A program made the position numbers and the translations under genes. A stretch of 64,000 nt of DNA from contig JAIQFQ010000004.1 of the NCBI GenBank assembly GCA_020073245.1, forward strand, positions 24,181 through 88,180, in the 5' to 3' direction. The DNA comes from Terriglobia bacterium (GTDB lineage Bacteria > Acidobacteriota > Thermoanaerobaculia > Thermoanaerobaculales > Thermoanaerobaculaceae). Positions 1 through 64,000 of the stretch are shown here, in pieces; the first letter of the stretch is position 1; every line of letters starts with the position of its first letter. A model generated the notes under the pieces. That model had not been told where the DNA came from, ran no database searches, and saw only the letters and a program-made list of their open reading frames with translations.

Positions 1-826
1 AAGCATCACCACGCTCCCGGGGCGCAGGCCACAACTCGAGGCGCTCGGCATAGGGGATGGGTGTGAGCGTTCGCGCGCGGGCCGCTGCCGCGCGTGAGCT
101 CCGGGCTACCAGGAGCGCCTCCTCTAGGGCCGGTGCCGGGCCCGCCAGAGTGCTCCCACGAGGGTCGACCGCCCACGACGCGCCGCCGAAGAGGATTCCC
201 TCTTCCCAACCGCAGCGGTTTGTGAAGAACACCGGCGTCACGGTGGTGATGGCGATGGCACCGAGGATCCAGTGCCACCTGCGCCCTCCGGCAGGTTCGC
301 CGCCGAGGTCGAGCTCGGTGGGGCCGCCGGAGATCACCATGAATCCGTCGAGGTTGGCTCGTGACAGGATCACGCTGGACGAGAGGTGCCACGCGTCCTC
401 ACAGATAAGGACCCCGAACCGCCCGAGCGAACAGGTCAGCGGCTCGAGGCACGGCCCGGGGATGAAGTACCTCCCCTCATCGAACATCCCGTAGGTTGGA
501 AGGTACAGCTTGCGGTGGACGCCGCGAATCTCGCCACCCTCGAGCAGCACCGCAGCGTTCGAGATGCCTCCGTGTTGCTCGCGCAGTGGCATGCCAACCA
601 GCAGCACCGTCTCTCGGCTCGCCTTCAGCAACGGCTCGAGGCGAGAATCGTCGAGCCTCAACGCGTGTTCGAGAACGCCGTGTGCGAGGAGGTAGCCAGA
701 CAGGGAAAGTTCCGGAAACACCACCATCTGAGCGCCCGCTCGACGCGCCTCCGCCGCCAAAGTTAGGTGATGGTCGAGATTTCGTTGGAGCTGACCCGGA
801 CAGGTTGCAATCTGCGCCAAGGCCAC
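1..826 (-). CDS. Carbon-nitrogen hydrolase (nitrilase superfamily); 3' end runs off the left edge of the window
   Basis: Absent from the supplied ORF track because it has no stop inside the window. My translation of the minus strand from GTG 826-824 gives VALAQIATCPGQLQRNLDHHL...MVVFPELSLSGY...GVHRKLYLPTYGMFDEGRYF...FGVLICEDAWH. These are the Glu / Lys / Cys catalytic-triad contexts typical of the family. Start (GTG 826 or TTG 832) uncertain. Confidence 0.8.
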   Translation of the reverse strand, partial: MALAQIATCPGQLQRNLDHHLTLAAEARRAGAQMVVFPELSLSGYLLAHGVLEHALRLDDSRLEPLLKASRETVLLVGMPLREQHGGISNAAVLLEGGEIRGVHRKLYLPTYGMFDEGRYFIPGPCLEPLTCSLGRFGVLICEDAWHLSSSVILSRANLDGFMVISGGPTELDLGGEPAGGRRWHWILGAIAITTVTPVFFTNRCGWEEGILFGGASWAVDPRGSTLAGPAPALEEALLVARSSRAAAARARTLTPIPYAERLELWPAPRERGDA

Positions 827-882
827 GACCAATTCGGCTGGCTGCGGCGCACCTCTCCCCAAAGAAACCTCCCGCGTGAGTG

Positions 883-888
883 TAACAT
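883..888 (+). promoter_or_regulatory. Putative -10 hexamer TAACAT, 6 nt upstream of the GTG start at 895 (leaderless-type arrangement)
   Basis: TAACAT-gatgat-GTG read directly. No purine-rich SD in the spacer. One of seven instances of the same geometry in this window. Confidence 0.35.
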
Positions 889-894
889 GATGAT

Positions 895-1587
895 GTGCTG
901 ATGGTTCTTCTGCCGCTCCTGATCACGGCTTCGATGGATGTTGAACGGGTCCTGGCTGTCGTCAACGGCGTTCCCATCCTCGTCTCAGACGTAGATCTCG
1001 CCGAGGCGGCGGTGCTGGTCCCGCGACAGACCGGCGAGGACGACGCCGGCTATCGACAGACGGTAGTGAGCGCTCTCCTGGATCTCGAGTTGCGCTGGCA
1101 GGACCTCACCGCAGCCGGGATCGCACCACGGGTTCAGACGGATCTCGACGTGGCATGGCGGGCGACCGTCCAGAGGGCGGGTGGCGAGGAGGCCTTGCGT
1201 CGGCGGCTGGAGCAGATTGGCCTCGGTGAGCGTGAGCTGCGGGAGTTAGTGCGCCATGCGGCCGTGGTCCAGGCGTACGTGGCATCACGGTTTGCGCCGT
1301 TCGTGCGTCCGACGCCGCAGGAGATCGAAACTGCCTGGCGGCAGGAACTCATGCCGCAGCTCGAAAAGGCGGGCAAACACGTCCCTCCGCTTGACGATGT
1401 CCGGGGAGAGGTTGAAGCACTTCTTCGCGAGCGCAAGCTGTCGGCGGAGATCGAGCGATGGACCTCTGACCTCGCCAAGCGGGCCGAGATCGTCCGGTAT
1501 CCGCCCGCGACAGGGGGTGACGCGTCGGTTCCGCCAGCGGCCGCGACGCGTGCGAGCAGCCCGCCCCCCGCAACTCCTCGGAATTGA
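895..1587 (+). CDS. SurA N-terminal-domain-like periplasmic chaperone (hypothetical)
   Basis: 230-aa ORF with a hydrophobic N-terminus (MLMVLLPLLITAS). VERVLAVVNGVPILVSDVD... resembles the N-terminal chaperone domain of SurA/PpiD-type proteins. Pro/Ala-rich tail. Divergent from the nitrilase-family gene. Confidence 0.45.
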   Translation: MLMVLLPLLITASMDVERVLAVVNGVPILVSDVDLAEAAVLVPRQTGEDDAGYRQTVVSALLDLELRWQDLTAAGIAPRVQTDLDVAWRATVQRAGGEEALRRRLEQIGLGERELRELVRHAAVVQAYVASRFAPFVRPTPQEIETAWRQELMPQLEKAGKHVPPLDDVRGEVEALLRERKLSAEIERWTSDLAKRAEIVRYPPATGGDASVPPAAATRASSPPPATPRN

Positions 1588-1654
1588 ATCCCGGCCTCTG
1601 TCCATTTCGCAGGGGCTGACGGTTCCGGAAGCGCCTGCTTGCTCGGGCAGGCTC

Positions 1655-3727
1655 TCAGGGGCCTTCGCTCTGTTCGGCTTCCGCGGAAAGGTAGCCGGCC
1701 AACTCAGCTCCTTCGCGGACTGCGAGAACGTACTCTGCGGTCTCGCGATAGGGAATGGCGGCCGCAAACAGGACCTCGTTAGGCTCCCCTCCGAACTGTG
1801 TGAGCCAACTCGCCACCACGCCCTCACCAGCGTTGTACGCTGCGGCCACGACCGAGAGGCGGGGCCCGAACCGAGCGGCGAGTCGGTTCACCTCGCACGC
1901 GGCAAGGTGGAGTGCAAGGTCGTCATCCTTGAGGTCAGCCGGTGAGGCACCGAGCCGCCGAGCCGCCTCGGGTACAAACTGCGCCATGCCGATGGCGCCG
2001 GCCTGCGAGTAGGCTGCGGTGTCGAACCGCGACTCCTGTCGGATGATTCCCACCAGCCACGCGGCCGGGGACTCCGCATCGCGCGCCGCTGTTCTGCACC
2101 CTTCAGTCAGAGGGATCGGCAGAATTCGTCGCAGCAACGGATCCGGAAGGAGTGTCACCGGGACCCAGCCGAGCCGTTCCCACAGGTGCTCGCCGGCGGC
2201 CAATGCGGCGGGCCGGTTTCCCCAGGCTGCGAGCCTTGCCGCACTCGAGGCGATCTCGCCCAAAGAACGGACTGGGAAGGTGCTCGGGAAGAGCGTGGCG
2301 GCATCGTGCCCCATTCCGAGCGCCGCCAGCCTCTGCGCCGGGCCGGTCCAGTCGGCCGGTTCAAGCGGCTCGCCCGCCAGCAAAGGTGCCCATTCGATGT
2401 CGGTGGCGAGCGCGGCGGCAAGCGCGGCGCGGGCGGAACCCGCGCCCTGAGCCACTGCGAGGCGCGCGAGCTGTCCTAGGTCACGCGTGGGCGTCGCAGC
2501 GTCTCTTGAAGGTGGCGACGTGGGGAGCAGTTCCAGCACCGCGGCGCGCCATTCCCCGGCTCGGGGGTCGGCCACGATCGCGGCGGCCCGGGACCGTGCG
2601 TCCTCCACATCGCCGAGGCGCATCGACAGGGCAACCTTCAGGACGCGTACGACCGGAAGGCGATCGGGCAGATACGCGAGCGCCCGGCGCGCGCCGCCGA
2701 CGTCACCGTGGGCGAGGAGATTTGCAGCGAGCCGCGGCCCGGCCGTCGGCAAGACCGTTGGTGGACAGCGCGCGACCAAAGCGAGCGCCTCGTCACCTCG
2801 TCCGAGCGCGACCCGGCTCCGCGCGCCGCCGTCCCATCCCTCGACCTCGCGGGGACCGGCCGTGCGCGCCGTGTCCCACAGAGCGAGCGCACCCTCGAAG
2901 TCTCCCGCAAGCTCGGCTGTCCGGGCGCGCTGGACTGCGGTTTCGAACCGTTCCTCATCCGATCGTGCCGCCTCCAGTGCCTTGTCGTACGCCGCTGCCG
3001 CACGGGCAAGATCGCCGAGGCGGTACGCAGCGCGACCGCGCAGGAACGCCCACCGCCAGGACAGCCGAGGCTCGGTCGGGCAGGCCATGGCGGCGAGCAA
3101 TCCATCGGCCTCACGCCAGGCTCCACCAGCCAGGAGCGCCTCGGCAACCGCAAGCGAGTCCTTGGAACGGAGGCCGTCCCTTCCCACAAGCCACTGGGCC
3201 GCTCGCAGAGCAGCCTGGTCGCCCACGCTTTCGGTAAGGATGCGAAGGGCGCCGGCTCGGTCGCCTGCGCGCACGGCGATGAGGGCCGCAAGGTCGCGTC
3301 GCAGCGGCCTTTGAAGCATGGCCCGTGGCACCCGGCGCACTGTCGGGAGGGGAAGGGTTTCCCAGGCGGCCCGAAGGCACGCGGATGCGGCCCGGCGCGG
3401 AGCGGGCGGAGCGGATCGCGCCATCAGCGGCGAAACGAACGGCCATGGGTCCTGGCCAAGTGCGGCTGCCACCCCGGCTGCCTCGAGTCGGAGTGCGGCG
3501 CTCAACTCACCGGCGCGTGGGATCGCGGCACGGAGGATCTCCAGCGCCTGCTTCGGCTCGCCGATGCCACGGGCCGCCCGAGCCGCCGCGAGTGCAACCT
3601 CCGGGGGCAGCGGGCGCGGGAAGGCAGCCGCCATCGTGCGAACCTCGGCCCAGCGGCGCCCCTGCACGGCCTCCGCGAGGGTCGGAGCCGGAGGAAGCGA
3701 CGCCGCAGGCGTCATCCCGGTGGCCAC
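1655..3727 (-). CDS. Soluble lytic murein transglycosylase (SLT domain) with long helical-repeat N-terminal region
   Basis: 690-aa ORF. The C-terminal part has QESRFDTAAYSQAGAIGMAQFVPEAA and AAYNAGEG motifs of family-1 lytic transglycosylases. The Ala/Leu/Arg-rich N-terminal region is consistent with superhelical repeats. Confidence 0.85.
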   Translation of the reverse strand: MATGMTPAASLPPAPTLAEAVQGRRWAEVRTMAAAFPRPLPPEVALAAARAARGIGEPKQALEILRAAIPRAGELSAALRLEAAGVAAALGQDPWPFVSPLMARSAPPAPRRAASACLRAAWETLPLPTVRRVPRAMLQRPLRRDLAALIAVRAGDRAGALRILTESVGDQAALRAAQWLVGRDGLRSKDSLAVAEALLAGGAWREADGLLAAMACPTEPRLSWRWAFLRGRAAYRLGDLARAAAAYDKALEAARSDEERFETAVQRARTAELAGDFEGALALWDTARTAGPREVEGWDGGARSRVALGRGDEALALVARCPPTVLPTAGPRLAANLLAHGDVGGARRALAYLPDRLPVVRVLKVALSMRLGDVEDARSRAAAIVADPRAGEWRAAVLELLPTSPPSRDAATPTRDLGQLARLAVAQGAGSARAALAAALATDIEWAPLLAGEPLEPADWTGPAQRLAALGMGHDAATLFPSTFPVRSLGEIASSAARLAAWGNRPAALAAGEHLWERLGWVPVTLLPDPLLRRILPIPLTEGCRTAARDAESPAAWLVGIIRQESRFDTAAYSQAGAIGMAQFVPEAARRLGASPADLKDDDLALHLAACEVNRLAARFGPRLSVVAAAYNAGEGVVASWLTQFGGEPNEVLFAAAIPYRETAEYVLAVREGAELAGYLSAEAEQSEGP

Positions 3728-4056
3728 CCCATCGGGCGACCGCCGAGCACGTGAAGGTGGAGGTGAGGCACGCTTTGGCCCGCCCCTGCGCCGATGTTGG
3801 TTACGACCCGATAGCCGGTGGTGGCGATTCCCGTACGCCTGGCCACCTCCGCGGCGGCGAGAAAGAGGTGGCCGAGGATGCCACGGTCGCCATCGTCCGC
3901 GTGGGCAAGCGACACAACGTGGCGGCGGGGGATGACCAGCACATGGACCGGGGCGCGCGGAGTGATGTCGTGGAATGCGATCACCTCATCGTCGGCGAAG
4001 AGAATGCGCGCTGGCGCGGTTCCTTCGACGACCAGGCAGAACACACAGCTCTTCAT
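3712..4056 (-). CDS. HIT-family (histidine triad) nucleotide hydrolase
   Basis: 114 aa, CVFC near the N-terminus, HVLVIPRRH, and the triad HLHLHVLGG near the C-terminus. Overlaps the start of the downstream transglycosylase gene by 16 nt (operon). Confidence 0.9.
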   Translation of the reverse strand: MKSCVFCLVVEGTAPARILFADDEVIAFHDITPRAPVHVLVIPRRHVVSLAHADDGDRGILGHLFLAAAEVARRTGIATTGYRVVTNIGAGAGQSVPHLHLHVLGGRPMGWPPG

Positions 4057-4190
4057 GCAGGGAAGAATAGCAAGGCGAGAGCTTCAGTGAAGAGTGAGGA
4101 GTTGAAAGACGGTTGGCCAACCCTCCGGTCCGGTCGTCGGGCGGATACCCTTCCGGTCCGAACCCTGAATCGGCGACTCTCAGTCGGTTC

Positions 4191-5462
4191 CTACAGGTAA
4201 GGCCCGGGGTTAAAACGCTCGATCTCGGCGCCCAGCCCGTTGAGCTTGATCTCCATCGCCTCGTAGCCGCGGTCGAGGTGGTAGATGCGGTCGACCACGG
4301 TGTCGCCCTTGGCCACGAGACCGGCCAGAACGAGGCTGGCCGACGCCCGCAGATCGGAAGCCATGACCGCTGCGCCATCGAGGGGCGTGGGACCGTGAAC
4401 CTGGGCGGTTCGACCCTCGACCTCGATCGAGGCCCCCAAGCGTTTGAGCTCGAGAACGTGCTGGAACCGGTTCTCGAAGATCGCTTCGGTGATAGCGCTC
4501 GTGCCCTCAGCCTGCGTTGCGAGGGTGAGGAACTGCGCCTGCAGATCCGTGGCAAAACCGGGGTACTCGGCGGTGACGAGGGAAGCGGCGCGTGGCGGCA
4601 CCGCTTGTTCGGGCACCTCGATCGTGTCGGCCAGGACTGACAGGCTCACGCCCACTTCTCGAAGGACCGCGAGCAAGGCACCCAACTGGTCTGGCCGGCA
4701 CCCTGAGATCTTCACGCCGGCACCGGCCAGGACGGCAGCGATCACATAGGTGCCAGCCTCGATGCGGTCGGGGACGATCGTGTGGGCGGCACCGCGGAGC
4801 GCGTCGACGCCTTCGACTTCAATCGTGGAAGTAGCGATTCCGACGATCCGGGCACCCATTGCGGTCAGCAATTGAGCCAGGTCCGTCACCTCCGGTTCGA
4901 GAGCGCAGTTCCTGAGGATCGTGCGGCCCCGTGCGAGGGCCGCCGCCATGAGGAGGTTCTCGGTCCCGGTGACGGTGACTCGCGGAAAATCGATCTCGGC
5001 GCCGCGCAGGCCCTGCGGGGCCTCGCCCACCACGTCGCCGCTTTCCACCCGCAGGTCGGCGCCCAGACGTGCCAGCGCCTGGAGGTGAAAGTCCACGGGG
5101 CGTGCGCCGATCGCGCAGCCACCCGGAAGCGCCACGCGGGCGCGGCGCCGCCGGGCGAGCAGCGGTCCGAGCACCAGCACCGACGCGCGCATGGTGCGCA
5201 CCAGCTCGTAGGGCGCGTGGAACGCATCGCCTCGTCCCGCGATCGCGCGTGTGACACCGTCGTGCTGCTCACACGATTCGCCCAGGGCCGCCAGCACCTT
5301 CTCCATCGTGATGATGTCCCGCACCCGTGGGAGACCGTACAGGTCGACCGGCTCTGACGTCAGAAGCGTCGCTGCCAGGCAAGGAAGCGCTGCGTTCTTA
5401 GCCCCCGAGATGCGGACCTCCCCTCTCAGGCGCCTTCCGCCACGAATTCGGAACTTCTCCAT
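4191..5462 (-). CDS. murA: UDP-N-acetylglucosamine 1-carboxyvinyltransferase
   Basis: 423 aa. [27 protein letters not shown] at the N-terminus, active-site context [19 protein letters not shown]-synthase-fold length. Confidence 0.95.
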
Positions 5463-5471
5463 CGCGCGGGG

Positions 5472-5500
5472 AGTGTCGGCCTCTTGGAGAGCTTCGTCAA
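5472..5500 (-). promoter_or_regulatory. Putative sigma70-type promoter of murA: TTGACG - 17 nt - GACACT, with the -10 ending 9 nt before the ATG
   Basis: Minus-strand reading cTTGACGaagctctccaagaggccGACACTccccgcgcgATG. The -35 is the reverse complement of 5495-5500 and the -10 of 5472-5477. Confidence 0.4.
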
Positions 5501-5540
5501 GACGACCCGGTCAGGAGGCCAAGGGAGGAGGGGATGCCCC

Positions 5541-5546
5541 TACAAT
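5541..5546 (+). promoter_or_regulatory. Putative -10 hexamer TACAAT, 6 nt upstream of the GTG start at 5553 (leaderless-type arrangement)
   Basis: TACAAT-cgagcg-GTG read directly. No SD in the spacer. Confidence 0.45.
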
Positions 5547-5552
5547 CGAGCG

Positions 5553-5807
5553 GTGACGACGGTTCGTGAGCTTCTCAACCGGTTACGGTGGGACGCCGCC
5601 GCCCAGGCGCGGGGCGTGGTGATCGAGGTGCGTACGCGGGAACGCGGTGCCGAGAGACTGGCGGTGGTCGCATTCGAGTCGGTGGTAGAAATACTGCCGC
5701 AGGGGGTGACGGTGGCCGGCGAGACCTTCCTGCCCTACCATCGGTTCGTTCGGGTGCGACGTGGGCCGGAGGTTCTCTGGCCACCGGCCGAGGGGACGGC
5801 ACCATGA
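5553..5807 (+). CDS. DUF504-family small protein
   Basis: The tracked ORF 5484..5807 is trimmed to GTG 5553. VTTVRELLNRLRWD...FLPYHRFVRV matches my memory of the DUF504/UPF0248 pattern (N-terminal LNRL.WD and C-terminal IP.HRI). Its stop overlaps the rnc ATG (ATGA at 5804-5807). Confidence 0.6.
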   Translation: MTTVRELLNRLRWDAAAQARGVVIEVRTRERGAERLAVVAFESVVEILPQGVTVAGETFLPYHRFVRVRRGPEVLWPPAEGTAP

Positions 5808-6514
5808 GGCGGAAAACCGCGTTACTGAGGCTCCAGCGGGCTCTCGGGTATCGGTTTGCCGACACGGAGCTCCTCGAACAGGCCCTGCGGCACCGCTCCG
5901 CCGCACACGAGCAGGGCGTTCCCTCCTTCGAGCGTCTGGAATTTCTCGGAGATGCGGCTCTGTCCCATGCGGTGGCTGCGCTCCTGTTTGCGCGCTGGGC
6001 GGATGCGACCGAGGGTCAGCTGACGCGCGCTCGCGCGGCGCTGGTTCGGGAGGGAACACTCGCGTCGCTCGCGGAGCGGCTCGGCCTGCCGGCAGCCCTC
6101 GAGCTCGGTAGCGGCCTCGACGTCGAGAACCCCGGGGCCGCGTTGCTGGCCGACGCGCTGGAGGCCGTGCTGGGAGCCGTGCTCCTGGACGGAGGGTGGC
6201 GAGCATTTCGGGCAGCGATCGCCAGGTCGTTCGCTCCCCTTCTGGCCTCCCTGGACCCGGCGCAGCTCCCTCTCGAGGAACCGAAGTCCACACTCCAGGA
6301 ACTGGCGCAAAGGCACGGCAACCCTCTCCCGGTCTACCGCGAGGTTGAAGTTCGCGGTCCGGCCCACCGCCAGGTCTTCGTGTTCGAGGTCGAGCTCGAT
6401 GGGCACGTGATTGGGTGGGGCGAGGGGTCGTCGAAGAAGGCGGCCCAGCAAGAGGCCGCCCGCAACGCCCTCGAAGCCCTCGGCAACCCCGCAACCTCCG
6501 AGACGAGCGACTGA
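5804..6514 (+). CDS. rnc: Ribonuclease III
   Basis: ATG 5804 within tracked ORF 5588..6514. LGYRFADTELLEQALRHRS, signature ERLEFLGDAAL, and a C-terminal dsRBD (KSTLQELAQ...GSSKKAAQQEAA). Confidence 0.93.
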   Translation: MRRKTALLRLQRALGYRFADTELLEQALRHRSAAHEQGVPSFERLEFLGDAALSHAVAALLFARWADATEGQLTRARAALVREGTLASLAERLGLPAALELGSGLDVENPGAALLADALEAVLGAVLLDGGWRAFRAAIARSFAPLLASLDPAQLPLEEPKSTLQELAQRHGNPLPVYREVEVRGPAHRQVFVFEVELDGHVIGWGEGSSKKAAQQEAARNALEALGNPATSETSD

Positions 6515-6586
6515 TCTCGGTGTTCCCTCTCTGGGGGGGCGGGGGAAGACTGTCGGCTGTCAACGGGGTGGGTGGATGGGCCGTAC

Positions 6587-7630
6587 CTAACGGGCGGCGG
6601 TGACCTCCGCGGGACCGAGGCCAGGGATTCGGAGCTGGGCCAACTCCTGCACGAGCCTGAGCTCGAGAGGTCGGGTTGCATACAGGAGCGACGGGGTCCC
6701 GTCCCAGTGAGCACGAAAGTCCGCTGCCAGCTGGTCGCACCAGGTCAGGAACGGCGTGGGCTCGAACAGGAGGTCGCGCTGAGCCGCTGAGGCGTCGAGC
6801 ACGATGTCGTGGTCATGAGTGTAGGGCGAGAACGTGGTGCCGAGGTTGAGCCGAGCGAGCCACTCCGACGGGACGGCAACCAGTGTCGGCCGTAACCCCA
6901 GATTGGCGCCTGCGGTTTCGACAAACTGTTTCAACGACACGATCTCGCGCTGAGCGAGATTGTATGCTCGCCCGAACGAATTGGAGTTCATGAGGTTGGC
7001 TGCAACTATCTCGGCCACGTCCGCGACCCAGAGAAACCCCCAAGAGTTCAATCCGCCGTCGGGGAGGATGAGCGGCCCGCCGTCCACGAGGCGCTCCAGG
7101 TACGTCTGGGCGCGTCCGGTGTAGTCGCTCGGCCCCACGACCATCGGGAGGCGCAGGGTGGTGAAGGGGAACTGCTCCGTCTCCCAGGCGTGGGCGAGCA
7201 CCAACTCGCAACGGCGCTTGTGGTACGCGTACGTCCACGAAGGGCCGCTCGCTTCAGTTTTGGGAGCCAGACGTCCCGAGAAATCCTCCTCCCGGAACGG
7301 CGCCAAGATGCGGTCGCGGATGAGGTAGACCGATGCGGTCGAAACGTGGATGAAGTGCCCGATTCGACCCGAGAGCTTCTCGATCGCCGTCCGCGTGTCC
7401 TCCTCGCGGAAGGCGATGACGTCCACGACGACATCGAAATCCCGTCGCGCCACCGCCCGCTGCAGCACCTGAGGGTCGGAACGATCGCCGATGACGCGGC
7501 TCACACGGGCGCCGAACGGATCAGGGGTATGGCCGCGGTTCAGGAGCGTGATGCGGTGGCCATCCATGAGCAGGCGCTGAACGACTGAGAGGCCGATGAA
7601 CCGGCTGCCCCCGATGACCAGCACGTGCAT
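6587..7630 (-). CDS. NAD-dependent epimerase/dehydratase family (extended SDR)
   Basis: 347 aa. N-terminal Rossmann motif MHVLVIGGSRFIGLSVV. Length and layout of extended SDRs. Confidence 0.85.
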   Translation of the reverse strand: MHVLVIGGSRFIGLSVVQRLLMDGHRITLLNRGHTPDPFGARVSRVIGDRSDPQVLQRAVARRDFDVVVDVIAFREEDTRTAIEKLSGRIGHFIHVSTASVYLIRDRILAPFREEDFSGRLAPKTEASGPSWTYAYHKRRCELVLAHAWETEQFPFTTLRLPMVVGPSDYTGRAQTYLERLVDGGPLILPDGGLNSWGFLWVADVAEIVAANLMNSNSFGRAYNLAQREIVSLKQFVETAGANLGLRPTLVAVPSEWLARLNLGTTFSPYTHDHDIVLDASAAQRDLLFEPTPFLTWCDQLAADFRAHWDGTPSLLYATRPLELRLVQELAQLRIPGLGPAEVTAAR

Positions 7631-7636
7631 AGCAGA

Positions 7637-7642
7637 ATTCTA
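7637..7642 (-). promoter_or_regulatory. Putative -10 hexamer TAGAAT, 6 nt upstream of the ATG at 7630 (leaderless-type); overlaps the TAG stop of the upstream gene
   Basis: Minus-strand reading TAGAAT-tctgct-ATG. The TAG of the hexamer is the stop codon (7642-7640) of CDS 7640..9013. Confidence 0.45.
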
Positions 7643-9013
7643 CCTTTGTTCCCGCCTGGGCCTAGCCGCGCGTTCGGCCGCCCTCCGGGCAGAGGCGAGC
7701 GCCGTCTTCACCGCAGGATCTGCCGCGAGCGCGGGTTCTTCCTCGGTTTCTTCCGGGGTGATCAGCTCTCCAGCCGCCAGGCCCACGAGACGAGAGAGGC
7801 GGGCACCCTGGTGGTGGGCGGGGGTCAAGCTCAGCGCAGCGAGAAGCACCTCGGGCATGCCGGCTGCCAGGCCGGCGGCCTGACCGACCAGCGGCAGCAG
7901 GTGACGGATCGCGCACCGCTGGAGCGCCGGGCCGGCCATTGCCGACGTGCCGAGGCCCGTCGCGACGAGCTCCAGAATGACTATTGCCAACGCCCCAGAC
8001 GTTGTAGCTACATCGTCCGACAGGTCTACAACCGACGCGAGCCTTCGGGCCGCAGCAATTCGGGAGAGAGTCGCCCGCCGGATGGCCGCGTCGGTTTCCG
8101 AACGGCTCTCACGCCGCCACCGCGGGTTCTCGAGGATCAGACGGACCCAGACTGCGGCGTCGGCGCCCGCGAGCTGCCATGCCTCATCGGCACCGGCGGC
8201 ACTGGCGACACCGGGCACGCTCAGGCCGTTGACCAGAGAGAGAAGGTTCCAAGCCAGCGTCGGAGAGTCCTCGAGCCGCACCGACTTGCCGCTTTTGAGG
8301 CGGCGCTCCACACGCTCGGCGTCGTCTGGTCCGATCGGCAGCAGGGGCGACCCCTGGACCACCCATCGGTTGAGGAGGTCTCCGACCGCGAGAAACGTGC
8401 GGTGAGCTTCAGCGAGCGCGCCGGGGTCTACCAGCTCACCTTGCAGCTCACCGACGATGTGCCAGAAGAGCGCCTCGATCGTCTTCGAATCCAGCGTCGC
8501 GTTGGGAGCGGCGGAGCTTCTTTCGCTGGGTGGGTGCGTGTCCGCCCGGTAGGCAGCCTGCATGATCAGGTTCCGGCAGTCCATCTCGAGGTCGACGTGC
8601 TTTCGGTCGGCAACGGACCGCGTGGGGTCGAAAGTGAAGAAGACCTGATCCTGGTGGAGCACACGGCTGACGAGCGCGGTAGCCAGAGCGCGGCCGGCTT
8701 CCACCAGCGTCTCGTGGGCAATGCCCGCCTGGCGCTCGAGCACCACGGTGAAGAGCTCCCCCCGGGTCTGGGACAGCACCAGGGCCCGAAGCAGCGCCTC
8801 CCGCGATGCGACCCCTCGGTACAACAGCCACGAACCGAGGCGTTCGGAGGCGTACGACGAGGAGGCAAACGCCACCCTGCCGCAGTACAGGTCAAACTCT
8901 CGGGTCACGTCACCAGTGGTGAGCAAGAGGCGTCCGGTGGCGTGAGTGAGGTGGAGCCACTCGAGAAGATCGCCAAGGTACAGTCGGTCCAAGGTCCCCG
9001 AGATGGTCAGCAT
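7640..9013 (-). CDS. DUF4388-domain protein (N-terminal), otherwise hypothetical
   Basis: 457 aa. N-terminus MLTISGTLDRLYLGDLLEWLHLTHATGRLLL matches the G.L..(F/L)...LLQ.L......G.L pattern of DUF4388. The same pattern recurs at the C-terminus of CDS 47947..50397. Confidence 0.55.
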   Translation of the reverse strand: MLTISGTLDRLYLGDLLEWLHLTHATGRLLLTTGDVTREFDLYCGRVAFASSSYASERLGSWLLYRGVASREALLRALVLSQTRGELFTVVLERQAGIAHETLVEAGRALATALVSRVLHQDQVFFTFDPTRSVADRKHVDLEMDCRNLIMQAAYRADTHPPSERSSAAPNATLDSKTIEALFWHIVGELQGELVDPGALAEAHRTFLAVGDLLNRWVVQGSPLLPIGPDDAERVERRLKSGKSVRLEDSPTLAWNLLSLVNGLSVPGVASAAGADEAWQLAGADAAVWVRLILENPRWRRESRSETDAAIRRATLSRIAAARRLASVVDLSDDVATTSGALAIVILELVATGLGTSAMAGPALQRCAIRHLLPLVGQAAGLAAGMPEVLLAALSLTPAHHQGARLSRLVGLAAGELITPEETEEEPALAADPAVKTALASARRAAERAARPRREQR

Positions 9014-9050
9014 CGTTTCTCAGTATGACCCAAAGGCAGCCCACAGGGAA

Positions 9051-9237
9051 CTGGGGGTGGAGGAAGCGAGTCGAGGGTAGGGCACCCAGTTACGAGTCAA
9101 GGGTGAAGAGTTAGAGGCAAACATGTGGAGACCATGCACCGCTGGCCAGATTCAACGCAGCAACGGCGACGGGACCCTTCGTCTTCGACTCTTCACTCTC
9201 AACTCTTGGCTCTTCGCTCGATCCTGAGCTTTGAGCC
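9051..9237. repeat. Purine-block / pyrimidine-block heptad dyad element, copy E
   Basis: GA-rich arm about 9055-9122 (ggaggaagcgagtcGAGGGTAgggc...gagtcaagggtgaagagttagaggcaaac). About 50-nt mixed spacer. CT-rich arm about 9175-9237 (cccttcgtcttcgactcttcactctcaactcttggctcttcgctcg...). GTGAAGAGT is present in the left arm and as its reverse complement in the right arm. Confidence 0.5.
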
Positions 9238-9347
9238 TGCCGGTTTTGATCCGGGCGACGCCCCGGGCCATCAAACTCCCACGACCTCCTAGGTGGGTCG
9301 CGAACTGGGCGGTATACTCGCCCGGCTTGGGGGTCGGAGGGCCGGCC

Positions 9348-10984
<1,637 letters not shown>

Positions 10985-10988
<4 letters not shown>

Positions 10989-12664
10989 AGACCGGGGTCC
11001 GAGGTCCGGGGTCCGGGGTCCGAATCACGCTGATGGCGGCGGCGCTGGCGCTCGGGGCAGGCCTCGCCTGGGGCCAGGAGCGGACCACCCTCACAGTGCT
11101 CTTCACCTCGGATATGCACGGCCACGTGTTGCCGTTCGACGACCTCCGTGATCGTCCGTCGGACGGCTCGGTTGCTCAGGTCGCATCGCTCGTCGCGCGG
11201 CTCCGCGGAGCGAGCTCGCGACTCGTTGTCCTCGACGGCGGCGATGCGATCGAAGGCACGCCGCTGGGGTACTACGCCATCGCCGCCGCGGGCGCCTCGG
11301 GGATCGATCCGACCATTGCTGCGATGAACCTCGTGGGCTACGACGCGGCGGTGCTCGGAAATCACGAGTTCAACTTCGGCCTCGACGTTTTGCGCCGCTC
11401 GGTCTCGCAGTCGAGGTTCCCGTGGTTGGGGGCGAACCTTTCCGGTTGTGACCAGGCGCACCTGTCGGCGCGCGACGAGCTGCTGGTTGAGCGCGGCGGG
11501 ATCAAGGTCGGCATTCTCGGGCTGACAAACCCCAATGTGCCTCACTGGGATCCACCATCGCACTGGGCCGGGCTCGTGTTTGAGGATCCGGTCCCGGTTG
11601 CCCTCGCGCACCTTCCCAGCCTCCGCGCGCGAGCCGATGTGGTCATCCTGGTCGTCCATAGCGGTTTCGAGCGGGATCTCGAAACCGGCGCCCGGAACGA
11701 CACCGACAGTGAGAACTTCGCGTACCGCCTGGCACAGCTTCCGGGCATCGACCTGCTGCTCACCGGTCACACACACCGCGCCATCCCGCCACGTGCTCTC
11801 GGCAGGACGATCGTGGCTCAACCGGGTCGCTGGGCGGAATTCGTCACGAGAGTCGACCTCGAGCTCGCGCGCGAGGGCAGTTCATGGAAGGTGACCGGTT
11901 GGAGAGGGGAGAACGTGCCTACGAGAGGAGAGCCGGCGGACCCGGACGTGGTGGCGGCCGTGAGCGGTGAGGAAGCGAAGACGAAGGCGGAGCTCGCCCG
12001 CCCGCTTGGCGAGCTCACGGCACCTCTCAACGTCACCAGCATACCGATCGGCGACGACCCCAGCGTCGACCTCATCCATGCGGTGCAGCTCGAGGCGAGC
12101 GGAGCCCAACTCTCCCTCGCCGCGCCTCTCGGCAGCCATGTCGAGTTCGCGGCGGGACCGCTCACACCGCGTCTCGCCTATGCACTGTACCCGTACCCCA
12201 ACACGTTGCTCGTAGTGCGCCTCACCGGGAGGCAACTCAAGGATGTCCTCGAGCACGCTGTTCGGGGCTGGACCGGGGTCGAGTGCGCCGGTGGCTGCAC
12301 GCTCCAGCGCGACCCCGACCTTCCACCGTACAACTACGACACGCTCGAGGGCGGCACCTACCTCGTGGACCCGACCGCTCCGGTTGGGCAGCGCGTCCGC
12401 GGGCTGCGTGTGAACGGTGCGCAGGTGGGGCCCGATGACACTTTCACGGTCGCGATCAACTCGTACCGCGCTGCCGGGGGCGGCGGGTTTCCGCATCTCG
12501 CTACGGCGCCCCGCGTCATCGAGATCGCCCGGCCAATGGTGGACCTCATCACCGAGTACATCGCTCGTCACGGGAAGGTGACACCCGTCGCCGACTACAA
12601 CTGGGCGTTCACCGTCCCGCTGCGCGTTGCGCCGGGCGGGAGGCCGGCGGCCCCGTCCAGGTGA
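10985..12664 (+). CDS. Secreted bifunctional metallophosphatase / 5'-nucleotidase (UshA/CpdB-like)
   Basis: 559 aa. Signal-like [14 protein letters not shown]. Metallophosphoesterase motifs [23 protein letters not shown] and a C-terminal 5'-nucleotidase domain. The GTG start overlaps the mutase stop (GTGA). An internal ATG about 11033 is an alternative start. Confidence 0.85.
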
Positions 12665-12835
12665 GGCGAATGGCGTTCCTCGAAGGAGCGGGGGCGCCGT
12701 TCGGAAGACCGGGGCACTGTGCCTGTACTTCGCCCGCAGGTGTTGAGACATCGCTGCCGTCTTGACCACATTCCTGGGACTCCCTAGACTCACCGCGGTT
12801 CCGGGGTCCTCGGTGTTCCGCGGGAGGGACAGGCC

Positions 12836-13387
12836 ATGCAGGTCAAGGGCAACATTCTGAGAGCCCGAATCGCCTTCGTGAAGGAACGCTTCGGCGAGGC
12901 CGCGTGGGACCGAGTCGTGCGCACGCTCTCTGCGGAGGAGCAGAAGCAGCTGAGCGGTGTCGTGAACGTCGCATGGTACCCGTTCGATCTCGGCCGGCAC
13001 CTGGACGACGCGATCGTGGCGGTCCTCGGCGGAGGCAAGACGACGGTGTTCGAAGAGATGGGACGGGCGTCGGCGCGCGAGAACCTCACCACGGTGCACC
13101 GGAACTTCCTCGATGCCGGCGATCCCCAGGCCTTCATGCAGAAGGCCCCGATGATCTACCGCTTCTACTACGATACCGGTCGTCGGACCTGGGAGGCTAC
13201 GGGCCCGACTTCGGGCGTGATCACCACCCACGACGCCGATACATACTCGGCCGCGGACTGCGCCACGGTCGTCGGTTGGTACAAGGAAGCCCTCGCCATG
13301 GTCGGGGCGAAGAACCCCGTCATCGTCGAGGAGGCATGCCGAGCCCGCGGCGACGAGTGCTGCCGATACCGGGTGAGCTGGAGCTGA
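12836..13387 (+). CDS. Stand-alone H-NOX / V4R-superfamily small-ligand-binding protein (tentative)
   Basis: 183 aa. The N-terminus MQVKGNILRARIAFVKERFGEAAWDRVV resembles the start of H-NOX/HNOB domains. VHRNF...YYDTGR is a possible His / Y.(S/T).R pair. The C-terminal EEACRARGDECCRYRVSW resembles the C...G...C.(F/Y) end of V4R domains. GGGAGGG SD upstream. Confidence 0.4.
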   Translation: MQVKGNILRARIAFVKERFGEAAWDRVVRTLSAEEQKQLSGVVNVAWYPFDLGRHLDDAIVAVLGGGKTTVFEEMGRASARENLTTVHRNFLDAGDPQAFMQKAPMIYRFYYDTGRRTWEATGPTSGVITTHDADTYSAADCATVVGWYKEALAMVGAKNPVIVEEACRARGDECCRYRVSWS

Positions 13388-13401
13388 GGCTCCTTCTCCT
13401 T

Positions 13402-13422
13402 GGGGTCGCCCGAAACGACCCC
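13402..13422. terminator. Short GC hairpin between convergent genes (weak terminator candidate)
   Basis: GGGGTCG-cccgaaa-CGACCCC (7-bp stem) between the stop at 13387 (+) and the stop at 13436 (-). No clear U-tract. Confidence 0.25.
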
Positions 13423-13435
13423 GGCATTGTGAGCG

Positions 13436-15331
13436 TCACGGCTGCCAGGCGTGCGCCCGCAGGGGCGGCCGGACGCCCGCGAGCGTCGCGACGAACGACG
13501 CCACCTCGGTGAGCGACTCCTCGCGAACGCGGCGGTGCGGCACGCCGGCGCCACGGGCGAACCAAACCGCGGCCACCTCGGGATGAGAGTTGAGGTAACC
13601 ATGCTGGCCGCAGATCTCGGCGGGCCCGTGCCAACTTAATCCGGGTGCGGCGATGGACGATGTGCCGGCCATTCCCGGCCGCAGGAAGACGACGAGATCA
13701 CCTGCGTCGGGCGACTCGAGCCCAACTGGCGCCAGCTCACCGTGACGGAACATCGCCTCCACCACGTCCTCGCCTTCGACCTGAGCCTGTGCGAGCGCAA
13801 CCGCCGCAGCCTGAATGACCGCGTCCTTCGCGCCTGGTTCGACAACGCCTCCAGGCTCGCGACCCTTGAGGTTCACGTAGAGGTGGGCGCAGCCACCGTT
13901 CGCGTAGGCCACCATCTTCGAGGACGGCGCTACGCGCCACCTGTTCTCGACCTTCTCCGCGGCGGCCAACCCGGCGTGCTGGAGGAGTTGGTTGAGGTAG
14001 ATGTCCTCCCAGACCGAGGCCATGCCGTGATCGGAGACCACCACCAGCGCGTCGTTGGAGAGGTCGACGGCGCGGGCCACCTCGCCGACCGCGCGGTCAC
14101 AGATCCTGAAAGCCTCGGTCACGACCTCCCGTGCGGCCAGAGCCCGAGTAGGCGAGTAGGCGTGCTGCCGGACGTCCGTGAGCAGGAACGCGTGCTCGAC
14201 CTCGTCCGGGATCGGTTGGTAAAGCATCAGGAGGCTAAAGCTCTCCCGCGAGATGGCCGTCCGTGCGCACGCGTTGAAGAACTCGGAGAAGCGCCGTACC
14301 TGCGTCAGCATGTCGGCGGCCGTGATCCCACCCTCCCCCGTCTCGTGGCGCTCCACTGCGCGTTCGTCGGGCGGGCCGGGCCAGAACCCTGCCCTCTGCT
14401 CCAGCGCCTCGCGGAACTCGCGCGGATACGCCTCGGTGGAGAAGAACCCGCCGCGATAGATCGTGACGCGCGAAAGGTCGGGAGCAAGCGCTTGGAGGAG
14501 GCACCACGCCCCAACGGTCCGGGTGCCGCCGTCCGGGTGCGGCACGTGGAACGACAGCGGGAACCACTCTCCAACCCGAGCCCGAGCGAGCGTTTCGTTC
14601 GACGGGTCAGAATCGTCATCGACGACGAGGGTGTCGTAGTCGGTCTTCCCGTCATCCGTTGAGTCCAGCGCGGTCAGCGTGAAAGCCGTGCTCTGGGGCA
14701 GGCCGGACCCGCTGAGGTCCACGGTCAACGTTGCCCGTTGCGCAGGGGAGTAACTCGTCCAATCCGATTGGAGCGTCGTGGGTGTGAAGCGCGCGGCATC
14801 AAACTCAAGCACGCGCGGACGGGCGAACGGCGTGTTGACGTAGGTCATGCCGAAATCAGCCGCGCGAGCCGCCGACGTGTTGTCGCACCCCGGGAAGGTA
14901 AGCACGCCGACGCGCTTGCCCTGCCGGCGGAACGCCTGCCAGAGCGCCTCCGCGCCCATTGGCGCGTCGAAGCCGGAGGCTGCCTGGAGAATCGGCGTGC
15001 CCGACCGGTGGAACGTGTTCGACACGATACCGGTGACTGTCGGGAACGCGCCGCTGGCGATCGATGTGTGGCTCACCGCAGTCAGGGTCGGGTTCACAGG
15101 AACGGCGCGCTCCACGACGTAGCCGCCTCCGAACGCCGCAACGCCGTCGGGATCCGTGTAGACGCCTCTCCAGAGGTTTTCACCGTGGCGCTGGGCGGCG
15201 AAGCCGTCGAGCGACAGGAGCACGATGCGCCGAGCCTGCGCTGCCTGGGAAGGGGGCCGAGCCGTTTCTGTTGCGGCGCAGGCAACGATGAGAACCGAGG
15301 CGGCGGCAGACAGGAGGTCTTGGGATCGCAC
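13436..15331 (-). CDS. Alkaline-phosphatase-superfamily enzyme, nucleotide pyrophosphatase/phosphodiesterase (NPP)-like, secreted
   Basis: 631 aa. Signal/lipoprotein-like N-terminus (SVLIVACAATE). IVLLSLDGFAAQRH (metal-binding Asp context) and VVVSDHGM motifs typical of type-I phosphodiesterase/NPP enzymes. Confidence 0.8.
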   Translation of the reverse strand: MRSQDLLSAAASVLIVACAATETARPPSQAAQARRIVLLSLDGFAAQRHGENLWRGVYTDPDGVAAFGGGYVVERAVPVNPTLTAVSHTSIASGAFPTVTGIVSNTFHRSGTPILQAASGFDAPMGAEALWQAFRRQGKRVGVLTFPGCDNTSAARAADFGMTYVNTPFARPRVLEFDAARFTPTTLQSDWTSYSPAQRATLTVDLSGSGLPQSTAFTLTALDSTDDGKTDYDTLVVDDDSDPSNETLARARVGEWFPLSFHVPHPDGGTRTVGAWCLLQALAPDLSRVTIYRGGFFSTEAYPREFREALEQRAGFWPGPPDERAVERHETGEGGITAADMLTQVRRFSEFFNACARTAISRESFSLLMLYQPIPDEVEHAFLLTDVRQHAYSPTRALAAREVVTEAFRICDRAVGEVARAVDLSNDALVVVSDHGMASVWEDIYLNQLLQHAGLAAAEKVENRWRVAPSSKMVAYANGGCAHLYVNLKGREPGGVVEPGAKDAVIQAAAVALAQAQVEGEDVVEAMFRHGELAPVGLESPDAGDLVVFLRPGMAGTSSIAAPGLSWHGPAEICGQHGYLNSHPEVAAVWFARGAGVPHRRVREESLTEVASFVATLAGVRPPLRAHAWQP

Positions 15332-15337
15332 GGTGGA

Positions 15338-15343
15338 AGTGTA
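15338..15343 (-). promoter_or_regulatory. Putative -10 hexamer TACACT, 6 nt upstream of the GTG at 15331 (leaderless-type arrangement)
   Basis: Minus-strand reading TACACT-tccacc-GTG. No SD in the spacer. Confidence 0.45.
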
Positions 15344-15388
15344 GCGAAAATCACGGTTAACCGTTGAGCCTACAGGACCGTCCCCGAC

Positions 15389-15410
15389 CTCTTCACGCCT
15401 TCTTCACAGG
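15389..15410 (+). promoter_or_regulatory. Pho-box-like pair of direct repeats upstream of pstS
   Basis: ctcTTCACgcct / tcTTCACaggc. TTCAC at 15392-15396 and 15403-15407, exactly 11 bp apart. Followed by GACAAT (15417-15422) and GAGGAGGA before the ATG at 15455. Confidence 0.5.
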
Positions 15411-15454
15411 CTGGCTCGACAATCCGCTGGGGTCGCCACCCCGAGGAGGACGAG

Positions 15455-16426
15455 ATGACACGCAGTCAGATTTGGTCCCTGATCGGCATCGTGATGCTGG
15501 CGGCAGCGACCGCGGGAGCCCAGACGGTCCAGGTGGACCAGGCGGTCAAGGAGTATCAACGCGGGCCCGCCGTTTCGGGCAACCTCAACTCGGTCGGCTC
15601 CGACACCATGAACAACCTCATGACCTACTGGGGCGAGTCGTTCGCGAAGACGTACCCGACGGTCCGTATCCAGGTCGAAGGCAAGGGGTCCTCGACCGCT
15701 CCGCCGGCGCTCATCGCGGGGACGTCCCAGTTCGGTCCGATGTCGCGGGCGATGACGCCCGCGGAGGTCGACGCGATCGAGAAGAAGTACGGCTTCCAGC
15801 CGACTCAGATCCGCACCGCCCTCGACACGATCGGTGTGTACGTCAACAAGGACAACCCGATTGCATCGATCTCGGTGCCGGAGGTCGACGCGATCTTCTC
15901 CAAGACGCGCAAGTGGGGATACCCGACCGACATCACGACGTGGGGCCAACTCGGTCTCAAGGGCGGGTGGGCCAACAAGCCGATCTCGGTGTTCGGCCGT
16001 AACTCCGCGTCCGGCACGTACGGGTTCTTCAAGGAGCACACCCTCGCGAAGGGCGACTACAAGGACACTGTCAAGGAGCAACCCGGATCCGCGTCCGTCG
16101 TCCAGGGGGTGAGCGAGGACCTCTACGCGATCGGTTACTCGGGCATCGGCTATCGCACCTCCGGTGTGCGCGCGCTGCCTCTCGCGCCGAAGGCCGGCGT
16201 GCCAGCCGTGGAGCCGAACTACGCCAACGCGCTCTCCAAAGCGTACCCGTTGTCGCGATACCTGTTCATCTACGTGGTGCGCGACCCTCGCCGCCCGGTG
16301 GACCCCCTCACGAAGGAATTCCTCAAGTTCGTCCTGTCGCGCGAGGGCCAGGAGATCGTCGTGAAGGACGGCTTCCTCCCGCTCCCGGCGAAGGTCGTCG
16401 ATGAAGAGCTCGCCAAACTGAACTAG
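15455..16426 (+). CDS. pstS: Phosphate ABC transporter substrate-binding protein
   Basis: 323 aa with a signal peptide. SGNLNSVGSDTMNNLMTYWGE and GRNSASGTYGFF are PstS-family (PBP-like) contexts. First gene of the pst operon. Confidence 0.92.
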   Translation: MTRSQIWSLIGIVMLAAATAGAQTVQVDQAVKEYQRGPAVSGNLNSVGSDTMNNLMTYWGESFAKTYPTVRIQVEGKGSSTAPPALIAGTSQFGPMSRAMTPAEVDAIEKKYGFQPTQIRTALDTIGVYVNKDNPIASISVPEVDAIFSKTRKWGYPTDITTWGQLGLKGGWANKPISVFGRNSASGTYGFFKEHTLAKGDYKDTVKEQPGSASVVQGVSEDLYAIGYSGIGYRTSGVRALPLAPKAGVPAVEPNYANALSKAYPLSRYLFIYVVRDPRRPVDPLTKEFLKFVLSREGQEIVVKDGFLPLPAKVVDEELAKLN

Positions 16427-16442
16427 CGCCTGGGTATCAGGG

Positions 16443-16472
16443 AACCCGGAACCGTTGACCCCGTTCCGGGTT
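16443..16472 (+). promoter_or_regulatory. Intercistronic stem-loop between pstS and pstC
   Basis: AACCCGGAAC-cgttgacccc-GTTCCGGGTT, a perfect 10-bp stem 17 nt after the pstS stop. No U-tract, so more likely an mRNA-processing/stability or attenuation element than a full terminator. Confidence 0.5.
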
Positions 16473-16501
16473 ACCCTTCTCCCGACCTATCCCGGAATGC
16501 G

Positions 16502-18658
16502 ATGAGCCCGCTTGCCGCCTCCCGTCTGCGCCGCAGCCGCGCCGTCGACCGTTTGGTCGCGGCGCTCATCACCGTCGGCGGCTCGTCGGTGCTTCTGGCT
16601 GTTGCGTTCCTGATGGTCTTCCTTGTGGCGCAGTGCCTCCCCATGCTGGGCACCGGTTCCCTGAAGCGCACGCCTCCGGCGTCCGATGGACCCAAGCCCG
16701 TCGCTGCTCTCGAAGACGAGTACCGAAGTGCCGTCACTTTGCTTGGGGAGGACGGTGCCATGCACGTGGTGCCGCGCTCCAGCACGCCCCGGGTGACACA
16801 CCTCGACGGGGTGCAGCCTCCTGTCAGGCAGGGCCGAACCGATGCTGCCGGGACGCTCCTGGCGCTCGAGGACGCTTCCGGTGCGATCGGCGTGTGGGCG
16901 TTCGCGGCGGAAGTGAAGTGGCACGGCAACACGCGGGTGATCGAGCCCTCCCTTCGGAAGATCGCCACCAAGCCGGGCCACGCGGGCGCGCCGATCCTCG
17001 CGGTCGCCGGCGACCTCGACATCCCTGCTGTCCTGGTCGCGAGCTCGAAGGGGGCCATGCTGCTCACGGGCACAGACGATGCCCCGGCATCGGTCGAACT
17101 CATGCTCCCCTCGCCACCACGGGTCGGGGCGCTCGCCGCGGACGCCAGTCAAGCGTGGCTCGCCTCCGGGCGAGAACTCGCCTGGTACTCGCTGGCCGGT
17201 GGACAGGAAGCGCTCCTTGCGTCGCAGGCAACCGAACCGCTCGCGTCTCCGCCCACCGCCGCTGCCATGGTTGTGGGCGACTTCACGCTGCTCCTGGGCG
17301 ACGAGTCTGGGAGCGTCAATGCCTGGCAGGTCGTGACGGGTGCGGTGGCGGGAAGCAAGGTAATCAACCTCGCGGGCACGTTTGCCGGCAATGGAGCCGT
17401 GCGTGCGCTCGCGGCTTCACAGCGCGACAAGGCGTTCCTTGTCGAGCGCACGCGCGGGACATCGATCGCATACCTGACGAGCCGCCGCACGTTGCTGTCG
17501 GTGCCGGAGTTTCCGTCGGATTCGACGGTTGCCGGGATCTCACCGCGCCGCGACGGTCTGTTCGCCGTGACGCGCGCCGGGGTTGTCCATCGCTGGGGGC
17601 TCGACCTGGCGTATCCGGAAGCTACCGCGAGTACCCTGTTTCTGCCCACCCGATATGAGGGCTTCACCTCACCCGAGCTCGCGTGGCAGTCGACCGGAGG
17701 CAGCGAGTCGTTCGAGCCGAAGCTGTCGTTGATCCCTCTGCTCGTCGGCACACTCAAGGGTGCCCTGTACGCCCTCCTGTTCTCGGCACCGTGTGCGCTC
17801 GCCGCGGCGCTTTTCATCAGCCAGTTCGCCCCGGCCGCCCTGCGCCAGGTCGCCAAGCCGGTCGTCGAGATGATGGCGGCGGTCCCCTCGGTCGTGGTTG
17901 GTTTCCTGGGGGCGCTGTTTCTCGCCCCTCTGCTCCAGCGCCACATCGTCGGCACGCTCGCCCTTCTGGTGTTCCTACCGGTCGTCGTGGTGGCGGCAGC
18001 GGCCGTGTGGCAGGGTGCTCCCGTGATGTGGCGGCGGCGAATGACCCCCACCAGAGAGCTTGTTCTCGTTTCTGCGTTGCTGGCGTCGGTTTCCGTCGGC
18101 GTGTTTGCGGTGGAAAAGGGGATCGAGCGCGTCCTGTTCGCGGGCGACCTCAAAGGGTGGCTGCTTTCGGCTGCGGGCATCACGTACGACCAGCGCAACG
18201 CCGTGGTGGTCGGTTTCGCCCTGGGCTTTGCGGTCATCCCGATCATCTTCACGCTTGCCGAAGACGCTTTCTCCAACGTGCCCCCGTCGCTGATCTCCGC
18301 ATCGCTGGCTCTCGGTGCATCGCGCTGGCAGGCCGCGAGGACCGTCGCGATCCCGGCCGCGTCGCCCGGGCTCTTCGCGGCCGTAATGACGGGCCTCGGC
18401 CGTGCTGTCGGTGAGACGATGATCGTGCTGATGGCGACGGGCAACACGCCGATCCTCTCGTTCTCGCCGTTCAACGGGATGCGGACGATGTCGGCGTGCA
18501 TCGCCGTCGAGCTTCCGGAGGCGCCCTACGGTGGGACGCTCTACAGGGTGCTGATCCTGACCGCACTCCTGTTGTTTGCGATGACGTTCGTCATCAACAC
18601 GGCCGCGGTGATGATCTCGAATCGCCTCCGCCGGCGGTTCGGGAGGCTTGCGGCATGA
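16502..18658 (+). CDS. pstC: Phosphate ABC transporter permease PstC, long form with about 350-aa extracytoplasmic insert
   Basis: 718 aa. The C-terminal about 300 aa carry the permease core (ALGASRWQAARTVAIPAASPGLFAAVMTGLGRAVGETMIVLMATGN). One N-terminal TM helix is followed by a long non-membrane region. Confidence 0.85.
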   Translation: MSPLAASRLRRSRAVDRLVAALITVGGSSVLLAVAFLMVFLVAQCLPMLGTGSLKRTPPASDGPKPVAALEDEYRSAVTLLGEDGAMHVVPRSSTPRVTHLDGVQPPVRQGRTDAAGTLLALEDASGAIGVWAFAAEVKWHGNTRVIEPSLRKIATKPGHAGAPILAVAGDLDIPAVLVASSKGAMLLTGTDDAPASVELMLPSPPRVGALAADASQAWLASGRELAWYSLAGGQEALLASQATEPLASPPTAAAMVVGDFTLLLGDESGSVNAWQVVTGAVAGSKVINLAGTFAGNGAVRALAASQRDKAFLVERTRGTSIAYLTSRRTLLSVPEFPSDSTVAGISPRRDGLFAVTRAGVVHRWGLDLAYPEATASTLFLPTRYEGFTSPELAWQSTGGSESFEPKLSLIPLLVGTLKGALYALLFSAPCALAAALFISQFAPAALRQVAKPVVEMMAAVPSVVVGFLGALFLAPLLQRHIVGTLALLVFLPVVVVAAAAVWQGAPVMWRRRMTPTRELVLVSALLASVSVGVFAVEKGIERVLFAGDLKGWLLSAAGITYDQRNAVVVGFALGFAVIPIIFTLAEDAFSNVPPSLISASLALGASRWQAARTVAIPAASPGLFAAVMTGLGRAVGETMIVLMATGNTPILSFSPFNGMRTMSACIAVELPEAPYGGTLYRVLILTALLLFAMTFVINTAAVMISNRLRRRFGRLAA

Positions 18659-20265
18659 GCGGCCTCCGGAGGTGGCTGGCGGAGGGCACGGCCCAGCGCT
18701 GGCTGACGGCCGCGGCCGTGCTCCTGGCGCTGGGGATGGTGGCCGGCCTCATCGGTGTCGTGGTCGAGGTCGCCGGTGGGTTCTTCTGGCCTCAGAGGCT
18801 TGTCGAACTCCAACTCGGCGACGGCAGCAACGTCCTCGGTGAGGTGTGGGACCGGGAATCCGACCCCGGTTCACCCGGGATGGAGCGGGTCCGCGTCAAG
18901 GTCGGCAATCGCGATCTCTTCGGGGCGGATTTCCGGTGGATCCGAGAAAGCGACGTCCGGAAGAGGGACTTTCCTGCCGGCGCGTGGCTCATCGAGCGCC
19001 GGGAGTACGGGAACTTCTACGGTTTCCCGATCCGTCTCGAACTGCCCTCCGCCACAGTTGCCGTGGCCGATCCGCTTTTCCGAACCGCACTAGCGCGTGA
19101 GGTGGACGGCGCCCACGATCTGGTGAGGGAAGAGCGAGGGCTTCTTCGCCGAGTGGATCGCCTGCACGCGCCCGTCGCCAAGCTGATGGTGCTTGTGGCA
19201 GCCGCCCAACGGAGAGGTGAAGATGCTCACGCGCTCGAGGCGCGGCTGGCGAATGCCCAGCGAAGCGAAGACGAGGCGACGCGGCCGATCATGGAACGGC
19301 TGGCGGCAGCTCGCCAGCGTCTCAACCAAGCCCGACTCGTGATGAGCACGGCGGACGGACGCGAGAAGCAGGTCCCGGTCTCCGCGGTCGTCCGGGCCGT
19401 ACCGGTGAACAGATTGGGCTCGGCCCAGAAGGTCGGTCTCTACGTCGAGCGATGGTGGGAATTCCTCGCGGACGAGCCGCGCGAGTCCAACACGGAGGGC
19501 GGGATCTTCCCTGCGATCTTCGGCACCGCGCTGATGGTGGTGCTCATGACCGTCGCCGTCGTGCCCCTCGGCGTCGTCACCGCCGTCTACCTCAACGAGT
19601 ACGCCAGGGAGGGCGCGCTTACCGCCGCGGTCCGCATCGCGCTCGCAAACCTCGCTGGCGTACCCTCGATCGTCTTCGGTGCATTTGGGCTGGCTTTCTT
19701 TGTGTACACGCTGGGGGGCGGCATCGACAGGCTCTTCTTCTCGAATGTGCTCCCGACGCCGACCTTCGGCACCGGTGGGATCACCTGGGCGGCGCTGACC
19801 CTGGCGCTGCTCACCCTGCCGGTGGTAGTGGTGGCGACCGAGGAAGGGCTGCAGGCGGTGCCGCAAGCGGTGCGGGACGGGGCACGGGCCCTCGGGGCCA
19901 CGCGCTGGCAGACCCTGCGCCGGGTCGTCCTACCGTATGCGATGCCGGGGATCCTTACCGGTGCGATCCTGGCGGTTGCCCGCGGGGCAGGCGAAGTCGC
20001 CCCGCTCATGCTGACCGGGGTGGTCAAGCTCGCACCAAACCTCCCTTTCGATTCCGTACCGCCGTTCCTCCACCTCGACCGGAAGTTCATGCACCTCGGG
20101 TTCCACATCTACGATGTCGGGTTTCAGTCGCCCAACGTGGAAGCCGCCAAGCCGATGGTCTACAACGCGGTCCTCGTGCTGATCGTGCTCGTCGTCGCCC
20201 TGAACTTGACCGCGATCATGTTGCGCAACCGCCTGCGACGCAAATTGAGAGGATCGGCGGTATGA
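18655..20265 (+). CDS. pstA: Phosphate ABC transporter permease PstA, long form
   Basis: ATG 18655 overlaps the pstC stop (ATGA). 536 aa. The tracked ORF 18496 start lies inside pstC. Core motif ALGATRWQTLRRVVLPYAMPGILTG. Confidence 0.88.
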   Translation: MSGLRRWLAEGTAQRWLTAAAVLLALGMVAGLIGVVVEVAGGFFWPQRLVELQLGDGSNVLGEVWDRESDPGSPGMERVRVKVGNRDLFGADFRWIRESDVRKRDFPAGAWLIERREYGNFYGFPIRLELPSATVAVADPLFRTALAREVDGAHDLVREERGLLRRVDRLHAPVAKLMVLVAAAQRRGEDAHALEARLANAQRSEDEATRPIMERLAAARQRLNQARLVMSTADGREKQVPVSAVVRAVPVNRLGSAQKVGLYVERWWEFLADEPRESNTEGGIFPAIFGTALMVVLMTVAVVPLGVVTAVYLNEYAREGALTAAVRIALANLAGVPSIVFGAFGLAFFVYTLGGGIDRLFFSNVLPTPTFGTGGITWAALTLALLTLPVVVVATEEGLQAVPQAVRDGARALGATRWQTLRRVVLPYAMPGILTGAILAVARGAGEVAPLMLTGVVKLAPNLPFDSVPPFLHLDRKFMHLGFHIYDVGFQSPNVEAAKPMVYNAVLVLIVLVVALNLTAIMLRNRLRRKLRGSAV

Positions 20266-21026
20266 GCGCACACCCCGAGGCGCTCGGCCTCAGAGACCTG
20301 GTTCTCGGTTTCGGCGAGACCGAGGTTCTGAAGGGGATCGACCTTTCGGTGTCCTCGCGGGGCGTGACGGCGCTCATCGGTCCCTCCGGGTGCGGGAAGT
20401 CGACGGTCCTTCGCTGCTTCAACCGCATGAACGACCATCTCGTAGGGTTCTGGCACCGCGGCGATATCTCCGTGACGGGGCGGGACGTCTACGACCCGAC
20501 CTGGTCGCTCGAGGCGTTGCGCTTCCAGGTCGGGATGGTGTTCCAGAAGCCCAATCCGTTTCCGCTCTCGATCAAGGAGAACGTGCTCTTCGGGCCGCGC
20601 CTGGCGGGCATCACGGAGACGGCGACACTGGATGCGATTCTCTCGCGTTCGCTTCAGCGCGCGAACCTGTGGGACGAGGCGAAGGACCGACTCGACGCCT
20701 CGGCGCTCGAGTTCTCGGGTGGGCAGCAGCAACGACTCTGCATCGCCCGGGCGCTTGCGTCGTCGCCCGACATCCTGCTGCTCGACGAGCCCGCTTCCGC
20801 GCTCGACCCAATCGCCACGGCGCGGCTGGAGGAGACGATCGCAGAGCTGTCGCAGGACATCGCGGTCCTGCTCGTGACGCATAACATGCAACAGGCGGCC
20901 CGGGTCGCACAACGCACGGCGTTTCTCTACCTCGGTCGCCTGGTGGAAGAAGGGGAAACCACGAAGCTGTTCTCGGCGCCGCGCGAAAGGCTGACGGAGG
21001 AGTACGTGACCGGTAGGTTCGGGTAG
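20262..21026 (+). CDS. pstB: Phosphate ABC transporter ATP-binding protein (copy 1)
   Basis: ATG 20262 overlaps the pstA stop. Walker [18 protein letters not shown], signature SGGQQQRL, Walker B ILLLDEP. The tracked ORF 19452 start lies inside pstA. Confidence 0.95.
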   Translation: MSAHPEALGLRDLVLGFGETEVLKGIDLSVSSRGVTALIGPSGCGKSTVLRCFNRMNDHLVGFWHRGDISVTGRDVYDPTWSLEALRFQVGMVFQKPNPFPLSIKENVLFGPRLAGITETATLDAILSRSLQRANLWDEAKDRLDASALEFSGGQQQRLCIARALASSPDILLLDEPASALDPIATARLEETIAELSQDIAVLLVTHNMQQAARVAQRTAFLYLGRLVEEGETTKLFSAPRERLTEEYVTGRFG

Positions 21027-21034
21027 GGGGACGT

Positions 21035-21712
21035 ATGCCTGAGAGACCTTTGGAACACGATCTGGAGGAGCTCAAGAAGCTGCTCCTCACCATGGCTGGA
21101 GAGGTGGAGCGTCAGCTCGGCCTCGCCATTCGCGCGCTGGTCGAACGTGACAGCACCCTGGCGGAAGAGGTGATCGCGGCGGACGCGTTGATCGACCGGC
21201 GTGAGGTCGAAGTGGATCACCGGGTCGTCGAGCTGATCGTCCGCGCACGGCCGATGGCCCGCGACCTCCGCCTGGCGATGACCGCCGTCAAGATCGCCCC
21301 GGACCTCGAGCGCGTGGCGGACCACGCCGTGGACATCGCCCGGCAGGCCCTCGTGTTGAACAAGGTGCCGCCGCTCAAGGCGTTCATCACCATCCCCCGC
21401 ATGGCCGACGAGGCCACCGAGATGGTCCGGGACGCCATCGGCGCGTTCGTTCAGGGCGACTCCCGGCTCGCGCGTCAGGTCATCGCCCGCGACGACACAG
21501 TGGACGACATGCACGAGCAGATCTTCCGCGAGCTGCTCACATACATGATGGAGGATCCCAAGACGATCCACCGGGCCCTCGCTTTGCTGTTGGCGTCCCG
21601 CTCACTGGAGCGGATTGCGGACCAAGCGACCAACATCGCGGAGCAGGTCGTGTACCTGGTGGAGGCGGAGGACATCCGGCACCGGCACGGGGAGGGAGCG
21701 ACGAGCGGGTGA
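21035..21712 (+). CDS. phoU: Phosphate signalling complex protein PhoU
   Basis: 225 aa with two PhoU repeats ([11 protein letters not shown]... and [12 protein letters not shown]). Confidence 0.93.
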
Positions 21713-22470
21713 GCGCCGGCACGCGTTTCTCGCTCGCTGGTGTGACCTGCCGCTACGGCGGGGCGGTGGCCGTGCGCGACGTCACGATGGACATCCCGAG
21801 CCACGGTGTGACGGCGTTCATCGGTCCTTCGGGGTGCGGCAAATCGACGATCCTGCGCTGCCTCAACCGTATGAACGACGTGGTTCCGGGGTTCTCACTG
21901 ACCGGCCAGGTCCTACTCGACGGCGAGGACATCTACACTCCGACCACCGACCCGGTGGCCGTCCGCCGCCGTGTCGGGATGGTCTTCCAACGCTCCAACC
22001 CCTTCCCGGCGTCGATCTTCGACAACGTTTCTTACGGGATGCGGTTGAACCACGAGCGGTCGCGGGCGGAGCTCGAAGTCAGGGCGGAGGAAGCCCTGCG
22101 CGCGGCCGGTCTCTGGGACGAGGTCAAGGACCGCTTGGACACCCCCGCGAGCATGCTCTCCGGCGGCCAACAACAGCGGCTCTGCATCGCCCGGGCGCTT
22201 GCGGTGGAGCCGGAAGTTCTCCTCTTCGACGAACCCGCGTCGGCGCTCGACCCAATCTCGACCCAGCATGTGGAGGAGCTCGTTCTCGAGCTGGGGACGA
22301 AGCTCACCGTGGTGATCGTGACGCACAACCTCCAACAAGCCTCCAGGGTGGCCGACCGCACCGCGTTCTTCCTGCTTGGTCGTCTCGTGGAGTACGCTCC
22401 TACCGTGAACCTCTTCGCCAGCCCGCGTGACTCGCAGACAGAAGCGTACGTGTCGGGACGGTTCGGATGA
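21709..22470 (+). CDS. pstB: Phosphate ABC transporter ATP-binding protein (copy 2)
   Basis: GTG start overlaps the phoU stop (GTGA). Walker [32 protein letters not shown]. Full length (253 aa). Confidence 0.93.
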
Positions 22471-23153
22471 GCACACGGGTCTACGTGGTCGAGGACGACG
22501 CCGACATCGCAGCCATGGTGCGGCGCCAGCTGGAGCGTGCGGGAAATTGCTCGGTCACGACCTTCGCTCGCGGTGATGAGTTCCTCTCGGCGTGCGAGCT
22601 TGCGACGCCCGACCTCGTCATCCTCGATCTCAACCTTCCCGACACCGATGGCCTCGTGCTTTGCAGAGAGCTTCGCAGCTGGGAGGCGACACGCACCGTG
22701 CCGATCCTGATGCTCACGGCGCGGACCGCCGAGGCCGACCGCGTCACGGGCCTCGACCTCGGCGCGGACGACTACCTCACCAAACCGTTCTCACTGCGCG
22801 AGCTGGCGGCACGCGTCTCCGCGCTGCTGAGAAGGGTCGAATGGGAGCGCGGGACGCCGGGCGGTATATACCGCGACTCGCGTCTGACGGTCGACCCGGC
22901 ACGGGTCCAGGTCGTCCGAGACGGTGCCGAGGTCCATCTCACCCGCCGCGAATTCGCCGTGCTCTGGCACCTCATTTCACTGTGCGGGCGCGTGGCTTCG
23001 CGCGAACAGATCCTCGACGCTGTGTGGGGCCTCGCCTCGAGCGTGGACGCCCGCACCGTAGACGCTCACATCAGGACGTTGCGCCGGAAGCTGGGTGAGG
23101 ACGTGATCGAGACCCTGATCGGCTCGGGCTACAGGTTTCGGAGTCGGCCATGA
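22467..23153 (+). CDS. phoB: OmpR-family response regulator, PhoB-like
   Basis: 228 aa. Receiver ([31 protein letters not shown]) plus winged-helix output ([12 protein letters not shown]). ATGA overlap with pstB copy 2. Confidence 0.9.
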
Positions 23154-24817
23154 GGAGGCGCGGCTCACCGGGCCTTCTGGTCGGTCTCACGACGCTGACC
23201 GTCGCGCTGGCCGGTCTCACGATGACCGAAGGACTCTACCGTTCCCAGGCCCGAAAGGAGCTGACGGAGCGCCTGCGAGGCTCGGCGGATGCCCTCGCGC
23301 CGCGATCGACCGATCTGTTTGCACTTTCCTCGGACCAGGCCGACGCCGAAATCAGGCGTTGGGCGGCCGCCAGCGGACTCAGGGTGACGCTGATCGGAGC
23401 GGACGGAATAGTCCATGCCGACTCCTGGACACTTCCGGCCCTCCTACCGAGACTCGAGAACCACAGCTCGCGGCCGGAGGTCGTGGCCGCCCGCACCGGG
23501 GACGTCGGCATCGATCGGCGGCGCTCAGTCACCACCGATCACCCCACAACGTATGTGGCGCGCATAGTGGGTCCGGCGGACAACCCGGTCGGGTTCCTGC
23601 GCCTGGCCCAGGAAGAGACTCCTCGTGGCTGGCCGTGGGGGGCGATCCTCCTGATGGGTGTCACGGCGTTGGTGGCCGGCACTCTGGCGCACCGCTGGGA
23701 CCGGCGCTACCACGAGAGCGCGGTGCGCCATCTGGCTGCGTGGACGGATCTACCGGCCAGTGCGGACCTTGAGGCCATCGCCGACGACGTAGACCGGCGG
23801 TTCCGGACGACGAAGGAGGACCTCACCCGCGAGCTCGAGGCGACGCGCGCTGCTTTGGAACAAGTCGCCGAAGGAGTCGTGCTGCTGGATCGCGAGGGGA
23901 TCGTGCGCTACGCGAACGCGGCCGCCGGGACGCTCCTCCGGGTCCCGCTCGCGCCCGGGCGCGCGCTGGTGGAAGCGGTACGCCTGCCCGAGGTTCTCGG
24001 CGTCGTGAACGAGGTTCTCTCGGGCGGCGGGACGCACCACACCGCGGTCGGCGGCCCCGAGGGCCAGGAGTTGGCGGTCCGGGCGGTCGCAGTGCCACAC
24101 CCTGTGCTCGCGGTCGCGGTGGTGCTCGCCGACGTTCGCGGGGAACGCCAACTCGAGCGGGCGCGGCGCGCGCTGGTGGCCGATCTCGCCCACGAGCTGC
24201 GGACGCCTCTGACCGTTCTCTCCGGGCTCGCAGAGGAGTTGACGGAGGTCCGTGGCAACGAGGACCTTACCGCCACCATGGCGCGCCAGGTCCACAAGTT
24301 GAGGACATTTGCCGAGGAACTCGAGGAGCTCGCTCGGATCGAGTCCGGTCAGCTGAAGCTGCACCTCGAGGACGTCGATGCGGCATCAGTGACGAGGCAG
24401 GTCAGCGGGGACCTCCGGACTGTTGCCCAGGAGCGCGGTGTCACCGTGACGGTGGTCGGGGGTGCGCCGCAGATGAGGACCGATCCGGTGCGCCTCGCCG
24501 AGGTGCTCACGAACCTCGTGGACAACGGCATCCGGTACAACCGGGCCGGCGGGCAGGTCACGGTTCGAATCGACGCGGCGGAGGACGGCGTTCGCATCGC
24601 CGTCGAGGACACCGGCGTCGGCATCCCCGCCTCGGAGGTGGGGCTGGTTTTCCAGCGCTTCTACCGAGTGCGAAGGCAGGCCGAGACCGAAGGCGGGAGC
24701 GGGCTCGGTCTAGCCATCGTGAAGCACCTCGTAAAGGCCCTTGGCGGAACGGTCAACCTTACGTCGCGCATCGGGCAGGGCACGACGATCACGCTCCTCT
24801 TCCCGACCACGAGTTGA
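23150..24817 (+). CDS. phoR: Sensor histidine kinase, PhoR-like
   Basis: 555 aa. H-box LAHELRTPLT, N-box LVDNGIRYN, G-boxes DTGVGIP and GGSGLGLAIVKH. ATGA overlap with the response regulator gene. Confidence 0.88.
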   Translation: MRRRGSPGLLVGLTTLTVALAGLTMTEGLYRSQARKELTERLRGSADALAPRSTDLFALSSDQADAEIRRWAAASGLRVTLIGADGIVHADSWTLPALLPRLENHSSRPEVVAARTGDVGIDRRRSVTTDHPTTYVARIVGPADNPVGFLRLAQEETPRGWPWGAILLMGVTALVAGTLAHRWDRRYHESAVRHLAAWTDLPASADLEAIADDVDRRFRTTKEDLTRELEATRAALEQVAEGVVLLDREGIVRYANAAAGTLLRVPLAPGRALVEAVRLPEVLGVVNEVLSGGGTHHTAVGGPEGQELAVRAVAVPHPVLAVAVVLADVRGERQLERARRALVADLAHELRTPLTVLSGLAEELTEVRGNEDLTATMARQVHKLRTFAEELEELARIESGQLKLHLEDVDAASVTRQVSGDLRTVAQERGVTVTVVGGAPQMRTDPVRLAEVLTNLVDNGIRYNRAGGQVTVRIDAAEDGVRIAVEDTGVGIPASEVGLVFQRFYRVRRQAETEGGSGLGLAIVKHLVKALGGTVNLTSRIGQGTTITLLFPTTS

Positions 24818-25247
24818 AGCCGACACGTCAAGCAGGCTCGAGGGTCATCTACATCGGCCAACCCTGAGGGGCAGAGCTGCTGGGGAGCGGAGGACCGTGC
24901 GGAAGAAGGACAGAACCCGATGGTTTCTTCGTAGCTCCTCGCCCACGCCCGATGCCAATCCTTCAGGGGAGTGACTGGGGGTCTGAGCCCAATCCGATCA
25001 GCCCGGGTTCCAACTCTCGACTTGGACCGATTGCCGAGGGGGAGATCACCGGATGAGGTTGCCCTGCTTGAGCCGTGCGTTGCCGAGATCTTGCTGAGCC
25101 GGCGGGCGAGGAAGTAAGGGGGAAAGCGGGTGGTGCGAAAAGAACGCATCCCTTGTACCCACTTTGGAAGTATGGCCGCCTGCGGCTGGGAGCCCCTCGC
25201 TTGCCGACCTCGGGAAGAAGTACCCGGCCGAGGCAACTGAAATTGAG

Positions 25248-25305
25248 TTCACGCCCACTTCACGCTGAAGCCATGATCGCTTCACATTGGCGGGCGATCC
25301 TTCAC
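25248..25305 (+). promoter_or_regulatory. Array of four Pho-box-like TTCAC direct repeats upstream of the PHP phosphoesterase gene
   Basis: TTCAC at 25248, 25259, 25281 and 25301. The first three are in exact 11/22-bp register and the fourth is 2 bp off. Units gTTCACgcc, cTTCACgct, cTTCACatt, cTTCACgtg. The ATG is at 25354 with GGAGGAG SD. Confidence 0.5.
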
Positions 25306-25353
25306 GTGGTGCGATGGGACAGCACCTGGACCCCGCCGCGCTGCGGAGGAGCG

Positions 25354-26268
25354 ATGCAGTACCTGAACATGGACATGCACGTCCACTCCTGTTTCTCGGT
25401 TGAGGCTATCCCGGGTCTCCGGGACGTCACGTTCTCGCCGAAGGAGACGCCTGACGAGCTGTACGAGTCCGCCAAGGCGCGTGCCATGGACTTCGTGACG
25501 ATCACGGACCACGACACCATTGATGGGTGCCTGGACTTCATGGCTCGCCACCCCGAGGTGGAAGACTTCGTCGTGGGCGAGGAGGTCTCGACCGAGCTTC
25601 CTGTCAGCAAGCTCACCGTCCACATCAACGTCTACGGGCACGACCGAAGACAACACGAGGAGCTCCAGCGCCGGCGTGGGGATGCGTTCGCCGTGGCGGA
25701 GTACTGTGGGGCGAAAGGGTTGTTCTTCGTCTGGAATCACCCTTTCTACCGCGAGAACCTCTCCACCATCGAGGAGGAGGAGTTCATGCGGCTGGTCGCC
25801 AACGTGCCTGTGATCGAGGTGCGCAACGGCGGCCGGATGCAGGTGCTCAATGTGCTTGCCGAGGAACTGGCGGTCCGCGAGGGCAAGGCGATGCAGGGCG
25901 GCAGTGACACCCACACGGGCAACATCGGCTCGGTTTACACGGCGGTGCCCTGCGAGGACCTCGCGGGGTTCTTCGCCGGCATCCTTGCCCGAACGAGCCG
26001 GATCGTCGGACACCACTCGACGAGGAGGAACTTCCTCCTCCACAACTACCTCGCTGGCCGGCGCCACGTCGTGGACCTCAACTGCCGGCGGATGACGTCG
26101 CCGCTTCAGCGCGTCCGAATGCGCGGCCTGGGGGTTCTCGCTTTCGCGTTCTCGCCGTGGGTCGTGCGACGCCACTTTCGGAACCAGATCGATATGGCCC
26201 GAATCGCGCTCTCAACCCTCAAGGCGTTCGGCCACCTCAACGAAGCACTGCTGCTCGACGCGGCGTAG
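25354..26268 (+). CDS. PHP-domain metal-dependent phosphoesterase
   Basis: ATG 25354 within tracked ORF 25075..26268. MDMHVHSCFS, DFVTITDHDTIDG, GGSDTHTG are PHP (polymerase/histidinol-phosphatase) metal-ligand motifs. Confidence 0.75.
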   Translation: MQYLNMDMHVHSCFSVEAIPGLRDVTFSPKETPDELYESAKARAMDFVTITDHDTIDGCLDFMARHPEVEDFVVGEEVSTELPVSKLTVHINVYGHDRRQHEELQRRRGDAFAVAEYCGAKGLFFVWNHPFYRENLSTIEEEEFMRLVANVPVIEVRNGGRMQVLNVLAEELAVREGKAMQGGSDTHTGNIGSVYTAVPCEDLAGFFAGILARTSRIVGHHSTRRNFLLHNYLAGRRHVVDLNCRRMTSPLQRVRMRGLGVLAFAFSPWVVRRHFRNQIDMARIALSTLKAFGHLNEALLLDAA

Positions 26269-26368
26269 GAACGACAAAGCCGCGACCCAGCCCGGAGCAG
26301 GCTCGGCGCCAACGCGATTCGGGAGGCGGGCTGGTCGACCTGCCCGGTGGATCTCACGGCAGACGTGT

Positions 26369-27682
26369 TCAACCCTCCGTAAGCTGCTGCACCACCTCGG
26401 TAATCCGAGCCGTCCCGAACTTGGGCAGGCGTTGGTAGCCTGACCACGCCGCTCCGGCGAGCGTTCCGTCGTCGAGCCACTCGCGTAGCCACTCCCAGGT
26501 GGTCCCCGGGCTGTCCTGCTTGAAACCCGCGCCCCGGTGCAGGATCCACCGCCGGTTGATACGCTCGTGGACGCCGACGGGCCACGAGAACACGAGGGGG
26601 ATCCCGAGGGCGCCGTAGAACGAGAGCTCCGAGGGCTTGGTCCAGAGGATGTCAGTGCGCACCATCAGGGCGTTGAAGCGCCCGAAGTACTCCGGAAACG
26701 TTGTTGCGGACACGACCTCGATCCCATCGCCGAGCAGCTCGCCGAGCCCGGCGTCCCGCACCCAGCGCTCCAGGCGCGCAGCCACGTCGCAGCGGACCCC
26801 GGCGACCAGGGCAAGCCGCAGCTGCCTCTGTTCCAGCGGCCGGCGCAGCGAGGAAATGAAAGAGCGGGCGATCCCGAGCTGGGCCCCTGCGCCACCAACC
26901 GCAAAGGTGAGTAGGGGCGGGCGCCCCTCCTCAGCTGCAGGCAGCGCGCCGAGCAGGTGAGCGATCTCCTCCCGGAGCTGCTCGCGGAACACGCCGCGAC
27001 GGTCGAGCCGCACGAGGCGCGCGCCGAGGTTGGCACGCAGCACCGCGAGGTTCGGGCCGCCCACCAGCTCCGGCGGCAGCGGAAACCCGGTTAGGTGGAT
27101 GAACTCGGGCCGGACGCCGAACGCTCGCAGGCGGCGCAGGGCGCGCTCGGAGGGCACACAGTAGTGCACGGTGGAGTGAGCGGGCCAGCGTGAGACCCAG
27201 ACGCGGTTGATGTCGGAATCCGTCACCACGCAGACCGTGCGGGGATAGCCGAGGAGATCCGCGATCACCGCCGGCGCGTAGAACGTCGTCACCAGCGTTG
27301 CGTCCTCCCGGTGCAAGAAGTCGAGGGTGCCGCGGCCGAGCCCACGCCGGGCAAGTGCCTCGAGCATGGCCACGCCGAGGGTCGGCCGTGACTGGTCTCG
27401 CGCGCCGTAGAGTTGCGGGATGAACGTGATCCCCTCGAGGAGCCGGCGCATCGGCCGGCCCACGACCGGGAGCTGCGAGGAGCGCGACAGCATCTCGTAA
27501 AGCGCACGCACCTGTCCCCACCGCTTCTGCTCCGCCGGGGATGCTAGCGGCGGCCGGTCGATCTCGAGAACCGGCGCCGCGAGGGCCGGCGCCAACGCAT
27601 GCGCCGCCCGCAGGTGGCCGTATCCCATAGCCACCGCGACCAGGGCCACCTTGCGCCCCGCCGGGATCCCGCCGTCCGCCAT
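26369..27682 (-). CDS. GT-B glycosyltransferase, MGDG-synthase / MurG-like (GT28-like), tentative
   Basis: ATG 27682 (GGAGG 4 nt upstream) within tracked ORF 26369..27718. N-terminal KVALVAVAMGYGHLRAAHAL resembles the G.GH..AA motif of diacylglycerol glycosyltransferases. About 437 aa. Confidence 0.55.
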   Translation of the reverse strand: MADGGIPAGRKVALVAVAMGYGHLRAAHALAPALAAPVLEIDRPPLASPAEQKRWGQVRALYEMLSRSSQLPVVGRPMRRLLEGITFIPQLYGARDQSRPTLGVAMLEALARRGLGRGTLDFLHREDATLVTTFYAPAVIADLLGYPRTVCVVTDSDINRVWVSRWPAHSTVHYCVPSERALRRLRAFGVRPEFIHLTGFPLPPELVGGPNLAVLRANLGARLVRLDRRGVFREQLREEIAHLLGALPAAEEGRPPLLTFAVGGAGAQLGIARSFISSLRRPLEQRQLRLALVAGVRCDVAARLERWVRDAGLGELLGDGIEVVSATTFPEYFGRFNALMVRTDILWTKPSELSFYGALGIPLVFSWPVGVHERINRRWILHRGAGFKQDSPGTTWEWLREWLDDGTLAGAAWSGYQRLPKFGTARITEVVQQLTEG

Positions 27683-27744
27683 CTCGCCTCCGCGACTCGG
27701 GAGCGTAGCACTGCACACGCGCTTCGCCCCGCCTTCGCACGACC

Positions 27745-27762
27745 TTCACCGCCGCAGTTCAC
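27745..27762 (+). promoter_or_regulatory. Two further TTCAC repeats (13-bp spacing) just upstream of the GT21-like gene; weak Pho-box candidate
   Basis: cTTCACcgccgcagTTCACgctg. The flanks closely resemble the pair at 25248-25266 (gTTCACgcccacTTCACgctg). The spacing is 13 rather than 11 bp and the second repeat ends only 10 nt before the ATG at 27773. Confidence 0.25.
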
Positions 27763-27772
27763 GCTGCATGCG

Positions 27773-28957
27773 ATGAATCCGGCCGCACTGCTCGCGCTCG
27801 TTTTGCCCGGCCTCGCCCTCTTGGCTGTGATGGCGTTGGCACAGAGGCGCCAGCTGCGCGAGGCTACCTCTCGGCCGGCGGGGGTGCTGCCTGGAGTGAG
27901 CATCCTCAAGCCGATGAAGGGCGCCGATCCCAACCTCGAGGAAAACCTGGACAGCTTCTTCCGGCTCGACTATTCCGAGTACGAAGTCCTGCTCGGCGTG
28001 GATGACCTCGCCGACCCGGCACTGGCGGTGGCGCGCGCCGTCGCCGCTCGGCACCCCGAGGTGCCTTGCCGGTTGGTCGTTGACCGTCGCACCGTCGGTT
28101 TCAACCCGAAGGTCAATAATCTCGCCAACATCACACGCCATGCCCGCCACGAGGTGCTCTGGATTTCCGACAGCAATACGCGGGTCGCGCCAGATACCCT
28201 TTCGGATCTTGTCGCCCGTCTCGAGCAGCCTGGCGTGGGCCTCGTCTCCTCGCCGTTCCGCGGTGTGGCAGCCACCGGCCTCGGCGGGGCGTGCGAGAGC
28301 CTCCAGCTCAACACGTTCGTGATGGGCGGCGTGGCCGCCATGCACCGCGTGATCGGCGGCGTGTGCGTGGTGGGCAAATCCATGATCCTGCGCCGCTCGA
28401 CCCTCGACGCCATCGGCGGCTTCCCCTTCCTCGCCCGCTTCCTTGCCGAGGATCAGGTGAGCGGCGAGGAGGTGGCACGGTTGGGCCTTCGTGTCGACGT
28501 TGCGAGCCGTCCGGTGGATAACGTGCTCGGTTACATGCCCCTGGATTCGTTTCTGGCCCGCCACCTGCGCTGGGCGCGCATCCGCCGTCGGATGAACCTC
28601 GTCGGCTACGTTGGCGAGGTGGTGCTCAACCCGGTGTTTCTCGCAACAATCGCGGCGCTCGCGCTGCAAAGCCGGGCAAGCCTCGCCCTGGCTGTTGCCG
28701 TGCTCGCGGTCAAGTCCGCTCTGGACGCAGCCGCCGAGCGAGGCGCCGGCGTGCGGCGCCCACTCGTCCTTTACCCAGCGCTCACGTTCGTTAAGGACAT
28801 TCTTGTCGGTGCCGTGTGGGCCGTTCCGATCGCCAGTGCGACGGTAGCTTGGCGCGGCAACCGGTTCCGTATCGGCCCGCGCACGGTGCTGCGTCGCGCC
28901 GGCGCGGAGAGTGACGCCATCACATTCGACCCCGCCTCCGCCGAAGCCACCGGTTAG
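27773..28957 (+). CDS. GT2-superfamily glycosyltransferase, ceramide-glucosyltransferase-like (GT21-like)
   Basis: ATG 27773 within tracked ORF 27599..28957. N-terminal TM helix, VSILKPMKGADPNLEENL, WISDSN (D.D-type), EDQVSGEE, and ARHLRWARIRR ((Q/R)..RW motif). Several C-terminal TM helices. Confidence 0.75.
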   Translation: MNPAALLALVLPGLALLAVMALAQRRQLREATSRPAGVLPGVSILKPMKGADPNLEENLDSFFRLDYSEYEVLLGVDDLADPALAVARAVAARHPEVPCRLVVDRRTVGFNPKVNNLANITRHARHEVLWISDSNTRVAPDTLSDLVARLEQPGVGLVSSPFRGVAATGLGGACESLQLNTFVMGGVAAMHRVIGGVCVVGKSMILRRSTLDAIGGFPFLARFLAEDQVSGEEVARLGLRVDVASRPVDNVLGYMPLDSFLARHLRWARIRRRMNLVGYVGEVVLNPVFLATIAALALQSRASLALAVAVLAVKSALDAAAERGAGVRRPLVLYPALTFVKDILVGAVWAVPIASATVAWRGNRFRIGPRTVLRRAGAESDAITFDPASAEATG

Positions 28958-29002
28958 GTCCGTCACGACGCCCGGGCCGAGGTTGACCATTGGGCTTGAA
29001 AT

Positions 29003-29140
29003 GGTCAGACGGAGGAAGTCAGAGGTGAAAAGGGAAGACGTGAAAGGGAAGATCAATAGCACACGGGCTTCTGTGAGGCTGTTTTCTGTCTGACCTTTGA
29101 CGTTTGACCCTTGACCTCTTCTTGTCGAACCTTCGAACCC
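29003..29140. repeat. Purine-block / pyrimidine-block heptad dyad element, copy A
   Basis: GA-rich arm 29003 to about 29055 (ggtcagacggaggaagtcagaggtgaaaagggaagacgtgaaagggaagatcaa). CT-rich arm about 29079-29140 containing four tandem heptads CTGACCT TTGACGT TTGACCC TTGACCT. GGTCAGAC (29003-29010) is the exact complement of GTCTGACC (29088-29095). Ends with TCGAACCTTCGAA (29125-29137). Confidence 0.55.
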
Positions 29141-29154
29141 TGCGTTATGAAACA

Positions 29155-29188
29155 CGAAGGCTCCCCGCATCGGGGAGCCTTCGATTTT
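29155..29188. terminator. Intrinsic terminator, probably bidirectional, between the convergent GT21-like and S1 genes
   Basis: CGAAGGCTCCCC-gcatc-GGGGAGCCTTCG, a perfect 12-bp stem (29155-29183), followed by aTTTTc on the plus strand. It lies 22 nt beyond the S1 gene stop on the minus strand. Confidence 0.6.
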
Positions 29189-29204
29189 CTGACGAAAGCT
29201 CGGT

Positions 29205-30629
29205 CTACTTCTTCTCGCCCTCCAGCGCCTTCATGAGGGCGCTGCCGAACGCCGTCACCTCGGGCTTGCGCTCCGCCTTCTTCTCTTCCTTCCAGTTGCG
29301 GAACTCCTTGACCGCCTTGCCCTCGCGAGCCTTCTTGACGGACAGGGAGAGGCGCTTGCGCTCCGGGTCGACGGTCAGCACGGTGGCTGAAACGCGGCTG
29401 CCGGCGACGAACGTCTTGGCGAGGTCGCCGCCCCGCGGGACGTCGGTCTCGGAGGCGGGGATCAGGCCGGTCAGGCCGGGTTCGAGCTGGACGAACACGC
29501 CGAAGTTGGCGGTGCGCTCCACGGTTCCCTCGACGGCGGTCTCGGCCGGATAACGCTGCGTGGCGTCGAGCCACGGGTCGGACGTTGCCACCTCGCGGAG
29601 GGTGAGCGACAGACGGTGGCGCTCCATATCGAGCTCGCGCACCCACCCCCGCACCGGAGTTCCAGGCGCCAGCGTCTCGTCGTCGAGCTTCATGCCGGGG
29701 GGGAGCTGGGACACGTGGATCAGGCCGTCGACTCCGGGCAGCAGCTCGACGAAGATGCCGAAATCCGTCTTGCGAGCTACGGTCCCTTCGAACACGGCGC
29801 CGGACGGAAACCGCTCCGGGACCTCGACCCACGGGTCAGGCTCCAGCGCCTTCATCGAGAGCGCTATCCGGGCCTTCTCCTTGTCGGCTTCGAGAACCTT
29901 CACGCGAACCGTGTCACCGACCTTGACGAGCTGCGACGGGCGGGCGTTCATCCTATGGGACAGCTCGGAGATGTGCACCATTCCGTCGATACCGCCGAGG
30001 TCCACGAAGACGCCGAAGTCGCGGATGCTCTTCACCGTCCCGTCGAGCTCCTGGCCCGGTACGATCCGCGCCCACGCCGCGGCGGCGGTTGCCTCGCGCT
30101 CGTCCTTGAGGACCTGGGCGCGGGAGACGACGAGCGAGTCGAGATCGTCCGACAGCTCGGTGATCCGGAACAGGAAGGACTTCCCGAGGTAGGCGTCCAC
30201 GTTGCGAGGGAAGCCGAGGTCGATCTGGGACATTGGGCAGAAGGCCCGCAACCCCGCGATCGAGATGTCGTAGCCGCCCTTGTTGCGTCCCGTGACCTTC
30301 CCATCGACGGGGACGCCGTTCTCGAAAGCACCCTTCAGGGCATCGCGCTCCCGCCGTTCGATGGCGAGCTTGTGCGAGACGCGCAGTTCGGGAGAGAGCG
30401 CGATGATGACCGCGTCGAGGCCGTCCCCCGGGCGCAGCTCGCCGAGCTCCGTACGGTCCATGACCGCCTCGGATTTTCCCCCGACGGCGATCAGGGCGAT
30501 GTCGCCGTGGACGGCCATCACCGAGCCGGTGACCAGCTGCCCGATCTCGAGCTCATCTTGCTGGAACGATTGAGCCAGGGCCTCCGCGAAGCTCTGGTCG
30601 TTCGAGGTTGCGTTCTTCTCGTTGCTCAT
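29205..30629 (-). CDS. rpsA: 30S ribosomal protein S1-like (five S1 RNA-binding domains)
   Basis: ATG 30629 (GAGGA SD 7 nt upstream) within tracked ORF 29205..30704. Repeated S1 motifs (GQLVTGSVMAVHGDIALI, GKVTGRNKGGYDISI, GTVKSIRDFGVFVDLGG..GMVHISEL, GTVARKTDFGIFVEL, GTVERTANFGVFVQL). Lys-rich tail. Confidence 0.85.
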   Translation of the reverse strand: MSNEKNATSNDQSFAEALAQSFQQDELEIGQLVTGSVMAVHGDIALIAVGGKSEAVMDRTELGELRPGDGLDAVIIALSPELRVSHKLAIERRERDALKGAFENGVPVDGKVTGRNKGGYDISIAGLRAFCPMSQIDLGFPRNVDAYLGKSFLFRITELSDDLDSLVVSRAQVLKDEREATAAAAWARIVPGQELDGTVKSIRDFGVFVDLGGIDGMVHISELSHRMNARPSQLVKVGDTVRVKVLEADKEKARIALSMKALEPDPWVEVPERFPSGAVFEGTVARKTDFGIFVELLPGVDGLIHVSQLPPGMKLDDETLAPGTPVRGWVRELDMERHRLSLTLREVATSDPWLDATQRYPAETAVEGTVERTANFGVFVQLEPGLTGLIPASETDVPRGGDLAKTFVAGSRVSATVLTVDPERKRLSLSVKKAREGKAVKEFRNWKEEKKAERKPEVTAFGSALMKALEGEKK

Positions 30630-30772
30630 GGTCCGATCCTCGCCGCCTGGTCCTGCTCCAGGCGCAGCCTCTCGGGCTGAGCCCGGCATTCTACACCCAT
30701 TCAACCCGAGGCGCTCGCCGCCTGGCCGAAGCAGAATCCAGTCCTGAGTGGGCGCGGCGTATCCTGGGTTTT

Positions 30773-31585
30773 GTGCGGCATGACACCTTTGCCTTTCTTG
30801 CCTTGACGCTCACGGCAGCGTGTGCCACCACCTCGCCGCCCTCCCTGCCCGGCACCCTCCGGGTCGAGGTGCTATCGGCGCTCGACCGGGTGCCCATCAC
30901 GGCCGCCGATGCGCTGTTGCCGGCCGGAACGGGCGATGAGGTCGAGGCCGGTCGCCTCACCACCATGCGGGCCCTGAGTGCCGACCTGGCCAACACGCTC
31001 GCTGCGAGCGGCGCGGAGGTCTGCCTCGGCGACGCGTCCATCACGGACGATAGACGCCCCGAGCCGGCTCGTCTCGCCGCAATCGGTCGTGCCGACGGCG
31101 TCGATGTCGTGGTCCTGCCGGAGCTTATTGCCTACGGGCAGATCCGAAGATCGTGGCTGTGGCTCCTGGCTGCCCAGGGCCTGGCGGCCGGCATAGGTCA
31201 CGGCGTCGTGGTTGCGCGTGCGACCGGGAACCCAACAACCGGCTGGTGGGTAGGAGTCGGGGAGTTCGCGCTCGAGACCATCACCTGGGTCGGAGGGGCG
31301 CTGGTAGCCTCCCGCGTGATCGACCCTGTGATCGTGCGGGTGTGGGCCGTGGACGCGAGCGACGGCGAATTGCTGGGTCGGTGGACGGGAGAGAACACGC
31401 GACCAGTCCGCAAGTGGTTTCGAACCGAGGGGCGACCGCCTCGGGCGGAGCGGCTCCTTCGCGTAGCGGATCGGGAGTTCGCCCGACTGGCGCCGAAGCT
31501 CCTCGCGGCGGTTGCGGCGGACGTTCGACGCCGGCAGCGAGGGCCGGACGGTGACTCTTCGGCGGACGAGGTGCACCATGAGTGA
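30773..31585 (+). CDS. Hypothetical lipoprotein
   Basis: GTG 30773 within tracked ORF 30608..31585. FAFLALTLTAAC looks like a lipobox. No recognisable domain. The earlier part of the tracked ORF overlaps the S1 gene start region. Confidence 0.4.
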   Translation: MRHDTFAFLALTLTAACATTSPPSLPGTLRVEVLSALDRVPITAADALLPAGTGDEVEAGRLTTMRALSADLANTLAASGAEVCLGDASITDDRRPEPARLAAIGRADGVDVVVLPELIAYGQIRRSWLWLLAAQGLAAGIGHGVVVARATGNPTTGWWVGVGEFALETITWVGGALVASRVIDPVIVRVWAVDASDGELLGRWTGENTRPVRKWFRTEGRPPRAERLLRVADREFARLAPKLLAAVAADVRRRQRGPDGDSSADEVHHE

Positions 31586-32534
31586 GGACCCCGGATCGAT
31601 CCGGATCGGTGTCTCGTCCTGTTTGCTCGGGTGCAAGGTGCGCTTCGACGGAGGGCACAAGAAGGACGACTTCCTGGTGGGCACCTTCGGACGCTGGGTC
31701 GAATGGGTTCCCGTGTGCCCTGAGGTCGAGGTCGGCATGGGCACGCCGCGCGAGTCGGTCCGCCTCCTCCGCGACGGGGACGAGATCCGAATGGTGGCTC
31801 CGAAGAGCGGGAAAGACTGGACCGACGCCATGAACAGGTACGCCGTGCGGCGTGTCGAGGAGCTTGCCGCCACGCGTCTTTGCGGCTGCGTGCTGAAGAA
31901 GGACTCACCCTCCTGCGGGATGGAGCGTGTCAAGGTCTACGGCACCGGCATGCCGACCAAGTCGGGAACCGGCGTGTTCGCTCGGGCGCTGCTCGTGCGT
32001 TTCCCCAACCTGCCCGTCGAGGAGGAGGGCCGCCTGTGCGATCCGCGGCTGCGCGACAACTTCGTCGAACGGGTGTTTGCCTACCATCGGCTCCGGCAGC
32101 TCTTCGACGGTCGCTGGACGCTCGGTGGGCTGGTGGCGTTTCACACCGCGCGCAAGCTCCAGTTGATGGCGCACGCCCCCAAGGCGTACGAGACGCTCGG
32201 AAAGCTAGTGGCCGGGGCGAAGGCAATGCCGCGCGACGAGGTCCAGACCCGGTACGAGGACGCCTTCATGCAGGGGCTCAAGACGATCGCGACCGTTCGG
32301 CGCAACACCAACGTGCTCCAGCACATCCTCGGCTACTTCAAGAGGCTCGTCGACGACGACGCGCGCGCCGAGCTCCTCGCGCTGATCGAGGACTACCACC
32401 TGGGCCTCGTTCCCCTCGTCGTCCCGATCACGCTGGTCCGCCACTACGTTCGGCTGCACGGCGTGCGCTACCTCGCGGGCCAGACCTACCTGGACCCTCA
32501 CCCGAAGGAGGTGATGCTCAGGAACCACGTGTGA
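31578..32534 (+). CDS. DUF523 + DUF1722 protein (YbgA / TudS-type)
   Basis: ATG 31578 within tracked ORF 31512..32534. IGVSSCLLGCKVRFDGGHKKD and VPVCPEVEVGMGTPRE are DUF523 Cys motifs. The C-terminal half has the DUF1722 helical region (LMAHAPKAY...YFKR). Confidence 0.8.
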   Translation: MSEDPGSIRIGVSSCLLGCKVRFDGGHKKDDFLVGTFGRWVEWVPVCPEVEVGMGTPRESVRLLRDGDEIRMVAPKSGKDWTDAMNRYAVRRVEELAATRLCGCVLKKDSPSCGMERVKVYGTGMPTKSGTGVFARALLVRFPNLPVEEEGRLCDPRLRDNFVERVFAYHRLRQLFDGRWTLGGLVAFHTARKLQLMAHAPKAYETLGKLVAGAKAMPRDEVQTRYEDAFMQGLKTIATVRRNTNVLQHILGYFKRLVDDDARAELLALIEDYHLGLVPLVVPITLVRHYVRLHGVRYLAGQTYLDPHPKEVMLRNHV

Positions 32535-32687
32535 GCGCGGCAGGCGGCGCTGCCACGCCCCTCATCACACCTCGTCCGCGTTCCGGTGATGTGCGGTGGG
32601 GAATGGACTTAGCCCCCAAGCCGTTTGGGTTTGACACGGATTCCACGACCGCGTGCGGTGGGGTCCGCGAGGGGGCTGCACCTGACG

Positions 32688-33755
32688 ATGGCGGCCAAGC
32701 CCACAGAGTTCGCGCTGACGCTGACCCCGAGGTCGCGCTACGACGCCATCGACGTCGCGGCCGCGATACGGCAGGATTTCGGCGATGCTCTCGCCGGCTT
32801 CCGGCGGGCGATGTACTGCTCGCTCCACACCACAGCTGGCTACCTTGAGCAGAGCCTCTCGGCGCGCCTCGATCACCGTCGTGACCGGCTGGATCCGTTC
32901 ATGCGGACGTTCCAAGCGCTGTTCCCCCCGGGGGCGGGGTACCGTCACGACCAACTCCACGAGCGCTCCGAGCTCTCCGAGGCTCAACGGCGCTGTGAGC
33001 CGAAGAACGCGGACTCGCACCTCGCGTACATCGGCTCCGGGTTGCGCAACTGCGTGACGTACGTCAACCGGCCGGGCGAGCCGGTTTTCTTCATGGATCT
33101 CGACGGTGTCAACGATGGGCATTTCCGGACCCGGCGGACCTGCGTCCTGGCGTACAGCCGCGCGGAGACCGTCGCGACGGTACGTTGCGAGATCCCCGTG
33201 TCCCGGCACCCCATCGACTCGGTCAACCTCGCGGACCAGCGAACCGGAATCCTCGCCCACGGCGAGGAACTGATTCGGCGCCACGGCGTGGAGAAGGGAC
33301 GACTCGAGATCACCCTCGACCCCAGCGAGCGCGATGCCGGGGTGACGGTCAACGAGTACGAGACGCTCCTGATGCGACACGACCTCGCGGAGGTGCTCGC
33401 CGATCCTCTGAAGTTCGCGGCTCGAACGGGCAAGCGGATTCTGCGTGACCCGCGGGCGATCGCGACCAAGAGCCTTGGGTACGCCCGCTACGACATGGTC
33501 CAGGTGCTCAACGAGCTCATGGACGCGTTGCGGATTTCGGAGTCGGCGGTCGAGAGGCTGCTTGCTCGGGCGATGGCGGTCCCTGCGCGGCGCTTCCTGC
33601 GCCTCAAGCGTGGCGTGAGTTTGCCGGTGTCCGACGGTCCGGGTTCCGGCGGCGGCGTGGTGCGCGGGACCTACCAGAACCCGATCTTGATCCAGTGGGC
33701 CACGGCACCCCACAACAGCCGCACGATCCTCCTCCGGCTCACGAGATTCAGCTAG
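32688..33755 (+). CDS. YjbQ/UPF0047-like domain protein with about 200-aa C-terminal extension
   Basis: ATG 32688 within tracked ORF 32625..33755. YDAIDVAAAI...AMYCSLHTTAGYLEQ and PKNADSHLAYIGSG match the HTTA and NA.(A/S)HL motifs of YjbQ-type proteins. About 355 aa in total versus about 140 aa for the canonical family. Confidence 0.5.
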   Translation: MAAKPTEFALTLTPRSRYDAIDVAAAIRQDFGDALAGFRRAMYCSLHTTAGYLEQSLSARLDHRRDRLDPFMRTFQALFPPGAGYRHDQLHERSELSEAQRRCEPKNADSHLAYIGSGLRNCVTYVNRPGEPVFFMDLDGVNDGHFRTRRTCVLAYSRAETVATVRCEIPVSRHPIDSVNLADQRTGILAHGEELIRRHGVEKGRLEITLDPSERDAGVTVNEYETLLMRHDLAEVLADPLKFAARTGKRILRDPRAIATKSLGYARYDMVQVLNELMDALRISESAVERLLARAMAVPARRFLRLKRGVSLPVSDGPGSGGGVVRGTYQNPILIQWATAPHNSRTILLRLTRFS

Positions 33756-33790
33756 TTGCAGAAGCCACGGGGGCCGGAGATCATGCAGGC

Positions 33791-34558
33791 ATGAGTGAAT
33801 CCGTTAGGCGGGTCTTTGTGGTGGGGCTGGGCGAGGTTGGCCGACGTCTCGCTGGGGCGCTCACCGCGTCGGGGACCGACGTCGCTCCCGTTACCCGCCA
33901 GGGGGGTTGGGAGCATCTCTCGGGCGACCGTGAGGCCCCCGTGCTGGTGTGCGTGCGCGAGGAGGCGCTCTCGGATACGGTTTCTCGCCTGCGCAACGTC
34001 GCTGCCGAGCGGCTCGTGTTCGTGCAGAACGGCTGGATCAGACCGCTGCTCGGGGGCGTACAAGGGTGTTCTCGAGGCCTCATCTGGTTCACCAGCAAGG
34101 GTGAGTTCTTCCGTGTGCTGCGCGCAAGCGTCTTCTCGGGTCCAGCCGCGCCGGCGGTCGCAGACGCCTTGAAACGCGGCGGGATCGCCGCCGCAGCGAT
34201 AGGCACCGAGGCGTTTGCAGGCGCGGAGGCCGAGAAGATGGGCTTCAACTGCGTCGTCGGGCTGCCACTCGCCGTGCATGCGTTGAGCCTCGGAGAGTAC
34301 CTGGACCGAAACGCAGCTGAGGCGGAGGCAGTGTTCTCCGAGGCGGCCGGAGTGACGGCGCGCGCCCTGGGGGTCACCCCCTCAAACGACTGGTGGCCTG
34401 AGTTCCTCCGGGTCGCAAAGCCCCTCGGCTGGGTGCGATCGGCCGCGCCCAAGGCGCTCGAGTTCCGCAACGGAGCCGTGGCGCGTCTCGCGAGGGAGCG
34501 AGGAGAACGCACGCCCGCGAACGAACGTTTGCTAAAAGCTGTGGGGTTCGAGATCTGA
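33791..34558 (+). CDS. Rossmann-fold NAD(P)-binding protein, ketopantoate-reductase (ApbA/PanE)-like, tentative
   Basis: ATG 33791 within tracked ORF 33695..34558. VFVVGLGEVGRRLAGAL dinucleotide-binding motif. About 255 aa. Confidence 0.4.
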   Translation: MSESVRRVFVVGLGEVGRRLAGALTASGTDVAPVTRQGGWEHLSGDREAPVLVCVREEALSDTVSRLRNVAAERLVFVQNGWIRPLLGGVQGCSRGLIWFTSKGEFFRVLRASVFSGPAAPAVADALKRGGIAAAAIGTEAFAGAEAEKMGFNCVVGLPLAVHALSLGEYLDRNAAEAEAVFSEAAGVTARALGVTPSNDWWPEFLRVAKPLGWVRSAAPKALEFRNGAVARLARERGERTPANERLLKAVGFEI

Positions 34559-34600
34559 GTCCCGTAGCCGCCCTCAATCGCCCAGTCAGGGGAATCTCAC

Positions 34601-34737
34601 GGGTAAAAGGTCAAAGGTAAGAGGGTAGACGGGAGACGGAAGAGGGAAATCGTTAAAGGGCAAACGGAAGCCAAGGTCACCCGTTGTCTTTCCTCTACCT
34701 TCTACCCTCTTCCCTTCCTCTCTTTGCCACCTTGAGG
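34601..34737. repeat. Purine-block / pyrimidine-block heptad dyad element, copy B
   Basis: Ten consecutive heptads at 34607-34676: AAGGTCA AAGGTAA GAGGGTA GACGGGA GACGGAA GAGGGAA ATCGTTA AAGGGCA AACGGAA GCCAAGG. Short centre, then the CT-rich arm 34686-34737. Its reverse complement reads ...AAGGGAA GAGGGTA GAAGGTA GAGGAAA. Confidence 0.6.
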
Positions 34738-34767
34738 CCGAGAGCGGGCGGGTGTAACGTCGGGCCA

Positions 34768-36051
34768 ATGGAACCCACGCTCCTGCAACAGCTCGCGGCT
34801 CTGACCCACCCGGAAGCGCTCAAGATACTGCTGGTCCTGTTCCTCTCGTTCCTCCTTGGCCTCGAGCGCGAGGGCCGCAAGGCGCACGCCGGGCACTACA
34901 TCTTCGGCGGCGTCCGCACCTTCCCGCTGATCGGTCTCGTCGGGTACGCGATGGCGCTCGTCGCCGGCCAGCAACTCCTGTCCGTGGCGCTCGGGTTCGT
35001 GGTCGTCGGGGCGTTCCTCCTGGTCTCCTACCTGCACAAGCTCGCGAGCTCCGAGGACGCTGGCGTCACCACGGAGGTGTCCGGCCTCGTCACCTACCTG
35101 CTTGGCGCCGTTGTCTGCTACGGCTACTACTGGATCGCGGTCACCATCGTCGTCCTCGCGATGCTCCTGCTCGAGCTCAAGGCCGCCCTCGAGGGGCTCA
35201 CCGAGCGGATCCCGTCCGAGGATGTCGTGACCTTCACCAAGTTCCTTCTGCTCACCGTCGTGATCCTGCCGGCCGTGCCGAACCGCGAGTTCGGGTCGTT
35301 CCTGATCAACCCGTTCCGGACATGGATCATCGTCATCGCGGTGAGCGGGATCTCATACGGCAGCTACGTCCTGCAACGTGTTACGCGGAAGCGCGGCGGG
35401 GTCGTGCTGGCGGCCCTGCTCGGCGGGGCCTACTCGTCGACCGTCATGACCGTCGCTCTGGCGCGTCGGGCGCGCCGCGAGCACCGCCCCAACCTGTTCG
35501 CGGGCAGCATGGTGCTGGCTTCGGGTGTGATGTACCTGAGAGTGCTGGCCCTGCTCGCCATCTTCAACGGCGCCCTCGCGGGACGAGTCGCGCTGCCGTT
35601 CGTGGCCCTGGGTGTTGGGACGATGCTCGGCGGGTATCTCTGGTCGCGCGTTCCGGACCCGGTGCAGGGTCCGGTTGAGCGCGAGTACGAGGCGAAGAAC
35701 CCGCTCGAGGTTCGGTCGGCGTTCCTCTTCGCGGCCGTCTTCCTGGCGATCATGGTCGTGACGAGGCTTGCCGTCGAGCGCTTCGGCACCGTCGGGATCG
35801 TGGCGCTCGCCGCGCTCATGGGGGTGAGCGACGTGGACCCGTTCATCATGGGCCTGACGCAGACGGCGGTGTCGGCGACGCTTCTGGCCACCGCCGCTGC
35901 TGCGGTCGTCGTGGCCACCGCCAGCAACAACGCGATCAAGGGGATCTACGCGTACGCCTTCGCGGACCGTGCGACGGGCGTCCGGGGTCTCGCGGCGCTC
36001 CTTCTGCTCGCCGCGATCGGTCTCCTGCCGCTGCTGGTCCTTGCCCCGTAG
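34768..36051 (+). CDS. MgtC/SapB-family membrane protein with DUF4010 C-terminal domain
   Basis: ATG 34768 within tracked ORF 34684..36051. LGLEREGRKAHAGHYIFGGVRTFPLIG at the N-terminus. Polytopic throughout (427 aa). Confidence 0.8.
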   Translation: MEPTLLQQLAALTHPEALKILLVLFLSFLLGLEREGRKAHAGHYIFGGVRTFPLIGLVGYAMALVAGQQLLSVALGFVVVGAFLLVSYLHKLASSEDAGVTTEVSGLVTYLLGAVVCYGYYWIAVTIVVLAMLLLELKAALEGLTERIPSEDVVTFTKFLLLTVVILPAVPNREFGSFLINPFRTWIIVIAVSGISYGSYVLQRVTRKRGGVVLAALLGGAYSSTVMTVALARRARREHRPNLFAGSMVLASGVMYLRVLALLAIFNGALAGRVALPFVALGVGTMLGGYLWSRVPDPVQGPVEREYEAKNPLEVRSAFLFAAVFLAIMVVTRLAVERFGTVGIVALAALMGVSDVDPFIMGLTQTAVSATLLATAAAAVVVATASNNAIKGIYAYAFADRATGVRGLAALLLLAAIGLLPLLVLAP

Positions 36052-36131
36052 GCCGGGCTGCTCGCGTGGTGCAGGGCGGGCCGGTTCGCTTCCGGCACAC
36101 CCGGACGTCGCCCCTCTGGTCCCCTGCTGCG

Positions 36132-37649
36132 TCAGGTTCCCCCGCGCCGGAGATGGCGTCTGAGCGTCCCCGCCACGCTCCCGTCCGGGAAGAGCAGGGT
36201 TGCGTCCTCGAACGTTGCCGAGAGCGGGGTTCCCGAAGCGTCGCCGATCGCGCGCGCCACGGGCTGATCGGATAGCACCACAATGGCGGTCGGCCTTGGA
36301 GCCGTCGATGGCGTCTCGAACGTCACGACGACCAACTCGTAGTCACCTTGAGGGAACGCCTGGCCGGCAGGGAGTGTGAGGGTGATCCCGAGGCGGCCGT
36401 CTCCGGCCTCGGAGTCGTCGACCACCAAGGTGGCCGCCACTCCACCACTCCCCAACGTGACGACGGGGGCGCTCAGCATGGTGGGATCGAACGCGAGGCT
36501 GAAGCGCACCTCGTGCTCGTCGCCCAACGCCGACATCACGATCGGGAGGGCGATCTGAGAGCCGGGATTCACGGACGGAGCAACGGCGCGCACCACGCGC
36601 GGCCCCAAAACCGCCGTCACGGTGAAGAACTGGGTGAAGGCCATCCCGTCCTGGCTGGTCGCGGAAAACGTGACGTGTCCCTCCTGCGAGGCGCGAGCCA
36701 ACCCGGCCGCGGCCACGGTGACGGCGGGTTGCGTCGCGATGCCCGCCTCGTCCGGGGTGAGGACGAGCCATGGCACATCGGAGACCGCGGTCCAGTGGAG
36801 GGTGTAAGGGCCCACGAGCGTGACGGGGATCGTGCGGTCGACGGGGTGACCGGAGTCCACACCGACGGGGACCGTCGACGGCGTAACCGTCAGGCCGGCA
36901 GGTCGCGCGACCGCCGCCTGCAACATGTCGTACGCCGTACCCGGTCCGGGGACGTAGTCGGTCAGCACGACCGTGTGGAGCGCGTTCCACGTGACACCGG
37001 AGAGGGTGTTCGTGGTGAGCGTGGCGGTGTAGACGCCGCCCGGCGCGAGCGCCGACACGATGTCGATCCACGGAGCGGCCCTCATGATGCGACCCGTGAC
37101 GCCGACGTATGCGTCCTCGTAGACCAGCGCGTGGAGCGCCGCCTGGTTCGCGGAGGCCGAGAGCGTCGCGGCGCTGGTGTTGTGGAACCGTGCGTACACC
37201 CGCATCCGCGTCCCGACCTGGCGCGCGTACGCCTCGATCTCCGCTTGGGGCGGGCGGGTCAACTCGGGGTCCACGAGCCTCTGAAAGGCTGTCTTGAAGT
37301 CACCCTGGTCCCCGGTGAGGACCCGATTCCCGGAGTCTACGATCACGAGGGGCAGGTATGCCGTCGAGTCGCCGAAGGCGGCCCAGAACCGGCTCATTCG
37401 GTTGCCGATCGGCGCATCCACGTTCTGCTCGATGAAGACGGCGCGCCCCCCGTACTGGAGGCCAAGCGCGTCGACCGCCGGACCGGCGGCCTGGCAGATC
37501 GGTCAGGTGAACCGGGTGAAGTCCTCGAACACCACGAGGCGGGTGCCGGGGTCAGTGGGGGAGCTCTCCTGCGCCGCGGCGATGCTCGCCACTCCGGCAA
37601 GCGCCAGGGCTCCGAGAAGGCACGCCGGCCATCGTCGTACCGTCGCCAT
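36132..37649 (-). CDS. Secreted thioredoxin-fold protein with in-frame UGA at the CxxC position (candidate selenoprotein, or else a pseudogene), with cohesin-like C-terminal domain
   Basis: ATG 37649 (GAGGTG SD), then signal peptide MATVRRWPACLLGALALAGVASIAAAQ, then RLVVFEDFTRFT-[TGA at 37505-37503]-PICQAAGPAVDALGLQYGGRAVFIEQNVD, continuing in frame into tracked ORF 36132..37421. An LPLVIVDSG cis-Pro-like loop follows. The C-terminus (EVRFSLAFDPTML...LGITLTLPAG) looks cohesin/Ig-like. Confidence 0.6.
37473..37491 (-). promoter_or_regulatory. SECIS-like stem-loop 11 nt downstream of the in-frame UGA
   Basis: mRNA: UGA-ccgaucugcca-G GCCGCC GGUCC GGCGGU C. This is a 7-8 bp GC stem (one G-U pair) with a 5-nt loop containing GGU, read directly from the reverse complement of 37473-37491. 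Confidence 0.45.
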
Positions 37650-37924
37650 CACCGCACCTCGCGCCCCATTTCACAATTAAACTGCCGGCGATGCAAGCTT
37701 TGCGCTCCGGCAGAAGAAATGGAACGTCCATGCCAGCCTCGTTTGCGGGTCCCCGCATCGCCTGCCTGCGCCTCCGGCACTGCCCGATGCGCGTGCTAGA
37801 CTGCGCGCCGTGAGCTCGCCGCTGGGTCTTCTCTCAACCCCAATGTTGCGGCCAGCCACCACGTCGCTGTTTGCGTTGCATCGCGTTGTAGCTGGCCCGA
37901 TGTAGCCGGGAGGGCAAACCGCAG

Positions 37925-38944
37925 TTGGTGACTTTTCCCCTCTTCCTCTTCGTGGCCATCGTCGCCGTCGCGTTGCTGTTCGATTTCCTCAACGGCTTCC
38001 ACGACGCGGCCAACTCGATCGCAACCGTGGTCTCGACGCGGGTGCTCTCGCCCGGGCTCGCGGTGGTCTGGGCCGCGTTCTTCAACTTCGTCGCGGCGTT
38101 CGTCTTCCCACTCAAGGTCGCCTCCACGATCGGTAAGGGCCTGGTTGTCACCAGCGCCGCCACGGTCTACGTAATCCTGGCTGGCCTGGTTGGTGCCATC
38201 GCATGGGATCTCATCACCTGGTACTTCGGCCTGCCGACAAGCTCGTCCCACGCCCTGATCGGGGGGTACGCCGGCGCTGCAATCGCAAAGGTCGGTTTCG
38301 CGGCGATCATCTACTCGGGTTGGATCAAGACGCTCGTCTCGATGTTCGTCTCGCCGGTCGTCGGTCTGCTCCTGGGCCTCATGCTGATGGTCGGCGTGAC
38401 GTGGTTCTTCCGGAACTCGCTCCCGGGTCCGGTGGACCGCTTCTTCCGGCGTGCCCAGCTCGTGTCGGCCGGGCTGTACAGCCTCGGCCACGGCGGCAAC
38501 GACGCCCAGAAGACGATGGGCATCATCGCGATCCTCGCGTTCTCCTACGAGAAGTCCCTCGGCCGGAACCCGGCTGACATTCACGTCGCCTTCTGGATGG
38601 TCATTGCCTGCCACGCAGCGATCGCCCTCGGCACTCTGTCGGGAGGGTGGCGCATCGTCAAGACGATGGGGTCCAAGATCACCAAGCTGAAGCCGATCGG
38701 CGGATTCTGCGCGGAGACCTCCGCCGCCCTCACGCTGTTTGCCAATTCGTACCTCGGGATCCCGGTCTCGACAACCCACACGATCACAGGCGCCATCATG
38801 GGGGTCGGCGCAACCCAGAGGCTGTCGGCGGTGCGCTGGGGCGTGGCGACGCGAATCGTGTGGGCGTGGCTGTTCACCATTCCGCTCTCCGCCCTCATGG
38901 CGGCGCTCGCGTTCAAGGCGCTCGGCCTCTTCCTGAACGTCTGA
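37925..38944 (+). CDS. pit: Inorganic phosphate transporter, PiT family
   Basis: 339 aa. LFDFLNGFHDAANSIATVV and GHGGNDAQKTMGI are the duplicated PHO4/PiT signatures. Polytopic. TTG 37925 or GTG 37928 start, with GGGAGGG upstream. Confidence 0.92.
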   Translation: MVTFPLFLFVAIVAVALLFDFLNGFHDAANSIATVVSTRVLSPGLAVVWAAFFNFVAAFVFPLKVASTIGKGLVVTSAATVYVILAGLVGAIAWDLITWYFGLPTSSSHALIGGYAGAAIAKVGFAAIIYSGWIKTLVSMFVSPVVGLLLGLMLMVGVTWFFRNSLPGPVDRFFRRAQLVSAGLYSLGHGGNDAQKTMGIIAILAFSYEKSLGRNPADIHVAFWMVIACHAAIALGTLSGGWRIVKTMGSKITKLKPIGGFCAETSAALTLFANSYLGIPVSTTHTITGAIMGVGATQRLSAVRWGVATRIVWAWLFTIPLSALMAALAFKALGLFLNV

Positions 38945-39061
38945 TGGCGCTCGACCGCTGAAACAGGCGCGGTCGGCGTACCTAAGGAAGCCCAGGCCGA
39001 GGGACACGCATCTCCCAGAACCGTTGAGCCTTGGGTGTCTAAGCGGATCGGCGAGGAGGCC

Positions 39062-39685
39062 CTAGGAACTCTTGAGGATGATCGTCTCGATGGTGTTCGC
39101 AACGTCCTCGCAGCGATCGGTCGCATCCTCGAGGAAGGCGTACAGGTCCTTGAGCTTGAGGACATCGATCGCGTTCGGCGTGTTGGCGAAGAGGTCGCCG
39201 AGCGCCTCGCGGTGCAGGACGTCGGCCTCGTTTTCGAGGCGGTTGATCTCGACGCAAGCGACCATCGCCTCCTTGTGCTTCTTGCTGTCGTGGAGGACAA
39301 CGACGGCTTTGTGGACCTCCTCGGCAGAAGTAACCAGCAGATCGGCAAGGGATTTCAACTGGCGCGGCACCTGGGTGATGTGGTAGACAACGAGGCGCTG
39401 CGCCGCAGCATCAGCCGAGTCGAGGATGTCATCGAGGCGGGTCGCCAGTGAATGGATGTCCTCGCGGTCGAAGGGGGTGATGAAGGTGGCGTTCAGCTTC
39501 GCCAGGGCCTCGTGAGTGATGCGGTCACCCTCGTGCTCGAGCTCCTTCAGCCTCTCGACCTTGGCTGGGAAGTCAGTGGGATCCTCGAGGAGCTCACGGA
39601 AGAGCTTGACCCCCTGGACGATGTTGGCCGATGCACGGTCGAAGAGATCGAGGAAGTCAACCTTCTTGGGCAGGAACCAGCGCAT
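39062..39685 (-). CDS. DUF47-family protein (PhoU-like, YkaA/TIGR00153-type phosphate transport regulator)
   Basis: ATG 39685 within tracked ORF 39062..39715. MRWFLPKKVDFLDLF..., ELEHEGDRITHE, FITPFDREDIH, LENEADVL are typical of DUF47. Confidence 0.88.
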   Translation of the reverse strand: MRWFLPKKVDFLDLFDRASANIVQGVKLFRELLEDPTDFPAKVERLKELEHEGDRITHEALAKLNATFITPFDREDIHSLATRLDDILDSADAAAQRLVVYHITQVPRQLKSLADLLVTSAEEVHKAVVVLHDSKKHKEAMVACVEINRLENEADVLHREALGDLFANTPNAIDVLKLKDLYAFLEDATDRCEDVANTIETIILKSS

Positions 39686-39719
39686 GCGACCCCCGATTGT
39701 GCCGGCGCGACACAAGCGG

Positions 39720-39725
39720 ATTATA
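39720..39725 (-). promoter_or_regulatory. Perfect TATAAT -10 hexamer upstream of the DUF47 gene
   Basis: Minus-strand reading TATAAT, followed by 34 nt that end in GGGGGtcgc, then ATG 39685. No convincing -35 at 17 bp. Confidence 0.4.
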
Positions 39726-39869
39726 GACCTACTGCGCCGATCGGCCCGTCAACGCCGTGACGGGAACAACTGGTTCCGAGGAGCCGCTGACGGATGGGAC
39801 CTCTTGTCCGGGGCGCGGGCGGCTGCAGCTCGCTCCGACTGCGGCGATAATCATCTGGGGGTCGAAACC

Positions 39870-42848
39870 ATGACCGCTTGGGACAGACCGGACGGACTCT
39901 CGGAGTACGACCCGACGCACACGGTGCTCCGCGACCTGATGGGGTATCGGGTGCGCGAGGTACTGCTCGTGTCCTCGCTGTACGACTCGTACATCCTCGA
40001 GGAGGACGGCCAGCTCTCGGAGAGCCTCGATGCCGAGTTCTACCAGCTGAACCTCTCGACGGCGCCCCGCATCACCCAGGTCTCAACGGCCCAGGAGGCG
40101 CTGGCGACGTTGCAGAGGCGGCCGTTCGACCTGGTGATCACGATGCCCCGACTGGGTGGGATGGATGTCAAGGCGTTCGCCCGCGCCGTCAAGGGGCTCC
40201 ACCCCGACCTTCCGGTCGTCATGCTCGCCGACAACCACTTCGAGGCGCACCGGGTCAAGGAGCTCAATGAGCCAGGGATGCTCGACCAGGTGTTCGTGTG
40301 GCGCGGCGACGTGGCACTGTTCCTCGCGATCATCAAGTACATCGAGGACCGCCGCAACGTACGGCGCGACACCTCCCTCGCCAGCGTACGCACCATCATC
40401 CTGGTCGAGAACTCGGTGCGCTTCTACTCCGCCTACCTCCCGCTGCTGTACACGGAGCTCACGGCCCAGACGCACGCGCTGATGGCGGATGGGGTCAACG
40501 CGCGCCAGCGTCTTAGGCGGATGAAAGCGCGCGCCAAGATTCTGCTCGCCGAGACGTTCGAGGAAGGGTGGGCACTGTTCGACGAGTTCCGTGCGACGAC
40601 GCTTGGAATCATCACCGATGCCCGCTTTCCGAGGGGGGGCGAGAGCGACCCCGAGGCCGGCCTCGAGTTCGTGCGCCGGGTCAAGGCCGAGGACCCGGAT
40701 ATGCCTGCGCTCCTCCAGTCCACGGACGAGACGCTCGAGGAGCGCGCCCACGCTCTCGGTGCCGCGTTTCTGCACAAGCACTCGCCGCGACTGCTCGAGG
40801 AGCTGCGGCGCTTCATGCGCTCCAATCTGGGGTTCGGCGACTTCGTCTTCCTCGACCCGGTAACGGGGGCGGAGGTGGCTCGCGTCTCCGACCTCGGCGG
40901 GATGCCGCGAGCGCTCCGGGCGGTGCCAGGGGAGTCGCTTCGCTATCACGCCTCCCGCAACCACTTCTCAAACTGGTGCATGGCTCGCACCGAGTTCGCC
41001 CTCGCAGCACGAATCAGGCCCTGGAAGGTCTCGGACTTCAAGGATGTGGAGGAGTTGCGTTCGTACCTCATCGATGCGTTCGCCGAACTCCAGTCGGAAG
41101 CACGTCGCGGCGTGGTCGCCGACTTCACCCCACGGGAGTTCGAGGGACTAGCTGGCTTCGTGCGGATCGGCGCGGGTTCAATGGGGGGCAAAGGGCGCGG
41201 CCTCGGGTTCATCAACTCGTTGTTGTCGCGCGAGGAGGTGACCGAGGACGGGGTTCGCGCTGCGGTTCCGCCCGCCGCTGTCATCGGCACCGATGTCTTC
41301 GATGACTTCCTTCGGATGAGAGGCCTCCTCGCGCTTGCGCTGTCGGACGCGAGCGATCGGGCGATCGAAGACGCGTTCCTCGCCGCGCCGCTGCCGCCGG
41401 CCCTCGAGCGCGACCTCTGGGCGATCGTCGAACGCACGTCGGTGCCGCTGGCCGTGCGGTCGTCGAGCCTACTGGAGGACTCCTACGACCAGCCGTTCGC
41501 CGGGATCTACCGCACCCTGATGCTCGCCAACGGCGACCCCGACCCGGCCGTGCGACACGCTGAGCTTTCGGCCGCGGTGAAACTGGTGTACGCCTCGACG
41601 TTCTCGAGAAGCGCGAAGGCGTACCTCGCAAACACCCCGCACCGCCCCGAGGAGGAAAAGATGGCGGTGGTGGTGCAGCGGGTCGTCGGGCGCAGCCACG
41701 GAAGGTTCTTCTACCCGTCGTTCGCCGGTGTGGCGTGCTCGCGCAACTACTACCCGGTGCTCGGACTCAAGGCGGAGGAGGGTCTGGCCGCCGTGGCGCT
41801 CGGCTTCGGGAAGACGGTGGTCGAGGGCGGACGAGCCGTGCGCTTCTCCCCGGGCTCGCCTGGAAACGTACCGCAGTTCGCCTCGACCGCCGCCGTGTTG
41901 GAGACGGCCCAGCGCGAGTTTGTGGCGCTCGACCTCGAGCGTGTCGGTACCGTTGGGGGCAGCGACCATACCGACGCGCTCGTGGTGCTCGGGCTCGCCG
42001 AGGCCGAGCACCACGGCACGCTCCACCCGCTCGGTTCCGTCTACTCGCCCGACAACGACGCGATCTACGACGGCGTGTCCCGACCCGGGATTCGCGTCGT
42101 GACGTTCGCCCCCATCCTCAAGACCGACGTGTTTCCGCTCTCCCGTCTCCTCACGCGGCTGCTGTCGCTCGGGGAGCGGGCGATGAGCTGTCCGGTTGAG
42201 GTCGAGTTTGCGGTCAACCTGCCGTCGCGCGGGGAGCCGGGGGAGCTCGCGGTGCTGCAGGTGCGCCCGCTCGTGGTAGAGGTGGGCAGCGAGGACCTCG
42301 ACGCGATCCTGCGCGTCACCACCCACGACGACATCTTCTGTCTCTCGGAACAAGCGCTCGGGGAGGGGCGCGTGCAGGGCATCCGGGACGTCGTGTACGT
42401 CAGACCCTCGGCGTTTGACCGCTCCCAGACGCCGGCGGTCGCGGTGGAGGTGGAGGAGATCAACCGAACCCTCGCCGAGGAGGGACGTCCCTACCTGCTG
42501 ATCGGACCCGGGCGGTGGGGGACATCGGACCAGTGGCTAGGGGTTCCCGTGGAATGGGACCAGATCGCGGGTGCTCGGGTCATCCTTGAGACCGAACTCG
42601 ACGACGTGCCGGTGACGCCTTCCGAGGGCACGCACTTCTTCCAGAACATCACCTCGTTCGGGATCGGTTACCTCACCGTGCACCGACGCGGCGGCAGAGG
42701 CCGCGTTGATTTCGACTGGCTGGATGGCCTGTCAGCCAGCACCCAGACGCGCTTCCTGCGGCACGTCAGGCTTGAGCGGCCCCTGGACGTCCGCATCGAC
42801 GGCCGATCCGGACGCGGCATCGTGCTCAAGACCCCGTTCGGCCTCTGA
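39870..42848 (+). CDS. REC-like domain + PEP/pyruvate-binding (PPDK_N-type) domain protein
   Basis: ATG 39870 within tracked ORF 39516..42848 (992 aa). N-terminal receiver-like fold (REVLLVSSLYD..., FDLVITMPRLGGMDV, VVMLAD). The central SMGGKGRGLGF...LAVRSSSLLEDSYDQPFAGIY region is characteristic of the ATP-grasp PEP/pyruvate-binding domain of PEP synthase/PPDK relatives. C-terminal GPGRWGTSD...PSEGTHFFQN. Confidence 0.8.
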   Translation: MTAWDRPDGLSEYDPTHTVLRDLMGYRVREVLLVSSLYDSYILEEDGQLSESLDAEFYQLNLSTAPRITQVSTAQEALATLQRRPFDLVITMPRLGGMDVKAFARAVKGLHPDLPVVMLADNHFEAHRVKELNEPGMLDQVFVWRGDVALFLAIIKYIEDRRNVRRDTSLASVRTIILVENSVRFYSAYLPLLYTELTAQTHALMADGVNARQRLRRMKARAKILLAETFEEGWALFDEFRATTLGIITDARFPRGGESDPEAGLEFVRRVKAEDPDMPALLQSTDETLEERAHALGAAFLHKHSPRLLEELRRFMRSNLGFGDFVFLDPVTGAEVARVSDLGGMPRALRAVPGESLRYHASRNHFSNWCMARTEFALAARIRPWKVSDFKDVEELRSYLIDAFAELQSEARRGVVADFTPREFEGLAGFVRIGAGSMGGKGRGLGFINSLLSREEVTEDGVRAAVPPAAVIGTDVFDDFLRMRGLLALALSDASDRAIEDAFLAAPLPPALERDLWAIVERTSVPLAVRSSSLLEDSYDQPFAGIYRTLMLANGDPDPAVRHAELSAAVKLVYASTFSRSAKAYLANTPHRPEEEKMAVVVQRVVGRSHGRFFYPSFAGVACSRNYYPVLGLKAEEGLAAVALGFGKTVVEGGRAVRFSPGSPGNVPQFASTAAVLETAQREFVALDLERVGTVGGSDHTDALVVLGLAEAEHHGTLHPLGSVYSPDNDAIYDGVSRPGIRVVTFAPILKTDVFPLSRLLTRLLSLGERAMSCPVEVEFAVNLPSRGEPGELAVLQVRPLVVEVGSEDLDAILRVTTHDDIFCLSEQALGEGRVQGIRDVVYVRPSAFDRSQTPAVAVEVEEINRTLAEEGRPYLLIGPGRWGTSDQWLGVPVEWDQIAGARVILETELDDVPVTPSEGTHFFQNITSFGIGYLTVHRRGGRGRVDFDWLDGLSASTQTRFLRHVRLERPLDVRIDGRSGRGIVLKTPFGL

Positions 42849-43108
42849 CTCTCTGCAGGCGCCGCCGGCGTCGGACCATCTATCCGTGCGGGCGGTCCCG
42901 CGGCCGCCCCGCCACCCGCCCAGCCGCTCTAGACCCCCCGAGCCCCCGTGAGCCGCGGCGGAGCCGCGTCTCGCCCAGAGCGTTGCGCTCGGCGGTTCGC
43001 ATCCTCATGGTGCCTCCAGCTACACTCCGGTGCGACGGGCTCGTGCGCCTTGCGAGAGGCCCAACGGCGGCGGCGCGGCTGCCCGCCATGCTGTGAGGCC
43101 CTGCCTGC

Positions 43109-43222
43109 GCTGAAGAGGGAAGAAGGAAGAGGGAAGACGAAGGATGGTGGGCGGAAGGCAGTCTCTGCCTTCCCTCTACCGTGTCCCCTCTACCCTCTCC
43201 CGTTCCGTCTCGTCTGCTGAAG
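43109..43222. repeat. Purine-block / pyrimidine-block heptad dyad element, copy C (best-defined copy)
   Basis: Heptads GAGGGAA GAAGGAA GAGGGAA GACGAAG GATGGTG GGCGGAA (43115-43156). Perfect core hairpin GGAAGGCAG-tct-CTGCCTTCC (43153-43173). The reverse complement of the CT-rich arm reads AACGGGA GAGGGTA GAGGGGA CACGGTA GAGGGAA. GCTGAAG is present at both ends (43109-43115 and 43216-43222). Confidence 0.65.
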
Positions 43223-43232
43223 TCGGGCGCAC

Positions 43233-43796
43233 CTACTTGGCGGCGGGAGCCGGAGGCACTGGGTCCGGGACGTGGTTCTTGATTGGGGGTACCGTTCTCA
43301 GGTAGGCGTAGATCGCCTTGAGGTCCTCGTCCGTCATCTTCCCGACCCAGTTCCACGGCATCGGTGGGAGAATCTCCCGCCCGCCGCCGAAGTGCTGGCC
43401 CGTCCTCATCGCCTTGATGAAGTTCTCCTCCGAGAGAGCGCCGAGCCCCGTCTCGGAGTCGGGCGTGAGGTTGCTCGTGTAGCTGATCCCCCACGGCCCG
43501 GCCCACGCCGTCATGGTCAGCGCCGCGACCGCCCCCCACGGCCCCGGCGGCAGTGCAGGAGGCGGCGGGAACTTCATGGCCTCCGGGTGACCGGAAAGCA
43601 TTCGGGCCATGTCGGGTTCGGGGCCCTTCTCGCCGAGCTTCCAGGGTGTGTGGCAGTCGTTACACCCCCCGACCGTGACGAGGTACTTCCCGTGCTCGGC
43701 CGGCGACTGCGCGGCTACGGTCGACCGCGGCTGCTGGCACGCGGCGGCCGCGACGCACATCATTGTGAGGCCTGCGAGTGGTGTCCTCAACCTCAT
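43233..43796 (-). CDS. c-type cytochrome (single CxxCH), exported
   Basis: 187 aa. Signal/lipobox-like MMCVAAAAC, heme motif GGCNDCH. Distal PPMPW region may supply the Met ligand. Confidence 0.8.
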   Translation of the reverse strand: MRLRTPLAGLTMMCVAAAACQQPRSTVAAQSPAEHGKYLVTVGGCNDCHTPWKLGEKGPEPDMARMLSGHPEAMKFPPPPALPPGPWGAVAALTMTAWAGPWGISYTSNLTPDSETGLGALSEENFIKAMRTGQHFGGGREILPPMPWNWVGKMTDEDLKAIYAYLRTVPPIKNHVPDPVPPAPAAK

Positions 43797-43954
43797 CTCT
43801 GCTCTTCCTCCTGATTATGACATTGAAACGCAGTCTACATATCAGGATCGGTTTGTCAAGCGTTTGCAACGGGCCGGCGCATCCTCGTGTTACGATCCCA
43901 CGGCGCCGGACCCGTCGGCGCCACACACCTTTTGCGCGAAGGGGCGGAACGGAC

Positions 43955-45136
43955 ATGGAGCTGCCAATCGGCGCTGGCACGGTCATCTACCTCGACAACG
44001 CCGCCACCACCTTTCCGAAACCAAAAGAGGTGCTGGATCAGATGCTCGAGGTCTACTGCCGGTACGGAGTGAACCCGGGCCGCTCCGGCTACGACCTCTG
44101 CCTGATGGCGGGCGAGCTCGTCGCCGACACCCGTAAGGCGCTGACGCGGCTCTTCGGCGGCTCCGACCCGAACCGCCTGGTGTTCGCCTCCAACGCGACC
44201 GACGCGCTCAACCTCCTCATCCAGGGAGTGCTGAGCGAAGGCGACCACGCGGTCTCGACCACAATCGAGCACAACTCGGTGATCCGTCCCTTGAACCACA
44301 TGGCGCGCGACCGCGGGGTCGAGGTGGACTTCGTGCCGGTTGAGGCGGGTGGCCGGGTGGACCCACGGGCGATCGCGAAGCGGTTGCGGCCGAACACCCG
44401 GCTGGTCGTCGTCAACCACGGCTCGAACGTGATCGGCACGATCCAGCCGGTGGGGGAGATCGGGAGGCTGTGCCGTGCCCGCGGTGTGACGTTCGCGGTC
44501 GACACCGCCCAGACGGCAGGCGTGGTGCCGATCGACATGCAGACCATGTGTATCGATGTCGTCGCGTTCACCGGGCACAAGTCGCTCTTGGCGCCGACGG
44601 GGATCGGCGGCCTGTGTGTCGGGGACGCGGTCGACATCCGGCCCACGCGGTTCGGCGGAACGGGCGTCAACTCCGTGGCCCCGTACCACCTCGAGGAGTA
44701 CCCATACCGCCTCGAGGCCGGCACCGGCAACGTACTCGGCATCGCGGGGCTGCACTTCGGGCAGGCGTACATCGCGAAGCGCGGCCTCGACGCGATCTAC
44801 CGGCACGAGATGGCGCTCTTCTCCCGCCTCCAGGACGGGCTGGCGGCGATCGACGGCGTGACCCTGCACGGGGCGACCGGACTCAAGGACCGACTGCCTG
44901 TCCTCTCGTTTACGGTGGCCGGGCGGGACCCGGCCGACGTCGGCACGCTCCTCGACGTCGAGTACAACATCGCCGCGCGCACGGGCCTGCAGTGCGCCCC
45001 TCTCATCCATCGCCAGATGGGGACCGAAGCCCGGGGCACCGTGCGGCTGTCCGTCGGCCCGTTGAACACCGAGAGTGACATCGAGGCCGCGATCGCGGCG
45101 GTGACCGAGATCGCCACCGAAGCACGGGTCTCGTAG
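43955..45136 (+). CDS. Class-V aminotransferase, cysteine desulfurase / selenocysteine lyase family
   Basis: ATG 43955 within tracked ORF 43778..45136. IYLDNAATTFPKP, FASNATDALN, FTGHKSLLAPTGIGGL (PLP-Lys context). Confidence 0.88.
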   Translation: MELPIGAGTVIYLDNAATTFPKPKEVLDQMLEVYCRYGVNPGRSGYDLCLMAGELVADTRKALTRLFGGSDPNRLVFASNATDALNLLIQGVLSEGDHAVSTTIEHNSVIRPLNHMARDRGVEVDFVPVEAGGRVDPRAIAKRLRPNTRLVVVNHGSNVIGTIQPVGEIGRLCRARGVTFAVDTAQTAGVVPIDMQTMCIDVVAFTGHKSLLAPTGIGGLCVGDAVDIRPTRFGGTGVNSVAPYHLEEYPYRLEAGTGNVLGIAGLHFGQAYIAKRGLDAIYRHEMALFSRLQDGLAAIDGVTLHGATGLKDRLPVLSFTVAGRDPADVGTLLDVEYNIAARTGLQCAPLIHRQMGTEARGTVRLSVGPLNTESDIEAAIAAVTEIATEARVS

Positions 45137-45329
45137 GCCGCGAGGCGCGCCTCCCGCCAACCCACGCTCGGCTTGTTCCTCATCCCCTGCGGGGCTGCCA
45201 AGCCCGAGGGTGGCCCCCACCGCACTGGCAAGAGAGAAAGCCGTGCCCGCAGGGCAATGAAGAAGTACCGGCACACAGTGGCAAACGACGCCCCGTGGCT
45301 GAGCCGGGAGGTCCGGAAAGGGGCGAGGG

Positions 45330-46646
45330 TCAAGGTGCGGGCTGGCCCGGGAGGACGAGGGCATCCGCGACGATCTCGGCGAGAGTTCTCACCTCGACGC
45401 CGAGCTTGTAGAAGCGGTTCAACTCCATGAGCTGGTCGATGCAGTTGTGGCAGGGCGACGCAACCACCTTGGCACCCGTCGCACGGATCTGCTCGGCCTT
45501 GATGCGACCTGCCTCGATCCGCTTGGCGGCGTGCTCGGACGCAGCCAACATGCCGCCGCCGCCACCACAGCAGTAGTTGTCCTCGCGGTTGGGAACCATC
45601 TCGACGAAGTCGGCCGCTCCAGCCCGCAAGAGAACCCTCTGCTCCTCGATCACGCCGCCGTTGCGAACGAGATTGCAGGGATCGTGCAGCGTGATTCGGT
45701 CGGCGTTCTTAGTCGGGTCGAGACGGAGAAGCCCGTGGTCGACGTACTCCGCCATTACCTCGACCAAGCTGCTGACCTTGAACGGGAGGGGCCGGCCGAG
45801 CCACTCCGGTGCTTCCCACCTGAGCGCCCGGTACCCATGACCGCACTCGGCCACGACGAGTTCCTCGACTCCCAGCTCTTCGGCCCGCGCGATAAGACGT
45901 TCGGCGATCGCCCGTGCGGCGGCGGCATCGGCCGCGAAGTACCCGTAGTTCGTGATGTCGAAATCGGTTGACGTTAGCGTCCAGTCCTCGCCGGCGACGT
46001 GGAAGATCGTCGCGGCGGCCGAAAGCGACAGGGGGAAGAACTTCACCTCTCGGGGGTTGACCGCGTAGAGGACACGCGCCCCGTAACGATCGATCGGCAT
46101 CGCTGCCGCCGGATCGCCAAGGGTGTCCCGCAGGTCCTGCTCCAGCCAGGCCACCGTCTCCAGGACGTTCTCGCGCGAGATCCCCATGTTGTTGCCGGTC
46201 TCGAGTGCGAGATCGGCGTTCGCGCGGATCCCCTTGGGCACCATGCCGGCGGCGCCCAGCACCGTGCGGGCGAAGCGAATGATCGTTGATGGGTCGAGAC
46301 CGACACTGCAGTTGAGGGCGCAACGGCCGCAGAGCGTGCAGCGCCCGAACGCGGCGGCCGCGAGTCCCTCCAGCGCCTCCAGGTCAAGGTTCTGCGCGCC
46401 CACGAAGCCAGGCGTCAGGCGGCCGAGCAGCGTGTGGTACCGGCGAAAGAGGCGGGCGACGCGCTCCACCTTGTGCGCCGGCATCGACTCGGATTCGGAA
46501 TCCGCCAGGAACACGTGGCAGGTGTCGGCACACAGGCCGCACCTCACGCACGAGTTGAGGAACGCGGTCGTGCGGGCGTCGAGTCGCCCGCGCAGTACCG
46601 CGAGGGCGCGTTCCACGGCTCCCGCGCCGGCCGACGGCTCAGCCAT
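45330..46646 (-). CDS. HdrD/DsrK-family iron-sulfur protein (2x[4Fe-4S] ferredoxin + CCG domains)
   Basis: 438 aa. CVRCGLCADTCHV and CTLCGRCALNCSV ferredoxin motifs. C-terminal CCG-type motifs HDPCNLVRNG...NYCCGGGGG...SPCHNCIDQ. Confidence 0.85.
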   Translation of the reverse strand: MAEPSAGAGAVERALAVLRGRLDARTTAFLNSCVRCGLCADTCHVFLADSESESMPAHKVERVARLFRRYHTLLGRLTPGFVGAQNLDLEALEGLAAAAFGRCTLCGRCALNCSVGLDPSTIIRFARTVLGAAGMVPKGIRANADLALETGNNMGISRENVLETVAWLEQDLRDTLGDPAAAMPIDRYGARVLYAVNPREVKFFPLSLSAAATIFHVAGEDWTLTSTDFDITNYGYFAADAAAARAIAERLIARAEELGVEELVVAECGHGYRALRWEAPEWLGRPLPFKVSSLVEVMAEYVDHGLLRLDPTKNADRITLHDPCNLVRNGGVIEEQRVLLRAGAADFVEMVPNREDNYCCGGGGGMLAASEHAAKRIEAGRIKAEQIRATGAKVVASPCHNCIDQLMELNRFYKLGVEVRTLAEIVADALVLPGQPAP

Positions 46647-47271
46647 GGTCCGACCGGCTACGCACCGCGGTTGGCCGCACGCCCCGACGCCCGAAGGTGG
46701 CCCCGAGAACCCACCGACTGGTGAGGAGGAACAGCATGTGCCTCAGCTTTCCGAGCGGTGCGTACAGGACCAACACGGCGCCCACAATCTGGAAGACCGG
46801 GAGCGTGCTCGGACGCAGTGCAGCTGCGAGCGTCGCCGCGAGCATCAGGTTGACGAGGGCGTTCGCGAAGTAGTCCTCGGGCACACTGACCGCCCGCAAG
46901 CGACGATCGGTGCAGCGCTTCACGAGCAGAGCCAGGCCACACGCGAGGCCACACCCCGCGAGCACGGCGATGACCCCGTTGGCGAGCGACGGCAGCGAAG
47001 GTCCCACCAGGCTGACAGCGAGCCGCACCAATCCGGCGAACACCGCAACGTGATATGCGATGCCTGCGAGGTAACTAGGCAGGTGGCGGGATGCGCTCTC
47101 CTTGGCCCACGGGGCGAATGCGAACGTGAATGCGTACAGGATGCCCGCGGCGGCGCTGCCGCGAGCCGGTGCGATGGGTGCGGGAACGGAGCCCAAACGG
47201 AACCGAAGCGCCGTGAACACTGCGACCGAGGTGACCATCGCAGCGAGGAGGATGAGCGTCGTAGCGTGCAC
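46639..47271 (-). CDS. Polytopic membrane protein, NarI/DsrM/HdrE-like (tentative)
   Basis: 210 aa with 5-6 predicted TM helices. His residues inside helices (SRHLPSYLAGIAYHVAVF) and the C-terminal PLGKLRHMLF resemble the P.SKL.H motif I recall from the nitrate-reductase-gamma-like family. 8-nt overlap with the HdrD/DsrK-like gene. Confidence 0.5.
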   Translation of the reverse strand: MHATTLILLAAMVTSVAVFTALRFRLGSVPAPIAPARGSAAAGILYAFTFAFAPWAKESASRHLPSYLAGIAYHVAVFAGLVRLAVSLVGPSLPSLANGVIAVLAGCGLACGLALLVKRCTDRRLRAVSVPEDYFANALVNLMLAATLAAALRPSTLPVFQIVGAVLVLYAPLGKLRHMLFLLTSRWVLGATFGRRGVRPTAVRSRSDHG

Positions 47272-47381
47272 CTAGCGGTCTCCCGTGGACGGATTCCGGG
47301 CGTGGCGTCGGGAGATCAGGTCCCGACCACGTTTCGCGAGCCGGGAGCGGGTGGTTCCCGGGTGGACGGCCCGGACCGCGT

Positions 47382-47699
47382 TCACACGCAGCCCTCAGGC
47401 TTGGGGAGACCCGCCACCTTGCACGCGCCCTTGGCGGGTCCGGCCGGGAACAGCTTGAAGATCGTGCGCAGGTTGATTCCGGTCCGCTGGCAAAGGAGGC
47501 GGATCATGGGGGCGTTGCCGTGCTCGAGGTAGTACTCGCGGATCATCCGCACGACCGCCCAGTGCTCCGGAGACATCTCCGTGACGCCCTCGGTGGTCGC
47601 GAGCAGCTTTGCAACCTCGTCGTTCCAGAGCTCCGGCTTCTGGAGGAAGCCTTCCTCGTCGACGGCGAACGTGCGGCCTTGGATCGTAATCTCAGACAT
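47382..47699 (-). CDS. dsrC: DsrC/TusE-family sulfur-relay protein with both C-terminal-arm cysteines (DsrC-type)
   Basis: ATG 47699 (GGAGGG SD) within tracked ORF 47382..47756. 105 aa. FAVDEEGFL, MSPEHWAVVRMIREYY. The C-terminus is GACKVAGLPKPEGCV, i.e. a penultimate Cys plus a second Cys ten residues upstream. Confidence 0.88.
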   Translation of the reverse strand: MSEITIQGRTFAVDEEGFLQKPELWNDEVAKLLATTEGVTEMSPEHWAVVRMIREYYLEHGNAPMIRLLCQRTGINLRTIFKLFPAGPAKGACKVAGLPKPEGCV

Positions 47700-47946
47700 A
47701 GGCACCCTCCGGCCAAGACCAACGGCGCCGCAAGGGTAGACAGCGTGGATTCCCATTTCAACAGCCGAGGCCCCACCTTGAGGCCGCGTCTCAAGAGTCG
47801 CGGAGTCGCAACGCCCGCCATGTGGTTGCCCTTGGAGTGGGCGATTCTCTCGTGCACGCAGAGCGCGCGCCCGTCAAGGCTCGAAGCAAAACTGTCTTCA
47901 GCGGCGCCGAACTTGTTACAATGCGACGAACGCGGAGGAATAGCCG

Positions 47947-50397
47947 GTGGGCGGCGTGGCGGACGATCCCAAGATCGCCGAGGCGTTGAGCGAGCTTCAG
48001 CAGTATCTCTCCGACGCCATCTCGCCGCTGGTCGTCGCCGATTCCATCGCCATCCTCCTCGCCGTCCCTCCCGAGGTCGTGGCCGACGAGATCCGCAGTT
48101 GGACCACAAGCCAGCACCGCCGCCTCGGCGCCAGCGTTCCCATCTCCGACTACCTCTACCACGCGATCCGCAAGCTCTACATGATGGGCGAGTTCACCCT
48201 CGTATCAAAGGAAACGATGGCTGCCTACCTGGAGGTGCTCGAGAGCTACCTCGTGGCATTCTGCCCGACCGAGGACAGGGATCTCTTGCGGGAGAACCTC
48301 GACCACCTCGACGACGTACGCTCGGATCTCGCGGCTCCCATTGCGACCCTCCATCGCGCAGAGGAGGAGGAAACCGCTCCTGTCGTGCACCAGCCGACGG
48401 CGACGGCGAAGACGGCCGTTCACGCCAGCCAACAGTTCGCCCAACTCGTCGAGCGGCTGGCGCGCCTCCAGATTCCAGGCGGGCCGGGCGAGACGCCAGC
48501 GGCCGCGCGCGAGGACGTGTTCTCGCAGCTCGTGTCCGTCGCGGCTCGAAACTCCGGCACGAGCGAGGAGTTTGAACAGGCCAAGGAGAGCCTGCGGGCG
48601 TTCGGCATGGGCTCGTCGATGGAGAACGTCTTTCGCTCGCTCGGCCGCCGGCTCCCGGGGTGGGTGGTGCAGGAACAACCGGGGAGCGAGGGCGCAGCGG
48701 CGCCGATGACCGCGACGGCCCGGGCCATGGAACGCATCGTGACGCTCGAGCACGACCCTCGCGAGGCGGCCCGCCGTTTTCAGGAACTCGTATACGCGGC
48801 GATCGAACAGTTCAACGAGGGTTCCCTGGCTCGCGCTGTCACGATGCTGGACCTGGCAGGCCTCCTCCTTGCCGAGAAGAAGGTTGACCCGGCCTACGTG
48901 CAGGGGTTCAAAGAGCAGGCACACGCGAAGCTGGAAGAACAGCGGCTGCGACAATTCGCCGAGGATGCCACCTCGCATGCGCTCTTCCAGCGCATCCTGG
49001 CATTCTTTCCGGCCCTCGAGCCGGCCGGACTCCTCGACGCGGTGAGGGGTGAGGAGAAGCGCGAACGGCGCCACCTCTTGCTCGGGCTCCTTGAGGTTCA
49101 CGGCGCTTCCGCACGGGAGCTGGCCACAGAGCGCCTCGCTGCTTCGATCGCCACCTTCGGCGACAGGGACGCCCACTACCAGAGGAACCTCCTGTACGTG
49201 CTGCGGCGCATCCCGCGTCCGGAAGGGATCGTGCCGGATGCCGAGATTCAGACGGCGATCAGATTGTCGGCGGTGGGAAGGCCGGTGATCCTGCTCAAGG
49301 AAGCGGTCGCCTACCTCGGTCAGGTCAAGGACGAGCGCGCGGAGCGCGCCCTCATCAACCGCGTCGGGGAGTACGAGGCGGCTCTGCTCAAGCCGGGAAG
49401 CACCGGAGTGGAGAACGCCGAGTTGGTGCCGGTTCTTGACCGTGTCGTCTTCGCACTTGCGCGTTTCGACACGCCTGCCGCCGTCCGGGCAGTCGTGAAC
49501 CACGGGCTCAAGCGCCACCCGAACTTTGGCGACACGTCCGCCAGGCTCGCACAGCTTGGCGGCACGGACCTGTCTGGAGACCCCGAGACCGTCAACCGCC
49601 TGGTCCAGGCGATCGAGGCCGAGCTGCCGCACAAGATTTTTGGCTTTCTCCTCAAGAAGGACTGGAGCTTCCTGCTCCACCTCATCGAGGCGGTGGCTTC
49701 GTCCGCGAAGGCACAACCGGTGCGGAATGCCCTCGAGGGAATGGTCCAGCGTTTCCCGGGCGAAGAGTTCAGCCTGGCCGCCTCAAAGGTCCTCGCGGGC
49801 GCCGAACTGCCGCCGGCCCCACCCCAACCCGAGCCGCAACAAACCGCGAGCCTGTCGGGCGATCTCGAGCTGTTCGGGCTGCCGACGCTCCTGCAGAACC
49901 TCTCGCAGTCAGCCGCCTCGGGGGTCCTCACCATCACCGACCCCATCGGGGAAGAGGTTGCAACCGTCGTTCTGGAGAAGGGAAAGTTCCGTGATTGCCA
50001 CGGCGGCCAGCTCACGGGGGAGGTCGCGCTGTTCCAACTGATCGAGCGGCCGACCCCATCTTCATTCAGTTTCGTGAGGCTCAACGTGGCCGCCGAAGGC
50101 GCCGGAAGCGAACCGTTGAAAGATCTTGTGCCTCTCTTCTTCGAGGGGACGCGCCGATACGACGAGTTCCAGCAGGCGTGCATGTTGGTGCCGGACTACG
50201 CCTGCTTGCGCGCGACGGCGACAAAGCCGACGCGCCCGCCCGAGGAGTACGACGGGACGCTGGTCCGCACGGTCTGGCAGCGCGCATGCTCCGGCGCCTC
50301 GGCCATCGAGTGCGAGAAGGACCTCGCGGTGGACTCGTTCCGGGTGCGCAGGGCGCTCGCACACTGGGTCGAGGAGGGATCGCTGGAGCCCCGTTAG
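47947..50397 (+). CDS. Large hypothetical helical-repeat protein with C-terminal DUF4388 domain
   Basis: 816 aa. GTG start with GGAGGA SD and TACAAT further upstream. SLSGDLELFGLPTLLQNLSQSAASGVLTI near residue 640 matches the DUF4388 pattern. No other domain recognised. Confidence 0.5.
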   Translation: MGGVADDPKIAEALSELQQYLSDAISPLVVADSIAILLAVPPEVVADEIRSWTTSQHRRLGASVPISDYLYHAIRKLYMMGEFTLVSKETMAAYLEVLESYLVAFCPTEDRDLLRENLDHLDDVRSDLAAPIATLHRAEEEETAPVVHQPTATAKTAVHASQQFAQLVERLARLQIPGGPGETPAAAREDVFSQLVSVAARNSGTSEEFEQAKESLRAFGMGSSMENVFRSLGRRLPGWVVQEQPGSEGAAAPMTATARAMERIVTLEHDPREAARRFQELVYAAIEQFNEGSLARAVTMLDLAGLLLAEKKVDPAYVQGFKEQAHAKLEEQRLRQFAEDATSHALFQRILAFFPALEPAGLLDAVRGEEKRERRHLLLGLLEVHGASARELATERLAASIATFGDRDAHYQRNLLYVLRRIPRPEGIVPDAEIQTAIRLSAVGRPVILLKEAVAYLGQVKDERAERALINRVGEYEAALLKPGSTGVENAELVPVLDRVVFALARFDTPAAVRAVVNHGLKRHPNFGDTSARLAQLGGTDLSGDPETVNRLVQAIEAELPHKIFGFLLKKDWSFLLHLIEAVASSAKAQPVRNALEGMVQRFPGEEFSLAASKVLAGAELPPAPPQPEPQQTASLSGDLELFGLPTLLQNLSQSAASGVLTITDPIGEEVATVVLEKGKFRDCHGGQLTGEVALFQLIERPTPSSFSFVRLNVAAEGAGSEPLKDLVPLFFEGTRRYDEFQQACMLVPDYACLRATATKPTRPPEEYDGTLVRTVWQRACSGASAIECEKDLAVDSFRVRRALAHWVEEGSLEPR

Positions 50398-50441
50398 GCC
50401 GGGCTCCTTGCGGGACACAGAGGCCGTCCTCTCCGCGACCG

Positions 50442-51047
50442 CTACGCTCGGATGGCCTCCCCGTACCTGCGTGCGACGTCGGCCCAGTTCACCAGGTGCT
50501 GCATCATCGCTTCGACCCACTCCCCGCGACGGTTCTGGTACTTGAGGTAGTAGGCGTGCTCCCACACGTCGATGACCAGAATCGGCACCCACCCGGGGAG
50601 CAGCAGGTTCTGGTGCTTCTCCACCTGGAGGACTGTGAGCCGGCCGCTCGAGGAATCGACCGCCAGGACACCCCAGCCGGAACCCTCCACCGCGTTGGTG
50701 GCGGCGCGCAGGTGGGCATCGAAGGCGGTATACGAGCCGAAATCGCGAGCAAGGGAATCGGCAAGCACCCCGCCTGGTTCGCTTCCGCCGTCGGGGCTCA
50801 GGTTGGTCCAGAAGATCGAGTGGAGGACGTGCCCTCCGCCGTGAAAGGCGACCTCCCGCTCGAGGTGCTTGATGAGTGCGAAGTCGCCCGCCGCTCGTGC
50901 TACCGTCAGCTTGTCGAGGGCGGCGTTCAGGCCGTTGACGTAGGCCTGGTGGTGCTTGCCGTGATGCAGCTCGACCGTGCGGGCATCGTAGTGGGGTTCG
51001 AGGGCGTCGGCGGCGTACGGCAGGGGGGGAAGCTCGGCTTTCTTCAT
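50442..51047 (-). CDS. Fe/Mn superoxide dismutase
   Basis: ATG 51047 (AAGGAG SD) within tracked ORF 50442..51182. LPPLPYAADALEPHYDARTVELHHGKHH and DVWEHAYYL signatures. Confidence 0.95.
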   Translation of the reverse strand: MKKAELPPLPYAADALEPHYDARTVELHHGKHHQAYVNGLNAALDKLTVARAAGDFALIKHLEREVAFHGGGHVLHSIFWTNLSPDGGSEPGGVLADSLARDFGSYTAFDAHLRAATNAVEGSGWGVLAVDSSSGRLTVLQVEKHQNLLLPGWVPILVIDVWEHAYYLKYQNRRGEWVEAMMQHLVNWADVARRYGEAIRA

Positions 51048-51314
51048 GACGCGCTCCTTTCGGGCCCAAGAGAGTCCGTGTTCCGCGATTCTCTCAACGG
51101 TCGCGGTCTCAACATCCGGTTCGAAAACGATACGGCCGCGAGGAAGCCGTGTCAAACGCGGCCGGGAATGGCGCATGGCCACGCGGTCGCGGCCGGCCTT
51201 CGTGCATCCGGCGCCGCTCCGGCCGACCTCACGTGGCGAGCGGGACGCGGGCCCGCCGGGTCGTGCTCCAGGGACGGCGGCGTTGGGGGAAGAAGGGAGC
51301 CTGCCTTGAACGCG

Positions 51315-52745
51315 TCAGCCGCGCCGGGCGGGCGCCGGGGCGCCCTGCTGCTGGAATGCGAGGATCGCTTTGATCGCGGCGTGCCGGTAGAGGTCCGAGA
51401 GTGTGGGGTAGTTGTAGAGCGTCTCGGCGATCTGAGGTGCTGTTGCGCCGGCGCGTAGGAATGCCTGGCCGATGTGGATGAGCTCGCTGGCTCCGTGGCC
51501 GATCATGTGAGCGCCGACGAGTCGCAGGGAACCGGTCTCGAAGAGCAGCTTGAGCAACCCCTCCGTGTCGCCGATGATCTGGCCTCGGGGGTTCATGTCG
51601 TAGTTACCTCGGCCTGTGACGTAGTCCACGCCCTTGTCCGAGAGCGTCTCCTCCGTCTCGCCGATGTAGCTCACCTCCGGGATCGAGTAGATCGCGAAGG
51701 GCAGGCTTTCGGTCTTCGAGTTCACGCCGGGAATCCCGAAAGCGTGCCGCATCGCCTGCCGCCCTTGCTCCATGGAAGTGCTGGCCAGCGCGGGGTAGCC
51801 GATCACGTCGCCCACGGCGTAGATGTGCGGCACCGAGGTCTGGTAGTTCTCGTTGACGGTGAGCAGCCCGTAGCTGTTGGGCTCGAGGCCCACGAGCTCG
51901 AGCCCTATGCCTGTCGTGTTGCCGTCGCGACCGACGCAGTAGAGGAGAGCATCGGCCTCCAGGACGGCACCTTGGCGTAGAGTGCAGCGCACCCTCGCCG
52001 GGTCGCCAGGCAGCCGCTCGATCGACGCGTGCCGGTCATTGTGAAGCAGCGTGATGCCGAGCCGACCTAGCTCGCGCTCGAGGATCGCCGCGATCTCCCG
52101 GTCGAGGTACGGGAGCAACCGATCGCGGGTGTCGACCAGAGTGACGGTAACCCCGAGCGCCGCGAAGATACTCGCGAACTCCACGCCGATCACCCCCGCT
52201 CCGAGCGTCACCATGCTCTTCGGGATGGCCGGGAGGGAGAGGATCGAGTTGCTGTCGAAAACGGACTCACCGTCGAACGGGACATCACCCGGGCGATTGG
52301 GGTTCGAGCCCGTCGCGAGCACGATGAAGTCGGCAGTCAGCGAAAACAGCACACCGCCATCGGGGCCGCAGACCGCGACCGTGTGGGCGTCGACGAAGCG
52401 TGCCTGTCCGACGAACACCTCGATCCGGTAGCGGTCGAGGGACTCGTTGATCAGCTCGAGCTCCCGCTGCACCACCATTCGCTCGCGGTGCATGAAGTCA
52501 TGGACCGTGATCTCGCTCGGGATCTCGCAGCGGATCCCCTCGAGCTTGTCGCGTACGAGCGAGTGCACGAACAGAGCGCTCTCCCGCAGCGTCTTGGACG
52601 GGATCGTCCCCCAGTTGACGCGGGTGCCGCCCATGACGTGCTGGCGCTCGATCACCGCGACCTGCTTCCCCGCCCGGGCGGCTTGAATCGCCGCCCGCTC
52701 GCCGCCTGGTCCGCACCCGATCACGATCACATCAAAGCGCCGCAT
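51315..52745 (-). CDS. sthA: Soluble pyridine nucleotide transhydrogenase (Si-specific NAD(P)+ transhydrogenase)
   Basis: ATG 52745 within tracked ORF 51315..52925. FDVIVIGCGPGGERAA, GGTRVNWGTIPSKTLRE (no redox-active CxxxxC, as in SthA), IYAVGDVIGYPALAS, NYPTLSDLY. Confidence 0.85.
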   Translation of the reverse strand: MRRFDVIVIGCGPGGERAAIQAARAGKQVAVIERQHVMGGTRVNWGTIPSKTLRESALFVHSLVRDKLEGIRCEIPSEITVHDFMHRERMVVQRELELINESLDRYRIEVFVGQARFVDAHTVAVCGPDGGVLFSLTADFIVLATGSNPNRPGDVPFDGESVFDSNSILSLPAIPKSMVTLGAGVIGVEFASIFAALGVTVTLVDTRDRLLPYLDREIAAILERELGRLGITLLHNDRHASIERLPGDPARVRCTLRQGAVLEADALLYCVGRDGNTTGIGLELVGLEPNSYGLLTVNENYQTSVPHIYAVGDVIGYPALASTSMEQGRQAMRHAFGIPGVNSKTESLPFAIYSIPEVSYIGETEETLSDKGVDYVTGRGNYDMNPRGQIIGDTEGLLKLLFETGSLRLVGAHMIGHGASELIHIGQAFLRAGATAPQIAETLYNYPTLSDLYRHAAIKAILAFQQQGAPAPARRG

Positions 52746-52951
52746 CCATCCCTTCCGACTGGGGGCAGGAATGGCGAACGCCACCGTCGCCTGCCGGCCG
52801 CAGCCACCGTACTCACGGGCGAATCGTAGCAGGGAACGCGTCTCGTTCGGCAAGTGCGGCGGTTCAGCCATCCTCTTGTTAGGCAGTACTTCATCCTGCC
52901 CTATCGCGGGAGAGGCCGGCCCCAAACGGTCGCGCTGTGCCTCGTCGCCGT

Positions 52952-52957
52952 TACAAT
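52952..52957 (+). promoter_or_regulatory. Putative -10 hexamer TACAAT, 6 nt upstream of GTG 52964 (leaderless-type arrangement)
   Basis: TACAAT-gtcgcg-GTG read directly. GTG 52964 is in frame with tracked ORF 52937..54160. Confidence 0.45.
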
Positions 52958-52963
52958 GTCGCG

Positions 52964-54160
52964 GTGCAGCCGCGACGAGCGCTGACCTGGATCGCGATCC
53001 TCTACTTTGCCGAAGGACTCCCGTTCGGGATTGCTTACGACCTGTGGCCCGTCTACTTTCGACGGCACGGCGTCTCGCTCAGGGAGATCGGCCTGATGAG
53101 TCTCCTCTTCATGCCGTGGACCCTGAAGATGCTGTGGGCGCCGCTGGTGGACCGGTACGGCGCCCGCCAGCACTGGATCAGCGCAGCTCTTCTCGTGCTC
53201 GGTGGCACGACCCTCGCGGTCATGCCTCTGGATGCCGCGCACCCGTCGTGGCTGATGTGGTCCGTGCTGCTGCTGTTCACCACGGCCTCCGCGACCCAGG
53301 ACATCGCGGTCGACGCGTACGCAGTCGACGTCATCACGCCGGAGTCGAGGGGACCGATCAACGGCATGCGCGTGTCGGCTGCTCGCGTCGCCTTCGTCCT
53401 GGCAGGGGGCGTCGCCCTGGTGCTCTCGAAGTTCACGGGCTGGAAGCCACTGTGGGCGTTGCTCGGCGTCACGTTCTTCGTGCTGGCTGCGGTCGCGTTC
53501 ACGAGTCCCCGAGTGGTCCTCGACGCGGCCAAGCGCCGCAACCCTATCGGCCCGGTGCTTCGATGGGCGCTGCGATGGGAGATGGTTCCGGTGCTCCTCT
53601 TCGTGCCCCTCTTCAAGCTCGGCGACTCCACGCTGGGGCGCATGGTCAAGCCGTTCTGGGTGGACCGGGGGTATACGGACGCAGAGATCGGGCTGGTCTC
53701 GATGACCGGCGGGGTGGCTCTCACGGTTGTCGGCGCCCTCGCCGGAGGATGGTTCGTGAAGCGCTACGGGATCTTCCGGGCGCTGCTTTGGCTCGGCATC
53801 GCGCAGTCGGCCGTGAACCTCGGGTACGTGGCGGTAGCGACGCTGCCGCTTCCGCGGGAGGCCATCTACGTTGCCTCGTTGCTCGAGTCGTTCGGCCAGG
53901 GACTGGGAACCGCCGCTTTCGTCTCTTTCCTGACGAACCTCTGCGACAAGGAACACGCTGCGACGCAATACGCGCTGTTATCGGCGCTGTTCGCGCTCAC
54001 GCGCGACGTCGCCGGGGCATTCACGGGGTTTGGTGTAGAGAGACTCGGCTACGCCGTCTACTTCGGGTTCACGGTGCTGATCGCCGTACCCGGCCTGCTG
54101 CTGCTCCCGCTGATCAAGCCGCGGGTCCGCGAGCAGCAGGCTGCGGCCGTCTCGGGGTGA
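52964..54160 (+). CDS. ampG: MFS transporter, AmpG (muropeptide permease) family
   Basis: LTWIAILYFAEGLPFGIAYDLWPVYFRRHGVSLREIGLMSLLFMPWTLKMLWAPLVDRYG is the AmpG-type N-terminal pattern. 12-TM layout. Start taken at GTG 52964 (alternative: 52937). Confidence 0.82.
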   Translation: MQPRRALTWIAILYFAEGLPFGIAYDLWPVYFRRHGVSLREIGLMSLLFMPWTLKMLWAPLVDRYGARQHWISAALLVLGGTTLAVMPLDAAHPSWLMWSVLLLFTTASATQDIAVDAYAVDVITPESRGPINGMRVSAARVAFVLAGGVALVLSKFTGWKPLWALLGVTFFVLAAVAFTSPRVVLDAAKRRNPIGPVLRWALRWEMVPVLLFVPLFKLGDSTLGRMVKPFWVDRGYTDAEIGLVSMTGGVALTVVGALAGGWFVKRYGIFRALLWLGIAQSAVNLGYVAVATLPLPREAIYVASLLESFGQGLGTAAFVSFLTNLCDKEHAATQYALLSALFALTRDVAGAFTGFGVERLGYAVYFGFTVLIAVPGLLLLPLIKPRVREQQAAAVSG

Positions 54161-54362
54161 GGCGCTCGGCGTTCTTGACGCCGCGAGTCAGCTAGGTGGC
54201 TCGTCGCGGCGTACGCCGCGTCGGTGCGCCACACAACTGCGGGGAGGAAACGGATCGCACCCGTTCTGGCCCTTCGGCCCGTGCCGAACCCTTTCCTTCT
54301 GGCGCGACGTACAATGCCTCGTCGCGCGGCCGCACCAGGGCCGCGCGCTTCTGGAGGAGAGG

Positions 54363-55700
54363 ATGAACCACAGAGCGGCGTTGGCGGTCGGAGTTGCCAT
54401 TGTCGCGGTGTTAACGGCGGGAGCGGTCGGCGCCGCGGCGCCGGCGGTGAGGCCGACCCCGACACCCTTGGGCGACGCAGCGGTCTATCAGCCGCGCCAC
54501 GTGGACCCCGTGCTCAAGCAGATCGAGGATGCGGACAAGGCGGCCACCGCAAGCGCAGACGAGCAGACCGCCAAGGTCCGCGATGCACAGAAGGCGAGGG
54601 CCGAGACCTCGAAGAAGGACGAGAATGTCCTCCGCTTCGATCTTTCGCGTGTCGCCAGGCCCTCAGGCCCTGTGGCCTTCCGGCAGGCGTTCCACTTTCC
54701 GCCGGTGGCCCAGTACCTCACGGGGACGTGTTGGAGCTTCTCCACCACCTCGTTCTACGAGTCGGAGGTATACCGCCTCACCGGTCAGAAGGTGAAACTC
54801 TCCGAGATCTGGACGGTGTACTGGGAGTACGTCGAGAAGATGCGCCGCTTCGTACGAGAGCGTGGCGACTCCTTGATCGAGGAAGGGTCCGAATCCGGCG
54901 CGGTGGCGCGGATCTGGAAGCAGTACGGTGCGGTGCCCGAGGACGCGTACCCGGGCGTGCTGAGCAAGGACGGCAGGCACGACCACTCCCGACTCATCGC
55001 GCAGCTCAAACAGCTCTCCGAATGGGTCAGGGCTCACGGCGTGTGGGACGAAGAGCGGGTGCTGGCAATGGCACGCGCGATCCTGGATCGCGAGTTGGGC
55101 GTCCCCCCGCAGCGGGTGACGTACGGTGGGAACGAGTACGCGCCGCAGCAGTTCCTCTCGCAGGTACTCAAGCTAAATCTCGACGACTACGTGGAGTTCA
55201 TGTCGACCCTCTCGGTGCCCTTCTACACGCGCGGCGAGTTCAAAGTTCCCGACAACTGGTGGCACGACGACTCGTACTACAACGTGCCGCTGGAGGACTG
55301 GTACGGACTGGCGAAGAGCGCCGTCCGGCGTGGGTTCACGGCGGCGATCGGCGGCGACGTTTCGGAGCCGGGCTACAACGGCTTCGAGAACGTGGCCGTG
55401 GTGCCGACGTTCGACATCCCGCAGGGGAACATCAACCAGGACGCGCGGGAGTTCCGCTTCTACAACCACGCGACCGAGGACGACCACGGGCTGCACATGG
55501 TGGGCATCACCAGCGTGGGTGGACGCGACTGGTTTCTGATCAAAGACTCGGCGCGCTCGTCACGGTGGGGGAAGTTCGAGGGGTACTACTTCTACCGCGA
55601 CGATTACGTGCGGCTGAAGATGCTCACCATCCTGGTGCACAGGGACGCCGTCAAGGACCTCTTGGCGAGGTTCACGCAGCAGCCAGCGCGGTCATCGTAG
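54363..55700 (+). CDS. C1-family cysteine peptidase, aminopeptidase C / bleomycin-hydrolase-like, exported
   Basis: 445 aa. Signal peptide, catalytic-Cys context QYLTGTCWSFSTTSF, and later HGLHMVGIT (His). GGAGGAGAGG SD. Confidence 0.8.
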   Translation: MNHRAALAVGVAIVAVLTAGAVGAAAPAVRPTPTPLGDAAVYQPRHVDPVLKQIEDADKAATASADEQTAKVRDAQKARAETSKKDENVLRFDLSRVARPSGPVAFRQAFHFPPVAQYLTGTCWSFSTTSFYESEVYRLTGQKVKLSEIWTVYWEYVEKMRRFVRERGDSLIEEGSESGAVARIWKQYGAVPEDAYPGVLSKDGRHDHSRLIAQLKQLSEWVRAHGVWDEERVLAMARAILDRELGVPPQRVTYGGNEYAPQQFLSQVLKLNLDDYVEFMSTLSVPFYTRGEFKVPDNWWHDDSYYNVPLEDWYGLAKSAVRRGFTAAIGGDVSEPGYNGFENVAVVPTFDIPQGNINQDAREFRFYNHATEDDHGLHMVGITSVGGRDWFLIKDSARSSRWGKFEGYYFYRDDYVRLKMLTILVHRDAVKDLLARFTQQPARSS

Positions 55701-55849
55701 GCGCGCGGGGCGGCCAAGCCGGCTGGCGCACCGGACGCCCGTGCGGCTCGCATGCCCGGCATCCTCGATTTGAGCCCTGACTCGCCGTATGGGCGCGCTA
55801 CACTCCCGGCGTGCCGCCATGCCGGTGACGTGGTGGGGGGAGACACACC

Positions 55850-57235
55850 GTGCCGAGTTACACACTTGGGAAAGCTCCGCGGGGCCGCTTTCGTTGGGTC
55901 CTGCTTGTTCTGCCGCTGGTTCTTGTCGGGCTCGTCGTGTGGGGTTCGCTGCGCCGTGGTCCTGCACCGGGCATCGTGATCGAGAGCGCCCGCCCGGCGG
56001 TCGGAACCGCGACGAAGATCGTGGCGCGTTTCTCCGAGCCGGTCGGAGGCCTCGGGCGGATCTCGCTCGAGCTCAGCCAGGGCGAGAGGACGGTGAGGCT
56101 CGCCGAGCAGCGGTTCGAACGCGCCGGCGCGTTCTCCCCGACCCGCGGCCGGTTCACCGCAAACGCGGAACTTGCCGCGACGGTCGGACGATCGGCGCAG
56201 GACTGGCTGAAGGAAGGCGAGGTCGTGCTCCGGGCGACGGCTGAACGGATGGCGGGGCCGCTCCGCTCGCGCGCCCCTGTGGTCGTCGAGAAACGCATGA
56301 CCGTCCGCCTGCGTCCGCCTCACTTGGAGCTTCTCTCGAAGCAGCACTACGTTCGCCAGGGAGGCTCAGGGGTCGCAGTTCTGCGTATCGGCGAGAGCGC
56401 CGTGCGCTCGGGCGTGCGCGCCGGGGCGGTGGAGTCGCTTTCGTTCGTGCTGCCGGGAGGCGCGCCGGGAGAGCGCTTTGTCCTCTTCGCGATCCCCTGG
56501 GAGCTTTCGGACGGCGACCAGGTACGGCTGTTCGCCGAGGACGACGCCGGGAACCGTGTCGAGATGCCGTTCGTGAACCTCTTCAAGCCGTCGCCCCCCC
56601 GGACGGATCGCCTCGAGCTCTCCGAGAGCTTCCTGGCCAAGGTGGTGCCGGCGATCGCGAGCCAGACGCCCGGGTTCGACGCGAGCGGCTCGTTGCTCGA
56701 CCAGTACTTGAGGATCAACGGCGACGTCCGCAGGGCAACGCTCGCCACGATCGCCGAGCTCTCTGCGGACACCCAACCGACGTTCCTGTGGCGCAACGCG
56801 TTCGCGCAGATGCCCAACACGCAGCGCCGGGCCGGCTTCGCGGAGAACCGCACCTACCTCTACCAGGGAAAGGTGGTGGACCACCAGACGCACCTCGGCC
56901 TCGATCTCGCCTCGACCGAGCATGCCCCGGTCCCGGCAGCCAATGCCGGCAGGGTGGTCTTTGCCGGTTGGCTCGCGATCTACGGGAACGCGGTGATTAT
57001 CGACCACGGATACGGCCTCATGAGCCTGTACGGTCACATGGCCTCGCTCTCGGTGAAGGCCGGCGACGTCGTCTCAAAGGGCCAGCAGATCGGAAACAGC
57101 GGGTCGACCGGCCTCGCGGGAGGAGACCACCTGCATCTGGAGATCTTCGTGCAAGGCAAGTCAGTCGACCCGCTCGAGTGGCTCGACGAGCACTGGATCC
57201 GCGACAACATCGCCACGAAGGTGAAGGTGCCTTAG
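55850..57235 (+). CDS. M23-family (LytM-type) metallopeptidase with N-terminal TM anchor
   Basis: 461 aa. HLGLDLAS, GNSGSTGLAGGDHLHLEI, VDPLEWL are classic M23 motifs. Confidence 0.88.
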   Translation: MPSYTLGKAPRGRFRWVLLVLPLVLVGLVVWGSLRRGPAPGIVIESARPAVGTATKIVARFSEPVGGLGRISLELSQGERTVRLAEQRFERAGAFSPTRGRFTANAELAATVGRSAQDWLKEGEVVLRATAERMAGPLRSRAPVVVEKRMTVRLRPPHLELLSKQHYVRQGGSGVAVLRIGESAVRSGVRAGAVESLSFVLPGGAPGERFVLFAIPWELSDGDQVRLFAEDDAGNRVEMPFVNLFKPSPPRTDRLELSESFLAKVVPAIASQTPGFDASGSLLDQYLRINGDVRRATLATIAELSADTQPTFLWRNAFAQMPNTQRRAGFAENRTYLYQGKVVDHQTHLGLDLASTEHAPVPAANAGRVVFAGWLAIYGNAVIIDHGYGLMSLYGHMASLSVKAGDVVSKGQQIGNSGSTGLAGGDHLHLEIFVQGKSVDPLEWLDEHWIRDNIATKVKVP

Positions 57236-57240
57236 CGGCG

Positions 57241-57382
57241 GGAAGCAGGAAGAACGGGAAACGGTAGAGGGAAGACGGGCGGGGGAGCAGAGGGGCAGAG
57301 GAGCGGAGGAGCGGAGCGGCGATGCCGTCGCCCTCCCCTGTTTTTTCTCGCTCCTCGGCTCCCCAGCACCCCGCTCCTCTGC
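57241..57382. repeat. Purine-block / pyrimidine-block heptad dyad element, copy D
   Basis: GA-rich arm 57241 to about 57320 with heptads AACGGGA AACGGTA GAGGGAA GACGGGC (57253-57280). Central hairpin around GGCGA-tgccg-TCGCC. CT-rich arm ccctcccctgttttttctcgctcctcggctccccagcaccccgctcctctgc. Followed by TCGAACCTTCGAA at 57396-57408. Confidence 0.55.
57313..57346 (+). terminator. Terminator-like core of element D downstream of the M23 peptidase gene
   Basis: GGAG(c)GGCGA-tgccg-TCGCCCTCC (9 bp with one bulge) followed 4 nt later by TTTTTT (57341-57346). Confidence 0.4.
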
Positions 57383-57467
57383 AGCTGGGGAGCGTTCGAA
57401 CCTTCGAATGTGTGAACCTCTGGACCCTCATTGCCTGGCAGTTGTTGCCCGCGCGGGCGGCGAGACG

Positions 57468-57473
57468 TAGACT
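57468..57473 (+). promoter_or_regulatory. Putative -10 hexamer TAGACT, 6 nt upstream of ATG 57480 (leaderless-type arrangement)
   Basis: TAGACT-cacgaa-ATG read directly. No SD. Confidence 0.45.
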
Positions 57474-57479
57474 CACGAA

Positions 57480-57947
57480 ATGGACCGTGAGCTCAGCCTG
57501 CAGGACCGCTACGCCCCTTCGACGTGCTGCTTCGGGTGCGGCCCGGCCAACCCCGAAGGCCTTCGGATCAAGAGCTTCGTGCGCGGTGGCGAGGTCGTGG
57601 CCGAGTGGGTGCCGGCGAAACGCCACGAGGCCTTCGACGGCGTGCTCAACGGCGGCATCATCGGCACCCTGTTCGATTGCCACTGCAACTGGACGGCCGC
57701 GCACCATCTGATGGAGGCGAGCGGCGCCGACAAACCGCCGTGCACCGTGACCGCGGAGTACCGCGTCGTGCTCAAGCGGCCGACGCCTTCGGGCGGCCCC
57801 GTCATCGTGCGGGCCCGGGTCGTGGAGGCGGGCGTCGACCGCGCGGTGGTCGAGAGCACACTCGAGGCCGGGGGCAGGGTCACGGCCACCTGCCGCGGGG
57901 TCTTCGTGGCGGTGCAGGAAGGACACCCCGCGTTTCACCGGTGGTAG
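57480..57947 (+). CDS. Hotdog-fold thioesterase (PaaI/YbgC-like)
   Basis: 155 aa. CCFGCGPANPEGLRI..., LNGGIIGTLFD. Typical size and layout of the thioesterase superfamily. Confidence 0.8.
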   Translation: MDRELSLQDRYAPSTCCFGCGPANPEGLRIKSFVRGGEVVAEWVPAKRHEAFDGVLNGGIIGTLFDCHCNWTAAHHLMEASGADKPPCTVTAEYRVVLKRPTPSGGPVIVRARVVEAGVDRAVVESTLEAGGRVTATCRGVFVAVQEGHPAFHRW

Positions 57948-58052
57948 TCATCGACCGGGGTGCCGTCTCACCGGCCACGGCACTGGTGGGAGCCTTCCCC
58001 TGCCCTGCCCACGGACTCGGGGTGGCGTCGGGCCGCGCCTCGGCGGCCACGG

Positions 58053-58937
58053 TTACTTCGTGTCAAGGATGAGCGGGAGGCCGTCCTTGCCGGCGCCGAT
58101 GATCACGACCTTGGCGTTTTGCGAGGCCGCCAGCTTCTCGGTGGCCTCGATCCCCTTCCAGCGCAGCAGCGGGTCGGAGATCCCCTTCGTGACGATGTTC
58201 TGGAAGTCGGAGATCCCCTGCGCCTCGATGCGCTTCCGCTCGGCCTCCTGCTTCTCCTTCAGGAGCACGAACTGCATGCGCTGGCTCTCCTGCTCGGCGC
58301 GGAGCTTTTCCTCGATCGCCTGCGTGAGCCCGGCGGGCAGCCCGACCCGGCGCAGGGGCGTCGCCTCGACCATGATCCCCCGCGGCCCCACGAGCTTCTG
58401 GAGGTCCTTCAGGATCGTCTCCGCGAGCATCTCGCGCTCCGAGGTGTAGAGCGCCTTCGCCTCGTACCCGGCGGTCACGCCGCGCGCCACCGACCGGAAC
58501 TGAGGTTCCAGGATCACCTCGAGGTAGTTCGGGCCGATCGTCTTGTACACTTCGGCGGCCCGGTCGGGGTCGAGGTGGTACAGGGCCGAGAGCTCGAGCT
58601 GGACGGTGAGCCCCTCCTTGGAGGGCACGTCCATCGTCTCCTTGATCTCCTCGGTCTTGATCGAGAACTTGCGGATCATTGCGAGCGGGTTTCGGGTGTT
58701 GATCCCCGCCTTCAAGGTGTCCGGCGAGACGCTGCCGAAGAAATCCACGATCCCCACGTGACCGGCGGGAATCACCGTGAACATCTGCGCGAGCGCGAGC
58801 AGGACGCCGAGCACGACGACGGCACCCGCCCCCGCCCGACTCGCTCCGGCGAACTCACCGGCACGCGCGGCCTTCCCCAGCCGAGTCCACGCCACGAGAG
58901 CGACCACCGCGATCAAAGCCCCAACGATGAAGAGCAT
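58053..58937 (-). CDS. SPFH/Band-7 (prohibitin/HflC-like) membrane protein
   Basis: 294 aa. N-terminal TM, then the SPFH core (GHVGIVDFFG..., LELSALYHLDP, REMLAE...). GAAGGAGG SD and TACACT further upstream. Confidence 0.9.
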   Translation of the reverse strand: MLFIVGALIAVVALVAWTRLGKAARAGEFAGASRAGAGAVVVLGVLLALAQMFTVIPAGHVGIVDFFGSVSPDTLKAGINTRNPLAMIRKFSIKTEEIKETMDVPSKEGLTVQLELSALYHLDPDRAAEVYKTIGPNYLEVILEPQFRSVARGVTAGYEAKALYTSEREMLAETILKDLQKLVGPRGIMVEATPLRRVGLPAGLTQAIEEKLRAEQESQRMQFVLLKEKQEAERKRIEAQGISDFQNIVTKGISDPLLRWKGIEATEKLAASQNAKVVIIGAGKDGLPLILDTK

Positions 58938-59217
58938 CGCCGCCTCCTTCGCAATTTCCGTAAGTGTACGGTACTCGCTGTGAGGAGCTGACGAAGTGGG
59001 CAGCGGGTGGAGCTCAACGGAGACGACGCATCAAATCCCGACCTGAGCGGCCGCGGCTCTGGGTATGTGGCCACCTACCATCGGATTCGTGAGGGTTCCT
59101 CGGCGCCTAATCATAGTTGCTGAACCGGGGGCGTCGAAAGTTGAAGGCCCCCTACGACGGTCGGCCCTTTTTCGAACACGGCCTGCGAGGCGTGGCACTC
59201 TGAAGGGAAGGTTGTGC

Positions 59218-59223
59218 TATAAC
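59218..59223 (+). promoter_or_regulatory. Putative -10 hexamer TATAAC, 6 nt upstream of ATG 59230 (leaderless-type arrangement)
   Basis: TATAAC-ggcgtc-ATG read directly. No SD. Confidence 0.45.
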
Positions 59224-59229
59224 GGCGTC

Positions 59230-59682
59230 ATGCCGGACCGAAAATACAGGCACCGCGGGTATCAGGACGAGGAGCGCCACGAGGAGCGCCGGCCTCCCGA
59301 CAGTGGGCCGCCGCGCGAACGTCCTGAGGGTCCGCGGGGTCGGGGACTGGGCGCTCCGACCCTGACGGTGTTCCGCTGCCGGATGTGCGGCACGCGGCAG
59401 CAACTCTCTGGAGCGGTCGGCCCGGAAAGCACTTGCGTCAGCTGTGGCAACGACCTGCACACCTGCTCGAACTGCATCCAGTTCGACACCTCGCGTCCGA
59501 ACGAGTGTCGCAAGCCGGTCGTCCAGCGCATCACGAACAAAACCAGGCGCAACGCCTGTGAGCTGTTCACACCCAACACGGTGCAGGAATTTGCCTCCGA
59601 CATGCCGGCAGTCGCAACCCCTGACGGCGGATCGATCGCAAGCCCGCGCGCCGCCTTCGACGCTCTCTTCAAGAAGAAGTGA
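59230..59682 (+). CDS. Hypothetical zinc-ribbon protein with basic/acidic N-terminal tail
   Basis: ATG 59230 within tracked ORF 59065..59682. 150 aa. CRMCG...CVSCGNDLHTCSNC...ECRKP...NACELF cysteine clusters. Confidence 0.5.
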   Translation: MPDRKYRHRGYQDEERHEERRPPDSGPPRERPEGPRGRGLGAPTLTVFRCRMCGTRQQLSGAVGPESTCVSCGNDLHTCSNCIQFDTSRPNECRKPVVQRITNKTRRNACELFTPNTVQEFASDMPAVATPDGGSIASPRAAFDALFKKK

Positions 59683-59870
59683 ATTCGGCTCGCCAGGCGA
59701 GCCGAATTCATCCCGAGCGAAGCGAGGGATCCCCCCGCGCCACGTTGGCTTGAGCAGGCTCGCCAGGCGAGCCGAATTCATCCCGAGCGAAGCGAGGGAT
59801 CCCCCCGCGCCACGTTGGCTTGAGCAGGCTCGCCGGGCGAGCCGAGTTCATCCCGAGCGAAGCGAGGGAC
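59681..59870. repeat. 70-bp tandem repeat (2 identical copies plus a diverged partial third), each unit carrying a palindrome
   Basis: Unit GGCTCGCCAGGCGAGCCGAATTCATCCCGAGCGAAGCGAGGGATCCCCCCGCGCCACGTTGGCTTGAGCA at 59687-59756 and 59757-59826 (identical by eye). The third copy, 59827 to about 59870, has 3 substitutions. A 29-nt perfect palindrome GAATTCGGCTCGCC-A-GGCGAGCCGAATTC at 59681-59709 starts directly after the TGA of the zinc-ribbon gene. Confidence 0.85.
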
Positions 59871-59995
59871 CCCTCAGCGCGAGAGGGGACGGCCATTCGA
59901 GAGTCTTTTGTCTGGTGGTCATTCGTGACGTGCGCCCGTGCGAGCGCCGCGCGTGCCTCATCGCGGGAGAGCGGCCGGCTGCTGAGGCCCGCCGA

Positions 59996-60026
59996 CCGGG
60001 GCACCGGGAGGTGGGTGGTGCCCCGG
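59996..60026 (-). terminator. GC-rich hairpin 26 nt downstream of the ftsZ stop (terminator candidate without U-tract)
   Basis: CCGGGGCACC-gggaggtgggt-GGTGCCCCGG, a perfect 10-bp stem. Confidence 0.35.
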
Positions 60027-60051
60027 CGGCGGTCCGACCGCTGTCCCCGAC

Positions 60052-61233
60052 CTAGTCCATCTGGCGTCGCAGGTACGTGGGCGTGTCGAGCTCCGAGAAG
60101 TTTCCGACGTTGACGCCGTAGTCGGAGGGAAGGTTGGCCGGCAGGTACGGGCTGCCCGGGTCGACCTGCTTCTCTGCCCGCGCGGACTCCTTCGGAAGCA
60201 AGCGCTCGGGCTGGCGCGCGGGCCGGTCCTCCGCGGTGGCGCCGAAGCCGGTCGCGACGACCGTGACCTGGATCTTTCCGGCCAGCTCTTCCCGCTGCCC
60301 GTATCCGAACAGGAACAGGCAGTCCTGGGAGCAGCGCTTGGCGATGTACTCGGCGGCGTCGTTGATCTCCGAGATCGTCGTGTCAACCCCGCCGACGAAG
60401 TTCACCAGCACCCGCTGCGCCCCTTCGAGGGAGGCCTCTTCGAGGAGTGGCGAGGAGAACGCCTGCTGCGCCGCCTCGATGGCGCGGTGCTCGCCCTGGC
60501 CGTGGCCGATGCCCATGAGCGCCATGCCGCCGCCGCGCATCACGGTCTCGACGTCCGCGAAATCGCGGTTGATGATCCCGGTCTCGTTGATGATGTCCGA
60601 GATCCCTTCGACGCCGTGACGGAGCGCCTCGTCGGCGAGCTGGAACGCCTCTTCGACCGAGACCTGCGGCCCGACCATCTGCAGGAGGCGCGAGTTTGGC
60701 ACCGTGATGAGGGTGTCCACGCATTTCCGCAGTTCCTCGATCCCCTTCTCGGCGATCCGAGCCTTTCGCGTTCCCTCGAAGGCGAAGGGCTTGGTCACGA
60801 CGGCAACCGTGAGGGCGCCCGCGTCGCGGGCCAGGTTACCGATGACCGGGGCCGCTCCGGTCCCCGTGCCGCCCCCCATCCCGGCGGCGATGAAGACCAT
60901 ATCGGCGCCTTCGAGACACTCGATGAGATCGTCGGTCCTGTCGAGTGCCGCACGGTTCGCGGCGTCCGGGTCACAGCCGGCACCGAGCGCCTTGCCGCGA
61001 GAGTTCGGGGTGACGAGCTGCAACCGAACACCGGCCCGGCTCGCGCGGAGCGCCTGCCCGTCGGTGTTGACCGCGATGAACTCGACGCCCTTGATGCCGG
61101 CGGCGATCATTCGGTTGACCGCGTTGCTGCCACCCCCACCGACTCCCAAGACCTTGATCACCGCAGGCGAGGAGTCGTCGGCGATGGTGATCGCCGGCAC
61201 CGTGGCGCCCTTGGAGTCGTCGAACGTAATCAT
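60052..61233 (-). CDS. ftsZ: Cell division protein FtsZ
   Basis: ATG 61233 preceded by GGAGGTGGAGA. IKVLGVGGGGSNAVNRM, tubulin signature GMGGGTGTGAAPV, NRDFADV. C-terminal DTPTYLRRQ peptide. It is the 3' part of the artefactual 940-aa tracked ORF. Confidence 0.97.
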   Translation of the reverse strand: MITFDDSKGATVPAITIADDSSPAVIKVLGVGGGGSNAVNRMIAAGIKGVEFIAVNTDGQALRASRAGVRLQLVTPNSRGKALGAGCDPDAANRAALDRTDDLIECLEGADMVFIAAGMGGGTGTGAAPVIGNLARDAGALTVAVVTKPFAFEGTRKARIAEKGIEELRKCVDTLITVPNSRLLQMVGPQVSVEEAFQLADEALRHGVEGISDIINETGIINRDFADVETVMRGGGMALMGIGHGQGEHRAIEAAQQAFSSPLLEEASLEGAQRVLVNFVGGVDTTISEINDAAEYIAKRCSQDCLFLFGYGQREELAGKIQVTVVATGFGATAEDRPARQPERLLPKESARAEKQVDPGSPYLPANLPSDYGVNVGNFSELDTPTYLRRQMD

Positions 61234-62495
61234 TCTCCACCTCCCCTTTTCGCAAGGAACTTGCGTGAAATTCGAGACCATATGCTCTCTCGTCGCCGTC
61301 GATCCCGAACGACCGGCAGCGCCGAGGGAAGAAGCAAATTTCGACCGTGCACCAGCAGCCCCACTGCGACCGCCGGCGATCGCGCGGGAAGCTCGGAGCT
61401 CGCGAGCAGGTGTGTGGCGTCCGGGACGCCCTCGAGCTCCCCGAGGCGTGCGCGCTTGACGAAGACCTCCTCGGCCAGCGCGGCGAGCCCTTCGAGATGG
61501 GCGCCCCCGCCGGAGAGGACGACGCCCGTACAGGGCGCGTCCTGGGGGATCTGACGCCACACCTCGGCGGCGATCAACTCGAACGTCTCCTGCATCCGCA
61601 GGCGGATCGTCTTGCACAGCTCGCGGCGGGAGATGACGTGACTGCCGCGCCCCTCGATCGTCGGGACGGAGATCGTCTCCTCCTCCCCGACGTCGCCCAG
61701 CAGCATGGTGCCCGCCTCCCGCTTGGCGGTCTCCGCGCCTGCAGCAGTGGTCTGGAAGCGGTGCACGAGGTCGTCGTTGATCTTGTTGCTGCCGATCGGG
61801 AAGCAGCCGGCCGCGAGCAGTTTGTCGCCAGAGAAGGCGGCGTAGCTGGAGGTGCCGTAGCCGACGTCGATGAGAATCGAGCCAAGGCGGCGCTCGTCCG
61901 AGGTGAGCGTCGCGTTGGCCGCCGCCACCGGCGCGAAGAGGAACTCCTCGACCTCGAGACCGGCTTCGTTGATTGCCTTCTCGAGCGTCCGGACCGGGTT
62001 CTCCTGGCACGCAAGGACATATGCATCCGCTGCCAGTTGCCGGCCCACCATCGCCTGTGGGTCGAGGATGCCATCCTGGTCGTCGAGAGCGTAGGTGGGA
62101 GAGACCACGTTGAGGACCGTGTGTCCCGTTGGCAGCGGCTGGCGTCGTACGGCCTCGTGGAGGGCCTCCAGGTCGGTGAGCGTCACTTCGCGCTCGCGCG
62201 CCCCCATGGCAATCGCGGCCCGTGTCAGGCGCCCGCTCACGAAGATACCTGCAACCGACGCGATCACCTTCTCCACGGGAAGCTTCGCCATGAGCTCGGC
62301 CTCTTCGGCTGCGGCCTTGATGGCTGCCACCACGGGTTTCATCTGAACGACTTGTCCCGAGCGCATGCCGTTCGAGGGCGCGAGCCCGACGCCGCGGATC
62401 ACCATCTCGTCGCGCTCCGAGAGCTCCGCGATGAGTGCCAGCACGCGATGGTTCCCGATATCGAGGGCGGCGATGATCCTCGGGCCCTGCGCCAT
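61230..62495 (-). CDS. ftsA: Cell division protein FtsA
   Basis: ATG 62495 within tracked ORF 61230..62594. IAALDIGNHRV, IDVGYGTSSY, VVLSGGGAHLEGL actin-fold motifs. Its stop overlaps the ftsZ ATG (ATGA). Confidence 0.93.
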   Translation of the reverse strand: MAQGPRIIAALDIGNHRVLALIAELSERDEMVIRGVGLAPSNGMRSGQVVQMKPVVAAIKAAAEEAELMAKLPVEKVIASVAGIFVSGRLTRAAIAMGAREREVTLTDLEALHEAVRRQPLPTGHTVLNVVSPTYALDDQDGILDPQAMVGRQLAADAYVLACQENPVRTLEKAINEAGLEVEEFLFAPVAAANATLTSDERRLGSILIDVGYGTSSYAAFSGDKLLAAGCFPIGSNKINDDLVHRFQTTAAGAETAKREAGTMLLGDVGEEETISVPTIEGRGSHVISRRELCKTIRLRMQETFELIAAEVWRQIPQDAPCTGVVLSGGGAHLEGLAALAEEVFVKRARLGELEGVPDATHLLASSELPARSPAVAVGLLVHGRNLLLPSALPVVRDRRRRESIWSRISRKFLAKRGGGE

Positions 62496-63211
62496 CACGA
62501 TTCCCCTTCGGGAGCGACCTGCCCCGGCAGGACCGCGACACGCCCGGCCAACCGGGCGTCCAGGCGGAGGGGAACCGATCGCTTCGCGGTCCATGCGGTG
62601 AATACGCGTCGCGCCGTGACCAACTCCTCCGGCCTCCCCGGGTCGGCCAGTACAGGTGCTGAGATCTCTGCAAAGTGAAGCGCGACATCGTGAGGACCGA
62701 CGCGCTCGACGCGCTCGAGCTTTCCGCCCCAGGCGCCCTCGAGGGTCGGCACGACTGCGAGAAGTGTCTCCCTCTCCTCGGGGAACGGTCCGAACCCTTC
62801 GAGGCGAAGGAGCGACGAGGCGGCCTCGATCGTCGCGAGGAGACGGCCCTCACGGTCGACCAGCTGCCGCACACCCGCGTCGACCTCGACGGCCACGGGG
62901 ACGCGTTCCACGACGGCGCATGTCACGACACCGTCGAGTGACACCCGGACGGTGGCATCCTCGACCCAGGGTACCGCTCGGACCTTGGCGCGCAGCGCGC
63001 TGGCACGCGTGGCGACCGTCGGGCTGCCGAGAGCGGAACGGAGCACGCTCTCAACATCCCGTGCGGCGAAGCGCCGGGCGCCCACAACCCGGACCTCCCG
63101 CACCTGGAGCGCCACGGCCAGGGTGGCGGTGGCTGCGAGCGTCACAAGCGCAGGCAGCGCACGGCGGAGGAACCGGCGGACCGGGTGGCGGTGACGGCGA
63201 GGCGCGCTCAC
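62495..63211 (-). CDS. ftsQ: Cell division protein FtsQ/DivIB (POTRA + FtsQ domains)
   Basis: GTG 63211 overlaps the murC stop (GTGA). Basic N-terminus, one TM (ALVTLAATATLAVAL), then VREVRVVGARRF...VPWVEDATVRV (POTRA-like). Position between murC and ftsA. Confidence 0.75.
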   Translation of the reverse strand: MSAPRRHRHPVRRFLRRALPALVTLAATATLAVALQVREVRVVGARRFAARDVESVLRSALGSPTVATRASALRAKVRAVPWVEDATVRVSLDGVVTCAVVERVPVAVEVDAGVRQLVDREGRLLATIEAASSLLRLEGFGPFPEERETLLAVVPTLEGAWGGKLERVERVGPHDVALHFAEISAPVLADPGRPEELVTARRVFTAWTAKRSVPLRLDARLAGRVAVLPGQVAPEGES

Positions 63212-64000
63212 GCAGTGCCCCCTGCCAGCCACGTTTCGCCGAGCTGGACAACGTTGCCCGCCCCGAGCGTGAGCAGAACGTCGCCTGGCCTCAGCGACTC
63301 CTCGAGCATGGTGAGGGCTTGACCGAACGACGTCGCTGCTCGTACGTTCGGATGGCCCGAGCGCCGAGCCGCCTCGACCACGAACTCGTGGGTAACGCCC
63401 GGGATCGGCTGCTCCCGCGCCGGGTAGATCGGCAGAACTACGACCACGTCGGCTCCGAGCAGCGCGTCGCCGAACTCCCGCGCGAACATCTGCGTGCGCG
63501 AGAACAGGTGGGGCTGGAACGCCGCCACCAGCCTCGCGTCGGGGAAACTCTGGCGTGCGGCCTGCAGCGTGGCAGCGACCTCGGTGGGGTGGTGAGCGTA
63601 GTCGTCGACCAGCGTGACCTGACCGCGCGTGCCCTTGCGCTCGAAGCGCCGGGCGACGCCGGCAAAAGCGCCGACAGCCGCCGCGATCGCCGCGAACGGG
63701 ACACCGACCTCAAGCGCGGCCGCGGTTGCGCCGAGAGCGTTGGCAAGCGTGTGACGGCCAGGCAGCGACAGCGTCAGCCGGCCGACCTCGCGGCCACGCA
63801 CGACGACCAGACAGTCGGAGCCGGCGGTGGTCAGGCGCACCGCGCGACCGCAGACGTCCGCCTCCGGCGAGAAGCCGTACGTCACGATGCGGCGCTCGAA
63901 GCGGGGCAGGAGTCCCCGCACTCCCGGGTCGTCGAGACAGGCGATGGTGGCGCCGTAGAACGGCACGCGGTTGGCGAAGATCACGAACGCCTCGTCCATC
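63208..64000 (-). CDS. murC: UDP-N-acetylmuramate--L-alanine ligase, C-terminal part (5' end beyond the right edge)
   Basis: LPGRHTLANALGA, VDDYAHHPTE, FQPHLFSRT, IYPAREQP are Mur-ligase middle/C-terminal motifs specific to MurC-type enzymes. The open frame continues to the window edge. Confidence 0.93.
   Translation of the reverse strand, partial: MDEAFVIFANRVPFYGATIACLDDPGVRGLLPRFERRIVTYGFSPEADVCGRAVRLTTAGSDCLVVVRGREVGRLTLSLPGRHTLANALGATAAALEVGVPFAAIAAAVGAFAGVARRFERKGTRGQVTLVDDYAHHPTEVAATLQAARQSFPDARLVAAFQPHLFSRTQMFAREFGDALLGADVVVVLPIYPAREQPIPGVTHEFVVEAARRSGHPNVRAATSFGQALTMLEESLRPGDVLLTLGAGNVVQLGETWLAGGTA

Follow-up and report, generated by a model that had tools for sequence, protein, structure and literature searches.

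A candidate DsrAB-independent DsrC redox module linked to a cysteine desulfurase in an uncultured peat acidobacterium

The genome of a Terriglobia bacterium, an uncultured peat acidobacterium, encodes on the minus strand a set of three genes, namely dsrC, a membrane protein gene and an Fe-S/CCG protein gene, next to a convergent gene for a cysteine desulfurase. We estimate, with a probability of roughly 0.55, that they specify a self-contained DsrC redox module independent of DsrAB, in which the desulfurase would charge DsrC with sulfane sulfur, and the membrane complex would draw on quinol electrons to turn this sulfur into sulfide. As far as sequence comparison can tell, the module suggests that sulfur derived from cysteine is reduced in an undescribed way, and no description of it was found in the searchable literature.

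A DsrC with two cysteines counts as the hallmark partner of DsrAB and serves as a marker of dissimilatory sulfur metabolism. Copies without DsrAB are scored as false positives by DiSCo (PMC8477390) or listed as rare exceptions (PMC3397948). The analysis sets apart a large environmental DsrC clade with a PKP[E/D]GCV signature, its own membrane reductase and a linked cysteine desulfurase, and this signature lets annotators separate the two DsrC types immediately. If the proposed function is true, it would represent a new biological route to sulfide from organic sulfur in wetlands and guts, provide a second physiological source of substrate for DsrMK-type enzymes and explain why sister species have either the Dsr pathway or the module.

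Organization of the locus

The window, that is, the whole stretch of DNA analysed, comprises 64,000 nt of a 4.38-Mb MAG that is 94.2% complete and in 89 contigs. The first gene of the set, dsrC (47382..47699, minus strand), encodes a DsrC-family sulfur carrier of 105 aa, and its ATG is preceded at 6 nt by a GGAGGG Shine-Dalgarno sequence. It is followed by the gene of a 210-aa membrane anchor (46639..47271, minus strand), which overlaps by 8 nt the gene of a 438-aa cytoplasmic Fe-S/CCG catalytic subunit (45330..46646, minus strand). An earlier note on this DNA had described the 105-aa protein, the 210-aa membrane protein and the 8-nt overlap, and all its details hold. The sequence between dsrC and the membrane gene is a GC-rich spacer of 110 nt (47272..47381, minus strand) in which hairpins are possible; its fold of -49 kcal/mol is not significant (z = -1.18), and no terminator-like site was found in it.

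On the convergent side lies the gene of a 393-aa PLP-dependent cysteine desulfurase (43955..45136, plus strand), whose true start is 43955 and not 43952. Beyond it is the gene of a 187-aa monohaem c-type cytochrome (43233..43796, minus strand; PF00034, 1e-5), mentioned for context only. This cytochrome is syntenic inside the window's family and falls outside the module in other phyla; it adjoins the desulfurase at loci L007, L014, L015 and L021 and also at the module-free loci L079 and L082. The divergent flank, again only context, encodes an 816-aa protein (47947..50397, plus strand). The class-V desulfurase and cytochrome c named in the earlier note are in place, as is the divergent gene, although the DUF4388 assignment of the latter is marginal (PF14332, 24.8 bits against a cut-off of 25).

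Two types of DsrC

The 105-residue protein matches PF04358 (5e-36, 123.8 bits; cut-off 24.9) and TIGR03342 (about 110 bits, 109.7; cut-off 53.5). It ends in C93-KVAGLPKPEG-C104-V, where C93 is CysB and C104 is CysA, and both cysteines are invariant in 170 relatives. That it is a bona fide DsrC, as claimed earlier, is borne out by structure-linked sequences: it aligns over its full length with Desulfovibrio vulgaris DsrC (2v4j_C) at 116 bits and about 57% identity, while the sole other family chain found, the 'sulfurtransferase' 7syb, gives 36 bits. Clustering with TusE-type proteins was considered and rejected, given the DsrC grouping and a score of 88.1 bits on the TusE equivalog NF008562, under its cut-off of 191.

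The C-terminal motif divides the family further. Module-linked copies all end in PKP[E/D]GCV and dsrAB-linked copies in PKPTGCV, so that the change from Thr to Glu or Asp at position -3 is systematic in the former and absent from all of the latter. DiSCo uses the motif AGLPKPTGC and tolerates one mismatch (PMC8477390), and the window protein, with AGLPKPEGC, has exactly one. There is one true DsrC per genome, which in every phylum is of the T-type inside dsr clusters and of the E/D-type beside the membrane gene, and the E/D-type accounts for 102 of the 120 top metagenomic relatives. In a tree built with the trait columns removed, the main E/D clade still stands apart from the T clade (SH-aLRT 89/92). 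By tree and motif, the window's DsrC is a member of a distinct clade marked by Glu or Asp replacing Thr at position -3.

The membrane anchor and the Fe-S subunit

The anchor has about five predicted transmembrane helices. The earlier note had called it a NarI/DsrM-like membrane protein, a description that the checks did not refute: no Pfam model, PF02665 included, matches at E <= 0.01, but evidence for kinship comes from weak NCBIfam matches, structure and gene fusion. Specifically, TmcC (4e-8, 32.9 bits), HmcE (2e-7, 31.1) and DsrM (5e-3, 16) are matched under cut-offs of 240-300. In a Foldseek search of the PDB with the AlphaFold model, which has a pLDDT of 72 and two low-confidence stretches, the eight best matches are all NarI (E 0.03-0.07, TM 0.53). 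By hhalign, residues 111-137 alone align with NarI, at 104-130. Among neighbouring Atlas clusters, 20-25% of the members carry PF02665; the family itself amounts to 445 clusters at 50% identity. Natural fusions of anchor and Fe-S subunit occur in P0353 and in a Bacteroidota cluster.

His63, His74 and His178 are kept in 92-99% of 118 family representatives, together with K57, E58, R119, D133, P172 and K175. E. coli NarI has four haem-ligating histidines, H56, H66, H187 and H205, against three conserved histidines in the anchor, where no His occupies the position equivalent to H187. The spacing of H63 and H74 is 11, compared with 10 for H56 and H66, and P-L-G-K-L-R-H178 resembles P-F-S-R-L-I-H205 of NarI. 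The anchor is regarded as a distant, putative cytochrome b of the NarI/HmcE/TmcC type, of which the haem content and quinol coupling are predicted.

The Fe-S subunit has two [4Fe-4S] motifs (C33xxCxxCxxxC43 and C103xxCxxCxxxC113), the motif A-E-C268-G-H270 and a single CCG domain (PF02754, residues 318-405) with C324, C359, C360, C399 and C402; its Pfam matches are CCG and Fer4_8. A single CCG domain combined with the cysteine of (T/G)ECGH is the signature reported for DsrK, HmcF and TmcB (PMC10861901). The AECGH of the module aligns with GECGH of canonical DsrK, whose conserved Cys and His correspond to C329 and H331 of Archaeoglobus fulgidus (bioRxiv 10.64898/2026.08.25.746951; PMC10861901). 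In DsrK, the ECGH cysteine relays the sulfane sulfur that is bound to CysA and on which the enzyme acts (bioRxiv 10.64898/2026.08.25.746951).

The scores follow another order, with HmcF (NF045711) at 296 bits and TmcB (NF045724) at 266, under cut-offs of 750 and 735, and DsrK (NF045796) at 248, under a cut-off of 400 that the true DsrK of dsrAB-carrying relatives passes at about 725. In the window and in all module copies, the CCG domain ends in C399-H-N-C402, whereas relatives' canonical DsrKs have C-A-I-D; the DsrK-specific Asp that replaces the supernumerary CCG cysteine (C-x-x-D; A. fulgidus D500) is not present. Alignment with canonical DsrK and paralogues further shows that the subunit is without the 18-residue insert that follows ECGH in canonical DsrK. 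Neither the operon nor any of the 28 related loci contains a gene for a multihaem cytochrome subunit (HmcA or TmcA). Judged by these profile scores, both subunits lie nearer to HmcE/HmcF and TmcC/TmcB, and farther from DsrM/DsrK, which refines the DsrM/DsrK (HdrE/HdrD) architecture seen in the earlier note.

Absence of dsrAB and distribution of the module

No dsrAB was found in the window or anywhere in the genome, which extends to the whole assembly what the earlier note had said of the part in view. The genome likewise gives no match to TIGR02064 (DsrA/B) or to the siroheme sulfite reductase domain PF01077 (NIR_SIR), and neither AprA nor a canonical DsrK was found in it, only one DsrK-family gene being present. 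TusA (PF01206) and DsrE/TusBCD (PF02635) have no match in it either; PF02635 is missing in 16 of the 29 module carriers.

The gene arrangement is not due to chance, because the same order recurs in 28 other species genomes of the Acidobacteriota, Gemmatimonadota, Eisenbacteria, Bacillota and Bacteroidota. All carriers are MAGs of uncultured organisms, and the counts given here concern genomes that share kinship and are not phylogenetically independent. As a rule, carriers have no DsrAB, no AprA, no canonical DsrMK(JOP) and no Tus relay. The gene dsrA is absent from 27 of the 28 other module genomes, including near-complete assemblies with contigs of 0.6-1.6 Mb; the exception, module carrier G005 = G057, has dsrAB and aprA on a 14-kb contig. 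Among 42 genomes of the window's family, the module occurs in 16 and dsrAB (scored by dsrA) in 18, with an overlap of one.

The alternation is visible at the locus itself. Same-genus genomes with dsrAB have the same locus minus exactly the three genes: cytochrome c, desulfurase, DUF4388, SOD and pyridine-nucleotide oxidoreductase genes are shared, and the DUF4388 gene, which forms the other edge of the indel, directly follows the desulfurase after a gap of 245 bp. Relatives also have, beside dsrAB, a paralogue pair of the two subunits that is nearer than HmcEF and TmcBC (44-46% identity) and is fused to a receiver domain.

It could be argued that these organisms have a canonical Dsr pathway whose dsrAB are merely unassembled or unbinned, the option of dsrAB lying elsewhere that the earlier note had kept. 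The incomplete, fragmented state of the MAG would allow this, and the carrier with dsrAB and aprA would agree with it. Nevertheless, the near-complete carriers have no dsrA, same-genus carriers without it reach 94-96% completeness in 10-30 contigs, neither canonical DsrK nor AprA is present, the DsrC of the module differs in type from the dsr-linked one, and dsrAB-carrying relatives have an empty site at the locus. This option is rejected here as barely credible. The other option of the earlier note, a DsrAB-independent module fed by the desulfurase, is the one that comparative genomics backs.

The linked cysteine desulfurase

The desulfurase scores 422.9 bits on TIGR01977 (EF2568 type), above the cut-off of 377, and 258 bits on the SufS subfamily model. 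Its PLP-binding lysine is K209 and its catalytic cysteine C347, in RTGLQCAP; H208, K209 and C347 are invariant in 12 orthologues. In most lineages (Acidobacteriota, Gemmatimonadota, Bacillota) it adjoins the module. It is co-directional with the module in L025 and L030; G023 has a split module, with DsrC and anchor in one part and Fe-S subunit and desulfurase in the other. An adjacent copy was not found at four Bacteroidales loci and one Gemmatimonadales locus; all five of these carriers have a TIGR01977 gene elsewhere in the genome, while none of 14 control genomes has one above the cut-off. Across phyla, gene order ties the module genetically to a group-II-like cysteine desulfurase of the TIGR01977 family. 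Within the window's family, however, adjacency alone could reflect the site where the three genes were inserted or lost. An orthologue that is 81-83% identical occupies the same locus in dsrAB-carrying species without the module, and its retention there implies a role that does not require E/D-type DsrC.

This last observation bears on a rather improbable reading, in which the module is a general cytoplasmic sulfane-sulfur (persulfide, polysulfide or S0) reductase. E/D-type DsrC would collect zero-valent sulfur carried by low-molecular-weight persulfides or by polysulfide taken up into the cell; the membrane complex would reduce it, and the desulfurase would be just one minor supplier or be linked for some other reason. 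DsrC and anchor indeed form a core that never separates, usually with the Fe-S subunit, whereas the desulfurase is missing at five loci and persists without the module. Moreover, Allochromatium vinosum DsrC is persulfurated in vitro by sulfide alone (PMC3397948), and in one Gemmatimonadales lineage the module lies divergently beside a group-3b (sulfhydrogenase-type) NiFe hydrogenase and a cNMP-binding regulator. Yet that neighbourhood is known from a single lineage with copies 89-100% identical, the desulfurase linkage holds in at least four phyla, including operonic cases and the split pair of Fe-S subunit and desulfurase, and no rhodanese, TusA or polysulfide-reductase gene is conserved beside the module, TusA being absent from the genome as well.

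Group-II desulfurases are normally paired with dedicated acceptors (SufS-SufE, CsdA-CsdE), and class-V aminotransferases are represented in the genome by at least 11 paralogues, which makes specialised pairs plausible. The DsrC/TusE family also includes a proven biosynthetic carrier. A relay like that of TusE or CsdE can thus be envisaged, in which the desulfurase loads E/D-type DsrC, the latter hands the sulfur to an acceptor in anabolism (for thiolation of tRNA, Fe-S, molybdopterin or thiamine) and the membrane complex just keeps the carrier reduced. We consider it unlikely: the protein is DsrC-like and keeps both redox cysteines, which TusE-type proteins do not have (PMC3397948), TusA and TusBCD are absent, and no gene for an acceptor enzyme is conserved nearby. 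In addition, a dedicated quinone-linked haem/Fe-S membrane reductase is foreign to known biosynthetic relays, and the module alternates with the respiratory Dsr system inside one genus.

Selenium could also be the element carried, with a SclA-like selenocysteine lyase as the TIGR01977 enzyme, Se0 on DsrC and a membrane complex that yields selenide for SelD. The selenocysteine lyase model SclA (NF040779) is the second-best NCBIfam match of the desulfurase, the genome uses selenocysteine (its SelD has an in-frame TGA) and selD occurs in 23 of the 29 module genomes. Nonetheless, the SclA score of 319.7 bits is far under the cut-off of 525, and selD is found in 40 of 42 family genomes with or without the module, which reveals no specific association. 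Since the Eubacteriales genome G022 has the full four-gene module and no selD, and four Bacteroidales carriers are also without selD, selenium trafficking appears very unlikely.

Proposed function

In the preferred reading, a DsrAB-independent module supplied by the desulfurase, L-cysteine would be converted to alanine and a persulfide on Cys347, from which the sulfane sulfur would pass to CysA (C104) of DsrC. A precedent exists for such loading, as A. vinosum DsrC is persulfurated on its penultimate Cys by IscS and cysteine in vitro (PMC3397948). CysB (C93) may trap or stabilise the sulfur, either in a trisulfide or through resolution to a disulfide. DsrC's C-terminal arm would then enter the Fe-S subunit, where the sulfur or disulfide would be reduced at a non-cubane [4Fe-4S] cluster via Cys268, with electrons that the quinol pool supplies by way of the membrane subunit's haem(s). 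Overall, the reaction would read cysteine + quinol -> alanine + H2S + quinone and would act as a sink, for respiration or for redox balance, with the desulfurase in place of DsrAB as the donor of sulfur to DsrC. The direction of electron flow and the species reduced (persulfide, trisulfide or disulfide) are inferred.

A bolder version, which is possible but doubtful, would place the module at the heart of an anaerobic respiration, or of an obligatory redox sink, that has gone unrecognised. An HmcEF-like complex would oxidise quinol and pass the electrons to cysteine sulfur, mobilised by the dedicated desulfurase and borne by E/D-type DsrC, as the terminal acceptor. This organosulfur analogue of sulfite respiration would then be common among bacteria of peat, soil, sediment and gut in at least five phyla, and species of the same genus could have it in exchange for the Dsr pathway.

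Comparison with known systems

One of the closest known systems is DsrC with DsrMK(JOP) of sulfate and sulfite reducers and sulfur oxidisers. Both systems have a two-cysteine DsrC (57% identical to that of D. vulgaris), an HdrD-like cytoplasmic subunit in which a single CCG domain and the ECGH Cys/His accompany two [4Fe-4S] motifs, and a small membrane partner, for which a NarI-like fold is predicted in the module, and the minimal two-subunit layout resembles that of DsrMK. In contrast, the module is without DsrAB and hence without a maker of the DsrC trisulfide, and its DsrC has Glu/Asp rather than Thr at position -3. Its Fe-S subunit departs from DsrK in score (248 against a cut-off of 400 bits), in its C-x-x-C end and in the missing 18-residue insert after ECGH, and its 210-aa anchor departs from DsrM, a model of 320 positions matched at 5e-3.

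HmcEF and TmcBC of the Desulfovibrio transmembrane complexes are the best NCBIfam matches of both subunits. A single CCG domain together with (T/G/A)ECGH is common to them and the module, and the anchor is near the size of the HmcE/TmcC models (218-226 positions). Nevertheless, scores are far under the equivalog cut-offs (750, 735, 275, 240), the periplasmic multihaem cytochromes HmcA and TmcA and HmcBCD-type partners are missing, and the genes of the pair stand with dsrC and have a desulfurase linked to them.

The E. coli IscS-TusA-TusBCD-TusE relay resembles the module in combining a cysteine desulfurase with a DsrC/TusE-family carrier on whose penultimate cysteine persulfuration is expected. 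The module differs in having no TusA/TusBCD, a two-cysteine DsrC-like carrier and a membrane redox complex, and linkage to MnmA was not seen. With SufS-SufE/SufU and CsdA-CsdE it shares a SufS/CsdA-like desulfurase with the R-x-G-x-x-C-A motif and a small, dedicated cysteine-bearing partner encoded nearby. Here, however, the presumed acceptor has the DsrC fold and not that of SufE/CsdE, and the downstream partner is a predicted quinone-linked reductase instead of an Fe-S scaffold or TcdA.

Finally, HdrDE of Methanosarcina also joins a cytochrome-b anchor to an HdrD-type subunit and uses electrons of a quinone-like carrier in the membrane to reduce a disulfide, and the C-x-x-C end of the CCG domain is retained in the module as in Hdr. 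HdrDE has two CCG domains and the module one; the proposed substrate of the latter is a protein, DsrC, rather than CoM-S-S-CoB, in a system that is bacterial and presumably linked to menaquinone.

Organization of the operon

The operon consists of three genes on the minus strand (45330-47699), and an earlier note's description of it and of its flanking desulfurase is borne out by the gene calls and motif positions. The first gene, dsrC (47382-47699), encodes a 105-aa protein that matches both Pfam DsrC (5e-36) and TIGR03342 and ends in C93-KVAGLPKPEG-C104-V; its ATG is preceded, 6 nt away, by a GGAGGG Shine-Dalgarno sequence. A 110-nt spacer separates dsrC from the gene of a 210-aa polytopic membrane anchor (46639-47271), which in turn overlaps by 8 nt the gene of a 438-aa Fe-S/CCG subunit (45330-46646). 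The latter protein contains two CxxCxxCxxxC motifs (C33-C43 and C103-C113), an A-E-C268-G-H270 motif and a single CCG domain (C324, C359, C360, C399, C402). Convergent to the operon, on the plus strand, lies the gene of a 393-aa class-V desulfurase (43955-45136), which reaches 422.9 bits with TIGR01977 (cut-off 377) and 320 bits with SclA, the model of selenocysteine lyase (cut-off 525). Orthologues show no variation at its PLP lysine (K209) or at its catalytic cysteine (C347, in RTGLQCAP). The spacer between dsrC and the anchor gene (47272-47381) is GC-rich and holds two short hairpins, CCGGG...CCCGG and GTCGGGA...TCCCGAC; its fold is not better than that of shuffled sequence (z = -1.18). A search for promoter-like and terminator-like sites at the operon found none.

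Distribution of the module and absence of DsrAB

The window's own genome is a 4.38-Mb MAG of 89 contigs, 94.2% complete. It has a single DsrC, and its sole DsrK-family gene is that of the module's Fe-S subunit. Profile searches of this genome found neither DsrA nor AprA, and no DsrE/TusBCD-family genes or TusA. As no NIR_SIR domain of any kind was found in it either, the genome is without a sirohaem-type assimilatory sulfite or nitrite reductase.

When one genome per species was scanned, the anchor gene turned up in 28 further genomes, from Thermoanaerobaculaceae, other Acidobacteriota, Gemmatimonadales, Eisenbacteria, Eubacteriales and Bacteroidales. The order of DsrC followed by anchor is kept in all 28, and the Fe-S subunit in nearly all. 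At E <= 0.001, a threshold at which it does pick up assimilatory enzymes in control genomes, the dsrA model matches nothing in 26 of these 28 carriers. Module carriers possibly rely on sulfur in reduced or organic form. A cultured carrier was sought and none was found, all carriers detected being MAGs; peat and fen sites, SPRUCE among them, are the source of loci L006, L007 and L023. Only one of the 28, G005 (= G057), has dsrA; there, dsrAB and aprA lie together on one 14-kb contig that is possibly mis-binned.

Among 42 species genomes of Thermoanaerobaculaceae, which are related to one another and subject to the incompleteness of MAGs, 16 have an orthologous anchor (counted at E below 1e-50), 18 have dsrA, and G005/G057 alone has both. 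The claim that the module occurs without dsrAB is therefore upheld, by the window's genome and by the near-exclusive distribution alike. That dsrAB are present in the window's genome and went unassembled is extremely improbable. Each genome has one true DsrC, located in the dsr cluster by a canonical DsrK where dsrAB are present and directly upstream of the anchor elsewhere. Three dsrA matches each carry one in-frame TGA within the matched stretch (G057:C4:1754-2911, G032:C23:284157-285320 and G051:C17:2070-3233), which could be selenocysteine, a frame artefact or the mark of a pseudogene.

Two types of DsrC

In a PDB sequence search, the alignment of the window's DsrC with that of D. vulgaris covers the full length and scores 116 bits; the other crystallised DsrCs score 85-110 bits, and the one remaining chain of the family that was found, a 'sulfurtransferase' (7syb), reaches 36 bits. 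With the TusE equivalog of NCBIfam, the window's protein scores 88 bits, under the cut-off of 191. Thus, the small protein is DsrC-like rather than TusE-like, as had been proposed.

The C-terminus divides these proteins into two types. Every module-linked DsrC, in all phyla, ends in PKP[E/D]GCV (E/D-type), whereas PKPTGCV (T-type) is found in every dsr-cluster DsrC of the family and in the crystallised DsrCs. The types are also told apart at positions 53 (I vs L) and 71 (Q vs K), and the E/D-type accounts for 102 of the 120 best metagenomic relatives. In a tree computed with the trait columns removed, the main E/D clade and the T clade stand apart (SH-aLRT 89 and 92), and deeper-branching E/D groups are formed by Bacteroidales and by a second acidobacterial/Eubacteriales group. 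The E/D label needs three changes on this tree; its starred branches permit a single origin. Between the two types, identity is only 57-58% in the window's genus, so species differ by which old paralogue they carry.

Several genomes of the family have, beside the true DsrC, tandem pairs of weaker DsrC-family genes of about 69 bits (G046:C106:34315-34944, G044:C417:4002-4628, G062:C38:38412-39038 and G049:C119:41947-42576). Their profile match ends at position 100-101, and they probably lack the C-terminal cysteine arm.

The membrane anchor and the Fe-S subunit

The anchor had been described as NarI-like, a resemblance that its modelled structure and part of its histidine pattern suggest and that does not show at the level of Pfam. 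No Pfam model, PF02665 included, matches it, although PF02665 is found in 20-25% of the members of neighbouring Atlas clusters. Its NCBIfam matches are weak (TmcC 4e-8, HmcE 2e-7, DsrM 5e-3), a profile of its family gives nothing meaningful against PDB sequences, and hhalign aligns 27 columns with E. coli NarI. Nevertheless, the top eight PDB matches of its AlphaFold model (pLDDT 72, moderate) are all NarI (E 0.03-0.07, TM 0.53). At 50% identity, the anchor family falls into 445 clusters; among 118 representatives, H63 (92%), H74 (99%) and H178 (97%) are conserved, as are K57, E58, R119, D133, P172 and K175. The spacing of H63 and H74 is 11, against 10 for H56 and H66 of NarI, and P-L-G-K-L-R-H178 resembles P-F-S-R-L-I-H205. 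In contrast, H187 of NarI has no counterpart. H56, H66, H187 and H205 are the haem ligands of NarI. From this pattern, we infer at least one bis-His haem towards the cytoplasmic face of the anchor, with a second one uncertain.

The best NCBIfam matches of the Fe-S subunit are HmcF (296 bits), TmcB (266) and DsrK (248), all far under the equivalog cut-offs. A PDB sequence search returns only 9ojn_A, a 1042-aa 'iron-sulfur-binding reductase', at its CCG domain (residues 522-712). DsrK, HmcF and TmcB share one CCG domain and a (T/G)ECGH cysteine (PMC10861901). In DsrK, C329, H331 and D500 show strict conservation, the last standing where HdrB has a supernumerary cysteine (bioRxiv 10.64898/2026.08.25.746951). 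Alignment with the canonical DsrKs of relatives that have dsrAB, which reach 725 bits with the DsrK model, shows that the ECGH cysteine and histidine are shared. However, the CCG domain ends in C-H-N-C instead of C-A-I-D, and an 18-residue insert that follows ECGH in DsrK is missing. Of the earlier DsrK(HdrD)-like assignment, the motifs thus remain and membership of DsrK proper does not: as judged from sequence, the subunit is probably DsrK-like in its working, yet an HmcF/TmcB-like relative.

Natural fusions indicate that the anchor and the Fe-S subunit form a complex and that the anchor C-terminus is cytoplasmic. One is a 670-aa protein, P0353 (L083:6001-8013), which has PCGH where others have ECGH and a CCG domain ending in C-F-N-C; its gene neighbourhood is uninformative. 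The other is found in one Bacteroidota cluster.

The nine weaker anchor matches of the family survey, all in dsrA-positive genomes, belong to a paralogous pair formed by a 228-aa HmcE-like membrane protein and then an HmcF-like protein with a C-terminal response-regulator receiver domain (L035:3725-6191 in G054:C102; also L036, L037, L039 and L041). The Fe-S subunit of this pair is 44-46% identical to that of the module, and a receiver-fused Fe-S/CCG enzyme is unusual. At L035, the sole one of these loci with other neighbours annotated, the pair adjoins dsrAB divergently, with a histidine kinase, an Rrf2 regulator and a macro-domain gene nearby.

Linkage to the desulfurase

Two dsrAB-positive genomes of the window's genus, G064 and G059, share its exact neighbourhood (cytochrome c, desulfurase, DUF4388 protein, superoxide dismutase and pyridine-nucleotide oxidoreductase) minus the three genes. 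Their desulfurase is 81-83% identical to the window's, and only 245 bp separate it from the DUF4388 gene. The three-gene operon is thus polymorphic, cleanly present or absent next to a desulfurase that is resident at the locus.

The desulfurase adjoins the module convergently in Acidobacteriota, Gemmatimonadota and Eubacteriales; at two loci (L025 and L030), it is co-directional and immediately follows the Fe-S gene. In a Bacteroidales genome (G023), the module is split, with DsrC and anchor at one site and the Fe-S subunit followed by a TIGR01977 gene elsewhere. All five carriers without adjacency have a TIGR01977 gene, compared with none of 14 control genomes above cut-off, and in one genus of the family (g12), DsrC, dsrAB, the module and TIGR01977 are all missing. 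The desulfurase is also kept in dsrAB-positive species without the module and is, consequently, independent of the E/D-type DsrC. Either type of DsrC may be its partner, or its role may be a different one. A role of the module in a biosynthetic sulfur relay is quite unlikely.

Proposed function

IscS and cysteine persulfurate DsrC on its penultimate cysteine (PMC3397948), and DsrK acts on CysA-bound sulfane sulfur, which the cysteine of ECGH passes on to a single non-cubane cluster (bioRxiv 10.64898/2026.08.25.746951). When these precedents are combined with the anatomy of the module, the most economical model is that the persulfide of the desulfurase would pass to C104 of DsrC, the sulfur would be reduced at the HmcF-like subunit, and electrons would come from quinol through the anchor, with alanine and sulfide as products. 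We give this quinol-driven reduction to sulfide a probability of roughly 0.55; within it, we infer the sulfur-transfer steps, the chemical form on DsrC, the haem content, the quinol coupling and the direction. A general sulfane-sulfur reductase is an unlikely alternative reading of the same anatomy.

A four-gene operon of a group-3b-like (sulfhydrogenase-type) NiFe hydrogenase, together with a cNMP-binding regulator, lies divergently from the module in one Gemmatimonadales lineage (L002:3044-7434; also L005, L020, L022 and L023), where DUF1761 genes lie beyond the desulfurase. Confined to this lineage, the hydrogenase was rejected as a general neighbour. The window's genome has two NiFe hydrogenases (G000:C80:35393-36949 and C63:230110-232475), one a full-length strong match (769 bits) and the other divergent and only a distant relative of the Gemmatimonadales enzyme.

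Selenium trafficking is highly doubtful as a function: 40 of the 42 family genomes have selD, whether or not they have the module, and five module carriers are without it, so its co-occurrence does not discriminate. The SelD genes of the window's genome (C88:94351-95274) and of nearly all family genomes have one in-frame TGA, which suggests that the protein contains selenocysteine.

Relation to known DsrC systems

A literature search found no description of the module; an earlier mention in the key 2014 review (Venceslau) is possible. Two-cysteine DsrC without DsrAB has been regarded as a rare exception (PMC3397948) or, by the DsrC-scoring classifier DiSCo, as a false positive (PMC8477390), and one paper mentions in passing dsrC in Anaerolineae without dsrAB. 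Two-cysteine exceptions are reported from Methylococcaceae, Marinobacter and Lawsonia. We rate the module as a DsrC/DsrMK-type system with another sulfur donor and without a sulfite reductase.
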